DNA from: an uncultured Acidobacteriota bacterium
GTDB taxonomy: Bacteria > Acidobacteriota > UBA6911 > RPQK01 > JAPXNP01
DNA length: 64,000 bases
Direction of reading: 5' to 3'
Assembly: GCA_963777605.1 (NCBI GenBank)
Contig: CAVZRV010000015.1
Location: 32,001-96,000, forward strand
The notes under the pieces were generated by a model. That model saw only the letters and a program-made list of their open reading frames with translations. It was not told the DNA's origin and did not search any database. Shown one piece after another: positions 1-64,000 of the stretch. Numbering within the stretch: the first letter of the stretch is position 1; each line of letters starts with the position of its first letter. Both the position numbers and the translations under genes were made by a program.

Positions 1-11
1 ACGACCGGAAA

Positions 12-434
12 TCAACGGGTCGGCATGTCCGCGACCTGGAGTCGAGCCACCGCCGACTCCCACATCTGGAGAGCCCGCCGATAGTGGTCCTCTTCCCCCT
101 TTGCCCGCAAAAGCGCCTCGGCCTTCAGCTTCTCTTCCTGGGCCCGATTGACGTCAATCTCGCCCGGTCGTTCGGCAACCTCGGCCAGGATCGACACCTG
201 GCCCGGAAGAACCTCAGCAAAACCCCAGCCGCAGTAGAACCGCTCTCGAGAGGCTCCTTTTCGGTAGGTGATCACGCCGATTTTGAGCTCGGTCAACAAC
301 GCGGCATGCCCAGGCAGGACACCAAGATAGCCGTTCAGGCCAGGAATTGAGACCTCATCCACTTCGCCGTCAAAGATCTGGCGCGATGGGGTGACGATCT
401 CCAGGTTCAGTTTCTCGGGCAACTTTTCCGCCAT
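12..434 (-). CDS. atpC: F0F1 ATP synthase subunit epsilon
   Basis: LEIVTP...G.LGVLPGHA motif, 140 aa, directly downstream of atpD. Confidence 0.95.
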   Translation of the reverse strand: MAEKLPEKLNLEIVTPSRQIFDGEVDEVSIPGLNGYLGVLPGHAALLTELKIGVITYRKGASRERFYCGWGFAEVLPGQVSILAEVAERPGEIDVNRAQEEKLKAEALLRAKGEEDHYRRALQMWESAVARLQVADMPTR

Positions 435-435
435 C

Positions 436-2736
<2,301 letters not shown>

Positions 2737-2754
2737 AACTGCATCTCCGCCGGC

Positions 2755-4287
2755 CTAGGAAGCCGCTGCAACTGCACGCTTTTCGGCATAGCGTTCCTTG
2801 AATTCCTTGAGCGCCTCGTTCAGCTTCTGTCGAATCTCGTCGGTGAACTGATGTTTCTCTCGGATCTCCTGGACCAGCCCGGCATGAGCCGATTCCATGT
2901 ACTCGTAGAGCTCGCCCTCGAAGACGCGGATCTCGGACACGTCGAGGTCGTCGAGATATCCCTCGGTTCCGGCGAAAATCGCGATGATCTGTCGTTCCAC
3001 CTCAAGGGGCTGATATTGGGGCTGCTTGAGTAACTCAGTCAGCCTGGCACCCCGAGCCAGCTGCCGCTGGGTGGCTTTGTCCAGATCGGAACCGAACTGC
3101 GCGAACGCCGCCAATTCGCGATACTGGGCCAATTCCAGCCTGAGCCGGCCCGCCACCTGTTTCATGGCCTTCACCTGGGCCGAACCTCCGACCCGGCTTA
3201 CTGAGTAACCGACGTTGATGGCAGGACGAATGCCGGAGTGAAAGAGATCGGTTTCAAGAAAGATCTGACCGTCCGTGATCGAAATGACGTTGGTCGGGAT
3301 GTAGGCGGAAATGTCTCCCGCCTGAGTTTCAATAATGGGAAGCGCCGTCAGGCTCCCGCCGCCCTTTTCGTCATTCAGCTTGGCCGCTCTTTCGAGAAGC
3401 CGGCTGTGCAGGTAGAAGACATCCCCCGGATAAGCCTCGCGCCCTGGCGGACGCCTCAGGAGCAGCGAGATCTCGCGGTACGCCGCTGCATGCTTGGAAA
3501 GATCGTCGTAAATGATCAGAGCATGCTGCCCGTTGTCGCGGAAATACTCACCAATGGCACACCCCGCATAGGGAGCCAGATACTGCATGGTCGCCGGGTC
3601 GGACGAAGCCGCCGATACCACAACGCAGCGATCCATGACGCCGTATTCCTCGAACGTCTTGACCACACGGGCGACGGTCGAGCGCTTCTGGCCGATTGCC
3701 ACGTAGATGCAGTAAACGTCGGTGTTCTTCTGGTTGATGATGGTATCAATGGCAATGGCACTCTTGCCGGTCTGCCGATCGCCGATAATCAACTCTCGCT
3801 GACCGCGTCCAATCGGGATCATCGAATCGACTGCCTTCAGCCCGGTCTGCAAGGGCTCTCGAACCGGCTGGCGGTCAACGACACCCGGAGCCAGCCGCTC
3901 GACCGAATAGTACTCTTCGGCCGCGATAGGTCCTTTTTCGTCCTGGGGTTTTCCGAGCGAATCCACCACTCGGCCAAGCAGCGCGGGTCCCACAGGAACC
4001 TGCATGATCCGCTTGGTCCTCTTAACCAGATCCCCTTCGCAGACTAAGTATATCTCTCCGAAAAGAACCGCTCCCACACTGTCTTCTTCCAGGTTCAGCG
4101 CCAAACCGTAAACGTTGTGAGGGAACTCGAGCAGCTCCAGTGCCATGGCCTTGTCCAGGCCATGGACACGGGCAACGCCGTCACCGGCCGAGATGACGGT
4201 TCCGACTTCGCTTACGACCAGCTCGCTCTTGTAGTCCTTGATCTGCTGCCTGATTATTTCACTGATTTCGTCTGCCTTAATCGCCAT
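2755..4287 (-). CDS. atpA: F0F1 ATP synthase subunit alpha
   Basis: GDRQTGKS Walker [23 protein letters not shown]. Confidence 0.97.
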
Positions 4288-4314
4288 CGTTAAGCCTCTG
4301 CTCTCAGTAATCGT

Positions 4315-4851
4315 TTAGTAGGACAGCTCCTGCCGCAGCTGCTCCAGTTCAGTTCGAATCGAACCGTCGAAAACGGTAGAACCCATCTGCAATTTGAGTC
4401 CTCCGATCAATTCGCCATCTTGCTGATACTCGAGCCGAATTTCTTTGCCTGTCACGGCGGACAATGTGTCCATGAGCCGGGCTCGAATCTTTTCGGAAAG
4501 CCCAACCGCGGAAACAACGTCGACCCGAACCACTCCGGCGGAATCATCCATAATCTGTTGGTAAGCCTCGACGACCTCTCCCAATTGCCTCATGCGGCTG
4601 CGCTCAGTCAACAGCAGCAGAACGTTTACAACGATCGGAGTCAGGCTGAGCCGCGAAGAGACCTCCCTGACTACATTCTGCTTCAGCTGGAGGGGAAATG
4701 CCGGGTTGGCCAATGCCTGGAGCAACTCCGCGGATTTTGCGAGCGTCGTGGAGAACTTCTCCAGATCGCTACCCGCGGAACGAGCCACGCCCATCTCCTC
4801 GGCGACATCCGCAAGTGCTCGCGCGTATTTGACAGAAGTTGACGAGATCAT
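4315..4851 (-). CDS. atpH: F0F1 ATP synthase subunit delta
   Basis: KYARAL N-terminus, LIGG...DGSIR C-terminus, operon position. Confidence 0.92.
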   Translation of the reverse strand: MISSTSVKYARALADVAEEMGVARSAGSDLEKFSTTLAKSAELLQALANPAFPLQLKQNVVREVSSRLSLTPIVVNVLLLLTERSRMRQLGEVVEAYQQIMDDSAGVVRVDVVSAVGLSEKIRARLMDTLSAVTGKEIRLEYQQDGELIGGLKLQMGSTVFDGSIRTELEQLRQELSY

Positions 4852-5435
4852 CAGGATGGTTTCCTTTCGCTGTCAGTTCGGAGTTTCTCGAAGAAATTCT
4901 CGATGATCCGATCGTGGGAATCAGCGTCAAGCTGACGCCTGACCTGCTCCTCGGCCAACTTCACAGCCAGGTCTGCCGCGTAGGATCGCAACTCCTGGCG
5001 GGCAACTTTGCTCAGCCCTTCGATCTCCCGGCCGGCCGCCGCCAGGATCTTCTCCGCTTCCTGCTCGGCCATTCTCAGTATCCGGTTCTTTTCGGCTTCG
5101 GTATCGGCCCGCGCCTGTTTCCGAATCGACTCGATTTCTCCGTCAAGGTCCTTGAGACGAGCCTCGGCTTCGGCCAACTTGCGCTGGGCTTCCTCCCGAG
5201 CCTGGCGGGCGGCGTCCATTTCCCGCTTGATTTCGTCGCGGCGGGATCTGAAAAACCGGGCAATCGGCACACGGGTGAAATACACAATCGTGCCGAAAAG
5301 AACAAAAAGATTGAACCAGCGCCCCAGCGTTTGAACCCATCCCCAACCCTCGGGACCAGCCTCGGCAGCCAGGGCGGAGATTGGGATCACACAGGCCAGC
5401 GCCAACATCAGCAGAACGGTTATTGTTCGTCTCAC
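4851..5435 (-). CDS. atpF: F0F1 ATP synthase subunit b
   Basis: N-terminal leader plus TM helix (NLFVLFGTIVYF), then an Ala/Glu/Arg-rich coiled coil, upstream of atpH. Confidence 0.88.
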   Translation of the reverse strand: MRRTITVLLMLALACVIPISALAAEAGPEGWGWVQTLGRWFNLFVLFGTIVYFTRVPIARFFRSRRDEIKREMDAARQAREEAQRKLAEAEARLKDLDGEIESIRKQARADTEAEKNRILRMAEQEAEKILAAAGREIEGLSKVARQELRSYAADLAVKLAEEQVRRQLDADSHDRIIENFFEKLRTDSERKPS

Positions 5436-5501
5436 CAGATCTTCCCGTTGTTCGGCAGTGGATGAACCCTTGGCCTCATCGAGCCACGGAATCGTTTCCA
5501 G

Positions 5502-5924
5502 TTAGGACTTTTTCAGGACTCGGGAAGCGATCATTCGGGCCACTTCTTCTGCAGTCGGTCCCAGTTCCTTCCTGACCGCCTCTACTTCGGCTTCAAGGTT
5601 GAGCCGAGCCTTCTTTAGTCGGGCTTCGGTCTCGTCGCGTGCCTGAGTCACTCGTTCCTGTCGGGCGGCAAGCGCCTCCTTGCGGATCTGCTCCGCCACT
5701 TGATATGCCTCCTGTCGGGCCTCTCTCGTCTTCGCGTCACAACTGGCTTCGAGAGCATCCCGCTGTTCGAGCGTACGCTCGGCACCAGCCAGCGTCCCAA
5801 CGCTCAAAACCTTGCGTTCGTCGAGTACGCGGAGGAGCGGTCGAAACAGCAACGAATTCAGGGCCCAAAGAGTTGCGAGGAAGATGAGCGAGGAAGCCAG
5901 CAGAGTCCAGTCGAGCGTCAGCAT
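5502..5924 (-). CDS. F0F1 ATP synthase subunit b' (second b-type subunit)
   Basis: TM helix, LNSLLFRPL...LDER, coiled coil; first gene of the atp operon. Confidence 0.85.
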   Translation of the reverse strand: MLTLDWTLLASSLIFLATLWALNSLLFRPLLRVLDERKVLSVGTLAGAERTLEQRDALEASCDAKTREARQEAYQVAEQIRKEALAARQERVTQARDETEARLKKARLNLEAEVEAVRKELGPTAEEVARMIASRVLKKS

Positions 5925-6099
5925 AAGAAGACTGAATTACTAGCAGATTTCCTCCAAGAGATCAAGAATTCGAGTTACCCTGGGGCAGCTATCAGGGTTC
6001 GAAATCCTCCGCACCCGGGCTGTGCTAAACTACGTTTTCTCATGTCCCGCAAGGGGTCGCCGGTCACGGCGTACTCCCGATAGAGAGGAATTTGGAAGC

Positions 6100-6567
6100 A
6101 TGGCAAAATCGGACAAGGCAACTGAGGTTGAGAACACGACTCCAACAGTGACCGAAAAGGTCCCTCTCGTTCCGTTCAAAGTTGTGGCGTCGGGAATTCC
6201 CTTCTTCTCGGACAAAGAATGCACGCAGCAGGTTCCGGACGCATCCATCGTCATCCTGCAGACGCTGGACCCGTCTGACGAAATCCAGGAACTTGACATC
6301 GTCCCGAGTACCAAGACATACCAGGTCGGCGACTACGTGACCCTCGCATTCGATAACAAGAAGATCTGGGAAGACTGCTACTACCGGGATCCGGAGAGCG
6401 GAGAAATCGCGAGAGCCTTTCGCATTCACGTAAATTTCATCGGTGAGCGGCTTTCCAGCCAGGCTGTCGAAGAGGACCGCGCCCGAATCACCGATCTGGA
6501 AAAGGGCGTGCAGGCCAAGATCGAAGAACTCGCACAACGCAGCGCCGGCAGCCCCCCGGTGAACTGA
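6100..6567 (+). CDS. hypothetical protein (155 aa, acidic), divergent from the atp operon
   Basis: Clean ORF with coding-like codon usage; GAGG/GGA purine tract before the ATG at 6100. Confidence 0.7.
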   Translation: MAKSDKATEVENTTPTVTEKVPLVPFKVVASGIPFFSDKECTQQVPDASIVILQTLDPSDEIQELDIVPSTKTYQVGDYVTLAFDNKKIWEDCYYRDPESGEIARAFRIHVNFIGERLSSQAVEEDRARITDLEKGVQAKIEELAQRSAGSPPVN

Positions 6568-6636
6568 TCCAGGGAAAACTGAACTGGGACGTCACTTCCA
6601 AGAGCGCTCATGCAGCGCGAAGTGACCAGGCGCCGG

Positions 6637-6688
6637 ATCATGCAGAGAATGAAACCTGGCTCAAATTGACCCTCTCTGCGTGCAGCAC
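6637..6688 (+). repeat. dispersed intergenic motif, copy 1 (ATCATGCAGAGAATGAAACC ... CTCTGCGTGCAGCAC)
   Basis: 17/20 identity to the 20-mers at 14641-14660 (reverse) and 31892-31911; second block shared with 31984-31999. Confidence 0.5.
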
Positions 6689-6765
6689 CAACCTCTTGAA
6701 CGCACCCCTCGCCAGGAACTTAACCCGTCCAGTTTTTCCAAGTCTTCGTTTATCCAACTGAGATT

Positions 6766-8022
6766 TCAGATTACCGTGTCCGAGGGAATCTGAGCGTTTT
6801 TCGGGATGATGACGATACCGTCTCGGACGTAATAGTTCTCGCCGTCGTAGTTCTTGAGTTGGCGTTTATTGACGATGCGGACGTTCGCCCCGATCCGGGC
6901 ATTCTTGTCGATAATGGCTCCATCGACAACACATCCGGAACCGATCCCGACCGCCGGGTTCCCCTGCGGTTCGTCTTCGTAGAAGTCCGCTCCCAGCATC
7001 AACGTCCGGCTCAACTCGACGTTCTCGCGAATCACGCTGCGGATGCCGATCACCGACTCCGTAATCCGGGAACCGAAGATCTCACAACCCTCAGAAATAA
7101 TTGTCCGACTCAGGAGACAGTTCTGTACGTGGCTCGCAGGAAGAAACCGGGGGTGCGAGTAAATCGGTGCGTCCGCCGAGTAGAAGCTGAACTTGGGATT
7201 GTCGGCAGTCAGGTCCAGATTGGCCCGATAGAAGGCATCGATGGTTCCGATGTCTTCCCAGTAACCATCGAAAACATAACCGTAGACATTGTACTTCGGC
7301 AGGGAGGACGGAATGATGTCCTTTCCGAAATCCATCTTCGGATCCTCGTCCAGCACCCTCACCAGGGCTTCAGTATTGAAAAGGTAGATCCCCATGGACG
7401 CCATCAGGCTGCGCTCCTCGGTCACGCCACGGTGCTTCCAGGATTCGACATCGATCTTGAGCGAATCCACCAGCTCGGGATCCTGAGGCTTTTCGCAGAA
7501 CCTCGTGATCCGCCCTGAGGTCTCCATCTTGAGGATGCCGAGTTCAGAGGACTGGCTGGCCGTAACCGGCAGGACACAAAGGCTGACGTCGGCACCGGTT
7601 TTCAGGTGGTCCTCGAGCAGTTTCCGGTAATCCATTCGATAAAGGTGATCACCCGAAAGGATCAGGATGTGCTTGGGCCGGTAGGTCAGGATGTGGCGCA
7701 GAGATTGCCGCACCGCATCAGCCGTCCCCTGGTACCACATGACACTCTCGGGAGTCTGTTCGGCCGCGAGGATGTCCACGAACCCCTGAGAGAACATGCC
7801 GAAGCGATACGTCTGGGTAATGTGCCGGTTGAGCGATTCTGAATTGTACTGAGTGAGAACGAAAATCCGGTTAATCTCCGAGTTGATGCAGTTGCTGATG
7901 GGGATATCCACCAACCGGTATTTCCCCCCCAGCGGCACCGCAGGCTTGGACCTGATCAGCGTAAGAGGAAACAATCGACTGCCTTTGCCGCCGCCCAATA
8001 CGATCCCAATGATCTCTTTCAC
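6766..8022 (-). CDS. glgC: glucose-1-phosphate adenylyltransferase
   Basis: LGGGKGSRLFPLT..RSKPAVP.GGKYRL, WYQGTADAVRQ, C-terminal beta-helix repeats. Confidence 0.95.
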   Translation of the reverse strand: MKEIIGIVLGGGKGSRLFPLTLIRSKPAVPLGGKYRLVDIPISNCINSEINRIFVLTQYNSESLNRHITQTYRFGMFSQGFVDILAAEQTPESVMWYQGTADAVRQSLRHILTYRPKHILILSGDHLYRMDYRKLLEDHLKTGADVSLCVLPVTASQSSELGILKMETSGRITRFCEKPQDPELVDSLKIDVESWKHRGVTEERSLMASMGIYLFNTEALVRVLDEDPKMDFGKDIIPSSLPKYNVYGYVFDGYWEDIGTIDAFYRANLDLTADNPKFSFYSADAPIYSHPRFLPASHVQNCLLSRTIISEGCEIFGSRITESVIGIRSVIRENVELSRTLMLGADFYEDEPQGNPAVGIGSGCVVDGAIIDKNARIGANVRIVNKRQLKNYDGENYYVRDGIVIIPKNAQIPSDTVI

Positions 8023-8246
8023 GCGAACGATTCTAACAGCAAGTACCGGCTATTTCGACGACATTGCGGTAGGAAGGGGACGGCGTTTCGGGTTTCGCGT
8101 CTTGGGAATCGCGTCGAGGGCGCAGGCGCAATCAGGACATCGGCGAAGTCGGCCGGCGGCGTGGGGGTCGAAGATTGCGCCGGGCAGGAGCCGTCTAAAC
8201 CAAAGATCCGAAGCTCGTGCCTGTCCGCGGAACCCCTGTTTTCTAC

Positions 8247-9281
8247 TCAAGAAGGGACACAATTCCCGATCCGCCGCAGGGCCCAATCTGCGTGTTCTTC
8301 GACCTGTGTGTCTCCTGATTCGGACAGGACCTTGAGACGCGGGATGAACTCCGGCCGCCGGCTATTCCCCATGGCCACGGCAACATTTCGCAGGAACCCT
8401 TGCCACTTTGCACGCATCACCGGGGTCCCGCCGAAACGTGCCAGGAATCCGTCTGCATCGAGAAGGGAAAGGCTGTCGAGGTCGAACTCGGAACTTCGAG
8501 GCTTGAACTCGGGATCACCTTCGACGCCGAACTTCCGATTCCAGGGACAGACGTCCTGGCAAATGTCACAACCGAAGACGAGGTTTCCCATGCCGGCGCG
8601 AAGTTCCTCGGGGATCGCCGAGCGAAGTTCAATCGTCAGGTAGGAGATGCATCGGCGGGCATCGAGTTGGTAGGGGGCGACGATAGCCTGGGTAGGACAG
8701 GCGTCGATGCATCGCGTGCAGCTACCACAGAAATCAGGAACAGGAGCATCCGGCTCGATCTCTTTGTCAATCAACACTTCCCCGATAAAGAACCAAGAGC
8801 CGCGCTTTCTCGAAATCAGGTTGGTGTGCTTCCCAATCCAGCCCAAACCCGCCCTCTGAGCCCAGACCTTCTCCAAAACCGGTCCCGCGTCGGAGAATTT
8901 CCGGAAGCTGCTCCCGGGCACAGACGGCTGCAGCGACTCGATGAACCGGGCGAGCCGCTTTCGGAAGACCTTGTGATAGTCCCGGCCCTGGGCATACTTC
9001 GAAATCGCTCCCTGGGACGGCTCTCCGACCGGGGGCTCCATGCCGGGATAGTAGTCAATCGAAAGAGAGATGATCGACTGCGCACCCGGGAGCAATAGAT
9101 CGGGACGGAGTCGCTTGTCGGCGTTGCGCTCCATATACGCCATCTCGCCATGCCGCCCTTCGGCCAACCAGGAGAGGTAGCCCTCTCCGTCGAGGCTCTC
9201 GGCTCGGCTGACCCCGACATCACTAAAACCGAATCGGCGGGCAAGCCGCTGAATCAGCGCCTTCAGATCTCGCGACTCCAA
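8247..9281 (-). CDS. queG: tRNA epoxyqueuosine(34) reductase
   Basis: YAQGRDYH, AGLGWIGK, CGSCTRCIDACPT, CISYLTIE, GCDICQDVCPWN. Confidence 0.95.
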   Translation of the reverse strand: MESRDLKALIQRLARRFGFSDVGVSRAESLDGEGYLSWLAEGRHGEMAYMERNADKRLRPDLLLPGAQSIISLSIDYYPGMEPPVGEPSQGAISKYAQGRDYHKVFRKRLARFIESLQPSVPGSSFRKFSDAGPVLEKVWAQRAGLGWIGKHTNLISRKRGSWFFIGEVLIDKEIEPDAPVPDFCGSCTRCIDACPTQAIVAPYQLDARRCISYLTIELRSAIPEELRAGMGNLVFGCDICQDVCPWNRKFGVEGDPEFKPRSSEFDLDSLSLLDADGFLARFGGTPVMRAKWQGFLRNVAVAMGNSRRPEFIPRLKVLSESGDTQVEEHADWALRRIGNCVPS

Positions 9282-9766
9282 TTCAGTCCTTCCATCCGCT
9301 TAACAATTCCCTCCAGGAACTGCTGGTCAACAGCATCAAAAGCTCCAGGCCGCTCGGAATCGAGGTCGAAAACAGCCTGCAGCCGGCCACCTTTATCGAA
9401 TACCGGGAGGACGATCTCGGACCGGGACCTGGTGTCACAGGCGATGTGACCGGGAAACTCGTGGACGTCTGGAACGAGTACAGTTTTCTCTTCCCGGGCA
9501 CATATTCCGCAGACGCCTCTCTCAAACGGAATCCTCAGGCAGCCGAGCGTCCCCTGGTAAGGCCCGATTACCAGCTCGCGGCCCTGCGCGCGATAGAACC
9601 CGACCCAGAGGAAGTCAAAGGCATGGTAGACAAGGCAGGACAGCGTCGCCATCCAGAGGACCGGCTCATCCTCCTCCGCAAGGACGGCATCGACCTCGCC
9701 GAGGAGCTCCTGATATCGCGCGGCCTTGTTGCTCGCCGGCACCGATTTTCTGTCATCCGAAACCAC
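9263..9766 (-). CDS. msrC: GAF-domain protein, free methionine-R-sulfoxide reductase (MsrC/YebR)-like
   Basis: WVGFY, GPYQG..GC.RI.F.RGVCG, HIACD.RSRSEIV.P, DLDS motifs. Confidence 0.8.
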   Translation of the reverse strand: MVSDDRKSVPASNKAARYQELLGEVDAVLAEEDEPVLWMATLSCLVYHAFDFLWVGFYRAQGRELVIGPYQGTLGCLRIPFERGVCGICAREEKTVLVPDVHEFPGHIACDTRSRSEIVLPVFDKGGRLQAVFDLDSERPGAFDAVDQQFLEGIVKRMEGLNWSREI

Positions 9767-9769
9767 TTT

Positions 9770-10264
9770 CTAGTCCTCACTGGCCTGGGCGAGGCGATAC
9801 TCCCGGCGCTTCAGGGCAGCTTCGGACCTACGCTCTTCTTCAGGGTTCTTGGGAATCAAAGGAGGAACTGCGCTTGGCCTGCCAGCCGTGTCAATCGCCA
9901 CAAAGGTCAGGTAGGCCGAACAAGTCCGTTTCTGAACCCCGGTCAACGGGTTCTCCGAGCGAACTTCCACCTGCACCTCCATCGAAGTTCGGAATGCCCG
10001 CGTAATCACTGCTTCCAGGAGCATCAATTGCCCGACCTTGACCGGGTGGAGAAACCGGACGGAATCGACCGAGACCGTGACCACCGGCTTGCGACAGTGG
10101 CGAAATGCGGCGATCGCCCCGGTCAAGTCAATTTCGTGCATTACCTTGCCGCCGAGAACATTTCCATGAGTGTTGGCATCGTTCGGCAGAACCAGTTGAG
10201 TCATCGTTGTCCGGGACTCTCCGACCGTCTTTCCTTCCAAGGCATCCCTCCTGTCAACCGGCAC
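9770..10264 (-). CDS. acyl-CoA thioesterase (hotdog fold, YciA-like); true start may lie slightly downstream
   Basis: P.DAN.HGN..GG, VTVSVD...FL.PV.VG, TSMEV, AYLTFVAID. Confidence 0.9.
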   Translation of the reverse strand: MPVDRRDALEGKTVGESRTTMTQLVLPNDANTHGNVLGGKVMHEIDLTGAIAAFRHCRKPVVTVSVDSVRFLHPVKVGQLMLLEAVITRAFRTSMEVQVEVRSENPLTGVQKRTCSAYLTFVAIDTAGRPSAVPPLIPKNPEEERRSEAALKRREYRLAQASED

Positions 10265-10418
10265 CAGTCACCTGTCGGCCCTTCCAGCTGTGAGCTCTCA
10301 TCACCCCGGATTCCTCATTATAACGATCACTTCTCTCATCGGCCGACTATCATTGAGCCTTCGGGAACAACTACCTGCTCTTAACACCCTCGCATGGGTG
10401 TGGTACCTTCGCAGTACG

Positions 10419-10934
10419 ATGACGATCGGCGATCCCAACGTAATGACGGCCATGGTGTTTTGCATGATCGGGTTTCTGGTGCTCCAGACGATTGCGCTAC
10501 TTGTCGCGTTGATCCGCGTCACCAGCAGAGTGCGCCAGACAGAAGCAGCGGTCGTGCGGATGGCCGAGATCGTTCGCGATCGGCTGAAGAAAACCCATCA
10601 GACCCTGGAACGACTTGCCTGGATGAACGAGCGGATGCCGATCATTGAAGAGCGCTCGAACGCCTTCCTGGATGCTGGCGGTAATCGCCTCAACCAGTTC
10701 GATGCCAAGGTCGGAGAGACGATCCAGAAAGCCACAGCGCGGGTCGAGGACTCTGGCCGAAAGTTGGAATACGGTCTGGCCCAATTCAACCGGCAAACCA
10801 CTCAACTCATCCGGGATTTCCACTACCCGGCGAGGCACGCCTCCGCGGTCCTGAAGGGCATCAGCGCCGGGATCAAAGCCTGGCGGCAGAAAGGGTCGGA
10901 GATTCCGCTCCAAGACGAAGAGGAATTCATTTGA
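10419..10934 (+). CDS. hypothetical membrane-anchored coiled-coil protein
   Basis: One N-terminal TM helix followed by a helical region; start uncertain (10419 or 10443). Confidence 0.6.
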   Translation: MTIGDPNVMTAMVFCMIGFLVLQTIALLVALIRVTSRVRQTEAAVVRMAEIVRDRLKKTHQTLERLAWMNERMPIIEERSNAFLDAGGNRLNQFDAKVGETIQKATARVEDSGRKLEYGLAQFNRQTTQLIRDFHYPARHASAVLKGISAGIKAWRQKGSEIPLQDEEEFI

Positions 10935-11634
10935 TCCCGCGGATTCGTTTCGAGGTTGAGTCTGTCAGCAGCAAGAGTGCATCCACGAGGGTATTGATCG
11001 ATGACGACTGAAACTGCTTCAGGCTGATCGCTTCAGGAGCAGGGTTCAAAAAGTAATCGAGAAGCCGAAGATTCAACTCCCGGCAGATTTTGCGGGATTC
11101 CAGAAGAAAGAGAGACCACTGAATCGCCGGATCGCGACTGGCGGAGAGTTTCAGAATGTAGGTCGATGAGTAGCCTTCAACGAAGTAGCTGTTGAAGACA
11201 TCCTTCAGGTCCTTGGTCGAGATTCGAAGCTCCCGGACGAATTCCCGCGACGACTCCGACTCCCCCTCGGGACCCATTGCCGGCCCATTCATAACGAGTT
11301 CATTGAGCCTTCGGATCGCCTCCAGTATGTAGCCCATCCGATCGACGACGGCCTGAGGATCGGGGGCGACGAGAAAACGATCCCGATTCAGCTTGTTGTG
11401 GTAAATAAAAGTGAGATTGTGCCGAACGATCGATTGGAATTGCGCGTCTGTGAAGGTTTCAAGGCGGTCCGGCTTGAAAGGCTGAAGCGATGCGGTATCG
11501 AGCGACTCAAAGGAAATGGAAAGAATACTCTCCTCGAAAGCGGCGTCTGAACCAGGCCGTGCTTCAACAGCCCAGAGCATGCAACCGGCCAGAAGAAAAC
11601 TCAATGAGGAAAGGACCAGCCTCTTGAGAAGCAA
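10927..11634 (-). CDS. hypothetical exported protein
   Basis: 235-aa ORF with a signal-peptide-like N-terminus and no recognisable family motif. Confidence 0.6.
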   Translation of the reverse strand: MLLKRLVLSSLSFLLAGCMLWAVEARPGSDAAFEESILSISFESLDTASLQPFKPDRLETFTDAQFQSIVRHNLTFIYHNKLNRDRFLVAPDPQAVVDRMGYILEAIRRLNELVMNGPAMGPEGESESSREFVRELRISTKDLKDVFNSYFVEGYSSTYILKLSASRDPAIQWSLFLLESRKICRELNLRLLDYFLNPAPEAISLKQFQSSSINTLVDALLLLTDSTSKRIRGIK

Positions 11635-11752
11635 TGTGTCTGAAGTCTAAGAGAACCTCCGGTCAGCTGTCAAGGAAGAGACTGGCTCAGACGACCTCGA
11701 CTGGACGGCCCGATTGGTTCTGAACTGGGGTGAGAACCGGAGTCCGAAAACT

Positions 11753-12277
11753 ATGACTGAAATACTTAAGGCAGTGAAATTCCGCAACCTCGACGAGGCC
11801 AGGCAAGTCCTCGCTCAGGTGATCAGTCCCGCCCCTGAGATATTTGATGATGAAGGTGAGGAGCCGGGAGGACTGCTTTCGATCATCCCTGCAGACCGCA
11901 TCGGGGAAGAGGAGTTCCTCAAGCTCTTTGACGTAGGCAAGGGAGTCCTGGTTGAAGTAGAGAAGATCCCCTACTCCGGCTTGGGACCCCCAGCCGACGA
12001 ACGCGACTACATGGGTTTCGTCCACGAACGGTTGGCTTACGTCCTGAAAGGCCGGAGGCTACCCATCGAGATTGAGTCTTGCAGTTTTGGTGCGGTCGAT
12101 TTCCACCACCTCGACCTGCTCGTTCTGGATGGTGCTCACCCCATCGACAGGGAGAAGGTCGGAGTTCACTTCGGACTGGCACCCGACTGGACGTTCGACG
12201 ACCTCTTCGAACTGATCCAGGACAGAGCGGCGACGGCCCAGGAGATCGACAACGTGATCCACCGGGGCATTCACTAG
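11753..12277 (+). CDS. hypothetical protein (acidic)
   Basis: ORF with GGAG upstream of the ATG at 11753 and coding-like codon usage. Confidence 0.65.
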   Translation: MTEILKAVKFRNLDEARQVLAQVISPAPEIFDDEGEEPGGLLSIIPADRIGEEEFLKLFDVGKGVLVEVEKIPYSGLGPPADERDYMGFVHERLAYVLKGRRLPIEIESCSFGAVDFHHLDLLVLDGAHPIDREKVGVHFGLAPDWTFDDLFELIQDRAATAQEIDNVIHRGIH

Positions 12278-12548
12278 CGATCACTGTCCAAGGCCCAACC
12301 ATGGGCGACGGGTAGTAGAATGTCCTTTAACGAGGCGAGTCCTTATACTCAAGCCACTCAGTGAGGAACGACTATGAGAAAAGCGGATGGAGACGCGAAA
12401 CTCCTCCTGGCCGGTGCCTCTCCTCTGGTACGGGCAAGCCCGCCTGATCCCCATGCCGGATACCACATTCAATTCCGACCAGCATCGACTGCCAGAACCT
12501 GAAACGGTCCGGGCCCCCCCCCTTTCCTCGACTCCCTAAAAAGGTGGG

Positions 12549-12675
12549 CCCCTTCAATCTCTCCTTCCAATCCTCCCCCCCCTCTCCCCCCTTCTCCCCC
12601 CCCCCCCCCTTCTCTCTCTCCTCCTCTCCCCCCCCCCCCCTCCCTTTTTCTCTCTCCTCTCACCCCCCCCCCTTT
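12549..12675. repeat. low-complexity polypyrimidine (C/T) tract, probably a basecalling or assembly artifact
   Basis: About 125 bp of almost pure C/T with long C runs, unlike the rest of the window. Confidence 0.85.
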
Positions 12676-12717
12676 GAAGCTCTTGAAGCGTTTCTTGGCA
12701 CTCTATAGCGAATCTTA

Positions 12718-13638
12718 TTACTTGCCCTCCTTGACGAGCCGGCTGAATCTGCGTGGCATCAGGGTCGATCCCTTCAGGCGGGTGTAGACTTGCCCCACCT
12801 CCGCACCGAAGAGGACGATCAGGCTCGTGTAGTAAATCCAGAACAGCATCACGACCAGGGAACCCGCCGCCCCGAAGATCGAGGTCAGGGACGTCCGGCC
12901 GAGATACTGGCTGATGAAGATTTTCCCCACCGTGAAGAGCAGGCCTGTGATCGTCGCCCCAACCAGGATGTCTTCCCAGGCGATCCGAACGTCCGGGATG
13001 TATCGGAACAGAAGAAGGAACAGCAGCGTCGAGAAAAAGAGCGTCATTCCGAGGTCGACAAATTCCCAGAAACGAAACCCAAGAGGAATCTGGATGGCGA
13101 GATGTCCCGAAATTGTGGCGATCGCCGCCGACACGACGACCGAAATAAGGAGCAAAAAGCCGACGGCCAGTACCATCCCGAACGCCACGATGCGAGCCGC
13201 CAGAAAACTCCAAATGTAGAGACCCGGGCGGGTTTCCACGCCCCAGACCTGGTTGAGGGCGGCTTGGAGTTGGGCGAAGACCGCCGTCGCGCCGAGCAGA
13301 AGAAGGGCTACGCCGAGGATCGTTCTCCCCCGTCCGGGGCGCGCGCTTTCGACATTGTCGATAACCGCCGCGACCACCCTGGCCCCTTCCTTTCCCGCGA
13401 TGCTTTCAACCTGGCTCACCAGTTCCGATTTCACCGCCTGGGTCTCGACAAAAGTAGTCGTCAGGCTGAGCAGAATGACCAAAAGTGGGGCCAGCGACAA
13501 CATCGTATAGAAGGCAATTGCGGCGCTGTAGCAGAATGCACTGTCCGCCATAAACTGGAAGATCGACTCTTTGGGAATCGTCCACAGCCAACTGCCAAGT
13601 CTAACGCGCTTTGCCACTGTTCCGTACCGATGTCGCAA
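12718..13638 (-). CDS. YihY/virulence factor BrkB family inner-membrane protein
   Basis: AAIAFYTMLSLAPLL, LQAALNQVWGV, FGAAGSLVVMLFWIYY...LFGAE. Confidence 0.92.
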   Translation of the reverse strand: MRHRYGTVAKRVRLGSWLWTIPKESIFQFMADSAFCYSAAIAFYTMLSLAPLLVILLSLTTTFVETQAVKSELVSQVESIAGKEGARVVAAVIDNVESARPGRGRTILGVALLLLGATAVFAQLQAALNQVWGVETRPGLYIWSFLAARIVAFGMVLAVGFLLLISVVVSAAIATISGHLAIQIPLGFRFWEFVDLGMTLFFSTLLFLLLFRYIPDVRIAWEDILVGATITGLLFTVGKIFISQYLGRTSLTSIFGAAGSLVVMLFWIYYTSLIVLFGAEVGQVYTRLKGSTLMPRRFSRLVKEGK

Positions 13639-13821
13639 TGCGACAAGTTTGTGCTCTGATGGAAAGTCATTGACCGGGACTCCGATCCACCGGCCATCCC
13701 TTCGTACGAACTTCTATCACACGACGCCCACTATTGCTGCAGCGAAGTAGCTGCGATCTTCGGTTCAGCCCCTCGCCGCCAGAACGTATACTGCACGTAA
13801 AGAAAGGACAGGGGGTCAACC

Positions 13822-14505
13822 ATGAGCCAGGACGAGAGCCGCACCAAACTTCTTTACACCGAATTTGTCACCCACGACGTCAAATCATTCATTGTCGAAC
13901 GACCTTCAGACTACTCGTTCGAACCAGGACAGGCTGCTGAACTGGCTATCGACTCGCCTGAATGGGCGGAGGAGAAGCGTCCCTTCACCTTCACATCAGA
14001 CGCACACGCACCGGCCCTTCAGTTCATTCTCAAGGGTTACCCCCAGCACCAGGGTGTAACCCAGGCACTGCACGAACTGGAACCGGGGGCGGAGTTGCTG
14101 CTCGGTCCCTCCTGGGGGACCATCACCTACCGGGGACCGGGCGTGTTCATTGCCGGTGGCGCCGGGGTCACACCGTTCATCGCCATCCTCAGAGACCTGC
14201 ACCGTCGCAATGATATTGCAGGCAATGCCCTGTTCTTTTCCAACAAGACCGCGGCAGACATCATCTTGGAGCAGGAGTTCCAGTGGATATTTCGGAAGAG
14301 CCCGGACCAACTGGTTTTCACCCTCACCCGCGATAAGAGGGCAGGCTGCACCGAGGGCCGAATCGACCGCGATTTCATTGCCGACCGGGTTAACGACTTC
14401 TCGCGGCCATTCTATGTGTGCGGTCCGCCCGAGTTCGTGGAATCGATCAAGGATGACCTCAGATCGCTCGGAGCTTCCGCGGACAGCCTGGTCTTCGAGG
14501 AGTGA
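13822..14505 (+). CDS. FAD/NAD(P)-binding oxidoreductase (ferredoxin/flavodoxin-NADP reductase family)
   Basis: F.PGQ, RPFTFTS, FIAGGAGVTPF, YVCGPP motifs. Confidence 0.9.
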   Translation: MSQDESRTKLLYTEFVTHDVKSFIVERPSDYSFEPGQAAELAIDSPEWAEEKRPFTFTSDAHAPALQFILKGYPQHQGVTQALHELEPGAELLLGPSWGTITYRGPGVFIAGGAGVTPFIAILRDLHRRNDIAGNALFFSNKTAADIILEQEFQWIFRKSPDQLVFTLTRDKRAGCTEGRIDRDFIADRVNDFSRPFYVCGPPEFVESIKDDLRSLGASADSLVFEE

Positions 14506-14640
14506 GAGGGCCTAGCGGGGCGCGGACCTGAAACTTCATTTGGGAGACTTCGAGTTGGAACGCCAAGTCGCCAACCAAGGGCTCTTGGGTTGAAAACAAA
14601 GAAGATCCTTGCGCCTTTGCGGTTCAATCCAGCCGCAGCA

Positions 14641-14660
14641 AGTTTCACTCTCTGAATGAT
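14641..14660 (-). repeat. dispersed intergenic motif, copy 2 (ATCATTCAGAGAGTGAAACT on the - strand)
   Basis: Exact 20/20 reverse-complement match to 31892-31911; upstream flanks also share GGAATCC and AGCCCGGC. Confidence 0.65.
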
Positions 14661-14821
14661 TCGCGCCGGCCGCCGGGCTACGGCGATCCGGATTCCACCG
14701 TAAAGAGCCTGTTCCAAGCTGAGTCTTCTCCGGCGATCCGGAGGATTCTGTCAGAATTCCGTTGAGCAGAAATGTAGTATTTTTCGCCACAGACCCCACA
14801 CAAGGAAGCAAAGGACTGGAG

Positions 14822-15059
14822 ATGGACAGAACGCGCCGTCGACCGCATTCACGACCGGGCGCAGGATCTTGCCGGTGAACTCGACAGCGCCATCCAGCGA
14901 CTCGATGCCCTGCGAAGTTCGACCAAACTCATGCTCGACAAGCAATACCAGGCCAACATCGCTGCAATGAGCCGATTTTCCGAAAGCCTTGATAAGACGC
15001 TCGACTACATGCAGTCCAGGCTCAACCTTGAGTCTGAAGCCGTTAACGACATGAGCTGA
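14822..15059 (+). CDS. unannotated small helical protein (~78 aa) whose start is displaced by a probable 1-bp error
   Basis: Open frame TERAVDRIHDRAQDLAGELDSAIQRLDALRSSTKLMLDKQYQANIAAMSRFSESLDKTLDYMQSRLNLESEAVNDMS*; the ATG at 14822 (after AAGGACTGGAG) is one base out of frame. Confidence 0.5.
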
Positions 15060-15110
15060 TCTTCATCCAGCTGAATACACTCGACAGGCCAAGTAAGAAC
15101 CTCAAGAAAG

Positions 15111-15132
15111 TGGCCGGCCTCAAGGCCGGCCA
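15111..15132. terminator. GC-rich hairpin TGGCCGGCC-TCAA-GGCCGGCCA between convergent genes
   Basis: Perfect 9-bp stem with a 4-nt loop and no clear U tract. Confidence 0.45.
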
Positions 15133-15218
15133 TCATTCCCCCGGCGCCCCCTGACTGCCACGCCAGGGCTGTCGCTTCCTGGCAGAGTAATCTCAAAGGG
15201 GAACTTGAAAGACGGATT

Positions 15219-16452
15219 CTACCGCTTCCCCTCGTTGAGCCAGATGTCGATTCGCGGCGTCTCCCAGGTGTAGGGCTTGTTCAGGATATCCAGGTCTCCG
15301 TCGCCATCCAGGTCTGCCAACCTGGCTTCGTGCCAGCCGTTGCCCTTCACCAGGATTGTCCTCCGGAAATTACCTTTGCCGTCGCCATAGAGAATCCAGG
15401 CCGTGGCATTCGGGTTGTCCGGTTCTGCCTGCTGCTCGTGCCACTTGGCCATCTCAGCGACGAAGATGTCCATGTTCCCGTCGCCGTCGATGTCACCGAG
15501 TTGAAGACTGTGCCCGTGAACCACGTCACGATCCAGCAGATTCCGCCCCACCCACGCATTGGGGTCAGCGGGGTCACCCCTGCACTCGTGGATCTGAACG
15601 GGGCCTCCGCCGTCTCCCGGAGAAGTGACAATCTGTGGATAGGGAGACGGATTGAACTTGCCGGAAAAAATCAACCCGCCCACCTGGGCGACCTTAATGC
15701 GCTCGAAAGAGCCGTTCGACCGGGCCCGGAACCAGGAGTCATAGGCCAGCAGATCCACTCTTCCGTCGCCATTCACGTCAGCGGCGGACATCCCCTCGGT
15801 GTAAGGCGAAGAAGCGGCCGCCGCACCCGATACCACAGTGCTCAGGGACCAGGTCGCAGCGAATCCCGGATCTTCCGGGATCTGTGCCAGGAAAATAGTC
15901 TTGGCCTGCTGGTTCCAGAATGCCAGTTGAGCTTGCCCTGTACCCAGGAAGTCGCCGAACACCTGGTCGTGATGCTGCTTTTCGCCACCCGACTTGATGA
16001 GACGGCGTTGCCACCGTCGGGCCGGATCAAATGATGGGCTCGGGTTCTCCCACCACCAGACGTCGGGACTCTGCCAGTCTCCTCCGAAAACCACGTCGAG
16101 GTCCCCGTCTCCGTCGATGTCGTACACCGCGCCGCCCGCCTCAACAGTCAGGTAGTCGGGTTCGACGATGTACTGGTTCCATCGAGTACCTTCGCGTCGA
16201 TACCAGACCAGGGCCGGCGGCTTCTGCCGGAAACTGACGATGAACCCGTTGGTTCCATCGCCGTCGAAATCCCCGATCACAACGCCTGTCTGCTGCTTCG
16301 AACCTCCCGGAGGCGCCGGCAGATCTCCCGTAGCACTGGAGAGATGCCGCCATGCCACTTCTGCACCGAAGGCGAGTCGTTATGGGCCCGACGACCAGGC
16401 ACAGAACCAGGCACAAGAAACAACGCCTTGTGGGCTCATCATCGAATAACAT
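15219..16452 (-). CDS. FG-GAP/VCBS repeat (integrin-like beta-propeller) exported protein; signal peptide separated by a probable frameshift near 16370
   Basis: Repeated D(I/L/F)DGDGD.D motifs. A hydrophobic leader RRCFLCLVLCLVVGPITT lies in a neighbouring frame just before AFGAEVAWRH; start uncertain. Confidence 0.8.
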
Positions 16453-16523
16453 CACGCAATTGAGCCGTAGAAGGGACATTCGCAAACGGGCAATTCCCGG
16501 CCACGAATGCACCAACCCAAGTT

Positions 16524-17940
16524 CTAGTATTCGCGGTCAATCTTGATCCCCGGTTCGGGGATGGGATACTTCCCGTCCTTGCCGGCCTGCAGGGGAGCCG
16601 CAGACTTGGCGGTAAGCTGATCCAGTCCTGGAGCAAACTCGTGGTCCGAGTTCAGGATCTGGTCAAACGTGATCAATTGTCCCGTGTGAACAGCCATGCG
16701 CCCCATGGAGGTGACCAGGCTGGCCTCGGCGCCCCGCTTGACTTCGTTGTAGGGCCGGTCTTCACGGATCGCGGCAATCAGGTCCTGCCATTCCAACCGG
16801 TAGGGGTTTCGCTCCGGCTGCGGGAATGCCCAGGTCAGGTCCTGCTCCTTCTTCATGTTCTGCCATTTGTAGGTCCGGCACTTCGCGGGAGTGTGGGACG
16901 AAGTCGAGATCACCGCGGAACCCTTGGTTCCGTGAGCGTAGCTTGCAAACTCGTTGTAGCAACCGTCGATGCACCGACCATGCAGGACCAGAGTCGCATC
17001 GTCGGGAAAGGTGTACTCCACGATGTAGTTGTCGAAATTCTGGTCAATGGCATCGCCCCGGTTAAAACGTCCGCCCAGTCCCTGAGCTTTGACCGGCCAG
17101 GCGCCCTTCATCCAGCAGCACTCGTCGATGTTGTGGATGTAGAAATCGCTGTAGCAACCGCCGCTGGCCCAGAGGAAACTGTGAAACCGCTGGATCTGAT
17201 ACATCAACTCGTTGATTCCGTCCGGCTTCGGGCGGAGACGTGAAGTACCCCACCGGCCCGTGCATCCGGTAGGCACGCAGACTCTCGATGTCACCAATCT
17301 CGCCGTTCTGGATCCGGTCGAGCAGTTCCTTTCGAGCTTCGCAGTGCCGGCACATCAGGCCGACTCCAACCTTCATGTTCTTGGCTTCCGAGATCTCTCC
17401 AAGCTTGAGCATCCGGCGGGTCGTCGGTCCGTCAACCGTGACCGGCTTCTCCATGAAGACGTTGAGTCCCTTTTCGATCGCATAGGTGAAATGGACCCAG
17501 CGAAAGGCGGGAGGGGTAGCCAGGATGACGACATCACCCGGCTTGAGTAAGTCCATGGCGTGCTTGTAAGCGTCGAATCCGAGGAACTTGCGGTCTTCCG
17601 AGACATCGATCTGATCCGGCCCTACAACCGGAGCGTTGGTCTCCAGGTCTTTCTCGTTAGCCTGGACGTCCTTGATTGCCTCATAGCTGTGCTTGAGGCG
17701 CTGTTCGAAAACGTCCGCCATGGCAACCAGCTTGATCGGCCCGTTCTTCACGGCCAGCGCATCCACGGCCGCACCCGAACCGCGGCCGCCACACCCTACC
17801 AGGGCAATCTGGATTGTGTTGTTTTCCGCCGCATAGGCACCGGCAAACAACCCCGAAGCTGCAGCAACACTCGAGGCAACTTTCCCGGTCTCCTTTAAGA
17901 AACCTCTCCGCGAATTCCCCGTTTTCGTGATTTCGCTCAT
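16524..17940 (-). CDS. Gfo/Idh/MocA family oxidoreductase with a twin-arginine leader, frameshifted near 17235
   Basis: SRRGFLK, LVGCGGRG, ATPP, MEKP in ORF 17062..18021; HNID..CW and the C-terminus in ORF 16524..17297; the join reads FTSPP-KPDGINE. Confidence 0.88.
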
Positions 17941-18085
17941 TTCCGTCCCTTCCTCATTCACTCCTGGTAAATCGAACCGCCGCGCGATTCGCACACAGAC
18001 TCTCCCCTTCGATTCCCTCAAGTCATCCGGCGGACAACCTGATCATTATAGTCACCCCACTACGCCACACAAGGCCTCATTCTCA

Positions 18086-19496
18086 CTACACCATTCCGGT
18101 CCGGACGGTCTCTTCAGAGATGAAGACACTTCGGCAACCACTCCACCCGGACTCAGCAATCAGGTTCATCGCTGCACGCATCAAGGCATCCCATTCCTCC
18201 GGGTTCTCTTGAAGCAGGAGCGGGACGACTCCTCGAACCAGAGCCAGCCGGCGGAAGGTCGCCTCCACCGGGGTCACGGCAAGGATCGGCTGGCGAGGAC
18301 GATACTTGGAAACGAAGCGGGCCATCTGTCCGGACCGCGTAATGGTCGTGATCTCGTCTACTTTCAACTGCCCGGCCAACCGACACCCCGTCTCAGCAAG
18401 GTGCTCCTTCTGGCATCGTGACGAATTCCGTTCCCGGGCGGGCTCGAGCTCTTCCCAGCCGAATTGCAGCCCGGAATCTTCGGCGGCGCGCACGATCGCG
18501 TCCATGGTTTTCACCGCAGCAACCGGGAAGTTGCCCACCGCCGTTTCCTCTGAAAGCATGACGGCGTCGGTTCCATCCATCACGGCGTTGGCGACATCGG
18601 CTACCTCGGCCCGGGTCGGACGCGGCGAATTCACCATCGACCAAAGCATCTGGGTGGCGGTGATCACCGGTTTTGCAAGGCGGTTGGCCGAGCCGATGAT
18701 CCGTTTCTGGAGGGCCGGGACCCGGGTAAACGGCGTCTCGATGCTCAGGTCACCCCGGGCGATCATGACCCCGTCGGCCTCGCTGAGAATGGCATCGATA
18801 TTCTCAACGGCTGCCTGGGTCTCGATCTTGGCGATCAACGGGGTCGAACCACCCCGATTTTCGATTTCGCGCCTCGCCGTCCGCACGTCATCCGGGCTCC
18901 GCACGAAAGACAGGCCCACGTAGTCTACCCCTTCGGTCAGCCCAAACGCCAAGTCCTCGAGGTCCTTGCTCGAGAGGATCGGAAGTCCGAGCAGGCCGGA
19001 CGGACAATTCACTCCCTTGCGCGAGCTCAGCCTTCCCCCGATACTGACTCGACAGTGAATGTTGGGGCCGTGCTACCTCTTCGACCTCCAGTTCGATCCA
19101 CCCGTCGTTGAGCAGGAGCCGGTCACCCGGCTGGACTTCCTCGGGGAGTTTCCCGTAGGAGACGGAGACGATCGACGCATCACCGCGAACCTTCTGCGTC
19201 GTCAAGACGAAATTCTGTCCCTGCTGCAAATTTACGCTGCCCTCTTCAAAGTCCCCTATCCGGACCTTCGGTCCCGCGAGGTCCTGCAGGATCGCGACCG
19301 AAAGGTTCAGTTCAGCCGACTGGCGGCGTACAGCGCGAATCACGTTGCGATGGCTGTCGTGAGTACCGTGGGAGAAATTGAGTCGCGCGACGTTCATTCC
19401 GGCCTGGATCAGGTCCCGGATCACGGACTCCGATTCGGTCGCCGGTCCGATCGTGCAAACGATCTTGGCTTTTCGGTCTTTCGTGGGGATAGTCAT
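18086..19496 (-). CDS. pyk: pyruvate kinase, frameshifted near 19070
   Basis: KIVCTIGPA, RLNFSHG, DLAGPKVR in the 5' ORF; IAKIE, MIARGDL, ATQML.SM...PRPTRAE, DAVMLS in the 3' ORF; one extra base after EEVA. Confidence 0.93.
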
Positions 19497-19672
19497 TTTG
19501 AATCCTCTTCAACGGCGGTGTCGAGAAGATATTGACAAGCCACAGGGCTCAAGTCCAGTGTCTTGCACAGAGAGGACTGCCAGTCTTCCGGCACCCGCTC
19601 GGCGGACCATCAGAGCCCGGAAGAACTCCGTCCGTCCCGTCCCCGGCTGATATGATCAGGGCTTCCTGAGCC

Positions 19673-21144
19673 ATGGCAGCACACGACGAATTCGCCCAAA
19701 AGACAATCAGCGGCCTGGGCTGGAGCATGACCAGCCAGCTCGGCCGCCAGGGACTCGGCCTTATTCTGGGGATTGTCCTGGCCCGGCTTCTCTCCCCCGC
19801 GAGTTCGGCCTGATCGCCATGGTGCTGGTCTTCTCGGGATTTGCTGCCCTCATCACCGAGTTCGGGTTCGTCAGCACACTGGTACAGAAACGGGACGTCC
19901 GCGACGAGCATCTGAACTCCGTCTTCTGGTTCAACTGCAGCCTGGGGATTCTGCTGGCCGGCCTTTTCGTGATCCTCGCGCCACTGGTCGCAGACTTCTA
20001 CGACGAACCCGCACTCACGGCGCCGGCACGAGCCATGGCCGCCGCGTTTCCACTCTGGACCGTCAGCACGGTACAACGGGCCCTGCTCTCCCGAGGAATG
20101 GATTTCAGGCGACTGGCGATAGGTGAGATCGCAGGAGTGGGGCTGGGAGGGATTGCCGCGGTCGTCGCGGCGGTCTCTAACATGGGGGTCTGGAGCCTGG
20201 TCATTCAACAACTTCTCCAGCCGGCGATCTCTTCACTGGTGCTCTGGATCCTGTGCCGGTGGAGGCCACACTTGCAATTCCGCTGGTCGGCACTGCGTGA
20301 CCTGATGGGTTTCGGCCTCAACGTCCTCGGCTACCGCGGCCTCAGCCACTGGAGCCACAATCTCGATTCCCTGCTTGTAGGCCGCTTCCTTGGCAGCAGT
20401 CCGCTCGGGATTTACGATCTCGCGTACCGGATCATGCAGTTCCCGGTCTGGAACGTCTCGCGCTCTCTCCACCGGGTTATGTTCTCTTCGTTCTCAAAGA
20501 TCCAGGATCAACGGGATCGCATCCGGGAGGTGTTCCTTAGAGCCGTGAGTGTTGTGGCGCTGGCCGTCTTCCCGCTTATGCTCGGCACCCTCGCGACCGC
20601 GCCGTACCTGGTGGAAACCGTCTTCGGACGGGACTGGATCGCGATGGTTCCCGTTCTTCAGATTTTCTGCATCGCCTCGATCTTCGAATCCGTCGCCGGG
20701 CTGACGAGCATGCTCTTTCTGTCACAGGGTCGTGCCGATCTCCAGTTCCGGGTGGGCATTTTTCTGAAGATCAACACCCTTGCAGGCATCGTGATCGGGC
20801 TTCGCTGGGGTGTCACCGGGGTTGCTGCGGGATACACGGTGGCCTCGATCATCAATTTCTTCCCCGCCTTCCACTTCTCGGGACGACTCGTCTCGATGCC
20901 GTTTCGGAGACTGGTCAGCACCTCGCTGCCGATGCTGGCGGCCGCGACCGTCATGTCTCTGGCGGTCCACGCAACAAGCCTCACTCTCCCCCCGGGATGG
21001 CCCGCACCTGTCAAACTCATTCTCCTGATCTGTGTCGGCGTTATGGTCTACGGAGCCATAGTCTTCGGTTTTCGGTTGCGCGCCTGGGAAGAGAGTCGCA
21101 ATTTCATCCGCACACAGATGATCGCTCGCAGAACTGGGCAGTGA
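19673..21144 (+). CDS. polysaccharide flippase (WzxC/PST-like, MOP superfamily), frameshifted near 19800
   Basis: MAAHDEFAQKTISGLGWS...LARLLSP from the ATG at 19673 joins EFGLIAM in the next frame; many TM helices; G.FLG...LGIY.LAY. Confidence 0.88.
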
Positions 21145-21274
21145 ACTCCGCTGGCGAAACCGAAGACGGCACCGATCGTCAACACGTCCGGGGAGCGGAT
21201 GCCCTCCAGAAGACTTGACTCTCCCTAAAAGCTCGAATAACAAGGAATCAGGAATTGGGTCCTGAGGAGGTGCT

Positions 21275-23011
21275 ATGAAGTCGTTCCCGTTGTTTAGGCT
21301 GGTGGCCGCGGTTGTGGCGATCTCGCTGGTTCACATCTTCTGTTCGTCGGGGCCACCTTCCAGGTCCTTTCTGATCTCACTCCCGGAAGGTGTCTCAGAC
21401 AAACCTCTCGATGGTCGGCTCCTGTTGATGATCTCGACCGACGATTCGGCCGAGCCCCGGTTTCAAATCGGCGACGGCATTGAGACGCAACAGATCTTCG
21501 GAGTGGATGTGGAGGGGATGACCGCAGGTCAACCCGTAGCCATCGACGAAACAGTATTTGGGTACCCCCTGCCAGGACTCTCCGAGGTTCAGCCCGGCGA
21601 GTACACCGTTCAGGCACTGCTCCACGTCTATGAGACTTTTCATCGAGCCGACGGACATACCGTGAAACTCCCGATGGACCGCGGTGAGGGCCAGCACTGG
21701 AACATCGCTCCCGGCAACCTTTACAGCTCACCGAAGCGGATCAGGATCGGCCAGGGCGACCAGCAGACCGAACTAGTACTGAGCGAGGTCATTCCTCCTA
21801 TTCCCGACCCGAAAGACACCCACTACATCCGTCACGTCAAACTGCAGAGCGACCTGCTGTCCGCGTTTTGGGGCCGCCCGATGTTCCTGGGGGCCACCGT
21901 CCTCCTGCCCGAGGGCTTCGACGAACATCCCGATGCGCACTACCCTCTGGTCATCAACCACGGGCATTTCTCCCGGACGATCAGTGACTTCCGGGAAGAG
22001 CCCCCCGATCCCAACCTGAAACCCGAGTACAGCGAGCGGTTCAAGATCGAAGGCTACAACCGGATCGTGCAGGAGTATGCATACCAGTTCTACAAGGATT
22101 GGACGGGCCCCGATTTTCCAAGGGTGATCCTGATCGAAATCCAGCACGCCAACCCCTACTACGACGATTCCTATGCCGTAAACTCTGCCAACCTGGGCCC
22201 GTACGGGGATGCCATTACCCACGAACTCATTCCCTACATCGAGGAGAAGTTTCGGGGAATCGGCGAAGGCTGGGCACGGTTTCTCTACGGCGGCTCAACG
22301 GGAGGATGGGAGGCCCTGGCCGCACAAATCTTCTATCCCGCCGATTACAACGGCTGCTGGGCGGCGTGTCCTGATCCCATCGACTTTCGAGCCTACACCG
22401 TCGTGAACATCTACGAGGATTCAAACGCCTACTACGAAATCGGCCCCTGGAAAAAGGTCCCCCGACCAGGAATGAGAAACTACCTCGGGCAGATCGGCGC
22501 AACGCTGGAGCAGATGAATCACCGAGAGCTGGTTCAAGGAAGCCGTGGACGATCGGGAGACCAGTGGGATATTTGGGAGGCGGTCTACAGTCCGGTCGAC
22601 AGGGACGGCTATCCGCTTCGACTCTGGGACAAGATGACTGGTCAGATCAACCACGAAGTCGCCAGGTACTGGCAGGAGAATTACGACCTTCGCTACATCC
22701 TGGAACGGGACTGGGACATCCTGGGGCCCCAGCTGGAAGGCAAGATCCACATCTACTGCGGGGACATGGACACCTACTATCTCAACGACGCCGTCTACCT
22801 GATGGAGGACTTCCTCGAAAAGACCACCAATCCCTACTACGCGGGTGAGGTGGACTACGGGGACCGGGCCGAGCACTGCTGGAACGGGGATCACACCCGG
22901 CCGAATGCGATCTCCCGGCTCCGCTACCACCAGATGTACATCCCGAAAATCGCAGAAAGGATCCTCAAGTCGGCGCCTCCCGGGGCCGACCTCAAGAGTT
23001 GGAGTTATTAG
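21275..23011 (+). CDS. exported alpha/beta-hydrolase (esterase-like) protein
   Basis: Signal peptide, GGSTGG nucleophile elbow, GAGGAGG RBS. Confidence 0.75.
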   Translation: MKSFPLFRLVAAVVAISLVHIFCSSGPPSRSFLISLPEGVSDKPLDGRLLLMISTDDSAEPRFQIGDGIETQQIFGVDVEGMTAGQPVAIDETVFGYPLPGLSEVQPGEYTVQALLHVYETFHRADGHTVKLPMDRGEGQHWNIAPGNLYSSPKRIRIGQGDQQTELVLSEVIPPIPDPKDTHYIRHVKLQSDLLSAFWGRPMFLGATVLLPEGFDEHPDAHYPLVINHGHFSRTISDFREEPPDPNLKPEYSERFKIEGYNRIVQEYAYQFYKDWTGPDFPRVILIEIQHANPYYDDSYAVNSANLGPYGDAITHELIPYIEEKFRGIGEGWARFLYGGSTGGWEALAAQIFYPADYNGCWAACPDPIDFRAYTVVNIYEDSNAYYEIGPWKKVPRPGMRNYLGQIGATLEQMNHRELVQGSRGRSGDQWDIWEAVYSPVDRDGYPLRLWDKMTGQINHEVARYWQENYDLRYILERDWDILGPQLEGKIHIYCGDMDTYYLNDAVYLMEDFLEKTTNPYYAGEVDYGDRAEHCWNGDHTRPNAISRLRYHQMYIPKIAERILKSAPPGADLKSWSY

Positions 23012-23157
23012 CGGAACCTTTCGGTTCGCGCACTCCAAATGAATCCTGCAGCCATGCCGGACTCGAGAGGAAACCCGCGGCGGTAGGCATCCTCGGATTT
23101 GGGCAGGCCAAAATGCTCTAACGAACCGGTGCAAAAGTGCTGTGTTAGGATGACCAC

Positions 23158-23382
23158 ATGAGCGATCGCGTCATCATTTACGGAAAACCTGGTTGACCCC
23201 ACACCGAGGCCGCCCGTGAGGAACTTGGCCGACAACACCCTGCCGTCGAGTACGTGGACGTCAAGCGCGACCCGGAAGGGTTGGAGCGCATGTTGCGGGA
23301 GAACGGCGGCATCCGAAAAGTGCCGACGATCCTGCTGGACGGGAATGTGAAGATCGGGTACGGGGGGACCTGAGGAGTCTGA
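23158..23382 (+). CDS. glutaredoxin-like selenoprotein with two predicted Sec residues (UXX-star type), 74 aa
   Basis: MSDRVIIYGKPG-U-PHTEAAREELGRQHPAVEYVDVKRDPEGLERMLRENGGIRKVPTILLDGNVKIGYGGT-U-GV*. TGA at 23194 aligns to the Grx catalytic Cys, TGA at 23371 gives U-x-x-stop, VPTI cis-Pro motif, AGGA RBS, SECIS-like hairpins after both UGAs. Absent from the ORF track. Confidence 0.85.
23204..23228 (+). promoter_or_regulatory. candidate SECIS hairpin for the first UGA
   Basis: CCGAG/CTTGG lower stem and a CC-GTGA-GG apical loop; loop G follows 19 nt after the UGA; the upper stem is weak. Confidence 0.45.
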
Positions 23383-23407
23383 TAACCGCCGGCGGTCGGC
23401 CGGCAGA
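23378..23407 (+). promoter_or_regulatory. candidate SECIS hairpin for the second UGA
   Basis: GCCGGC-GGTCG-GCCGGC stem-loop with a G-starting GGTC loop 20 nt after the UGA, resembling the E. coli fdhF SECIS loop. Confidence 0.6.
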
Positions 23408-23447
23408 ATCGTGCGACTCGAATTGATCTTCGCCTGCTTTTCCGCTT

Positions 23448-24743
23448 TTACCGGCTGCGGAGAAAGCGGGCGAGCAGAATGACGGCGGAGACGTTTACGA
23501 GAACCGTTCCGGCGTTGAGCAGGTCGCCCAAACTCCAAAGCAACTCCGTTTCGAAGAACCCGAAGAGCACCGCCGCGGAGAACGTCCAGCGGTACGCCTT
23601 CCGAACCTTGGTTCCCCAAATGTAGGCGAAGCACTGCTCTCCGTAGAAGCACCACGCAACGAGCGTGGAATACCCGAACAGGAGGGAGCAGACGAAAACC
23701 AGAATTGCGCCAGCGGATCCGAAGTGGCTCTCGAAAGCGGCGCTGGTCAGCGCCGTACTGGTCGCCCCGCTCAACCAGGTTCCCGTCGACAAAATCACAA
23801 GGGCTGTCAGGGTTCCCACCGCGGTGTCGATGACGACCCCGAACATCCCTATCAGAGCCAGCTTCCTCGGGTCATCTGCGCGGGCGGTACTGTACATGAT
23901 CGGGGCACTCCCGGTTCCGGCTTCGTTGGAGTAGAATCCCCGAGCCACGCCATAGCGCATCGCCATCAAGACCCCCGCGCCGGCAAATCCTCCCGTTGCG
24001 CTCGCCGGCGCGAACGCGTTTTCCAGAACGAGTGCCAGCGCCTTCGGAAGTTGATCGAGAGTCAGGACCAGGATCACCGACGACATCACGAGGTAGAACA
24101 GAACCATGGCGGGAGTGATCCGCTCAAGGGCGCCGACGACACTCCTCAACCCACCGATGGTGGCGACCCAGGTTAGTGCGGCTACCGCCACGCAGGCCCA
24201 GACGGCCGGCTTCCCCGACAGCGCCTGAAACGCGATCGCAATCGAGTTGGACTGGATCGTGGCCGTCGCCATCAAGGTCTTGGTTCCCATGGCGAGGGCA
24301 AACAGGATCGCCAGCCAGCGCATCCCCAATACCGACTCGATGTAGTACATCGGGCCGCCCGAGTAGGTCCCGTCTGCCGTCTGGCGCCGGCAGGAGACCG
24401 CCAGGTAGGTTTCGGCATAGACAATGATCATCGCGATCAGGGCAGCCGCCCAGAACCAGAACACGGCTCCCGGTCCACCTATGGCAATGGCGGTGGCCAC
24501 TCCCGCCAGGTTGCCGTTGCCGATGAGTCCCCCCAGGGCCGAAAACAGAGACTGCAGGGGCGAGATGTTCCCTTCCCCACTTCCGGCACGATAATTGATC
24601 GTCAGGCGAGCCGACGTGACGAGCTGTCGAAACTGGAGGCCCCGCAGGCGCCAGGTCAGGTAGAGACCGACCGCGGAAAGAAAAAGCAGCATCGGCGGGC
24701 CCCAGAGCCAGCCGGCCGCCGCACGTATCAATTCACCAACCAT
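23448..24743 (-). CDS. sodium:alanine/glycine symporter (AGCS family)
   Basis: G.GNLAGVATAI..GGPGAVFW, GGPMYYI, GVARG.YSNEAG.GSAP. Confidence 0.93.
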   Translation of the reverse strand: MVGELIRAAAGWLWGPPMLLFLSAVGLYLTWRLRGLQFRQLVTSARLTINYRAGSGEGNISPLQSLFSALGGLIGNGNLAGVATAIAIGGPGAVFWFWAAALIAMIIVYAETYLAVSCRRQTADGTYSGGPMYYIESVLGMRWLAILFALAMGTKTLMATATIQSNSIAIAFQALSGKPAVWACVAVAALTWVATIGGLRSVVGALERITPAMVLFYLVMSSVILVLTLDQLPKALALVLENAFAPASATGGFAGAGVLMAMRYGVARGFYSNEAGTGSAPIMYSTARADDPRKLALIGMFGVVIDTAVGTLTALVILSTGTWLSGATSTALTSAAFESHFGSAGAILVFVCSLLFGYSTLVAWCFYGEQCFAYIWGTKVRKAYRWTFSAAVLFGFFETELLWSLGDLLNAGTVLVNVSAVILLARFLRSR

Positions 24744-24839
24744 CTAGTCTGCCCATCTGATGCCCGACCCGACGGCGGGTCACCGGTGTGCAGACGGGTA
24801 TATCATCAAGGAATAAATGAAAGGAAGGCGGAATTGCAG

Positions 24840-25190
24840 TTGAAGGACTCGGGGCGGCTCCTCGGATTACTCGGGCTGGCGAGAAGAGCCGGGAAACTCA
24901 CGCTTGGAACTTTAGCCACCCGGCAGGCGATCCGATCCCGGAAAGTCTGCCTCCTGCTAATGGCGCAGGATCTCTCAGAATCGTCCGCGACCAAGGCGAG
25001 TCAACTCGCCCGAGCCATGAAGATTCCGGTCTTCAGGCCCTGTACCAAAGCTGATTTGAGCGGGGCGCTCGGTCGTGAAAACCTGGGTGTCGTCGGTGTC
25101 ACCGATCCCAATCTCGCCGAATCGATCATGGGAATCATCGACCCGGCTGGGGCACCCAAGGGTCTTCAGCCGGGCGATCAGGAGTCCTGA
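24840..25190 (+). CDS. L7Ae/L30e/S12e family RNA-binding protein (YlxQ-like)
   Basis: LLGLLGLARRAGKL..G, LLLMAQDLS, KADLSGALGR....VVGVTD.NLA; TTG start after AAGGAAGG. Confidence 0.85.
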   Translation: MKDSGRLLGLLGLARRAGKLTLGTLATRQAIRSRKVCLLLMAQDLSESSATKASQLARAMKIPVFRPCTKADLSGALGRENLGVVGVTDPNLAESIMGIIDPAGAPKGLQPGDQES

Positions 25191-25423
25191 CAGATGCGTT
25201 CCCGAGCCACGGTAACGGACCCGTTCTCGCGCAGCAACTTCCCCTTATCAAAGAGAAACGCCAGCAGGTCGTCGAGAGTCAGGTTCGACAACGAACAAGT
25301 GTGAAACCGGGGGGAGTCACCGAAGTGAACCCGGGAGAGCTCGCGAATCTGCGCCTCGGAAACTGGATCTGCTGAAGCGCCGATCAGGCGGAGAAGTTCA
25401 TGACCGTGAAAAGACTGGTACAT
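25178..25423 (-). CDS. YecH family (DUF2492) metal-binding protein
   Basis: HGHELL, FG...RFHTCS...LT.D.LL.FL..KGK motifs. Confidence 0.85.
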   Translation of the reverse strand: MYQSFHGHELLRLIGASADPVSEAQIRELSRVHFGDSPRFHTCSLSNLTLDDLLAFLFDKGKLLRENGSVTVARERICQDS

Positions 25424-25560
25424 CGTGAAATTCCTTCGGGGTCGCTGAGGCAAAAGAATAACACGCTCAGGCATCGACTGTTCAAAGGTTGGCAAATCTG
25501 ATATCTATCGCCGTGGCAACCCCGGCAGGAGGGGGGCATAGGAGAGGAATCGAACAGACA

Positions 25561-26619
25561 ATGGATCAGAACAATACAGCTTCACCTTCATCAGGTGCGC
25601 GTGACCGCGACGGACTGATCGTCGTTGCGGGTGCCGGAGGCTTTATCGGTGGCGCCCTGACTCGTTACTTTCACGACGCCGGCTGCTCCAGGATTCGGGC
25701 GATCGACAAGAAGCCCCTGCCCAACTGGTGCCAGAGAGTGCCGGGCGTGGAATCCCTCTGCCTCGATCTGAGCCGCGAGCAGAACTGCCGCCAGGCCTGC
25801 GAGGGCGCCCGCGAGGTCTACAACCTCGCCGCAGACATGGGCGGGATGGGATTTATCGAACGGTTTCGGGTGGAGTGCCTGCGGAGTGTCCTGATCAACA
25901 CTCACATGACGGAGGCCGCTTATCGGGCGGGCGTGGAACGCTATTTCTTCTCCTCGTCGGCATGTGCCTACAACGTGGACCTGCAGCGGGATCCCAACGT
26001 GACGGCCTTGAAGGAGTCGGACGCCTATCCCGCGATGGCCGAGAGGGGTTACGGCTGGGAGAAGCTGATTTCTGAAATGTTCTGCCAGGAATACTGGGCC
26101 GAGCGGGGAATGAAGACCTTCATTGCCCGTTTCCACAACGTCTACGGGCCTTGGGGGACCTGGGACGGTGGTCGCGAGAAGGCGCCCGCCGCCATCTGCC
26201 GGAAGGTCATCGAAGCCAGAGACACGGGCAGGCACGAGATTGAGATCTGGGGGGACGGTTATCAAACCCGCAGTTTCATGTACATCGATGACTGTCTGAC
26301 CGGCATCGACAAGATCACCCATTGTGAAGAATTGATTGCGACACCGATCAACCTCGGGTCGAGCGAACTGATCTCGATCAATGACCTGGTCAGCCTGGCC
26401 GAAGAACTCGGTGGCATCCGGCTCAACCGGTCCTACGACATGAATGCCCCCCGGGGGGTCGCCGGTCGGAACAGTGACAATACCTTCATCAAGAAGGTTC
26501 TCAAATGGGAACCTTCGACCCCGATCCGGGAAGGGTTGCAGCCGACTTATCGCTGGATCGATAAACAGTACAACGACCGGAAAGCCGGGAGGCGGGCGGT
26601 TGTGAATGAAGGTCACTGA
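25561..26619 (+). CDS. NAD-dependent epimerase, GDP-mannose 3,5-epimerase-like
   Basis: GAGGFIG, NLAADMGGMGFI, SSACAY, YGWEK, RFHNVYGPWGTWDGGREKAPAAICRK. Confidence 0.85.
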   Translation: MDQNNTASPSSGARDRDGLIVVAGAGGFIGGALTRYFHDAGCSRIRAIDKKPLPNWCQRVPGVESLCLDLSREQNCRQACEGAREVYNLAADMGGMGFIERFRVECLRSVLINTHMTEAAYRAGVERYFFSSSACAYNVDLQRDPNVTALKESDAYPAMAERGYGWEKLISEMFCQEYWAERGMKTFIARFHNVYGPWGTWDGGREKAPAAICRKVIEARDTGRHEIEIWGDGYQTRSFMYIDDCLTGIDKITHCEELIATPINLGSSELISINDLVSLAEELGGIRLNRSYDMNAPRGVAGRNSDNTFIKKVLKWEPSTPIREGLQPTYRWIDKQYNDRKAGRRAVVNEGH

Positions 26620-27444
26620 CCTCTCGGAAGAGGCGGGTGAAAGGGATCGTCATGGCATGGAACTTTCCAGCGTAATCGGAGCGATTCCGTATCGAATGGC
26701 GCTGGCGGGCGGCTGGATCGACCAACCGTTCGTCTCTCGGCACAATCCCTCTCCGCCCGGTTCAATGGTGGTCATTTCGTTGGTTCCGAGCGTGCGTTAC
26801 ATGAACCGTTCCGGAATGGCGACCGGCACCCGCAAAGTGGCCGACCGGCTGTGGTCCGGCAGGCTACCTTCGGGTTTCCCTCTCGATTTGACGAGGAACC
26901 TGTACCGGGAAGAGAACCGGAACAAACCGGATCCGTCGGGCTCGCAGGACATGATCGGAATCCTTTTCCCCGGAGTCAGCCGGCTGGACTACGACTATCA
27001 CCATGAAGAGGGGATATTCCCGATCCACATCGAGTCTACCTGCGACCCGGAAATCGCCCGTTGGATCGAAAAGGTCATTCACGTTATTCCGGTCGCCCCC
27101 CGTCCCGACGGATACAACCCGCTCGGTGAGCAAAACCTCGATCCCGCCTGGATCGAAAGGCTCGGGCGGACCGGTAGCCGACTGTTACGAGGCGATTGTA
27201 GCGCGTGACCTGGCCGCCCTGGGACGCTCCATGAATGAGTGCATGGATTGCTGGGAAACGATCCTCCCGCAGACCGTCCACCACCCGCTATTGCAGGCTA
27301 GACCTGGCGAACCTGCTGCGCTGCTACCAGGATCGCTATCCCGGTGCAATGTATTCCGGATGCGGAGGAGGGTATCTCTACGTTGTGGCGGACGAGCCGG
27401 TGCCCGGCTCCTTCCATGTCGAGGTCAGGACCGACCGACTATGA
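26606..27444 (+). CDS. GHMP-kinase-like protein, split by two frameshifts (~27178, ~27298)
   Basis: PYRMALAGGWIDQP, SGSQDMIG, DL.ALGRSMN and MYSGCGGGY motifs spread over three frames. Confidence 0.7.
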
Positions 27445-28280
27445 AACGGGTGGTTGTTTCCGGCAGCTTCGACAACGTCCAGGCCCGAGACCTTCGCCTG
27501 CTCGAAGAAGCAAGTCAACTCGGTGCGGTAACGGTTCTGCTCTGGTCCGACGAGTCGGTTTCGGCGATCAAGGGCGAGGCGCCCCAGTTTCCGCTCGCGG
27601 AACGGTCTTACCTGATCTCGTCGGTTCGCTACGTCGAGCGCGTGGTCGTGGCCGAAGGACTTTCGTCCGGCGATCAATTGGCTCGATCCGAACAAACCCG
27701 GGCGGATGTCTGGGCCGTCGAAGAAGCGGGTCGGTCGGAAGCCAAAGCGGCCTATTGTCGAGCCAACGGAATCGAATTGCACCCGGTCAGCAGGACCTGC
27801 CTGGAACGATTTCCTTCATCAGAGGCTTACCCAACATTCGCTGGGGCTCTTCCGGAGCGGGCTGTTGGGGACAAACGGGTGCTGGTGACCGGCTGTTTCG
27901 ACTGGCTGCATTCCGGACACGTCCGGTTCTTCGAGGAGGTGTCGCAACTGGGTGACCTCTATGCGGTTGTCGGGCATGATGCCAACATCCGTCATCTGAA
28001 AGGAGACGGCCACCCGTTACTGTGCCAGGACGAACGCCGCTACTCGGTCGGCGCCATTCGATTTGTCACTCGGGCCTTGATTTCATCAGGACGGGGCTGG
28101 ATGGATGCAGAACCGGAGATCGCTTTGATTCATCCTGACATTTACGCGGTCAACGAGGACGGGGACCGCCCCGAGAAAAAGAACTTTTGCAGAAGTCATG
28201 GAATCGAGTACGTGGTTCTGAGCCGAGACCCGAAGCCCGGCCTGCCGGCTCGGTCGAGTACCGATCTTCGGGGATACTGA
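27441..28280 (+). CDS. tandem cytidylyltransferase/adenylyltransferase-domain protein
   Basis: Degenerate VVSGSFD first domain; intact VTGCFDWLHSGH (HxGH) second domain. Confidence 0.85.
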   Translation: MKRVVVSGSFDNVQARDLRLLEEASQLGAVTVLLWSDESVSAIKGEAPQFPLAERSYLISSVRYVERVVVAEGLSSGDQLARSEQTRADVWAVEEAGRSEAKAAYCRANGIELHPVSRTCLERFPSSEAYPTFAGALPERAVGDKRVLVTGCFDWLHSGHVRFFEEVSQLGDLYAVVGHDANIRHLKGDGHPLLCQDERRYSVGAIRFVTRALISSGRGWMDAEPEIALIHPDIYAVNEDGDRPEKKNFCRSHGIEYVVLSRDPKPGLPARSSTDLRGY

Positions 28281-28326
28281 ACCTTAGTACTCCGGTCTGG
28301 ACAGAATGCTGTTGGAGGAGGATGCG

Positions 28327-31071
28327 ATGTCATTTCGGCGCAACGTTTCGTTGGTTTTTTGCTTGATTTTGTTCCTGGCCGGAACTTTGCTGTCAGCCCA
28401 GGATATACCCGAATTGCAGTACCAGGAATTCGTTCTGCCGAACGGTCTCCAGGTGATTCTCCACGAGGACCACTCTATCCCCATCGCGACGGTCAACATC
28501 TGGTACCACGTCGGGTCGAAGAACGAGAAGAAGGGTCGCACCGGGTTCGCCCACCTCTTCGAACACCTGATGTTCGAGGGGTCCGCGAACGTGCCGGAAG
28601 GCAAGTTCGACCAGTGGCTGGAAGCGGCCGGTGGAGACAACAACGGATCGACGACCGAAGATCGGACCAACTACTACGAGAATATTCCAAGCAACGCAGT
28701 GGAGCTGGCTCTTTACCTTGAATCGGACCGAATGGCCAATCTTCTCCAGACCATAGACCAGAAGAAACTCGACACCCAGCGTGACGTGGTCAAGAATGAG
28801 CGCCGGCAGGGAGTAGACAACCAGCCCTACGGAAGAGTCAGCGAGGTGATCCTCTCGGCGCTCTACCCCTCCGATCACCCTTATTCCTGGCCGGTCATCG
28901 GAAGCATGCAGGACCTGTCGGCCGCCTCTCTCGAAGACGTGAAGGACTTCTTTCGAAGTTACTATGCGCCCAACAACGCGAGCCTTTGTGTCGCGGGAGA
29001 CATTGATCCCAAGCAGGTCCGCGAGCTGGTCGAAAAGTACTTTTCCCCGATTCCCCCGGGACCTCCTGTAGAGCGGTTCGAGACCTGGGTCCCCGAACTC
29101 AAGAGTCCACGGGTGATCGAAATGAAGGACAACGTCTCCCTTCCGCGCCTGTACATGGTCTGGCACACCCCACCGATCTACAAATCGGGCGACGCCGAGT
29201 TCGACATCCTCGCCAGCATCCTTACCGACGGGAAGAACTCCCGCCTCTACAAACGCCTCGTCTATGACACCCAGATTGCCCAGGACGTGCGCTCGTTTCA
29301 GGGCTCCAAGGAGATCGCCAGCGACTTCTACATCGTCGCCACGGCGAAACCGGGACAGTCCCTGGACGCCATTCGGGTCATCATCGAAGAGGAACTGGAG
29401 AAGATCCGCAAGAACGGCGTAACCGACCAGGAAGTCCTGACCGCGCTGAATTCCTGGGAGTCTTCTTTCCTCCGGCGTCTGGAATCGGTCGGGGGCTTCC
29501 GGGGCAAAGCCAACCTGCTCAATGAATACAACACATTCACCGGGAGTCCCGGCTTCCTGAAGGAGGACATGGAACGCTACTACTCGCTGACTCCCGCCAG
29601 GATCCAGAAGGCGGTCGATCGCTACCTGCGGGCCGGTGAGAATGTGATGGTCGACGTGGACCCGGCCGGCGACCTGAAGGCCGACGATTCGATCCCGCTC
29701 GATCGCGCCCAAAAACCGGAGAACGGCCCGGCCCCGTCCTTGACCCTTCCCAAACTCCAGGAAGCCCGTCTCTCCAATGGGCTGAAGGTGATGCTGATCG
29801 AACAGCACGAACTTCCGATCGTTCAGCTCAATCTTATGATCAACGGCGGCTGGTCGGCCGATCCCGAACACACGCCCGGAGTCGCCCGGCTCACTTCCGA
29901 CCTGCAGGACGAAGGGACCCGAACCCGCTCGGCACTCGAGATTTCTGATCAGCTCAAGGAAATTGGCGCCGATCTGAGAACCTCGTCCAACTTCGATTTC
30001 AGCGCTGTTTCCCTGAATACCCTGAAAAAGCACATGGACAAGGCCCTGGCGCTCTTCTCGGACGTCCTCACCAACCCGGTCTTCCCGGAAGAGGAACTGC
30101 AGCGCAAGAAGAAAGAATACCTGGCCCGCATTCTCATGGAGCAGAAGCAACCCACCACGGTGGCACTGAAAAGTTTCTTCAGAACTCTCTACGGGCCCGA
30201 CCACCCCTACGGCCAGCCCTACACCGGATCGGGCACCGAGGAGTCCATTGCGGCGATCCAGCGGGACGACCTGGTTCACTACTACGACACCTATTACAGC
30301 CCTGGAAATGCCACACTGATCGCCGTCGGCGACACGTCGCTCTCCGAACTGACTCCGCTTCTCGAGGATGCCCTGAGTAGCTGGAAGGAGGAAACGGTTC
30401 CCGCGCTCGAACTGCCGCCGGTGCATCCGGTTCAGGAAACGCAGGTTTACCTGGTCGACAAGCCGGGTGCTGCCCAGTCAGTCATCGTTGCCGGCCATCT
30501 CGGGATCCCTCACAATTCGAAGGACTACTTCAGCGTCGAAATCCTCAATACGGTTCTTGGCGGCAAGTTCACGAGCCGGCTGAACATGAATCTCCGGGAA
30601 GACAAAGCCTACACCTACGGTGCTTTCTCCCAGTTCGTGTTTCGAAAGGAAGTGGGGCCCTTTTTCGCCTTCACTCAGGTCCATACCGAGGTCACCAAAG
30701 AAAGCCTGTTTGAAATCATGAAAGAGTTCAGAGGGCTCCGGGGCGAAAACCCGGTCACTCCCCAGGAACTGGACTCGACCAAGAACTATGTGGCCCTGCG
30801 ATTTCCGAGCGAATTCGAGACCGTTTCGGAACTGGCCCGAAAGCTGCAAGAACTGGCTGAGTTCAATCTTCCGAACAACTACTACGATTCTTACGTGCCC
30901 AACCTCGAGAAGGTGACTGTCGCAGACGTCACTGAGGCCGCCAGGGAACACATTCATCCGGACCGGATGCTGATCGTGGTCGTCGGTGATATCGGCAAGA
31001 TCGAGCCGGGAATCCGGGAACTGAACTTGGGCCCAGTCCACGTGATCGACGCCCAGGGCAACCCACGGTGA
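28327..31071 (+). CDS. M16 family (pitrilysin-like) zinc peptidase, exported
   Basis: GFAHLFEHLMF (HxxEH), signal peptide, duplicated M16 halves. Confidence 0.93.
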   Translation: MSFRRNVSLVFCLILFLAGTLLSAQDIPELQYQEFVLPNGLQVILHEDHSIPIATVNIWYHVGSKNEKKGRTGFAHLFEHLMFEGSANVPEGKFDQWLEAAGGDNNGSTTEDRTNYYENIPSNAVELALYLESDRMANLLQTIDQKKLDTQRDVVKNERRQGVDNQPYGRVSEVILSALYPSDHPYSWPVIGSMQDLSAASLEDVKDFFRSYYAPNNASLCVAGDIDPKQVRELVEKYFSPIPPGPPVERFETWVPELKSPRVIEMKDNVSLPRLYMVWHTPPIYKSGDAEFDILASILTDGKNSRLYKRLVYDTQIAQDVRSFQGSKEIASDFYIVATAKPGQSLDAIRVIIEEELEKIRKNGVTDQEVLTALNSWESSFLRRLESVGGFRGKANLLNEYNTFTGSPGFLKEDMERYYSLTPARIQKAVDRYLRAGENVMVDVDPAGDLKADDSIPLDRAQKPENGPAPSLTLPKLQEARLSNGLKVMLIEQHELPIVQLNLMINGGWSADPEHTPGVARLTSDLQDEGTRTRSALEISDQLKEIGADLRTSSNFDFSAVSLNTLKKHMDKALALFSDVLTNPVFPEEELQRKKKEYLARILMEQKQPTTVALKSFFRTLYGPDHPYGQPYTGSGTEESIAAIQRDDLVHYYDTYYSPGNATLIAVGDTSLSELTPLLEDALSSWKEETVPALELPPVHPVQETQVYLVDKPGAAQSVIVAGHLGIPHNSKDYFSVEILNTVLGGKFTSRLNMNLREDKAYTYGAFSQFVFRKEVGPFFAFTQVHTEVTKESLFEIMKEFRGLRGENPVTPQELDSTKNYVALRFPSEFETVSELARKLQELAEFNLPNNYYDSYVPNLEKVTVADVTEAAREHIHPDRMLIVVVGDIGKIEPGIRELNLGPVHVIDAQGNPR

Positions 31072-31325
31072 CACGCACTTACTGGCGCCGCAACTGCTGA
31101 TGTAATAAGACTTTTTCCAGAGGTCTGGCACCGATTAGCGTTGCGGCGCGGGCCGTTTTCCCTGCAAGCGCTAGCCTCACTCAAATTGGTACCAGAGCAA
31201 GAAGAAAATCCTTATTCGTAAGCACTTAGCAACCGTTTTGGTGCGTGTCACCGATTTATGAGGAGTTGAGAGTGCGCAGGGTCACAACGCCGGCGGGGTT
31301 CACTTGATATAAATTCCGGGACGTT

Positions 31326-31826
31326 ATGAAGAACCAGAAAACGACCTGCAGATGCCCGGTATGTGGCCAGTGGTTTACAGGAGATATTCCCCTCGAGCCT
31401 GTCAAGATCTGGAAGAACCTGGTCAAGGATAAACACATAACGATTCTGCAGGCTCGGTGCAGGCGTTGTGGTTCTGTCTTCGAGGTGGGTGTAAAGGCAG
31501 CTGTAACAGGCTTTCAGGGAAGTCCCTACTTGCTCCTTCTGGCAACTGTCACCCTGCTGGCGTCATTGATGGACGGATTTCTGAGCCTTCAACTCTTCCA
31601 GCAGGGCGCAGTAGAGTTGAATCCGCTCCTCGGGTTGATTTTGGCGAAGAGTCCCGTTCACTTCGTCATCACCAAGTATCTGCTGACGAGTTTCGGCGTC
31701 ATTGTTCTGGTGTTGTTGAGTGAACGAAGGGTACTGACCAGGTGGCTCACCGGTCGGCACCTCCTGCTGGCGTCCCAGGTTCTGTTCGCGGGATTGATCG
31801 CCTACCAGTCAATGCTGCTCAGTTGA
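31326..31826 (+). CDS. DUF5658-like membrane protein with an N-terminal CxxC...CxxC zinc ribbon
   Basis: CPVC/CRRC, then LMDGFLSL.L...GAVELNPLL...F...K motif and 3 TM helices. Confidence 0.65.
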   Translation: MKNQKTTCRCPVCGQWFTGDIPLEPVKIWKNLVKDKHITILQARCRRCGSVFEVGVKAAVTGFQGSPYLLLLATVTLLASLMDGFLSLQLFQQGAVELNPLLGLILAKSPVHFVITKYLLTSFGVIVLVLLSERRVLTRWLTGRHLLLASQVLFAGLIAYQSMLLS

Positions 31827-31891
31827 CGATCCCCGGTCCACTCCCGGTGCCTGCGGAATCCAGGTCAGCCCGGCCCCCGCGCGCTCCGCGC

Positions 31892-31999
31892 ATCATTCAG
31901 AGAGTGAAACTGGGCCAGGCGGACGGCCAACGCGCAGACTCATTTCGAGCTCCGGGCAACCCGCCCCGGGACAATCGTGCTCCCTCTGCATTGCAGCAC
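31892..31999 (+). repeat. dispersed intergenic motif, copy 3 (ATCATTCAGAGAGTGAAACT ... CTCTGCATTGCAGCAC)
   Basis: Exact match to 14641-14660 (reverse) and 17/20 to 6637-6656. Confidence 0.65.
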
Positions 32000-32361
32000 T
32001 GACAGCGCGATTCAATCCCACAGTTCCCGCGCGGCAAACGCCCGGTCGCAGGACGTGAACACACCGCAAAGACGAGCCTCAATGAGTGCGACATGATTGC
32101 AATCTTCCCATTCAAATTGCGCTTTCAGCGCCGCTTCTGGATTCGATTGACCCGATCCCCGAGTAGGGCGCTTTCATGATCTCGGTAAATACCGCGGAGG
32201 CATCCTGAGCCCGCTCCCGTTCCCCGTTCGCTTTCTTGATCCGGAAAGTTGCGCGCCGAATCGACGGGGAATTGCGCGATGCAGAACGAGGTCACAACCA
32301 GATCCGACTGCTCGACCCGGAAAGAAGTAAGATCGAGATAACCCTGGAAGGAGATTCCTGT

Positions 32362-33263
32362 ATGAAGACGTCCCTTCGATTGATGGCAATACTGGCTCAC
32401 CCCGACGATGAGTCGCTCGGAATCGGCGGAACCCTGGCTCGATATGCGGATGAAGGGGTCGAGACCTACCTGGTCTGTGCTACGAGGGGCGAACGAGGAA
32501 GGCATGGATCGGATTCGGCCCATCCCGGAATTGAGGCAGTGGGAAAGATGAGAGAGGCGGAACTTCGGCAGGCTGCCAGCGTGCTCGGAATTCGTCATGT
32601 CGACCTTTCTCGACTACATCGACAAGGACCTGGACCAAGCCGATCCCACTGAGGCGACAATCGAGGATTGTCCGGGAGATCCGGCTCAGACGCCCCCAGG
32701 TTGTTGTGACGTTTGGACCCGACGGAGCTTACGGACATCCGGATCATATCGCCATAAGCCAGTTCGCCACAGCGGCCGTATCCGCCGCTGCCTCTTCCAC
32801 TTTCAGCCCCGGAGGCCTTCTCCCTCATTCCGTTTCAAAGCTCTATTTCATGGCCTGGCCTGAAGGAAAATGGCGCGCCTATCAGAGTGCGTTCAAGACA
32901 CTGTCAATTACGGTCGATGGACAGGAGCGACGGGCGGTTCCGTGGACCGATTGGTCGCTGACGACAAGAATCGACACCGAAGCTTACTGGCCGACAGTCT
33001 GGAGTGCGATCTCCTGCCACAAGACCCAGATGGCGATATACGAAAGTCTCGAGAGTCTTTCCCCCGAGCACCACAAGGCGTTATGGGGAGCCCAGGAATT
33101 TTACCGGGTGTTCAGCCTGGCCAACGGCGGCAGAAAGAACGAAACCGATCTATTCGAGGGAATTCGGGATGGAACACTTCAAGTAGCCAGCCAGGCATTG
33201 GTGCTCTCCCCTCCAGGCGGGACCCGACATTCGGACTCCAGCCCCGAGCGAGAGTCGAACACA
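32362..33263 (+). CDS. PIG-L family deacetylase (two frameshifts near 32605 and 32670); the frame runs into the downstream decarboxylase without a stop
   Basis: AHPDDE, ATRGE, R.AEL..A...LG, TFGPDGAYGHPDH, CH.TQ. Confidence 0.85.
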
Positions 33264-34771
33264 GTGACCAGAAAGGCCATCCTCGACATGCCGGCAAACC
33301 AGTTCCGGACTCTCGGGCATGACCTCGTGGAGCGGATCGGGGATTTCCTGGATGGCATTCGCAGCCGGAAAGTCACCAACGCCACAACTAACCGGGAGCT
33401 TCGCGAGGTCCTCGAGAAGTTGGGACCGTTACCGGACGAACCCTCCGAAACCGCGGGCATTCTCGCGGAAGTCGCCGAGCAACTGTTCCGCCATTCCCTG
33501 CACAACGGGCATCCAAGATTCTGGGGTTATATCACCTCGTCGGCGGCTCCGATCGGAATGCTCGCCGACCTGCTGGCGGCTTCCGTCAACGCAAATGTCG
33601 GAGCGGCGGCGCTCTCTCCCCTCGCAACCCAGATCGAGGCTGATACGATCCGCTGGATAGCCCAGATTCTGGGATATCCGGACGACTGCGGTGGAATTCT
33701 CGTCAGCGGGGGGAACATGGCCAACCTCGTCTGCCTCCTGGTGGCAAGAGGAGCGAAGCTCGGTTCCAAAGTCCGTTCGCTGGGAGTCGGGCACGCAACC
33801 CAGGGGCGGCCTCGAATCTATGCATCATCCGCAACTCACACCTGGATCGAGAAAGGAGCCGACATCGCCGGCCTGGGTACGGAGTCGATCTGCTGGATAC
33901 CGGCGGACCGAAATCAGCGTATCGATGTCGCCGAACTGGAGCGTCAAATCCAGCGTGACCTGGAATGTGGGAACTCCCCTTTCTCGTAGTCGGGTCCGCC
34001 GGCACGGTCGGTACCGGCGCCGTTGATCCGCTCTCTGAACTTTCGGCAGTCTGTCGAAAACACGGACTCTGGTTTCACATCGACGGAGCCTACGGAGCGC
34101 CGGCTGCCCTGGTCCCGGAACTCTATCCAGAACTGGGCGCCCTCGACGAGGCCGATTCGCTCGCCGTCGATCCCCACAAATGGCTCTATGCACCGCTCGA
34201 AGCCGGCTGTGCCCTGGTGCGGGACCGCACCCTGCTCCGCGCCACCTTCTCCTACCATCCCGATTACTACCACTTCGACGAAGAATCCCTGAACTACTTT
34301 GACCTGGGGCCGCAGAACTCGCGGGGATTTCGTGCTCTCAAGATCTGGCTGGCCATGAAACAGGCCGGACGGAGTGGATACCGGGAGATGATCCAAACCG
34401 ATATCGACCTGGCAGAGCGACTTTCCAAACGACTGTCCGCCACGCCCGAATTCCGTGACATCCGACAAGGTCTGAGCATCGTCACCTTTCGATACGTTCC
34501 GCTCGATCTCCAGTCAAAGCCAGCCGATGAGACCCTCGAGTACCTCAACCGCCTGAATCAGGCGATCCTTGAGCAACTCGAATGTGGGGGCGAGTACTTC
34601 CTGTCGAAGGCCGTCGTCGATGGTCGCTTCCTGCTTCGGGCCTGCATTGTGAACTTCAGGACCGACTCAATCGATGTGGATTCCCTGCCTGGGTACCCGC
34701 TCCGGCTGAGTGAAAAGCTTGACCGGGAGATGCGAGGTGACACAATGAAGCCGGTTCAGCCCGGGGCTTGA
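33264..34771 (+). CDS. group II PLP-dependent decarboxylase (aromatic-L-amino-acid decarboxylase-like), frameshifted near 33980
   Basis: HPRFWGYI, SGGNMAN, AGTVGTGAVDP, WFHIDGAYG, DS..VDPHKW (PLP lysine). Confidence 0.88.
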
Positions 34772-34844
34772 TCCGGGGCGTAGACGGGTCGTTCTGCGGT
34801 GGCTTCGATTCCGCGGGCAACTCTCGAAGATCGGAGGTGAATCC

Positions 34845-36041
34845 ATGCGACGTTCGGAAAGCATCACCCGACGTGAAGCCCTCAAACGGTCGTCGCTCCT
34901 GCTTGTCACTCCCATTCGACTCGGCGGCAGACCCTCGCCAGAAACCGCCGGTTCATGGGAACCGTCGTCGAGTCGTAAAGTCAGGATCGCGGTTGTCGGG
35001 GGAGGCTTCGGGAGCGGCTTCCAGTGGCATCAGCACCCAAATTCCGTCGTAACGTCCGTCAGCGATCTCCGGCCTGACCGGAGGGAGGGGCTCCGGGAAC
35101 GCTACCAATGCGAGACCGCCTACGACTCTCTGGAAGAACTTTTGAAACGGGCACGCGACGTGGACGCAGTAGCCATATTCACGGAAGCCCCCAATCACGT
35201 CCGTCACGTCACCGCGTGCCTGGAACGGGGCCTGGACGTGATCTCCGCCGTTCCCGCGTGTGTGACGCTGGAGGAAGCCGAGCAACTCTCCGAGGCGGTT
35301 CGTCGGACCGGGCAAACCTACATGATGGCGGAGACGAGCTACTTCCGACACTACTGCATCGCCGCCAGAGAACTGTTTCAACAGGGGAAATTCGGGGAAC
35401 TCTTCTACAGCGAAGTGGAGTACTACCATCCGGGAATTGGAAATCCCCAGTCCCCGCTCTCCTACTTCAACGGAGAGCGGACCTGGCGTTTCGGGTATCC
35501 ACCAATGCTGTACGCCACTCATTCGACTGGACTGCTGGTCGGGGTCACCAACGAGTGCTTCACCGAAGTCTCCTGCCTGGGTTGGGGAAACCCATCCAAC
35601 TCCGCCCTCGGAGACAACGCCTATCAGAACCCCTTCAGTTCAGCCAGCGCGCTCCTGAAAACCGATGCCGGGCACCAGTGCAGGTGCAACGTCTTCTGGG
35701 ACGGCCAGGCTGAAGGTGAGCGAGCCCAGTGGTTTGGGACGAACCTTACTTTTTACATGCCTGGGTCTGGCGGGCAACTGTTTCGACTTCAGGGCGAGGG
35801 GGCGCCGGGCTGGCAGGAAATTCCGGACTACTGGGGAAGAATCCCCTCCAGCCTGGAACGCAACCCGGGACACGGGGGATCCCACCCGTTTCTCACCCAC
35901 GAGTTCATCTCGGCACTGGTCGAGGAACGCCCGCCCGTCGTCGGCCTGCGCGAAGCACTGACCATGACCGTTCCGGGGATCGTCGCCCACCAGTCGGCCC
36001 TGGACGGGGGAACCCGGATGAAGATCCCCACTTTTACCTGA
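34845..36041 (+). CDS. Gfo/Idh/MocA family oxidoreductase with a twin-arginine-like leader
   Basis: TRREALK, IAVVGGGFG, SAVP, AET, PPMLYATH, GHGGSH. Confidence 0.85.
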   Translation: MRRSESITRREALKRSSLLLVTPIRLGGRPSPETAGSWEPSSSRKVRIAVVGGGFGSGFQWHQHPNSVVTSVSDLRPDRREGLRERYQCETAYDSLEELLKRARDVDAVAIFTEAPNHVRHVTACLERGLDVISAVPACVTLEEAEQLSEAVRRTGQTYMMAETSYFRHYCIAARELFQQGKFGELFYSEVEYYHPGIGNPQSPLSYFNGERTWRFGYPPMLYATHSTGLLVGVTNECFTEVSCLGWGNPSNSALGDNAYQNPFSSASALLKTDAGHQCRCNVFWDGQAEGERAQWFGTNLTFYMPGSGGQLFRLQGEGAPGWQEIPDYWGRIPSSLERNPGHGGSHPFLTHEFISALVEERPPVVGLREALTMTVPGIVAHQSALDGGTRMKIPTFT

Positions 36042-36059
36042 AGCACGGGTCAGGACCGG

Positions 36060-36887
36060 CTACAGCTGAGACATCGCCGTCTCGACGTCGGCGCCCTCGT
36101 GAATCAAGGCGCGAATCGCCCGGGCCATCCCAAGCACGTTGGGGTGCTGGAAGATGTTCCGCCCGTAGACTACTCCAGCAGCACCGGCCTCCAACATCTG
36201 GTGAGTGCGCGAGAGGATCTCCCGATCAGAAACTTTCCCTCCGCCCCGAGGAAGAAGTGGAGTGCCCTTGGTCACCCGGACCAGCTCTCCGTACTCCTCC
36301 ACGCGATCCGTCGGGTCAGCCTTGATGATGTCAACACCCAGTTCAACCGCCTGCCGATGGAGAGCAACGACCGTCTCAAAATCGCTGACTACCTGATACC
36401 CTCCCGTTGAGGGGTCGGGCTCGAGAACCAGGGGTTCGGCAACCAGAGGCATTCCGTAGCGTTCACACTGTGCCTTCATCAACCGGATATTCCGGATGCA
36501 CTGGTGGTAAACAGCCGGCTGGTCCGGGATGTAAAACATGTTAAGCAGGAGAGCGGCCGCATCCAGACGGAGGGCCTGCTCGAGGCCTTCATCGAGCAAT
36601 TCAGAGAACCCAACGGAAGGCTTGCTGAGATCATAGACGTTGGCCACGTCGCCCCGCATCATGAGAGCGGGCTTGCGACCGTTGCGCTCGATCTGGAGGT
36701 GCCGCGCCTGACCCGGGCTGAGCAGAATTGCATCGACTTCAGCCCGAATCGCCAGATCGATCACCTGTTCGATGTCTTCGACCCCCGACAGGAGCGCATA
36801 GCCGTTAAAGAGAGCATGGTCCGACGCCAGTTGAAAACATTTTCCGTCCGCCGCAAACAGACGATTCATGCGAGCCGTTACAGACAT
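36060..36887 (-). CDS. class I aldolase (DhnA/LsrF family)
   Basis: ARMNRLF, DH, ELGVDIIKAD (Schiff-base Lys), RGGG, GVVYGRNIFQ. Confidence 0.88.
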   Translation of the reverse strand: MSVTARMNRLFAADGKCFQLASDHALFNGYALLSGVEDIEQVIDLAIRAEVDAILLSPGQARHLQIERNGRKPALMMRGDVANVYDLSKPSVGFSELLDEGLEQALRLDAAALLLNMFYIPDQPAVYHQCIRNIRLMKAQCERYGMPLVAEPLVLEPDPSTGGYQVVSDFETVVALHRQAVELGVDIIKADPTDRVEEYGELVRVTKGTPLLPRGGGKVSDREILSRTHQMLEAGAAGVVYGRNIFQHPNVLGMARAIRALIHEGADVETAMSQL

Positions 36888-37025
36888 TTGGAACCTCCCA
36901 CAGGATCTTCAAGATCCGAGCTTGAGCACTTTCAGAATCAGCCGTCTTGGAAAAGGTAGTATAGCAGGGGCCCGACAGGCTTCCGAACCTCGACCATCTT
37001 CCCATATGGTTTAGAATCAGTGGCT

Positions 37026-38573
37026 ATGGATCGGAAATGGGGTTATCCACTGATTGGGACTGTACTGCTCGTCGTCCTCGCATCCTGTTCCTCGCAGGAA
37101 CCGGCAGTTCACCGGGCAGCAAAACCGAACATCGTCTACATCCTCGCCGACGATCTCGGCTACGGCGAACTCGGCTGCTACGGCCAACGGCGGATTGAGA
37201 CCCCACACATCGATTCACTGGCCCAGCAAGGGCTCCGGTTCACCCAGCACTACGCCGGGGCCCCGGTTTGTGCTCCGTCACGATGCAGCCTTCTCACCGG
37301 TCTGGACATGGGTCATGCATACATCCGGGGCAATGACGAGTGGAAGGAGCGAGGAGAGGTCTGGGATTACGCGGCTGCCGCCGAGGACCCCAACCTCGAG
37401 GGCCAGAGGCCCATCCCGGCCGGAACCGATACCGTCGCCAGGCGGCTGCAGGGCGGTGGCTACCAGACTGGAATCGTCGGCAAGTGGGGACTGGGCGCTC
37501 CCTTGACAGAGGGTATTCCCACAAAGCAGGGCTTCGATTTCTTCTTCGGATTCAACTGCCAGCGTCAGGCTCACAACTATTATCCTAAGTTCCTCTGGAA
37601 GAACGAAGAAAAGGTTTGGCTCGACAACGACCTGGTTGTTCCGGGAACAAAGCTCGACGAAAGGGCGGACCCTCTGGATCAGGCGTCATATAAGAGGTTT
37701 ACTCAGAAGCAGTACGCCCCTGAACTCATGCTGGAACAGGCACTGCAGTTCATCGAAGACAACAAGGACCGGCCGTTCTTCCTCTATTTTGCCTCCCCTC
37801 TGCCCCACACACCCTTGCAGGCACCGAAACGCTGGGTGGATCACTATGTCGAGAAACTGGGAGACGAAGCCCCGTACCTGGCCGACAAAGGCTACTTTCC
37901 CAACCGATATCCTCACGCAACTTACGCGGCGATGATTTCCTATCTCGATGAGCAGGTGGGAGCGATACTGGACACACTCGACCGCCTCGGCCTTTCCGAC
38001 GATACCCTGGTGATCTTCTCCAGCGACAACGGCCCCACCTACGCCGGGGGCGTCGATCCCGAGTACTTCCGCAGCGCCGGACCGTTCAAGAGTGGCTATG
38101 GCTGGGCAAAAGGTTTTGTCTATGAAGGCGGCATCCGAGTTCCGATGATCGCCCGCTGGCCGGGCCGGATTGCCGAGGGAACGCAAACCGACATCATTTC
38201 CGCCTTCTACGATGTCATGCCGACGCTATGTGAGATCGGCGGGCTCGAGGCACCGGCTCAAACCGACGGAATCAGCTTTGCGCCGACTCTGCTGAATCAG
38301 GGAGACCAGTCGGAACATCACTACCTCTACTGGGAGTTCCCCAGCTACGGCGGCCAGCAGGCCGTCAGGATGGGAAAGTGGAAAGGGGTCCGGAAGGGAA
38401 TCTTCGACGGAAACATGGAGATTGAGCTCTACGATCTCAGCCGGGACCCAGTCGAGGAGATCAACGTTGCAGCCGACTATCCGGACGTAGTGGCGGAGAT
38501 TCAGGGGATCATGAAACGGGAACACACCCGGTCGCTGCTCCCCACATTCGAATTTCCACAACTCGGTGACTGA
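37026..38573 (+). CDS. arylsulfatase (formylglycine-dependent), lipoprotein
   Basis: PNIVYILADDLGY, CAPSR (CxPxR), GKWGLG, SDNG, LASC lipobox. Confidence 0.93.
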   Translation: MDRKWGYPLIGTVLLVVLASCSSQEPAVHRAAKPNIVYILADDLGYGELGCYGQRRIETPHIDSLAQQGLRFTQHYAGAPVCAPSRCSLLTGLDMGHAYIRGNDEWKERGEVWDYAAAAEDPNLEGQRPIPAGTDTVARRLQGGGYQTGIVGKWGLGAPLTEGIPTKQGFDFFFGFNCQRQAHNYYPKFLWKNEEKVWLDNDLVVPGTKLDERADPLDQASYKRFTQKQYAPELMLEQALQFIEDNKDRPFFLYFASPLPHTPLQAPKRWVDHYVEKLGDEAPYLADKGYFPNRYPHATYAAMISYLDEQVGAILDTLDRLGLSDDTLVIFSSDNGPTYAGGVDPEYFRSAGPFKSGYGWAKGFVYEGGIRVPMIARWPGRIAEGTQTDIISAFYDVMPTLCEIGGLEAPAQTDGISFAPTLLNQGDQSEHHYLYWEFPSYGGQQAVRMGKWKGVRKGIFDGNMEIELYDLSRDPVEEINVAADYPDVVAEIQGIMKREHTRSLLPTFEFPQLGD

Positions 38574-38632
38574 TCGCCTGCCGGCTTTCAAGTCAGCTTG
38601 AACTGGTTTTCGGGGTGTGGTTGATTGCAGCA

Positions 38633-39037
38633 ATGCCATCCGCCATCGTGGTGACAGCAGCAATCATCGTCCGAAAAGGCAAGCTTCTGATTGCCCAGCG
38701 CCCAAACGGCGACTGGGAATTTCCCGGGGGCAAATTGGAACCCGGCGAGACCCTCCAACAGTGTCTGGCCCGGGAGATACTGGAAGAACTTGAGCTGCGG
38801 ATCACTGTCGGCAAGCCGTTCCTGGTTGTCGAACACGCGTATCCAACCAGGCGGATTAGGCTCCACTCGTATCTATGCACCTTCGTCGGCGGGGAAACGG
38901 TCACCAACGACCACGTTCGGGTCGCCTGGGTGGACCCCGGTCGCCTTTCGGAGTTCTCGTTCGCGGCGGCCGATGAACCGATCGTTCGGAAACTGCTCGA
39001 TACCTGCATCGAGGTACTGACCACTCGGGAGTGTTAA
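38633..39037 (+). CDS. NUDIX hydrolase, MutT/NudG-like
   Basis: WEFPGGKLEPGET...CLAREILEEL Nudix box. Confidence 0.9.
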   Translation: MPSAIVVTAAIIVRKGKLLIAQRPNGDWEFPGGKLEPGETLQQCLAREILEELELRITVGKPFLVVEHAYPTRRIRLHSYLCTFVGGETVTNDHVRVAWVDPGRLSEFSFAAADEPIVRKLLDTCIEVLTTREC

Positions 39038-39213
39038 CCCGCATTTCTCATCGCCTGGAAGGCAGAATCGTGCCCTTCGGACGCACGCGATCGGAGAAGA
39101 AACTGCTCTTCCCGGGGCTGCTATCGGGAACTTCGCAAACCCGCCCATGCTATGATTCCTCCCGGCGGGAAACCGGCTCCGTCGAGTCGCTTCCCTGTTG
39201 CCGAACGGATGAC

Positions 39214-41031
39214 ATGCTGCTAATTGGAAGCCTTCTTGCCCTGGTTGTTGGCCCGTTCGTGTACAGCGTCGTCCGCAAGCGGGACGCGATGCTGTCGCTG
39301 CTCGACGGGTTCATCTTTATCTCCATTACCGGGATGGTGCTCCTATTCATCCTGCCGGACAGTTTCGAAAATGGAGGCTGGTACATTCTCCCGGTGGCAG
39401 TGGCCGGACTCTTCGGTCCAACAGCGCTTGAAGGAGTCTCCCGAAACGCCGCCAAGAAGACTCACATCGCCGCTCTGATCCTCGGCCTTGCCGGGATTGG
39501 CCTTCACGCACTGATCGACGGCACTGCCCTCTCGGCGGGTGCATCGACCGGGAGTGGCGTCTTGCCCCTCGCAGTCGTCTTGCACCGCCTCCCGGTCGGA
39601 CTGACGATCTGGTGGTTGCTGACCCCGAGCTTCGGCCGGAAGGCGGCGGCCGGGGTCCTCGCACTGATCGGGATTGCGACCGTCACCGGCTTCGCCTTTG
39701 GCCCCCTACTGATCGAACGCCTCTCCAGCCACGGCATTGCGCTCTTCCAGGCACTGGTCGCGGGCACTCTGCTCCACGTGGTCTTTCACCAACCCCACCT
39801 GGCAGATTCCAGCTGTGGCTGCAAGGCCGTCTCCAGTGCCCAAAGTGGCTTGAACGAGGGCCTTGGCGCTATTCTCGGCATCGGTCTGATCACCATCCTC
39901 CTGTTGGGATCGGGACACACCCATGGTGCCGGCCACCATGCCGGCCCAGACCTCGTCCACGAAGGTTTGCACACGGTCTGGGTTCTGGCATTGGAAAGCG
40001 CGCCCGCCCTTCTCCTGGCCTACCTGATGGCTGGTCTCCTCCATGCTTTTCTGCCCTACTCGTCGATTCGCTGGCTTCGAAAGGGCTCCGCTCCCTCTCA
40101 GGCCCTCAAGGGGATGGCTGTGGGGTTGCCATTTCCGGTCTGCTCCTGTGGCGTCGTGCCCCTCTACCAGAGCCTGATCCGCAAGGGGGCACCTGCGACG
40201 GCCGGGATGGCGTTCCTGATCGCGACTCCGGAACTCGGCCTTGATGCCGTATTTCTCTCAGTCCCGCTTCTCGGCACCGGGATGACGGTGGTTCGCGTGG
40301 TCGCGGCCGCCTTGGTCGCCATCTGCGTCGGCTGGCTGGTCGGTTCATTCACGGATCGTAGCCGCGGCAAGGCAAGTTCTGGAGCAGAGGATGCTCACCT
40401 GGAGTCTCCTCCGTCCACAAACCAGCCTTTTTCTGTCCGGCTACGTTCGGCCCTGCATGTCGGCCTGGTGGAAGTCTTCGATCACACGGCACCCTGGATC
40501 CTCCTCGGCATGGGCATCGCGGCCCTGATCCAACCGGTCCTATCCGGGCAGTCATTGACCCGGATAGGGGCACTTTGGCAGGTTCCGCTTTTCACGCTCC
40601 TCGGCCTCCCCGCATACGTCTGCGCGTCGGGTGCGACTCCACTCGTCGCAGTCCTCCTGGCCGGAGGGCTTTCCCCCGGCGCCGCGCTCGCCTTCCTTCT
40701 GGCCGGGCCTGCAACCAACTCCACCACGTTCGGGATCCTGGCCAATCTTCACGGCCGGCGGGTTGCTGCCGTCTTCAGCGTCACCATCATCGCGCTCTGC
40801 GTGGTGCTTGGCTACCTGGTCAACTGGAGGTTTCCGACCATTGGAGGCAACGCTCTCGACCTGGCCACTGACCAAAGCGGATCGGCACTTCAAGTGCTCT
40901 GCCTGATACTGCTCTCCGGAATCTGCCTCTACTCGATCCTCCGCAGGGGAGCGAGGAGGTTCGTAGCAGAGCTCTTCTACAAAGGCCAGCGCGCTCTCGA
41001 CCTCCACCCGCACTACCACCAGGAATCCTGA
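39214..41031 (+). CDS. ArsP/DUF318-type permease with an N-terminal ZIP-like metal-transporter module
   Basis: GLHALIDG and LHRLPVG (ZIP-like), His-rich linker, PVCSCGVVP, AFLIATP, YVCASGATP, AFLLAGP. Confidence 0.8.
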   Translation: MLLIGSLLALVVGPFVYSVVRKRDAMLSLLDGFIFISITGMVLLFILPDSFENGGWYILPVAVAGLFGPTALEGVSRNAAKKTHIAALILGLAGIGLHALIDGTALSAGASTGSGVLPLAVVLHRLPVGLTIWWLLTPSFGRKAAAGVLALIGIATVTGFAFGPLLIERLSSHGIALFQALVAGTLLHVVFHQPHLADSSCGCKAVSSAQSGLNEGLGAILGIGLITILLLGSGHTHGAGHHAGPDLVHEGLHTVWVLALESAPALLLAYLMAGLLHAFLPYSSIRWLRKGSAPSQALKGMAVGLPFPVCSCGVVPLYQSLIRKGAPATAGMAFLIATPELGLDAVFLSVPLLGTGMTVVRVVAAALVAICVGWLVGSFTDRSRGKASSGAEDAHLESPPSTNQPFSVRLRSALHVGLVEVFDHTAPWILLGMGIAALIQPVLSGQSLTRIGALWQVPLFTLLGLPAYVCASGATPLVAVLLAGGLSPGAALAFLLAGPATNSTTFGILANLHGRRVAAVFSVTIIALCVVLGYLVNWRFPTIGGNALDLATDQSGSALQVLCLILLSGICLYSILRRGARRFVAELFYKGQRALDLHPHYHQES

Positions 41032-41207
41032 ACCGGATGATCCTGGAAGGCCCGTCGTGCCCCCCGACTCCTCATTGCTGACAAATCTATCCACAGTGCC
41101 GACCAAACCCGTACAACACTTTCGCTGCAAACGGCGTTTATACAGAGAGAGTGCAAGAGAGCACAACGAATCGGATCGAAAGATCCCACATTGTTTAGGA
41201 GGCATTG

Positions 41208-41331
41208 ATGAAATTGACAAAAGGCATTTCACTCTTGGTTCTGGTGGCAACGGCAATTTCTGACACCTGAACAGCAGGAGAAGGCCCTGGAGTTGCTCGC
41301 TGAAGGTCATTCCAGACCTCGACGGCGCTGA
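41208..41331 (+). pseudogene. internally deleted Spy/CpxP-like (LTxxQ) periplasmic protein remnant
   Basis: AGGAGG RBS and signal peptide MKLTKGISLLVLVATAI joined out of frame to LTPEQQEKALELLAEGHSRPRRR*. Confidence 0.55.
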
Positions 41332-41387
41332 AAGAGCAGATAGGCCGGTTGTCTAGAATTACCACGACAACCGGCTCCTCGAGACCC

Positions 41388-42023
41388 TCAGTTCCTGCGC
41401 CTCCCCCTCCCACCACCTGAAGTCGCAGGACTGAGGGCATCGATCCACCACACCCTCGGTGGTCCGGGCAGGAAGCGATCCCGATCGAAGGGCAAAGCTT
41501 TTCGGTCGGGAAGCTCCTTCTCGGGCCATTGGTTTCTCCACATTGATCGCGCCAATTCGTCGGCGTAATAGCGCAAGTAGTCAAGATCCCGCCGATCTTC
41601 ATCGAGAGCGATGCAATCGATCACCACGGCCGCGTCGGGAATGGGTGGATAGGAAGGCCTGGGGAAGACCGAACGCCATACCCGCGAATAGAGTTCCCGG
41701 TCGCTCAAATGATCGGTAGAAGCAAGGTAAACCTGGAGGCAGGCCAGGCCGCCGACGACCTCCCATAGCTTGCGTCCAACTTCCGCGTCGTCAAGTTCTT
41801 CCGGACGGGGCAAGGCGATCCCGGCTTCCTTGAGGCGTTCGGAGTAGCTGGACCGAAGTGCGGATTCCAGCGCGACGACCTGGTTCCAGAAAACCCGTCT
41901 GGAGGAAGCCGGGGCACTCTCCTCCTCGAAAGGGGCCATAGCCTCCCCACCCATCTCCCGAGCCACCTCTTTCACCCGCTCGACTTCCAACTCCGTTCCC
42001 GCCCACTTTTCAGTCCTGTCCAC
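41388..42023 (-). CDS. hypothetical protein
   Basis: GTG start after AAGGAG; motifs TDHLSDRELY, YLRYYAD, PFDRDRFLP. Confidence 0.75.
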   Translation of the reverse strand: MDRTEKWAGTELEVERVKEVAREMGGEAMAPFEEESAPASSRRVFWNQVVALESALRSSYSERLKEAGIALPRPEELDDAEVGRKLWEVVGGLACLQVYLASTDHLSDRELYSRVWRSVFPRPSYPPIPDAAVVIDCIALDEDRRDLDYLRYYADELARSMWRNQWPEKELPDRKALPFDRDRFLPGPPRVWWIDALSPATSGGGRGRRRN

Positions 42024-42309
42024 GATCGTCGTCTCCTTCCTCGTCGCTGTTGTCCCCGAATTCCCTCTCACTTCACAAATACGTTCGAGTCAAGAAATCG
42101 ACGAGTCTTTACGGATCGTCCGAGGACAGGCCGATAGCGAATGAAATGGGGACAGGCTGCTTCCTCGGATTCCAATACGGGCGCAAATTGTTGATTCTCT
42201 CCAATAGAGGCGGTCTTCCAATTCTCCTGTGCCGCCCGAGAACCCGTTCATGCTATTCTGACCGACCATAAGAGGGATCTACTTGATAGTTTCAGGAGGC
42301 AAGCCTGCA

Positions 42310-42627
42310 GTGAACAAACCGTCTCAGAATGAAGAAGAGTACTTCCTCCGACTCGAGGTCGAACGAATCGAGAAGCTTCGCCAGAAGCATCAGTCCAGCC
42401 TGGCCGAACAGGAGAGAAAGCGACGCAAGGAACTGCACTACATGTGCTGTCCGAAGTGTGGAATGGACATGACCACTTCGACGCTGGCTGAAGTCGAGAT
42501 CGATTTGTGCCCGGATTGTCGCGGTATTTACCTCGATGCCGGCGAAATGGACAAGATACTTGAAGAGAAGCGGCGGAACGTCGTCCTCGACACCATCGCA
42601 AGCGTTCGCAAACGCCTGCTCAGTTGA
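42310..42627 (+). CDS. zf-TFIIB-like zinc-ribbon protein
   Basis: EEEYF, MCCPKCG..M, EIDLCPDC.GIYLDAGE; AGGAGG RBS. Confidence 0.88.
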   Translation: MNKPSQNEEEYFLRLEVERIEKLRQKHQSSLAEQERKRRKELHYMCCPKCGMDMTTSTLAEVEIDLCPDCRGIYLDAGEMDKILEEKRRNVVLDTIASVRKRLLS

Positions 42628-42796
42628 CATCGGTTACGGTCTTCCGACTCCCCGCTGGCTGCGTGACCGCACCCACGGGTCAAACCGAAGCCCCGGAATC
42701 AGCCGCCTTCCGGAACGGTTGAACTGAAGGCCATCGCGCCAACCGCGTTGTCGCACGCACCAAATTCCCGGCATACCGGGGAAACTGGAAGGTGTC

Positions 42797-42830
42797 GCTG
42801 CGTGCGCCGATGGGGGAATGCGCACGCAGC
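42797..42830. terminator. 11-bp perfect inverted repeat GCTGCGTGCGC/GCGCACGCAGC in a convergent intergenic region
   Basis: Seen directly; 12-nt loop and no long U tract. Confidence 0.45.
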
Positions 42831-43064
42831 ATTGACTGTGTCTTTAAAGGGTAGCGGAACCGCAACAGAAGTTAGTTGCCACGGTCGGCCATCCCGAACC
42901 CTGCGAATCCCTCGCAGAACAGCTTTGGCTGGACGAAAAACGCTTTCAGCTGGGGCTTTCCACGAGAGCTTCAAACGACGTTCATCGCTCGATATATTGA
43001 CTTGCGATTAATAAGCCGTTTTCTTATTGCCAAAAATCATAACAGGCGCTTCTGACTCTGTCAA

Positions 43065-46000
43065 TCACTGAGTCCCGCCGAGCAATTCCGAACGGTGCTC
43101 CCTCAAGAAATAGTCAATGGTCTCGATGCGAACCCTGATGGAGCCGGACGGCTTGTTCTCATCCACATCCTTGAACGAGAAATAAGGGCGACCGGCGCAT
43201 TCGATGATCTTCTCGATCAATTGGTAGGTCGGAGCATCATGGCCGCACTTGAAATTGGAGAATTCCACGCCAACCAGGTTGGGGTGCCGGGCAGTGAACT
43301 TGGCAGCCCAGATCTTCAAGGAAGTATTCGCAATGTGCGGATGCTTCCAGACATCGTTGATGTCGAGCGGATTCTCGATGTAGCCGGCAATCAGGTCTTC
43401 ACGAAATAGTGATTCAAGGGTCTTCCGGTCCATCGGTAGAGTGTTCTGGGAAAACACCGGATAACCCAACTTTTGGAACTCCTCGAAGATACCGTGGTTT
43501 AGACCCGGGTCGTGGTGGTATATGCGTCCCAGCATGACGATTCCGAGTCTTCCCTCCCGCTCGAGCATCGCGAGCACCTCACCCGCCCTGCGCTGAAGAG
43601 CGTCGCTCCAGCGGGCCAGTGCCGCGAAGCCTTCTCGAACCGCACCCCGGTTCTCGCTCTCGGTCAACCCCAGAGGATCGCTCCAGACTTCGAACATCTG
43701 CCGGGTAAAGAGCAACTCATCGGAGAGATTGAGCAGGGGACAGAAGTAGGCGATGTCATTTTCCGAGAAAACATCGGACTCCTTCACAAACGCCGCCCTG
43801 ACCGTCTGCGGTGAGGCGATGACGGTCGCACAGGAATTGACGGCACCCAGTTCTGCCTGGGGGCCTGACAAGGTGTCCAGCATGGGAGAGAAGATGAAGT
43901 CAAGGGCCTTCCGGCGATGAACCCGGTAAATGAGGTCGTGGACATGAGCGGTGGCAACCTTGGCTGGAAAGCAGGGATCGATTGAACCTCTCCGGCTCCC
44001 TTCCCGGTACATTCCATCAGCGGTGAAAGAAGAAAACTCCAGGTTTTCAAACGGTATCCCGAGCGCCTCCATGTAGGCCGTGAAGAGGGGGGCATAACCG
44101 TAAAGATTGAGAATTCTTGGAATCCCAATCCGGATGGCCTTCCTCCGTTCCCTTGCGCGGGCCCTGCGTCCTCTGCCCCAAACCCGTCCAGGTCCAGTCG
44201 AGCAGGCATTTCCCGGAGACCAGGATCGCCAGACGGTCTTGGCGGCCAGATCGATCAGGTTCGGATTCTCCTGAGCGTTCCGCTTGATTCGTCCCAGAAT
44301 CTGCTTGAGAGCGTCAGTATCGTCAACCTGTCCCTTTTCGCACGTTGAAATTACGAAGCGTTCCGCGGCGTGAGTCGGCGGGGTTTCCACATCGCCTTCC
44401 TGAACTGGGTTAGTCTCCTCCTTCAACCGGACATCGATGAATGTGCGAAGGCACTGGTTTGTGCAGAAGCGACAGCGCGACGTTTCATCACAAGTCGTCT
44501 CAAACTCGATCCGGTCAACCGCATCCAGGCCGATGAACCGGGTCCGTCTCGACGGTTCCCAGATACGCTGCAACTCGAGAGCTGCTCCAATTGCTCCCGC
44601 CTCTCCACAGTGGGGGTGTACGACGATCTCAGGAGACTGACCAAATCGCTCGAACCGTCCACCTATGTAGTCCACCTGGGCTTTGACCACGGCGAGGTTT
44701 CGCTGGGTCCCTCCCTGGAGAACGAACGTCGACCCGAGTGATGGAAGATTGGGAATCTTCGCCACGTACAACCATATGTTCTTGGGCAAAACAGCGGCCA
44801 ACCCGGCCAGCAACTCGTCCGAATTCCAGCCCTGACGCTGGTAGTTCACGATATCCGACTGCAGGAACACGGCACAGCCATAGCTGAACTCGGGCATCTT
44901 CCGGGCCCGGAATGCCGCCTCCGCATAGTCCTCGACCCGAAGGCCGATGCTCTCCGCCGTGGCTTGCAGAAAATAGCCGTTACCGGCAGAGCACTGGGTG
45001 TTGAGCATGAAGTCCTTGACGTGCCCGTCCTTGAGTACGATCAGTTTAATGTCCTGGCCGCCCACATCGACAATGACATCCACACCGGGCATGAAATGAA
45101 CCGCGGAACGCGCGTGTGCAACTGTTTCCACGAGCCCAAGGTCGGCGTGCAACACCTTCTGGAGAATATCCTTCGCGTACCCGGTGGTAGCCACACCCTG
45201 GATTTCCAGGGTCGCACCCCGGGACTCTATCTCGCCGCGAAGCTGGGCGACGAGACCGATCGTGTCCTGAATGGGGTTGCCACGCGACAGTTCGTAGGCC
45301 TTGGCCAGCACCTCACCGTCCGGGCTCAACAGCACGGCCTTGGTGGACGTCGACCCCCCGTCGATGCCCAGGAACGCCCGGGTTCGGGCTCCCGCGACGA
45401 CGGCCGGCGGGCGATACTGGCGCAAATGGTAGCGTTCCCGGAACTCCGCCAACTCACCCGCGCTTCGGTAAAGCCCGCAGGAAACCGAGCGCGCGTGGAG
45501 GCCGGCATTTCCATCCTTGAGGAAATGTTCGAGGTGCTTCAGTCCAGTGTAGGATCCCTCTCGAGCATCCAGCCCCCTGCCAAACTCGACGGCCCCGAGG
45601 CTCCCGAAGAAATGCCCGTTCGAAGGGGCGGAAATCAGTTCAGCCAGCGGACAACCTTCGGGCACCAGTACGCCTCGCTCTTCCCAGAGCTTGGGAAGAT
45701 GCTCGCGCCACGCCTCCTGCATGCCCCGGATGAAGGTGTTGGGTCCCCCAAGGAGAAGAATTCGGGGAAAGAGCGTGTATCCACGAGTCAAAACCGTCAA
45801 GTTCTGGAGAACGATGGCCTCAAACAGGGAAGCCATCAACTCGCCGCTCGGCACCCCCTGCTTCTGGAGGCTGTTCACATCGGTTTCAGAGAAAACTCCG
45901 CATTTCCCCGCAACCCGGTGAATCCGGACGCCGCTGTAGCACTGGCGGGCAAGACTGTCCTGGGGAATATTCAACTTAGCCCGGATCTTGTCCAGGACGG

Positions 46001-46445
46001 CGCCGGTGCCCCCGGCGCACTTGTCGTTCATGCTCGCAATCTTCTTCCGAACCGACGCCCCGGGCTGATCCCTGTAAATGATGATCTTGCTGTCCTGCCC
46101 GCCCAGTTCGATAACGGAGTAGACTTCGGGAAACAGCTTCTCAACCGCCAGTGAAACGGCATTCACTTCCTGAACAAATCGGCCCCCAACCAGTTTCGAG
46201 ATCGTCCCGCCGCCCGACCCGGTGAAGAAGAGCCGCATGTTGCCCTCATGGGCACCGAGGTCTTCCTCCATCCGTTTCAGATACCCGTGGACCTTCTCGG
46301 CCAGGCGGGCTTCGTGACGCCGGTAATCACTCCAGATCACCTCGTCACTCCCGCTTTCGACAACGACCGCCTTGACCGTCGTCGAACCGATATCAATGCC
46401 CGCCGTGAATTTCACGGGCGCCGTCGAGGACGCCATCCAAATCAT
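43065..46445 (-). CDS. CoA-substrate-specific enzyme activase (two BadF/BadG/BcrA/BcrD ATPase domains plus DUF2229-like region)
   Basis: GIDIGSTTVK, ELGGQDSK, MNDKCAGGTG; second GIDGGSTSTK, DVGGQDIK, NTQCSAGNG; FKCGHD. Confidence 0.9.
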   Translation of the reverse strand: MIWMASSTAPVKFTAGIDIGSTTVKAVVVESGSDEVIWSDYRRHEARLAEKVHGYLKRMEEDLGAHEGNMRLFFTGSGGGTISKLVGGRFVQEVNAVSLAVEKLFPEVYSVIELGGQDSKIIIYRDQPGASVRKKIASMNDKCAGGTGAVLDKIRAKLNIPQDSLARQCYSGVRIHRVAGKCGVFSETDVNSLQKQGVPSGELMASLFEAIVLQNLTVLTRGYTLFPRILLLGGPNTFIRGMQEAWREHLPKLWEERGVLVPEGCPLAELISAPSNGHFFGSLGAVEFGRGLDAREGSYTGLKHLEHFLKDGNAGLHARSVSCGLYRSAGELAEFRERYHLRQYRPPAVVAGARTRAFLGIDGGSTSTKAVLLSPDGEVLAKAYELSRGNPIQDTIGLVAQLRGEIESRGATLEIQGVATTGYAKDILQKVLHADLGLVETVAHARSAVHFMPGVDVIVDVGGQDIKLIVLKDGHVKDFMLNTQCSAGNGYFLQATAESIGLRVEDYAEAAFRARKMPEFSYGCAVFLQSDIVNYQRQGWNSDELLAGLAAVLPKNIWLYVAKIPNLPSLGSTFVLQGGTQRNLAVVKAQVDYIGGRFERFGQSPEIVVHPHCGEAGAIGAALELQRIWEPSRRTRFIGLDAVDRIEFETTCDETSRCRFCTNQCLRTFIDVRLKEETNPVQEGDVETPPTHAAERFVISTCEKGQVDDTDALKQILGRIKRNAQENPNLIDLAAKTVWRSWSPGNACSTGPGRVWGRGRRARARERRKAIRIGIPRILNLYGYAPLFTAYMEALGIPFENLEFSSFTADGMYREGSRRGSIDPCFPAKVATAHVHDLIYRVHRRKALDFIFSPMLDTLSGPQAELGAVNSCATVIASPQTVRAAFVKESDVFSENDIAYFCPLLNLSDELLFTRQMFEVWSDPLGLTESENRGAVREGFAALARWSDALQRRAGEVLAMLEREGRLGIVMLGRIYHHDPGLNHGIFEEFQKLGYPVFSQNTLPMDRKTLESLFREDLIAGYIENPLDINDVWKHPHIANTSLKIWAAKFTARHPNLVGVEFSNFKCGHDAPTYQLIEKIIECAGRPYFSFKDVDENKPSGSIRVRIETIDYFLREHRSELLGGTQ

Positions 46446-48178
46446 CTCCTTCGAGAACGCTTGAGCAGATCCGCAACTTGAACGACAAGATTCGCAGCGA
46501 CTCCGGCAAACTTCCCGTAACGCCGCAAAGGGAACGTTGCTCTCTGAAATTCGGGATGAGATTCCACAAAGTCGCGAACCGTTTCAAGGGTAATTCCGGC
46601 TTCACGCAGGGCTCGATCGATTTCTTCGTCCGCCCTCCTCCGGGCATCCGCCAACGCCATCTGGACGCGGCTGAAGGCGTTGATATCGGCATCCCCCGAG
46701 GTTTCGACCGGAACAAAGACAATCCCGGGATGGCGGGCCGTGACAGTCGCCATGACCCCGTCAGACTGGGTCGAAGGCATGCAGCCAAACGGCTTCAGAC
46801 TGAGCACCATGTGACACAGGCGATACTGGCTGTAATAGATGCTCTTGGCGACTTCGAGATAACCTTCCCCTCCCCTGGTCAGCGGGTTGAAGTACTCTCG
46901 GGAAAGCCGGACCAAATCCGACTGACGGATCTGCTCGTGGCCGATTCCGCTCAGATGCCGATTGATTCTCGAGTAGTGCCTCCGGTACTGGGAGACAGCC
47001 AGCCTTAGCAGAAGCGGTTTCTTGACCGCCGACAGGTAGTTCTCCAGTTGTTTTACCGGCTGCCAGGGCCTGGCGTTCGGGTGGGGAGGCCGCAATCCGG
47101 CGCGTTCGCCTTGCTCGAGAATCGATTTGTGCAGCCAGTAGAGAAGGTGTCCGGTGATCGTGTCAGCATCCACCTGAGCCCCTTCGGCTTCCAGGAACTC
47201 GAACATGTTGTAGTTGGCGTAACTCTCCGAAAGGTGCGAATAGAACTCGCCGGTCACCTTTACGATCGGTTTCGCCTGCAGCCGATCAAGTTCGACCTGG
47301 TCGATTCGCCTGGCACAGGCAGAGAGGAGTTCCCTGAAATCACTCCCGTAGAGATGACGCCGGTACTTCCCAAGGCTGTTCAGCATGCGGGTGAAACGGC
47401 TTCGGGGGTCCATTCGCCTCGCCAGCCAATTGGGCGACTCCCGCAGGATTTCAAAACGTTGGTGGTTTTGCAGGAACTCGCTGACCCAATCCAGACAGTC
47501 TGCGAAGGCCTGATCGGTTGCTCCCGGCACCTTCTCGTACGGCCGGATCGAGTAGATCGACTGATAAAGCAGGTCCCCGACGATCAGCGCCGCCAGGCAA
47601 CCAAATCCGATGTCGGCATTGAATGTCAATCCTGGTTCACTGGCCCCTTCGGTGATGACCCTGCTGCTTTGGAACGTGATAACCCGAAAACCTGGAAAAC
47701 CAGCGTTCTCCAGTGCCTGGCGATACTCGGACTGGTAGACTCCGAACCGGCACGGACCGCAGTCGGCGAGTGTGAAGTAGACGTACTCCAGCACGATCTG
47801 CTCCCGCGACTTCCCTTCCCTTTCCAAATTCTGGAGAAACTCGATCAGGGTCCCAGCGGTGAAGTAGTTGGGATTGCAGAGACCGTTGTTGCAGTACTCC
47901 CGACCGATCTGAAAGGCCCCCTTGGTAGGCACCGGAAGGTTCTGGAAACGGTATCCGTTTCCGTCGAAAACGGCCTTGATCAGCCGTTCATGCTTGGGTG
48001 TGAGGTTCCCAAACAAGATCGTCGTGGATGCCCGCTCGGCGGCGGTGAAGGGAATCTCCGGGGGCAAGCGGTAATGTTGCGTTCGCTGGCCATCCCCGGA
48101 TTCAGACAACCGGCCCGGCCCATCCCCGATCGGAAGGGGGGCCGGCTCTACTGAATCTGCTGCCGAGTGTTCTTTCAA
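46442..48178 (-). CDS. activase-associated protein (2-hydroxyacyl-CoA dehydratase activator partner, DUF2229-like)
   Basis: GREYCNNGLCNP.YFT.G, CGPCRFG.Y, GGEG, SLKPFGCMP; overlaps the activase start. Confidence 0.8.
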   Translation of the reverse strand: MKEHSAADSVEPAPLPIGDGPGRLSESGDGQRTQHYRLPPEIPFTAAERASTTILFGNLTPKHERLIKAVFDGNGYRFQNLPVPTKGAFQIGREYCNNGLCNPNYFTAGTLIEFLQNLEREGKSREQIVLEYVYFTLADCGPCRFGVYQSEYRQALENAGFPGFRVITFQSSRVITEGASEPGLTFNADIGFGCLAALIVGDLLYQSIYSIRPYEKVPGATDQAFADCLDWVSEFLQNHQRFEILRESPNWLARRMDPRSRFTRMLNSLGKYRRHLYGSDFRELLSACARRIDQVELDRLQAKPIVKVTGEFYSHLSESYANYNMFEFLEAEGAQVDADTITGHLLYWLHKSILEQGERAGLRPPHPNARPWQPVKQLENYLSAVKKPLLLRLAVSQYRRHYSRINRHLSGIGHEQIRQSDLVRLSREYFNPLTRGGEGYLEVAKSIYYSQYRLCHMVLSLKPFGCMPSTQSDGVMATVTARHPGIVFVPVETSGDADINAFSRVQMALADARRRADEEIDRALREAGITLETVRDFVESHPEFQRATFPLRRYGKFAGVAANLVVQVADLLKRSRRR

Positions 48179-48357
48179 CCCGCTCCCTCCGCCTGAATGC
48201 CTGCAAGTTCACGGCCCCGGATGAATTCGCCGCTGAAGTGACATTGCTGCTGCAGCGCGCCGATGCGCTGAACCCTTCTTGCCACACCCAGTATAGACCT
48301 CCGCCGAAGTCGAGAACCAAACTCTTTCGGGAGCAATCACTCGCTGCAAATTCAGAT

Positions 48358-48400
48358 CTGCCCGGCCTGGCCGGAAAGCGCCTCCCGACCAGGCCGGCAG
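48358..48400. terminator. long GC-rich hairpin downstream of the M28 peptidase gene
   Basis: CTGCCCGGCCTGGCCGGA...TCCCGACCAGGCCGGCAG imperfect stem. Confidence 0.45.
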
Positions 48401-48467
48401 CAATTACAATACGCCTGGAATGCTCACCGCCGGAACCGGCAAGCGGGAAGCGGATCGCCTGTCTGTT

Positions 48468-50060
48468 TCACCGATTTTCGGTCGTGGGCATCGGCTTGCG
48501 CGGCAACTTGTCCGGTCGCATTGCGGCGTTGTACACAAACGATGCCATGATCACCGAGGCCTGGATCAGGTCCTCCCGGCGTAGATGGTCATAGACATCA
48601 ACGTTGGTGTGGTGGGTCCCGGACATGTAGTCCAGTTCATCCTGGATGAATTGAAAACCGGGAAGACCGACCCGGTCGAAGGGAATATGGTCCGTCCCGC
48701 CAGTGTTCTGGTTGGTCACGGTATCGGCACCCAGGTCGTGAAAGGGCTCCAGCCATGCCTCGAAAATCGGGGCGACCGCAGCGTTGCCCTGGGTGTAAAT
48801 CCCCCGAATCTTCCCACTCCCGTTATCAAGATTGAAGTAAGCACAGAACTTCTCGTAGTCGGGCAATAAATCAAGCTTGCCCTGATCCCTGCGCATCCAC
48901 TCCGGGAGCTCTTTCTGTTCGGGATCACTCGGCTCCGCCCTCGTCGCGAGATACTTCTTGACGTAGTCCATCGACCCAAGGAAACCTTGCTCTTCGCCTC
49001 CCCAAAGGGCAACCCGGATCGTCCGACGAGGCTGAACTCCCAGCTCTTTCAGGATTCGCACCGCCTCCATCGCTACGGCGACCCCCGCCGCATCATCGGT
49101 CGCGCCGGTGCCGGCATGCCACGAATCGATGTGCCCGCCGAGCAAAACGAGTTCGTCAGCCTTGTCGGCACCCCTGATCTCGGCCAGTGTGTTGTACCCC
49201 TTGGCATCATCGTAGAACTGGGCCTTCACGTCGATCTCGAGTTTCACATCCTGCTTGTGCTCGTCGATCAGCCGCATGATCGAGTTGTAGTGTTCAGCGG
49301 CCAGCGAAAGCGCCGTCACACCGGGATTCTTGCCCGGCTCGCGGGAACCGGCACCTCCGACCCGAATCAGGGCGTTGTCCCGAGAGCTAATCTGGACCGT
49401 CGCAACCACCTTCTCGTCGGACAGAAACTGGTTGATCGCGTCACGAAGCCGCCACCGGGCCAGTGCCCGCTGCCGATAATCACCACGCCGTCTCCGGATC
49501 CTGGGGATGGGGAACTCAGTCAACTCCTCCAACTCTTCCTTGTCATACCGCTGAAACGAAGGCGCATCACCCTCGGTGATCTCCCGGGGATCGTCCAGGA
49601 ACAGGACCTTTCCGGACACCTTTCCCCGGTACTTGTCGAGATCTTCCAGGGTGTCGAGCGAGACTCTCATAACGGTGCCGGTCACCGGCCCGTTGGTCCC
49701 TGGAGTCCAGGCCATCGGGATCGCGATCAGCGGAACTTCTCGGGGGGAGATCATCCGGACCGAGGCTTTTGTGAAGTCCCAACCCCGACCAAAATCCCAC
49801 TCGTCCATCCGGGCATTCTCCAGGCCCATCTCCTGGAGTCGGTCACGGGCCCATTCGTTGGCTTCCTTGAACCCGGGAGACCCTGTCAGGCGAGGTCCGA
49901 TGACGTCGGTCAAATACCCCACCGTCTTCATTACCTGGGACCGATTCAGCCCCTCATCTCGAATTCGGTTCACCATGTCCAGGTCAACGGTCTCCTGGGC
50001 GAAAGCAACCTGGGCGAGCAAAAAAACTGCAGCGACAGATACGAGGACGATTCTCTTCAC
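48468..50060 (-). CDS. M28 family (carboxypeptidase Q-like) peptidase, exported
   Basis: IGPRLTGS, GGHIDSW..GTGATDD, WGGEEQG, TDH, HHT..D; GTG start after AGGAGG. Confidence 0.92.
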   Translation of the reverse strand: MKRIVLVSVAAVFLLAQVAFAQETVDLDMVNRIRDEGLNRSQVMKTVGYLTDVIGPRLTGSPGFKEANEWARDRLQEMGLENARMDEWDFGRGWDFTKASVRMISPREVPLIAIPMAWTPGTNGPVTGTVMRVSLDTLEDLDKYRGKVSGKVLFLDDPREITEGDAPSFQRYDKEELEELTEFPIPRIRRRRGDYRQRALARWRLRDAINQFLSDEKVVATVQISSRDNALIRVGGAGSREPGKNPGVTALSLAAEHYNSIMRLIDEHKQDVKLEIDVKAQFYDDAKGYNTLAEIRGADKADELVLLGGHIDSWHAGTGATDDAAGVAVAMEAVRILKELGVQPRRTIRVALWGGEEQGFLGSMDYVKKYLATRAEPSDPEQKELPEWMRRDQGKLDLLPDYEKFCAYFNLDNGSGKIRGIYTQGNAAVAPIFEAWLEPFHDLGADTVTNQNTGGTDHIPFDRVGLPGFQFIQDELDYMSGTHHTNVDVYDHLRREDLIQASVIMASFVYNAAMRPDKLPRKPMPTTENR

Positions 50061-50301
50061 GTGCGCAAACTCCTCCTGCAATGTGTGTTGGCGCTTGATG
50101 GCGCCGGAGTGTAGCACAGCTCAAGAGCAACCGATACAAGCGATTCGGAGGAAGTCTCGATTCTCCATTGCAGCCCGGCCTGAAGTCGCTATCAGACCCG
50201 GAGCCAATTTAGAAGTCCGGTGGCGATCGAGCACTTGATAGCAGCCCGGTCCTGAACATGATAACTTTGGTCGCTTCGATCACCGAGGAGGACCGCCCGA
50301 A

Positions 50302-51786
50302 TTGAACGCACTCTTGATCTACCCCCAGTTTCCCGACACATTTTGGAGCTTTAAACACGCCCTCAAGTTCACGCGGCAACGGGCGGTGCTTCCACCGCTT
50401 GGGCTGTTGACAGTGGCGGCGATGCTCCCGAAAGACTGGAAACGACGGGTAATCGACGCCAACGTGCACACCCTAAAAGCGGAAGACCTGGAATGGGCGG
50501 ACATCGTGTTGATCAGCGCCATGACCGTCCAGCGCAACTCTGCAAAAGATCTCATTGACCGCTGCCAGGAGGCAGGGCTTCCGGTGGTTGCGGGAGGACC
50601 ACTTTTCACCAGTGAGCCGGGCGATTTCGCACACGTGGACCACCTCGTCCTCAACGAAGCTGAGATTACGTTGCCGGAGTTCCTCAAGGACTGGGAAGCC
50701 GGCAATCCGAAAGCGGTCTACTCCACGGACCAGCACACCTCGATCGAAGTGACCCCGCCTCCCCAGTGGGAACTGCTCGACATGGGTCACTATGCCTCGA
50801 TGGCGATCCAATTTTCGCGCGGTTGCCCCTACAATTGTGACTTCTGCAATGTGACGGCTCTTTTTGGACGAAGACCGCGAATCAAGACCGCCAATCAGAT
50901 CATTGCCGAACTTGACAATCTGGATGCGGCCGGCTGGAAGAGCAAAGTGTTTTTCGTCGACGACAATTTCATCGGCAACAAGCGCTATCTCAAGCAGGAA
51001 CTTCTTCCCGCATTGATCGAGTGGCGCAGCAGGCACCCCCGGTTCACGTTTTATACCGAGGCGTCGGTCAACCTGGCGGACGACGACAAGTTGATGCAGA
51101 TGATGGTGACGGCAGGTTTTGACACGGTCTTCATCGGCATCGAAACGCCCGCTGAAGAAAGCCTCGCCGAGTGCAACAAGAAGCAGAACAAGAACCGAAA
51201 CCTGGTCAATGACATCAAGAAGATTCAGAGGGCCGGGCTGCAGGTTCAAGGCGGGTTCATCGTCGGATTTGACAGTGACACACCCTCCATCTTCCAACGC
51301 CAGATCGACTTCATTCAGAAAAGCGGAATCGTTACCGCAATGGTCGGCCTCCTGCAGGCTCCTCCCGGCACCGAACTCTACGAACGTCTCAAGGCCCAGG
51401 GACGTATCCTGGGCGGAATGTCGGGCGACAACGTGGACGGCAGCACCAACATCATTCCCCGGATGAACCTGGAGACACTGACCGAGGGCTATCGACGGGT
51501 GATGCACCACATCTACTCACCGAAGCATTACTACAAGCGGGTACGCACCTTTCTGCGGGAGTACTCTCCGCCACGGATTGACGTTCCGCTTAACCGGGAG
51601 GGCCTGGAAGCCCTTATTCGCTCGGTCCTCAGGCTGGGCATCTTCGGCAGGGAGCGTTTCCACTATTGGAGCCTGATGTTTTGGACTCTCTTCCGACGGC
51701 CCCGAATGCTCCCGATGGCAGTGACGCTGGCGATCTACGGCCACCACTTCCGGAAGATCTGCGAGTTGCACATCCGGCAAGCCTGA
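50302..51786 (+). CDS. B12-binding radical SAM protein (DUF4070/YgiQ-like)
   Basis: PPLGLLTVAA, AGGP, RGCPYNCDFC (CxxxCxxC), FVDDNFIG, GFIVGFD. Confidence 0.92.
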   Translation: MNALLIYPQFPDTFWSFKHALKFTRQRAVLPPLGLLTVAAMLPKDWKRRVIDANVHTLKAEDLEWADIVLISAMTVQRNSAKDLIDRCQEAGLPVVAGGPLFTSEPGDFAHVDHLVLNEAEITLPEFLKDWEAGNPKAVYSTDQHTSIEVTPPPQWELLDMGHYASMAIQFSRGCPYNCDFCNVTALFGRRPRIKTANQIIAELDNLDAAGWKSKVFFVDDNFIGNKRYLKQELLPALIEWRSRHPRFTFYTEASVNLADDDKLMQMMVTAGFDTVFIGIETPAEESLAECNKKQNKNRNLVNDIKKIQRAGLQVQGGFIVGFDSDTPSIFQRQIDFIQKSGIVTAMVGLLQAPPGTELYERLKAQGRILGGMSGDNVDGSTNIIPRMNLETLTEGYRRVMHHIYSPKHYYKRVRTFLREYSPPRIDVPLNREGLEALIRSVLRLGIFGRERFHYWSLMFWTLFRRPRMLPMAVTLAIYGHHFRKICELHIRQA

Positions 51787-51793
51787 GTTGCTG

Positions 51794-53917
51794 TCAGTTC
51801 TCAGTTTTGCCGACGGTATCCTGGAGGGGAACCACCGGGAGAAAGATTCGGAAGGTCGTCCCTTGGCCTGGCACGCTCTCGACGGCAATGTGACCGCGAC
51901 TTTGCTTCACCGAGCCATAAACCATCGAGAGGCCCAATCCGGTCCCCTTGCCGGCCTCCTTGGTCGTGAAAAATGGATCGAAGATTTGGTCGCGGATTGT
52001 CTCGTCTATCCCGGAACCCGTGTCGTGGACAGACAGCTCCACGTATCGACCCGGGGGGATCTCGGAAGCCTCAGTGTCGCCCTGTTCCATCACGATTTCT
52101 CGTGTCTCGACCGTGATTACTCCCCCGGCAGGCATGGCATCGCGGGCGTTGACGGCCAGGTTCATCAGAATCTGCCCAACCAGGTTCGGGTCGATCCTGA
52201 CTTTGGGCAAGGGCCGCCGGAGCACAGTGACGAAGTCAAAATCCTCGCCCACGAGACGCCTCAACATCGACTCGATTTGACTGACAATATGGTTCAACTC
52301 CACGTCCTGTGGGGAAAGCAGCTGTTTTCGACCGAATGCCAGCAACTGGCGAGTCAAAACCGCCGCCCGTTCAGCCGCGGCAACGATCTCGGTCAGGTCT
52401 TCGACAAACCGATGGTCGGATTCCAACTCATCCAGCAGTAGCTCAGTTCGCCCCTGAATGACGGTCAGCAGGTTATTGAAATCGTGGGCAACCCCGCCTG
52501 CGAGCCGTCCGATCGCTTCCATCTTCTGAGCCTGCAATAACTGCGCTTCGAGCTGTTTCCGTTCTGAGATGTCGAGAAGGATCCCCCGGATTCCGACGAC
52601 CCGGCCTTTCTCTTCTATGGGCACGGCCTGAGAGAGAACCGGAAAACGTGCCCCGCCCTTCTTCTGGGCGATAAATTCATAGGCCGGGTGCTCTTCGCCC
52701 TTGAGGACCGACTGAATCGCAGCTTGGGCCCGCTCCCGGTCCTCAGGAGCCAGAAGATCAAGGCCGGCAAAGCCTTTCCTGATATCCTCGTCCCCGTATC
52801 CGGTAATGACGAACGCAGCATGGTTGCAAAAAGTCAAGGTCCCTTCCGCGTTCATCTCGTAGACGATCCCGGGAAGCAACTCCGCAAGCTGACGGAACCG
52901 GTTTTCACTGGCTTCGATTGTCCATTCGGCGCGCCGGCGCTCCAGATCGGCTTGCCGCTGGTAGAGAAGCGCCAGGAATCCGAGCACAACCAGCGTCACC
53001 ATGAGGATCAACTCGTGGGTTTCCCTGAGCCGCGGGTCAATGAGACCAAACCCGTAGAGAGTGAAGTGCATGACCGGAAGCACAAATGGAAGGATGACCC
53101 AGAAACTTCGCGCCGTCACGCGGATCTGCTCCAGAGTATTCCCAGGCTTCTTCCGGCTTCCCGATATCGTCTCGTCGGGAAGACAAACTCGACATCGTGC
53201 GGCCAGAAGCGCACACCAGTAGATCAACGGTGTCAGAAAAGAGCGGAAAGTGACAAAAGTCCATTCCTGAGCCGGCAGGTCCCGCGCGCCGTAGAACCGG
53301 ATCACCTCGAGAACATCCCCATAGAAGAGGCAGGTGAACGAAAACACGAAAAGGCTGTAGATGACCTTCCATTTTCTGCTCCGACAAACCAGGAGGTTGT
53401 GCAAGGTCGCCGCAATCAGTAGAAAATCGAGGGCGCCAAACAGTGCGTAGGAGAGATTCCGGGAACTGCCTTGCTGTAATTCTCCCAGGTGCGGAACGAC
53501 CACGAAGTAGGCCAGCAAACCGACCACAAAGACCGCTCTCCCAAGCGACTCGATTCGATAGAGGCGGTTGGACCTGCTCCATCCGGGACTCAGGTGAGGC
53601 ATGGCCCCGAGTGCCATGATCATTCCCAGGAAGGAGAGCAGATAGAGGATGTCGGAGGCAAAGTCGAGACGAGGGCTCCAGGAATACGTCCCCAGGAAGA
53701 GCCAGAGTCCCCGGGTCGCAAACCAGACCAGAAAGGAAAAACCCATCAGGCGCCAAAATCGGCACTCTTCAGGATGGTCAACCCCTCCAAGTCCGGTGAC
53801 CAGGCAGACCGCGGTCAGTCCGAGCAATGAGAAATCGACGACATGCAAACCCGGTTGGAGGCTTGCGAATCCGAAAGCCGAACTGCCCAACAGGAAGAAC
53901 CAGGACAGGCCGACCAT
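51794..53917 (-). CDS. multi-TM PAS sensor histidine kinase without a receiver domain; start uncertain
   Basis: About 9-10 TM helices, [25 protein letters not shown]-box, NARDAM, DTG.G, FFTTK, GTGLGL. Confidence 0.9.
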
Positions 53918-54024
53918 TACAGCCCCTAAGCGGGCCCACCAATCTCTGCAACAGGCGGACAATATTTCCAAAGTTGACCCCGACGAAGACCCACCGCCAG
54001 CGGTCCAGCCTGAATCCGGGGCCC

Positions 54025-54338
54025 CGCTTCTGGAGTGCGCCGCAACACGAAAAGTCTTCAATTCAACATGCAGTTTATCAAGCACCGTGGATGGGTCACC
54101 CCTGAGGATCCTCCGCCGACCAAGCCCGGCATGACTCTGGGATCTCTCTCCCTTGTTCGCCGCAACCTCAGATCGGGACGGGGAGACCGCAAGGGGGCGA
54201 TCCGGATCTCAGTTTTCGGCCTGGTACAACAACGGCTCGTTGCCGCTGCTGCTGATCCTGGCATCGATTGTCTCTTACGCCTACTACCTGTCGCTGGCCG
54301 GCCGGCCGCTGTTCAAAGAAGATTTCATGGATGGGTAG
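54025..54338 (+). pseudogene. multiply deleted remnant of a membrane protein resembling the C-terminal half of acidobacterial membrane Ser/Thr kinases
   Basis: Adjacent blocks VTPEDPPPTKPGM | LVRRNLRSGRGDRKGAIRIS | FSAWYNNGSL...YLSLAGRPLF* followed by a terminator-like hairpin; family recognised from recalled motifs only. Confidence 0.5.
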
Positions 54339-54370
54339 CCGGCCCGGCGGCATCTACCGGGCCGGCTTTG
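54337..54370 (+). terminator. hairpin AGCCGGCCCGG-N9-CCGGGCCGGCT followed by TT
   Basis: Perfect 11-bp stem overlapping the stop codon of the remnant. Confidence 0.55.
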
Positions 54371-54422
54371 TAACTCTAAGCCGGCATCATCACTGAGGGA
54401 AAGCACGAGTGTCCCGTCATGT

Positions 54423-55232
54423 TTAACCAAGCACTTTGATCTTAAGATTCCTGAACCACAAGGTCTTGCCGTGATCCTGGAGCACGATGTAGCCGGTCTT
54501 GGCCATGCCGTACTGGGGATACTCCGCGAACTTGCTCTTGGCAACCAGATCCTTCCACTCCGGGCTCCAGAGTTCGTATTCCACGACCTTCTGCCCGTTG
54601 AGCCAGTGCTCGACATGGGCACCGTCAACGACAATGCGCATGGTGTTCCACTCGCCGACGGGCTTGGCTGCGTTCACGGAAGGAGCGATCAGGTCATAGT
54701 CGGCACCCGAGAACTGCGACGCCTTGAGGTCGGAACCGGGGGCACGTTCGGCATCCGAAGCCCGATAATCCGCCCAGCAACCCTCCGTCGCATCGACGAT
54801 CTGAACTTCGGGACCGCTGTGCCATTCCTGATCTGAATCTTCGGTAACGTGGAAGAGGACTCCGCTGTTTCCGCACGGACTGACCTTCCAGTCCAGCTTC
54901 ATTTCAAAACTGGCATACTCCTTCTTGGTCGTGAGGTCGCCGAAGCCTTCCTGACCGTCTTCCGCCTTGAAAACGAGAAGGCCGTCTTCTACCGTCCAGC
55001 CGGGCGGAACTTCTTCAGCCCTGAAGCCGCGCCACTGATCAAGGCTCTTACCGTCGAACATGAGTTCCCAACCATCGGCTTTCTCTTCCGAGGTCAGGGT
55101 ATTGATTGCCGGCTCAGCGGATACCGCAGCCGCAGGCTGAGAAGGCTCCTCGGTAGCCTGCTGGCTGCAGGAGATTGCCCCCAGAACCACCAGTGAGAGT
55201 ACAAGTACGAGTCCGTTGATCCGCTTAATCAT
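54423..55232 (-). CDS. DUF1080 (3-keto-disaccharide hydrolase) lipoprotein
   Basis: W..MFDGKSL..W, NSGV, GPE.QI.D, GEWN, LQDHG....FRNLKIK; AISC lipobox. Confidence 0.9.
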   Translation of the reverse strand: MIKRINGLVLVLSLVVLGAISCSQQATEEPSQPAAAVSAEPAINTLTSEEKADGWELMFDGKSLDQWRGFRAEEVPPGWTVEDGLLVFKAEDGQEGFGDLTTKKEYASFEMKLDWKVSPCGNSGVLFHVTEDSDQEWHSGPEVQIVDATEGCWADYRASDAERAPGSDLKASQFSGADYDLIAPSVNAAKPVGEWNTMRIVVDGAHVEHWLNGQKVVEYELWSPEWKDLVAKSKFAEYPQYGMAKTGYIVLQDHGKTLWFRNLKIKVLG

Positions 55233-55491
55233 AGCTGAGAATCCTCCGATCCATCTGTCACGGTTCAGTCTGTATAAACGAAATTCGCCCCCTGGACGCC
55301 ACGCGGCCAGCGAGACTCATTCCAATCCCGAATTCTATTCTACAAACTGTTGAGCGATCGGAGAAATTCCCCCGCTTGAAGTCCCGGGAAAAGCGGCCGT
55401 TCCTCTTGGAACCGGCTCCCATCAATGCTAAGAGTGGTTAGCACAAGCTGGTGGTCCGTTTTGGGAACGGACCACTGAGGAGGAGAATGCC

Positions 55492-57006
55492 ATGTCACCA
55501 AAATCGATTACCCGTCGTCGATTTCTCTCCACATCCGCCACTACGGCCGCCATCAGTGTGGTCCCGAGAAGAGTCCTGGGAGGGGTCGGCTACGTCCCTC
55601 CCAGCGACCAGGTGAACATCGGGTTCGTCGGTTGCGGAACCCAGGGTTTGCGCCAGATGATGCAGGCACTGCCTCACGCCGAGATCCAGATCGCCGCGGT
55701 CTGCGACCCCAATCGGGGCAGTTCGGACTACATCCCCTGGTCGAAAAACGAACTGCGGGACAAGCTCCGCAAGTTTCTTTCCAGCCCCAACTGGGGTGAA
55801 GGCAACAATGGCTGTCGATGTGGCCGGGAGGTTGGCAAGGAAGTCGTCGAAACCTACTACGGAAAGAACCGGCGGTCCGGTGAATACAAGGGTTGTCGAG
55901 CCTACGCGGATTTCCGGGAACTACTCGACCGTGAAACCGGACTCGATGCGATCTACATTATGACCCCCGATCATCTCCACGCCACGGTTGCGATTGCTTC
56001 GATGCGAAAGGGTAAACACGTCATCACCCACAAGCCAATCTCCAATGTCTACCACGAGACGGCGCTGGCGGTCGAGACGGCAAAGAAAACGGGCCTGGCC
56101 ACTCATCTTTTCTGCGCCGCCGGCAACCGAAACAGCCCTCGAATCGCGGAGTGGATCGGCAGCGGGGTGATCGGCCCCGTGCGGGAAGTGCACAACTGGT
56201 CCTCGCGTCCATTCTGGCCGCAGGGAATGACCGAATACCCGCGTGACGAGATGCCTGTCCCCGACGGACTGGACTGGGATCTTTGGTTGGGGCCGGTTCC
56301 CCGCCGACCCTACAATCCCGCCCTCACTCACGCCGTCTTCAGAGGCTGGTGCGAGTTCGGGGCCGGAGCCCTCGGCGATATGGGCCACTACAGTTTCTAT
56401 CAGATCTTCAAGATCCTCGGCCTCGGCCTGCCCACTGCGGTTGAGGCGAGCAGAAGCCAGTACTATGCGATTGTGGACCATCTCTGGCAGAAGCAGCAGA
56501 ACCTGGTTTCCTACCCGAGAGCGTCCACCATCCACTGGAATTTCCCTGCCCGCGGAGACCGCGATGCCGTATCACTCTACTGGTACGACGGTGGTCTTCG
56601 CCCTCCCCTGCCTGCAGAACTCGAATCGGACGGTGAACAGATGCCCGACGAAGGGCTCCTGTTTGTCGGAGACAAGGGCAAGATCCTGGCAGGCTTCACG
56701 GGCGAAAGACCTCGCCTGATTCCAAAGAGCAGGATGTCAACCTTCAGCGAACCAGCCGAGACTCTCCCCCGCCCGATCGACGAGCTCGACCAGTGGATTC
56801 GGGCCTGTAAGGGAGGCCAATCGTCCGATGCCGCATTCGACAAGGTGTCCCCGTTTGCCGAGGCGATCTGCCTGGGAAATGTTGCCCTGAGAGTCCCCGG
56901 GAAGCTGACCTGGGACGCTGCCCGCGGGGAGTTCGCCGACAACACGCAGGCCAACAGTTTCCTCGAGCGGAGGGCCTACCGCCCTGGATGGGAACTGAAG
57001 GCCTGA
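55492..57006 (+). CDS. Gfo/Idh/MocA family oxidoreductase with a twin-arginine leader
   Basis: TRRRFL, FVGCG.QG, TPDHLH, HKP, LDWDLWLGP, GALGDMG. Confidence 0.9.
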   Translation: MSPKSITRRRFLSTSATTAAISVVPRRVLGGVGYVPPSDQVNIGFVGCGTQGLRQMMQALPHAEIQIAAVCDPNRGSSDYIPWSKNELRDKLRKFLSSPNWGEGNNGCRCGREVGKEVVETYYGKNRRSGEYKGCRAYADFRELLDRETGLDAIYIMTPDHLHATVAIASMRKGKHVITHKPISNVYHETALAVETAKKTGLATHLFCAAGNRNSPRIAEWIGSGVIGPVREVHNWSSRPFWPQGMTEYPRDEMPVPDGLDWDLWLGPVPRRPYNPALTHAVFRGWCEFGAGALGDMGHYSFYQIFKILGLGLPTAVEASRSQYYAIVDHLWQKQQNLVSYPRASTIHWNFPARGDRDAVSLYWYDGGLRPPLPAELESDGEQMPDEGLLFVGDKGKILAGFTGERPRLIPKSRMSTFSEPAETLPRPIDELDQWIRACKGGQSSDAAFDKVSPFAEAICLGNVALRVPGKLTWDAARGEFADNTQANSFLERRAYRPGWELKA

Positions 57007-57025
57007 AACTTGACGACGGACCCGT

Positions 57026-59473
57026 TTACAGCGGAGCGGAGCAGTCGGTACCGATCGGGTCTCCCGGCGGCGGATCCGGGATCACGGGCTTGGCGAAACT
57101 TTCCGGGGTTTCCAGGTACTGCCCGATCAGAAACCGGGCATAGCGGTCCACAGCAGCCTGCCGCAATCCCGGCTCACTTGAGTCGCGTTCCGCCAGGAAC
57201 TCCTGAAGTTCGAGAATTCCGTTGTGCGCCGACGCCCGGACCCTTTCGGGGTTCTCTTTCCGGGCTGCCAGCGCCATCAATTCCTGCAATACCACCATGT
57301 CGGTCTGTCTCTGAACTTCGCCCAGATAGCCTTCCCGCCGTTCCGAAAACCAGGTCTTCTTCAGGAGCGTCCCGATCATCTCTTCCATGGAGGGGCAGGA
57401 GGAATCTCGAGCCGAATATTCGACCAGGCGGGCGGCCCGTTGCGGGTTGAGCAGGAGTCCGACAACATGCTTCGACCAAGCCTCGACCGCCCCAAGCGGA
57501 TCGAACGTCAGTCCGGTTTGCCCCTGGAGCAGCTCTCGGTGAGGGGGGTATCCAAGCGGACGAGGCGGGATCAGAGAGACGATCCGCTCGGGGACCGCGA
57601 CCTGTTCGGGTGCCAGCGTGGCGAGGAGCGCATCCAGCGCCCTCCGCTGCTCGGCGCCCGGGACGATCTGTGGAGCAGCAGTCCAGTCTCCTTTCAGGCT
57701 GAACTCATACTCGAGGCCTCCGACCAGCTTGGAAACCGCCGTCGCCTGGTAGCGGTGAAGAAAATAGGTCGGTACCAGAACTTCCTCGAGCGTGGCCAAG
57801 GGCATCCCGGAGCGGATCGAATCGAGCGAAAACTGCTCGAGGGCGCGTTGTCTGACCTCGACCAGGTGGTTCAACTCGGAAACCGGATTCGCGCCATTGT
57901 CCCAAATATGGGCGACCGGGCTTGGGCTTCCGGCGGGTCGGGCGTCGCCGTCACTCAGGAAGCGTAGATGGTGCCCCTGGTAACCTTCTTCCAGGATTCG
58001 CTCGAGTTCTGCGGACTCGTCAACACCGTCGGCAAAGTCCTGGTAGCCGTACGCGATCGCCACCTTGTCCCAGGGTCCGACCCCGACGGCATAGGCATCG
58101 GCGAGATCGATATCGCCATCGGAGTCAAGGCGAATCAGCGGGTGGGGGTAGTCCATCACCGATGAGCGGTCTACCGTGCTGGCCGCGAAATTGTGGGTGA
58201 GTCCCAGCGTGTGCCCGATCTCGTGGGCCGACAGTTGACGCAGGCGAGCCAGGGCCATCTTCAGCATCGGGTCGTCTTGATGAAGGTCGTCGCCGAATGG
58301 AGACAGCAATCCCTGGGCGATGAGGTAATCCTGGCGAACCCGAAGCGAACCCAGGTTGACGTGCCCCTTAAGGATCTCCCCCGTCCTCGGGTCGGTGATC
58401 GACGCCCCGTATGACCAACCCCGGGTCGAACGATGAAGCCAGTTGATCACGTTGTAGCGGACGTCCATCGGATCGGCATCGGCAGGGAGCATTTCGATCC
58501 GGAAGGCATTTCGATAGCCGATCGATTCGAAAGCGTCGTTCCACCAGCGTCCGCCTTCGAGAAGTGCCGACTTGACCGGTTCCGGGGTGGCTGGATCGAG
58601 GTAGTAGACGATTGGTTGGACCGGATCGCTCAGTTCGGCTGCGGGGTCCATCTTCTCCAGCCGGTGCCGGGTGATGAATCGGCGAGTCAGGTCCGATCCG
58701 ATCGGTACCGTGTAGTCAACATAGCTCAGAGGAAAGTAGCCGGAAAGGACGTGGTACTCACGGCGACGGTATGTAGCGTCAGGAAGTTCGATCAGCGAGA
58801 GGTGCTGCCGGACTGAAACGAATTCGGGAGTGGGAGTCACCGAACGAATTTCCGGACCCGGCCGGCTCCCTTTCATAGTCAGAGTGACCTCGAACTCGTC
58901 GTTCCGCGGAAAACTTCGGCAGTTCGGCAGGTAGATACCCGAACGCGACTCGTCCACCGAGTAGGATCCTTCGCCCATGCGCTCGAGCCTGGAACCGATG
59001 TGCTGATGATCCCCGAAGAGCACTGGAGTCCAGTCGATCAGGATGCGCCCATCCTCTTCAGCGGCGACCTTGAATCCCCAAAGAACCGACTCGGCGAACC
59101 CCTCCCTGACCGCCCGGCGTTCGAGGTCGCTGCCCGAGAAATCCGCCCGGTAGAGCAGGTTGGGTTGTACGAGCAGAACGGTGGGTCCACTGCGGCGAAA
59201 CTCCACTACCTTTTCCGAACCGAGTTGGGCCCGGTCGAGACCAATATCGTTCGAGCCGATTCCGGTCGCCATCCCGGAAACGAGAAGGAATTCCTCGTTG
59301 AGCTGGTCTACTTCAAGCCAGATCTTCCCCTCGGTCTCGTCCCAGAACCACTTGTGGAATCCAACCCTCGGCTCCATGCCTTTCGTCTTCTCGGCGATCG
59401 TCGGAGGGGACGCCGCCAGGCCCGGCACCAGGGAGAGAATCACAACCCAGAAAGCCAGCACATTAGTTCTCAT
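57026..59473 (-). CDS. exported zinc-dependent metalloprotease (DUF5117/DUF4953 type)
   Basis: HEIGHTLGL.HNF zincin motif, SSVMDY Met-turn, DPRTGEI; signal peptide from the ATG at 59473. Confidence 0.9.
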   Translation of the reverse strand: MRTNVLAFWVVILSLVPGLAASPPTIAEKTKGMEPRVGFHKWFWDETEGKIWLEVDQLNEEFLLVSGMATGIGSNDIGLDRAQLGSEKVVEFRRSGPTVLLVQPNLLYRADFSGSDLERRAVREGFAESVLWGFKVAAEEDGRILIDWTPVLFGDHQHIGSRLERMGEGSYSVDESRSGIYLPNCRSFPRNDEFEVTLTMKGSRPGPEIRSVTPTPEFVSVRQHLSLIELPDATYRRREYHVLSGYFPLSYVDYTVPIGSDLTRRFITRHRLEKMDPAAELSDPVQPIVYYLDPATPEPVKSALLEGGRWWNDAFESIGYRNAFRIEMLPADADPMDVRYNVINWLHRSTRGWSYGASITDPRTGEILKGHVNLGSLRVRQDYLIAQGLLSPFGDDLHQDDPMLKMALARLRQLSAHEIGHTLGLTHNFAASTVDRSSVMDYPHPLIRLDSDGDIDLADAYAVGVGPWDKVAIAYGYQDFADGVDESAELERILEEGYQGHHLRFLSDGDARPAGSPSPVAHIWDNGANPVSELNHLVEVRQRALEQFSLDSIRSGMPLATLEEVLVPTYFLHRYQATAVSKLVGGLEYEFSLKGDWTAAPQIVPGAEQRRALDALLATLAPEQVAVPERIVSLIPPRPLGYPPHRELLQGQTGLTFDPLGAVEAWSKHVVGLLLNPQRAARLVEYSARDSSCPSMEEMIGTLLKKTWFSERREGYLGEVQRQTDMVVLQELMALAARKENPERVRASAHNGILELQEFLAERDSSEPGLRQAAVDRYARFLIGQYLETPESFAKPVIPDPPPGDPIGTDCSAPL

Positions 59474-59708
59474 ATCGAATCTGCTCCATCGAAAGTCTTT
59501 CGATTCTCCGGTCTGAGCGGTTCTTTGTCCAGCTGGAGAGCGCACGAGGCAGATCCAGGAATTCGTTGAAATTAATCTCCCGACAGCTAAGAATGATCGC
59601 TGCTGGATGGTCCCTGGCCGGGATTCCGTCGATTCGGGTACCGGTAGTTCCTGCTCATGCGCGCAACTCCGGCCCATCCCGCAGTACGGTCATCTTGAGG
59701 AGAACACT

Positions 59709-61679
59709 ATGCAGCGTTTCCGGCTGATTCCGCTTGCCATGGCAGTCTTCTTCGTCTTCTCTTCGATGAACGGAGCCCGCCAATGGCGCCAGGTAGACAC
59801 TCCCCACTTCAGGGTTTTCTCCGACTGCGGCGAACGCGAGTCCCGAAAAGTCGCACTCGAGTTCGAACGGTTTCGCGGGATGTTCAGCAAGGTGTTCAAC
59901 CTGCAACTCGAGGAAGGCGTCAAGCTGGACATCTTTCTCTTCCGGGACCGACGTTCGTTTGACCAGTACTCGATTCGTCACGAGGGCAAGGCCGTCGGGG
60001 TATCCGGGTACTTCTCCAGTGGTCAGTGGGAGAACATGATCGCGATGGTTGAGGGATGGAGCCGGGACTCGACGCTTCGTACCGTTTTCCACGAGTACAC
60101 CCACTACCTGGTCCGGAAGTTGGACTGGCCGCTCTGGCTCAACGAGGGAGTAGCGGAGTTTTACTCAACGTTCGATGCCGGAGACAAGGAGATCACACTC
60201 GGTGTACCCATCGCCGAACACGTGCTGCTCCTGCGCGAGCGGAGCCTCATGCCGATGGACGTGATGAGTTCGGCCAAGGAGATGAGCCACTTCTACGAAG
60301 ACGACTCGCAAGTCCACCTCTTTTATGCCCAGGCCTGGGCGCTGGTGCACCTGCTTCAGTTTACGGAGGACGCCGACCTTCGCGGCAGCTTTCGCAGTTT
60401 TCTGGCCAGGATCAAGAGTCCTTCCGTTGAACCCGGGCGGGCATTCGAACTCGTGTTCGGAGCGTACCCACTCGAGAAGCAACTGCGCCGCTATGTCCGC
60501 CAGCGCGCCTACATGGTCTCGAAAATCGAGGTGTCGACCGACGTCGAGCTGGAGACCGGGGTCCGGGAAATACCCGAAGCCCTCGCTGTCGCTCAACTGG
60601 GCCGACTGGCGCTCCAGATGGATCGTCCGGTCGAAGCCGACGAACACTTCAAGCGGGCGCTGCGCAAGCAACCGGGTCTCCCCGAAGCTCTGGAAGGGCT
60701 CGCCCGGATCGCGTTGACCGGGCAGAAGTTCAGCGAAGCGGAAGCCCTGTTGGAGAGAGTGGTCGATGAGCGGCCCGACGAGTTCTTTCCCCACTGGCTC
60801 CACGTCTATTCGCTGACGGGTAACATGCTCAGTGGAGACGAACTGCAGGCCAAGGCGGAGAGGATTATCGACGAGTGCGACCAGGTCGTCCGGATCAACC
60901 CGAACTTTTCGGAAGCTTACCGGCGCCTCGGTGAAATGAGCCTTTACTCCCGCAAGAAGACCGACTTGGCCGTACAGCGAACCGGAGAGGGACTGGAACA
61001 CTTCCCTCGCGACAGCGAGTTGAGGCTCCTTCACGCTCGCCTATTGATTTCCGCGGGGAATTCGGAGGCCGCCCGGTCCCATCTCGAGAACATCAAGAGC
61101 GGCGCAAATCAACCGGGACTTCGCATCGAAGCGGAGAACATTCTAAATTCGCTCGACTCGTTTGATCGCGCGGCCCGGTCCAGGACCGAACCGGATGGAG
61201 GCAACGACAACACGGAGAATAGGGAGTCCATGACGACTGTCGAACGGCGAGGAGCACCGGAAAGACCCGATCTTCGGCGCTCCCACGCGGAGGCGGCCGC
61301 CGGGACCCCTCACGAGGCCGACTCCGGACCTTCTCCATCGGATGATGCTACCGCGGTGGAGCCTGCAGACGAATTGTTATCCTACGCCCATTCGAACTGC
61401 AGCCCCGCATTCGCCAACGTCCGCAGAGTCCCGCGGGTTTCCGGCGTTCTGACCGAAGTCATCTGTTCCGGGGACCACGCCGTCTACGTCATTTCGTCCC
61501 AGGGGAAACAACTCCGCATGGCCGCCCCTATCAGCACCCCTGTGATTTTCAGCTGCGAGGTTCAATTGAAAGATCTCACCTGCGGTCCGATTCAAAAACC
61601 TGTTGTGGCCTATTATGTTCTCGGGGCCGCCGAACCTGTTGACGCAAAGGCCGTAGCAATCGAGATCAAGGCACAATAG
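59709..61679 (+). CDS. DUF1570/peptidase MA-like domain plus TPR repeat exported protein
   Basis: HEYTH...PLWLNEGVAEF, FYAQAWALVH, TPR-like helices; GAGGAG RBS. Confidence 0.8.
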   Translation: MQRFRLIPLAMAVFFVFSSMNGARQWRQVDTPHFRVFSDCGERESRKVALEFERFRGMFSKVFNLQLEEGVKLDIFLFRDRRSFDQYSIRHEGKAVGVSGYFSSGQWENMIAMVEGWSRDSTLRTVFHEYTHYLVRKLDWPLWLNEGVAEFYSTFDAGDKEITLGVPIAEHVLLLRERSLMPMDVMSSAKEMSHFYEDDSQVHLFYAQAWALVHLLQFTEDADLRGSFRSFLARIKSPSVEPGRAFELVFGAYPLEKQLRRYVRQRAYMVSKIEVSTDVELETGVREIPEALAVAQLGRLALQMDRPVEADEHFKRALRKQPGLPEALEGLARIALTGQKFSEAEALLERVVDERPDEFFPHWLHVYSLTGNMLSGDELQAKAERIIDECDQVVRINPNFSEAYRRLGEMSLYSRKKTDLAVQRTGEGLEHFPRDSELRLLHARLLISAGNSEAARSHLENIKSGANQPGLRIEAENILNSLDSFDRAARSRTEPDGGNDNTENRESMTTVERRGAPERPDLRRSHAEAAAGTPHEADSGPSPSDDATAVEPADELLSYAHSNCSPAFANVRRVPRVSGVLTEVICSGDHAVYVISSQGKQLRMAAPISTPVIFSCEVQLKDLTCGPIQKPVVAYYVLGAAEPVDAKAVAIEIKAQ

Positions 61680-61712
61680 GGTTCGTCGCGCGGTCCCGGC
61701 AGGAGACAAAAC

Positions 61713-62357
61713 TTGAACAACCTTATCGAACTTGACGCCCTCAGCCGCCGTGTCCTGGGTGCCCTGCTCGAGAAAGAGCAGACCACCCCCGACTATTACC
61801 CGCTCACCCTGAACGCCCTGATTTCGGCATGCAACCAGACCACCAACCGCAACCCGGTAATGAACCTGAAGCAGTACGAAGTCCTGCGGGGCCTCCACAA
61901 CCTGGAACGCTACAACCTGGTGGAACGGGTGACCGGGGCCCGGGCAGACCGCTGGAGCCACCTCCTGCTGGATGCCGATTCCGCGGCTCCGGCTCGAAAG
62001 GCCCTCCTGACAGTCCTCTTGCTCAGAGGCAGCCAAACGATTGGGGAACTCAAGGCCCGGGCCGACCGGATGCACAGCTTCACGTTGCTGTCGGAAGCCG
62101 AAGAAACCCTCAGGGCACTCGGCGAACTCGAACCGCCACTCGTGGTCGAACTCCCCCGGCAACCCGGGCAGAAGGAATCGCGCTGGCGATTGAATGTCAC
62201 CGACGTTGATGAAGCCGAGATGGAGCCGGTTGCAGAGACAGTGGAATCTCAACCCGAAGGAGACTCAAGCCTGCGTGCAAGAGTCGAGGAACTGGAGAGG
62301 CAGGTCACCGAGATCCAGCAGTTCCTCGACCAGTTGAAGAGCCGGTCCGACCAGTAG
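61713..62357 (+). CDS. YceH/DUF480 family protein
   Basis: RVLGALLEKEQTTPDYYPLTLNAL..ACNQ..NR.PVM, LLLRG.QT.GEL. Confidence 0.92.
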   Translation: MNNLIELDALSRRVLGALLEKEQTTPDYYPLTLNALISACNQTTNRNPVMNLKQYEVLRGLHNLERYNLVERVTGARADRWSHLLLDADSAAPARKALLTVLLLRGSQTIGELKARADRMHSFTLLSEAEETLRALGELEPPLVVELPRQPGQKESRWRLNVTDVDEAEMEPVAETVESQPEGDSSLRARVEELERQVTEIQQFLDQLKSRSDQ

Positions 62358-62451
62358 TCTCGACTCCCTCGTAAGCCTTGAGCCGGCGACGCGTGCGGCA
62401 CTTTGACCTGCCGGCACGTAGCGACCTCTTTCGAACCATTCCGTGCCGGGC

Positions 62452-62465
62452 GTGACTTTGGTCAA
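62452..62465. promoter_or_regulatory. candidate Crp/Fnr-family (Dnr/HcpR-like) operator GTGAC-TTTG-GTCAA
   Basis: Near-palindrome matching TTGAY-N4-RTCAA, about 52 bp upstream of the DUF438 gene. Confidence 0.45.
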
Positions 62466-62517
62466 CGACAGAGTTGATGCCTGTTGCCTATGCTGAGAAG
62501 CGAAGGAACAGACAGCA

Positions 62518-63762
62518 ATGAGTGAATTGATCGACAACGCTTCCCGAAATAAGGAAATCCTGCGGCATCTTCTTCTCCAGGTTCACCACGGAGAATCTCC
62601 CGAAGCGGTGCGCTGCCAACTGGAGCGCATTCTCGGAGCACTACCTTACGAGCAGGTCGTTGAAGTTGAACAGGAATTACTGGCCGAGGGTCTTCCTGCC
62701 GAAGAGATTCTCAAGTTCTGCGACATTCACACCCGGGTTCTCAAGGGAAACATCCGGAACGCCGAGACAACTCCCCTGCCTCCGGGCCACCCGCTAGAGA
62801 CGTTCCGGGAGGAAAACAGAGCCCTGAACTGGGAAATCGACCAGTGTCGCCGACTGGTCAGGAAGCTGATTGCGGAGCCGGAAACCGGCTCGGACGGGCC
62901 CGGATTCGACCAACTCCGGCTCCGTTTCTATGCCCTGGCAGATGTCGAAAAACACTATGCCCGCAAGGAGAACCTTCTCTTTCCCTACCTCGAGCGTCAC
63001 GGCATCAAGGGCCCCTCAACCGTCATGTGGGCCAAGGACGATGAGGCGCGGGGACGGGTCAGGTCGGGAATCGAGGTTCTCGAGGTAACCCCGGCGGCAA
63101 CTGGCGAAGAAATTCAAGGTTTGTCGGAACTGGTCGTGGAGCCAGCTCTGGTATCCCTGGAAGATATGATCTACCGCGAGGAGCAGGTGCTCCTGCCGCT
63201 TGCGCTGGAGTCCCTGACCCAGGACGAATGGCTGTCCATCGCTCGCCAGAGTCCTGAAATCGGGTTCTGCCTCTACGATCCTCCTGCGGACTGGATCCCC
63301 GAAACTGCTCCGGGGAGCCAGGCAGACCAGCCGGCATCGGACAGGGTCCAACTGCCCTCCGGAAGCCTGACCCAGGACCAGTTGCTGGCAATCCTCAATA
63401 CGATCCCCTTCGACGTGACCTTCGTGGATGCGGACGACCGGGTCCGCTATTTCAGCCAGGGACGGGAGCGCATCTTCACCCGGACCCGAGCGATCATCGG
63501 ACGAAAGGTACAGCTCTGCCACCCACCGGGAAGTGTTCACATCGTCCAGCAAATCCTGGACGACTTTCGAGCCGGCCGCCAGGAACGCGCCCCCTTCTGG
63601 ATCGAGATGAAGGGGAAATTCATTCACATCGAGTACTTCGCGCTTCGGGATCCGGACGGGAACTATCTGGGAACACTCGAAGTCAGCCAGGACCTGACCG
63701 CGAAGCGCACCCTCTCGGGGGAACAGCGACTCCTGAGCTACGCACAGGGAGACTCCAAATGA
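62518..63762 (+). CDS. DUF438/hemerythrin/PAS-domain protein
   Basis: EQEL..EG....EI..FCDIH, GHP..TF.EEN, HYARKENLLFPYLE, VMW..DDE, C-terminal PAS with CHPP.S. Confidence 0.9.
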   Translation: MSELIDNASRNKEILRHLLLQVHHGESPEAVRCQLERILGALPYEQVVEVEQELLAEGLPAEEILKFCDIHTRVLKGNIRNAETTPLPPGHPLETFREENRALNWEIDQCRRLVRKLIAEPETGSDGPGFDQLRLRFYALADVEKHYARKENLLFPYLERHGIKGPSTVMWAKDDEARGRVRSGIEVLEVTPAATGEEIQGLSELVVEPALVSLEDMIYREEQVLLPLALESLTQDEWLSIARQSPEIGFCLYDPPADWIPETAPGSQADQPASDRVQLPSGSLTQDQLLAILNTIPFDVTFVDADDRVRYFSQGRERIFTRTRAIIGRKVQLCHPPGSVHIVQQILDDFRAGRQERAPFWIEMKGKFIHIEYFALRDPDGNYLGTLEVSQDLTAKRTLSGEQRLLSYAQGDSK

Positions 63763-64000
63763 AGACGGAACCGATGGTTGCCATCACGCCAGAAACCCGT
63801 GTACTCGATCTCTTGACCGCCTACCCCGAGATGGAGGAGTTGCTTCTAGAGATCAGTCCCGCGTTTGCAAAGCTCAAAAACCCGCTCCTGCGCCGGACGG
63901 TCGCCCGCGTCACAAGCCTCGGACAGGCAGCCCGCGTCGGAGGCATCCCCGTGGGAGACCTGGTCAACCGGATCCGCAGAGCGCTCGGACAGAATCAGTT
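63759..64000 (+). CDS. DUF1858-domain protein (truncated by the window end)
   Basis: MKTEPMVAITPETRVLDLLTAYPEMEELL...F.KLKNPLLRRTVAR.TSL.QAA; ATGA overlap with the DUF438 stop; not in the ORF track. Confidence 0.85.
   Translation, partial: MKTEPMVAITPETRVLDLLTAYPEMEELLLEISPAFAKLKNPLLRRTVARVTSLGQAARVGGIPVGDLVNRIRRALGQNQ

Follow-up and report, generated by a model that had tools for sequence, protein, structure and literature searches.

Two UGA codons very probably read as selenocysteine in a glutaredoxin-fold gene of UXX-star selenoprotein family 1

Proteins of the UXX-star families end in selenocysteine (Sec), two further residues and a stop codon. A full-text literature search for the term 'UXX-star' returned a single paper, a 2026 review (PMC13188914), which cites Haft & Tolstoy 2025 (mSystems) for these families. 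In the table of that review, the family corresponding to the NCBIfam model NF041114 ('UXX-star selenoprotein family 1') appears as 'Distant Grx-like protein 1', with the motif UxxT and 2 Sec; the review credits Zhang & Gladyshev 2008 and describes the functions of the family as uncharacterised. The accessible text of Zhang & Gladyshev 2008 yielded no passage on a two-Sec 'distant Grx-like' family, which may instead stand in its supplements.

Here we describe a gene of this family from an uncultured Acidobacteriota bacterium. The gene lies in the 64,000-nucleotide stretch of DNA that was analysed as a whole (the window; positions are counted from its first letter), and its features are collected in Table 1. 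The frame that opens at ATG 23158 reads M-S-D-R-V-I-I-Y-G-K-P-G-U13-P-H-T ... I-G-Y-G-G-T-U72-G-V. The start codon, the TGAs at codons 13 and 72, the terminal U-G-V-stop and the TAA behind it, all reported in a first-pass annotation of the window, were recovered at the same positions, and the translation does lack Cys, as had been claimed (0 in 74 residues). A gene of 225 bases would thereby hold two independent recoding events, one served by a SECIS element within the frame and the other by one just beyond the stop codon, from which the second hairpin is separated by only 5 nt.

Table 1. Positions of the gene, its UGA codons and the associated predicted elements in the window.
Feature	Position	Strand	Details
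TG-T-TAGGAT, extended -10-like element	23143..23151	+	Contains AGGA 23147-23150; ends 6 nt upstream of the ATG
UXX-star family 1 selenoprotein, predicted coding sequence	23158..23382	+	74 codons + TGA stop; predicted Sec at codons 13 and 72
Sec13 UGA	23194..23196	+	Opens the U-P-H-T active-site motif; TGA in 29/72 and TGY (Cys) in 43/72 family loci
Predicted SECIS 1 (in coding region)	23208..23230	+	5-bp outer stem (23208-23212/23226-23230), inner C-C/G-G stem (23214-23215/23220-23221), loop GUGA (23216-23219), -8.3 kcal/mol; from the UGA, 11 nt to stem start and 19 nt to apical loop start
Sec72 UGA	23371..23373	+	Third-last residue, U-G-V-stop; TGA in 74/74 fetched family loci
True stop TGA 23380-23382, then in-frame TAA 23383-23385	23380..23385	+	
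Predicted SECIS 2 (3' untranslated region)	23388..23404	+	6-bp G+C stem GCCGGC/GCCGGC (23388-23393/23399-23404), loop GGUCG (23394-23398), -14.0 kcal/mol; from the UGA, 14 nt to stem start and 20 nt to apical loop start

When the protein was compared with curated models (U read as C), it matched NF041114 at 99.2 bits against a cut-off of 72, with residues 5-74 aligned to positions 1-70 of the 70 in the model, and a six-frame search of the genome with the same model gave 84.5 bits at the locus, with 2 TGA. It also scored 82.6 bits against NF041212 ('Uxx-star family glutaredoxin-like (seleno)protein', cut-off 66), and the Pfam Glutaredoxin family was matched at 42.4 bits. The C-terminus, U72-G-V followed by TGA TAA, has the UXX-star order of Sec, two residues and a stop, as do all 74 of the family loci that were fetched, and U13-P-H-T16 places a UxxT motif at the active-site position of glutaredoxins. 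The first-pass annotation had presented the protein as hidden; NCBI's own curated model NF041114 recognises the family and the table in PMC13188914 already lists its 2 Sec, so that the novelty of the protein was overrated there.

A structural model generated with AlphaFold2 from 10 family sequences (mean pLDDT 90.6) shows the strand and helix order of a thioredoxin fold, and Foldseek placed it closest to small redoxins and glutaredoxins (3zit/3zij, 7c10 and 4tr1; TM 0.72-0.77). A profile built from 10 family members likewise found glutaredoxin 7c12/7c10 (E 1.1e-7), over residues 1-68 only, and the profile search found no solved structure that aligns past residue 68. Since the 7c12/7c10 match ends there, the Sec tail has no counterpart in these solved structures.

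Other assignments within the thioredoxin fold were considered and rejected. A classical dithiol glutaredoxin is disfavoured by the score against TIGR02181 (glutaredoxin 3; 32.5 bits, cut-off 90), by the Thr at the position of the second Cys and by the end of the chain, which lies 4 residues past G70, without a C-terminal helix. The NrdH-type (TIGR02194; 21.4 bits, cut-off 85.75) and YruB-type (TIGR02196; 34.2 bits, cut-off 88.55) models also scored far below their thresholds.

Conservation of the two UGA codons was followed from the order to the phylum. In a six-frame search with NF041114 of 61 genomes from the window's family and order, 11 gave matches above the cut-off (the genome of the window and the unpublished G018 among them), and all 11 have two in-frame TGA codons. 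Ten aligned order-level sequences, 54-64% identical to the window protein, share G12, U13, P14, T16, G69, G70, T71, U72 and V74 without exception. An even sample of the phylum gave matches above the cut-off in 58 of 401 genomes; counted from the listed rows, 49 of these have two TGA codons, 9 have one and 0 have none, and when three unpublished two-TGA genomes (G018, G202 and G083) are left out the tallies become 46 and 9 among 398 genomes.

The first-pass annotation had proposed confirming both TGAs in raw reads. The evidence obtained comes from assembled metagenome contigs, from four runs of four studies (run shares at or below 0.13); the window may itself derive from one of these runs. The contigs span parts of the gene with 85-100% identity, and no difference is listed at any TGA triplet within their coverage. 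In the most divergent of these contigs, third codon positions account for 17 of the 26 differences within the coding sequence (counted from the table).

The genome that contains the window (6.73 Mb in 53 contigs, estimated completeness 96.7%, contamination 5.7%) was searched for the Sec machinery, whose absence, according to the first-pass annotation, would have spoken against Sec. All of it was found: selA (528 bits), selB (354 bits) and selD (363 bits, with one in-frame TGA of its own) score above their curated cut-offs, as does a tRNA-Sec (70.5 bits) that ARAGORN also calls as tRNA-SeC with anticodon TCA. These genes sit on contigs C10, C29 and C7, none of which is the contig of the window.

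These data bear directly on the idea that the UGAs do not encode Sec at all, and are instead real stops, in which case the gene would be dead or only 12 residues long, or else sequencing errors or codons for another residue under an altered genetic code. Some public gene calls do translate relatives with TGA as W, and the hairpins, taken as single sequences, have the weak statistics described below. Against this, 49 genomes from the phylum sample keep both TGAs, and their protein sequence is conserved past each one, the contigs of the four metagenome runs agree at the covered triplets, position 13 is only ever TGA or TGY, and the genome has the complete selA/B/C/D set. Moreover, the gene's own terminator is a TGA, and the other genes of the window form long open frames under table 11. 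We regard this explanation as very improbable, and retain the reading of both UGAs as Sec.

At position 13, each of the 72 family loci has either TGA or TGY. Two peptide patterns written with Cys, scanned against one genome from each of 185,579 species, returned 36 confirmed relatives, 34 of which are family members with Cys13 and a tail TGA; these 34 make the exchange at position 13 a classic Sec/Cys alternation. The remaining 2 of the 36 are ordinary C-P-Y-C glutaredoxins without the tail and were set aside. Both states occur within a single taxonomic family of the phylum sample (f64), which holds three one-TGA and two two-TGA genomes. A gene tree was computed for 72 proteins, with residues 13 and 72 masked and two rows of unpublished genomes omitted; parsimony counts 6 Sec/Cys changes on it, of which the well-supported branches of this poorly resolved tree force only 1. 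The named loci in the tree carry origin labels that put the same-phylum genomes among Acidobacteriota records, which makes Acidobacteriota the probable phylum.

The alternation provided a comparison for the first hairpin, in which 29 Sec13 loci were set against 43 Cys13 loci, two loci of unpublished genomes being left out. The motif CCCG[U/G]GAGG is present in 24 of the 29 Sec13 loci and in 1 of the 43 Cys13 loci. At the level of single codons, the Ala codon at +6 is GCC in 28/29 Sec13 and 16/43 Cys13 loci, the Arg codon at +7 is CGT in 24/28 and 2/35, and third-position identity across codons +6 to +8 runs 0.97/0.83/0.90 in Sec13 forms and 0.53/0.53/0.49 in Cys13 forms. The remaining synonymous sites vary freely in both groups alike. 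In addition, a metagenome contig with 30 differences from the window has none of them within 23191-23241. The two groups are not independent samples, as all Sec13 loci come from one phylum; with that limit, the comparison indicates an RNA-level constraint linked to UGA at codon 13, as expected for a SECIS element.

Thermodynamic comparisons were less discriminating. The fold energy downstream of codon 13 does not separate the groups (mean -10.1 kcal/mol for Sec13 vs -9.5 kcal/mol for Cys13, one-sided p = 0.16), and RNAalifold, run on a MAFFT alignment of the SECIS 1 region, recovered only the 2-bp invariant inner stem. The outer stem was missed because its register shifts between sequences.

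For the hairpin behind the stop codon, position and pairing could be followed across the family. Of the 72 loci, 71 have a hairpin of at least 5 bp that begins 10-20 nt after the tail UGA, as measured from its first base, and the 72 hairpin-bearing segments represent 71 distinct sequences. Stems of at least 6 bp occur at the real position in 62/72 loci, compared with 25/72 in a segment 80 nt downstream, 28/72 in an upstream coding window and 37% of shuffled sequences; when GU in the loop is also required, the figures are 52/72, 4/72, 12/72 and 6.7%, respectively. Within 15 hairpins with a GGUC loop, a set that was picked by hairpin detection and is therefore biased toward structure, compensatory changes were seen at 6/6 pairs and 97.6% of cells pair, a value as high as which was reached by 0 of 500 shuffles. 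The sequences were anchored on the loop for this analysis because a MAFFT alignment (A2) disagreed with the structure.

A covariance model of the same 15 loci, to which the window did not contribute, gave its top match in the 64-kb window at 23386-23406, though a weak one (17.8 bits, E 0.1), and the same model had a second match in the window, at 23737, with a nearly equal score. The stem of this hairpin is not followed by a run of T, and no terminator-like site was found there.

Both hairpins have the apical loops with an initial G, 19 and 20 nt past their UGAs, that the first-pass annotation had described. The limits for a bacterial SECIS (bSECIS) given in section 5 of PMC13188914 are a loop of 3-9 nt with a G in its first two bases, an upper stem of 4-16 bp, a distance of 16-37 nt from the UGA and an energy of -7.5 kcal/mol or lower. 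SECIS 2 falls within all of them (6 bp, GGUCG, 20 nt, -14.0 kcal/mol), as does SECIS 1 (GUGA, 19 nt, -8.3 kcal/mol) provided that, for the stem rule, its 2 bp and 5 bp are summed across the internal loop.

Both hairpins are predicted by folding, but as single sequences neither is better than chance: hairpin 1 has z = 0.31, and hairpin 2 has z = -1.85, equalled by 8 of 200 shuffles. Since the single-sequence folds match shuffled ones, the case beyond chance rests on the relatives. An Rfam scan of 23100-23460 (E up to 10) gave two chance-level matches and no SECIS family.

Taken together, the NF041114 match, the conservation of both UGAs, the contrast between Sec13 and Cys13 forms around SECIS 1, the covariation in the 3' hairpin and the Sec machinery of the genome bear out the main claim of the first-pass annotation, that this is a 74-residue glutaredoxin-fold protein with two Sec and a SECIS for each. 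We conclude with high confidence that positions 23158-23382 form a functional gene of NF041114 and that SelB and tRNA-Sec read both of its UGAs by way of the two SECIS elements in Table 1.

The start of the gene may be organised differently from what had been assumed. The AGGA that the first-pass annotation took for a ribosome-binding site is present, but the four bases may instead be part of TGnTAGGAT, an extended -10 element. Upstream of the ATG, at a distance of 6-9 nt, TAnnnT occurs in 8 of 10 order-level loci, preceded by TGn in 6 of those 8, a pattern that suggests a possible leaderless promoter at the gene start. A sigma-70 promoter scan in which a -35 box was required gave no match here, and no RNA sequencing runs containing the stretch were listed.

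Turning to the tail, Cys homologues had been proposed as a check at both Sec positions. Position 13 supplied them in abundance (Table 1), whereas no Cys at position 72 was found within family 1, whether in the 74 fetched loci, in a scan for the pattern G-G-T-C or in the protein database; tail Cys residues do occur in the wider NF041212 group. In addition, all 58 of the phylum matches above the cut-off have at least one TGA. The tail Sec thus appears to be obligate in family 1, as judged from the loci sampled.

Among the phylum matches below the cut-off, six were read and five of these were scanned against NCBIfam. Four of the five wider Uxx-star relatives combine C-P-[Y/H]-T with a tail G-C-x-x(-x-x)-stop; their NF041212 scores span 65.9-79 bits, the one at 65.9 bits lying slightly below the cut-off of 66; the fifth (87.6 bits) has C-P-Y-C and a tail Sec. 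Because four of the five pair C-P-[Y/H]-T with a tail Cys, a tail Cys or Sec seems to accompany a motif that lacks a resolving Cys of its own.

Public gene calls handle the family poorly. In a set of 5.8 billion proteins, only 9 relatives were found, of which 4 end at the tail UGA (3 of them named 'glutaredoxin 3') and 5 have every TGA translated as W. This agrees with the expectation that gene callers would miss the gene, in that the public sets hold only forms cut at the tail UGA or with TGA as W. Such calls, cut short or with Trp in place of Sec, are a pitfall for annotation and can also misdirect attempts to infer the genetic code.

Some monothiol glutaredoxins resolve their intermediates through a Cys directly behind the GG motif, and animal thioredoxin reductase works with a C-terminal Sec tail. 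A comparable division of labour may be proposed for the window protein. Sec13, at the start of helix 1 in U-P-H-T, would attack an oxidised substrate; Thr16 would replace the second Cys of CxxC, and since this Thr is invariant the active site would have no second Cys to resolve the intermediate. That step would fall to Sec72 on the flexible, glycine-rich tail (G-Y-G-G-T-U-G-V). Oxidation would then give a Sec13-Sec72 diselenide, with a selenenylsulfide in its place in relatives that have Cys13, and a cellular reductase system would re-reduce it. An intramolecular diselenide between Sec13 and Sec72, which the first-pass annotation had also suggested, is plausible, and we give roughly even chances to the overall scheme of a minimal 'one-nucleophile' redoxin in which the tail Sec72 resolves Sec13. 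The gene reading and the redox mechanism, taken jointly, are moderately likely to hold.

A more specific version places the essential chemistry in the tail. No family-1 locus examined has Cys in place of Sec72, whereas at position 13 both Sec and Cys occur even within one taxonomic family, and the indispensable group might therefore be the tail selenol of Sec72 and not the active-site residue. The protein would then be a self-contained 'swinging-arm' mini-redoxin, whose two-Sec form would cycle through a natural diselenide between motif and tail. We put this forward tentatively, at rather less than even chances. If true, the very low potential of a motif-tail diselenide would imply an unusual substrate or reductase. 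To our knowledge, no bacterial protein has an experimentally shown diselenide between its redox motif and a C-terminal tail.

The gene neighbourhood was examined for partners of such a cycle. The window gene stands by itself, flanked by an esterase-like gene and a convergent Na:Ala symporter, and no redox partner is conserved next to it in the window, the 11 order-level loci or the 72 family loci. A Gfo/Idh/MocA oxidoreductase lies downstream in 3 of the 11 order-level loci, and the largest cluster of neighbours covers 14 of the 72 loci, with two representatives that match the ThyX (Thy1) family. Recurrent neighbours (ThyX-like, MFS, thioesterase, MBL-fold, Gfo/Idh/MocA and molybdopterin oxidoreductase) are lineage-specific, and those of the Gfo/Idh/MocA and ThyX types are absent from this window.

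The neighbourhood also speaks to a function outside redox cycling, in which the two selenolates would act as a chelator or carrier instead of cycling as a redox pair, and would serve to detoxify or deliver what they bind, be it a selenium species or a soft metal or metalloid such as Hg, As or Cu. PMC13188914 suggests metal binding or unknown substrates for the Sec residues of UXX-star proteins and ties many newly found bacterial selenoproteins to Hg/As resistance, and the absence of Cys at position 72 in family 1 would suit the affinity of selenium for soft metals. Metal-resistance, transport and selenium-metabolism genes, however, are neither adjacent to the gene here nor recurrent in the 72 loci, and the fold, together with the invariant cis-Pro and GG elements, is of the thiol-disulfide oxidoreductase type. 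A chelator or carrier is on this evidence unlikely.

Slightly less likely again is an intermolecular use of the tail, in which Sec72 would shuttle electrons, in the manner of the Sec tail in animal thioredoxin reductase, by reacting either with a partner enzyme or, in a head-to-tail dimer, with the active site of another copy. The glycine-rich tail, which has no counterpart in solved glutaredoxins, would allow such an arm, and the model NF045501, in which a GUXX-star domain is fused to a C_GCAxxG_C_C-like 'HUGP' domain, suggests that dedicated partner domains exist. The sole HUGP-like match in this genome is nevertheless a Cys-type C_GCAxxG_C_C protein on another contig, unlinked to the gene. 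We keep the intramolecular scheme, with Sec72 resolving Sec13 of the same chain, as our preferred mechanism. As a separate observation, the N-terminal sequence of the HUGP-like protein, read by itself, suggests a signal peptide, and the in-frame TGA of this protein appears to be a true stop.

Beyond what the NCBIfam model and the review already record, the analysis adds the contrast between Sec13 and Cys13 forms at SECIS 1, the apparently obligate tail Sec, the state of the public gene calls and a possible leaderless promoter. The SECIS 1 motif and its frozen synonymous sites, which track the UGA/UGY state of codon 13, offer a clean natural control for SECIS prediction, and, given the apparently obligate tail Sec, the family is a compact candidate for studying diselenide and selenenylsulfide chemistry in bacteria.

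Comparison with known systems places the protein as follows. The closest solved matches (TM 0.76-0.77) are PDB 7c10/7c12 ('cGrx1', C-P-H-C) and BC3987 (3zij, thioredoxin-like), in which, as here, C/U-P-H opens helix 1; unlike the window protein, they have their own second active-site Cys and a C-terminal helix and lack a Sec tail, and residues 69-74 remain unaligned. SelL, a eukaryotic selenoprotein that Shchedrina and colleagues reportedly described in 2007, is said to form a diselenide within a UxxU motif. It would offer a precedent for a natural diselenide from two Sec in a thioredoxin-fold protein, although its two Sec share one UxxU, whereas those of the window protein are 59 residues apart and their bond is a prediction.

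Nearer relatives differ in how far Sec is used. The all-Cys members of NF041212 from the same phylum (C-P-[Y/H]-T ... G-C-x-x-stop) share the monothiol-type motif, have a tail Cys at the matching place and reach 68-79 bits against NF041212 (cut-off 66), but they lack Sec, have a tail of the form G-W-Q-G-R-G-C... and, at 54-61 bits, fall under the family-1 cut-off. The Cys13 members of family 1 (C-P-Y-T ... G-G-T-U-G-V-stop) score above that cut-off and agree with the window protein in length, fold motifs, tail Sec and 3' SECIS; they differ in the active-site Cys, in the near-absence of the SECIS 1 motif (1/43) and in the expected oxidised form, a selenenylsulfide. With the NF041114 family as catalogued, the window copy shares a full-length match, the U-x-x-T motif, Sec at the third residue from the C-terminus, a length of about 74 residues and two Sec. 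It departs from the family's usual form in reading U-P-H-T where U-P-Y-T is usual (His occurs in 2 of the 29 Sec13 forms) and in ending with TGA-TAA and not TAG. Correctly read, the window gene is an ordinary member of this catalogued family.

The AGGA preceding the ATG of the selenoprotein gene had been read in the first-pass annotation as a ribosome-binding site. The sequence around it, TG-T-TAGGAT, points instead to a promoter of the extended -10 type with a leaderless transcript, since eight of the ten order-level loci (L024-L033) carry TAnnnT 6-9 nt upstream of the start, six of these eight with TGn, and the role of AGGA in ribosome binding is thereby put in doubt. A Shine-Dalgarno-like word is missing from most of the order-level loci that have TAnnnT near the start. 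Across all 72 family loci, TAnnnT was found in 24 and a Shine-Dalgarno-like word in 36.

Features of the window and of its own genome (G000)
Feature	Position	Strand	Details
TG-T-TAGGAT	from 23143, end 6 nt before ATG at 23158	+	window sequence
134-aa ORF	24786-25190	+	Pfam Ribosomal_L7Ae, 34.5 bits
215-aa antisense ORF	23008-23655	-	spans entire selenoprotein gene
selD	G000:C7:931111-932034 (L011)		one in-frame TGA
tRNA-Sec	G000:C7:942802-942896 (L014)		same contig as selD, ~11 kb apart
C_GCAxxG_C_C family protein	G000:C35:177257-177673 (L102:1366-1905)		Pfam, 89.4 bits

Spurious antisense ORFs are frequent in G+C-rich DNA, and the 215-aa antisense ORF is probably one of them; the clustering of the relatives' antisense ORFs in BLAST comparisons is due solely to conservation of the sense gene. 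The ORF matching Ribosomal_L7Ae is flanked by a symporter gene and an epimerase gene.

The nine relatives in the public protein collection (P0001-P0009) are stored in two forms, both of which are mis-annotations. In the first, the protein is cut short where the UGA of the tail stands (length 68-88 aa; three such entries are named ‘glutaredoxin 3’), while in the second W is put for every TGA, so that such entries could point to a false genetic code. Genomes of the same phylum also encode all-Cys paralogues from the wider Uxx-star subfamily (L104, L106, L107 and L109), which have a C-P-[Y/H]-T motif and the tail G-C-x-x(-x-x)-stop; at L108, from the same phylum, a tail Sec is combined with C-P-Y-C.

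In many loci of the Cys13 form (L042, L047, L054, L055, L057 and others, mostly Acidobacteriota records), the gene adjoins a protein of ~500 aa, whose neighbour cluster covers 14/72 loci. Both scanned representatives of this cluster matched the ThyX (Thy1) family, and no such ThyX-matching neighbour is present in the 64-kb window. The association may reflect lineage synteny or hint at nucleotide metabolism.

Given its in-frame TGA, the SelD of the window's own genome is probably itself a selenoprotein. In the C_GCAxxG_C_C family protein of the same genome, which carries an H-C-A-Q motif, the in-frame TGA looks like a true stop and the N-terminus, judged from its sequence, resembles a signal peptide. 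As a candidate partner of the selenoprotein it is a weak lead; it matches, at 54 bits, the HUGP portion of NF045501, the model of the HUGP/GUXX-star fusion, in which a GUXX-star domain is joined to a C_GCAxxG_C_C-like HUGP domain.
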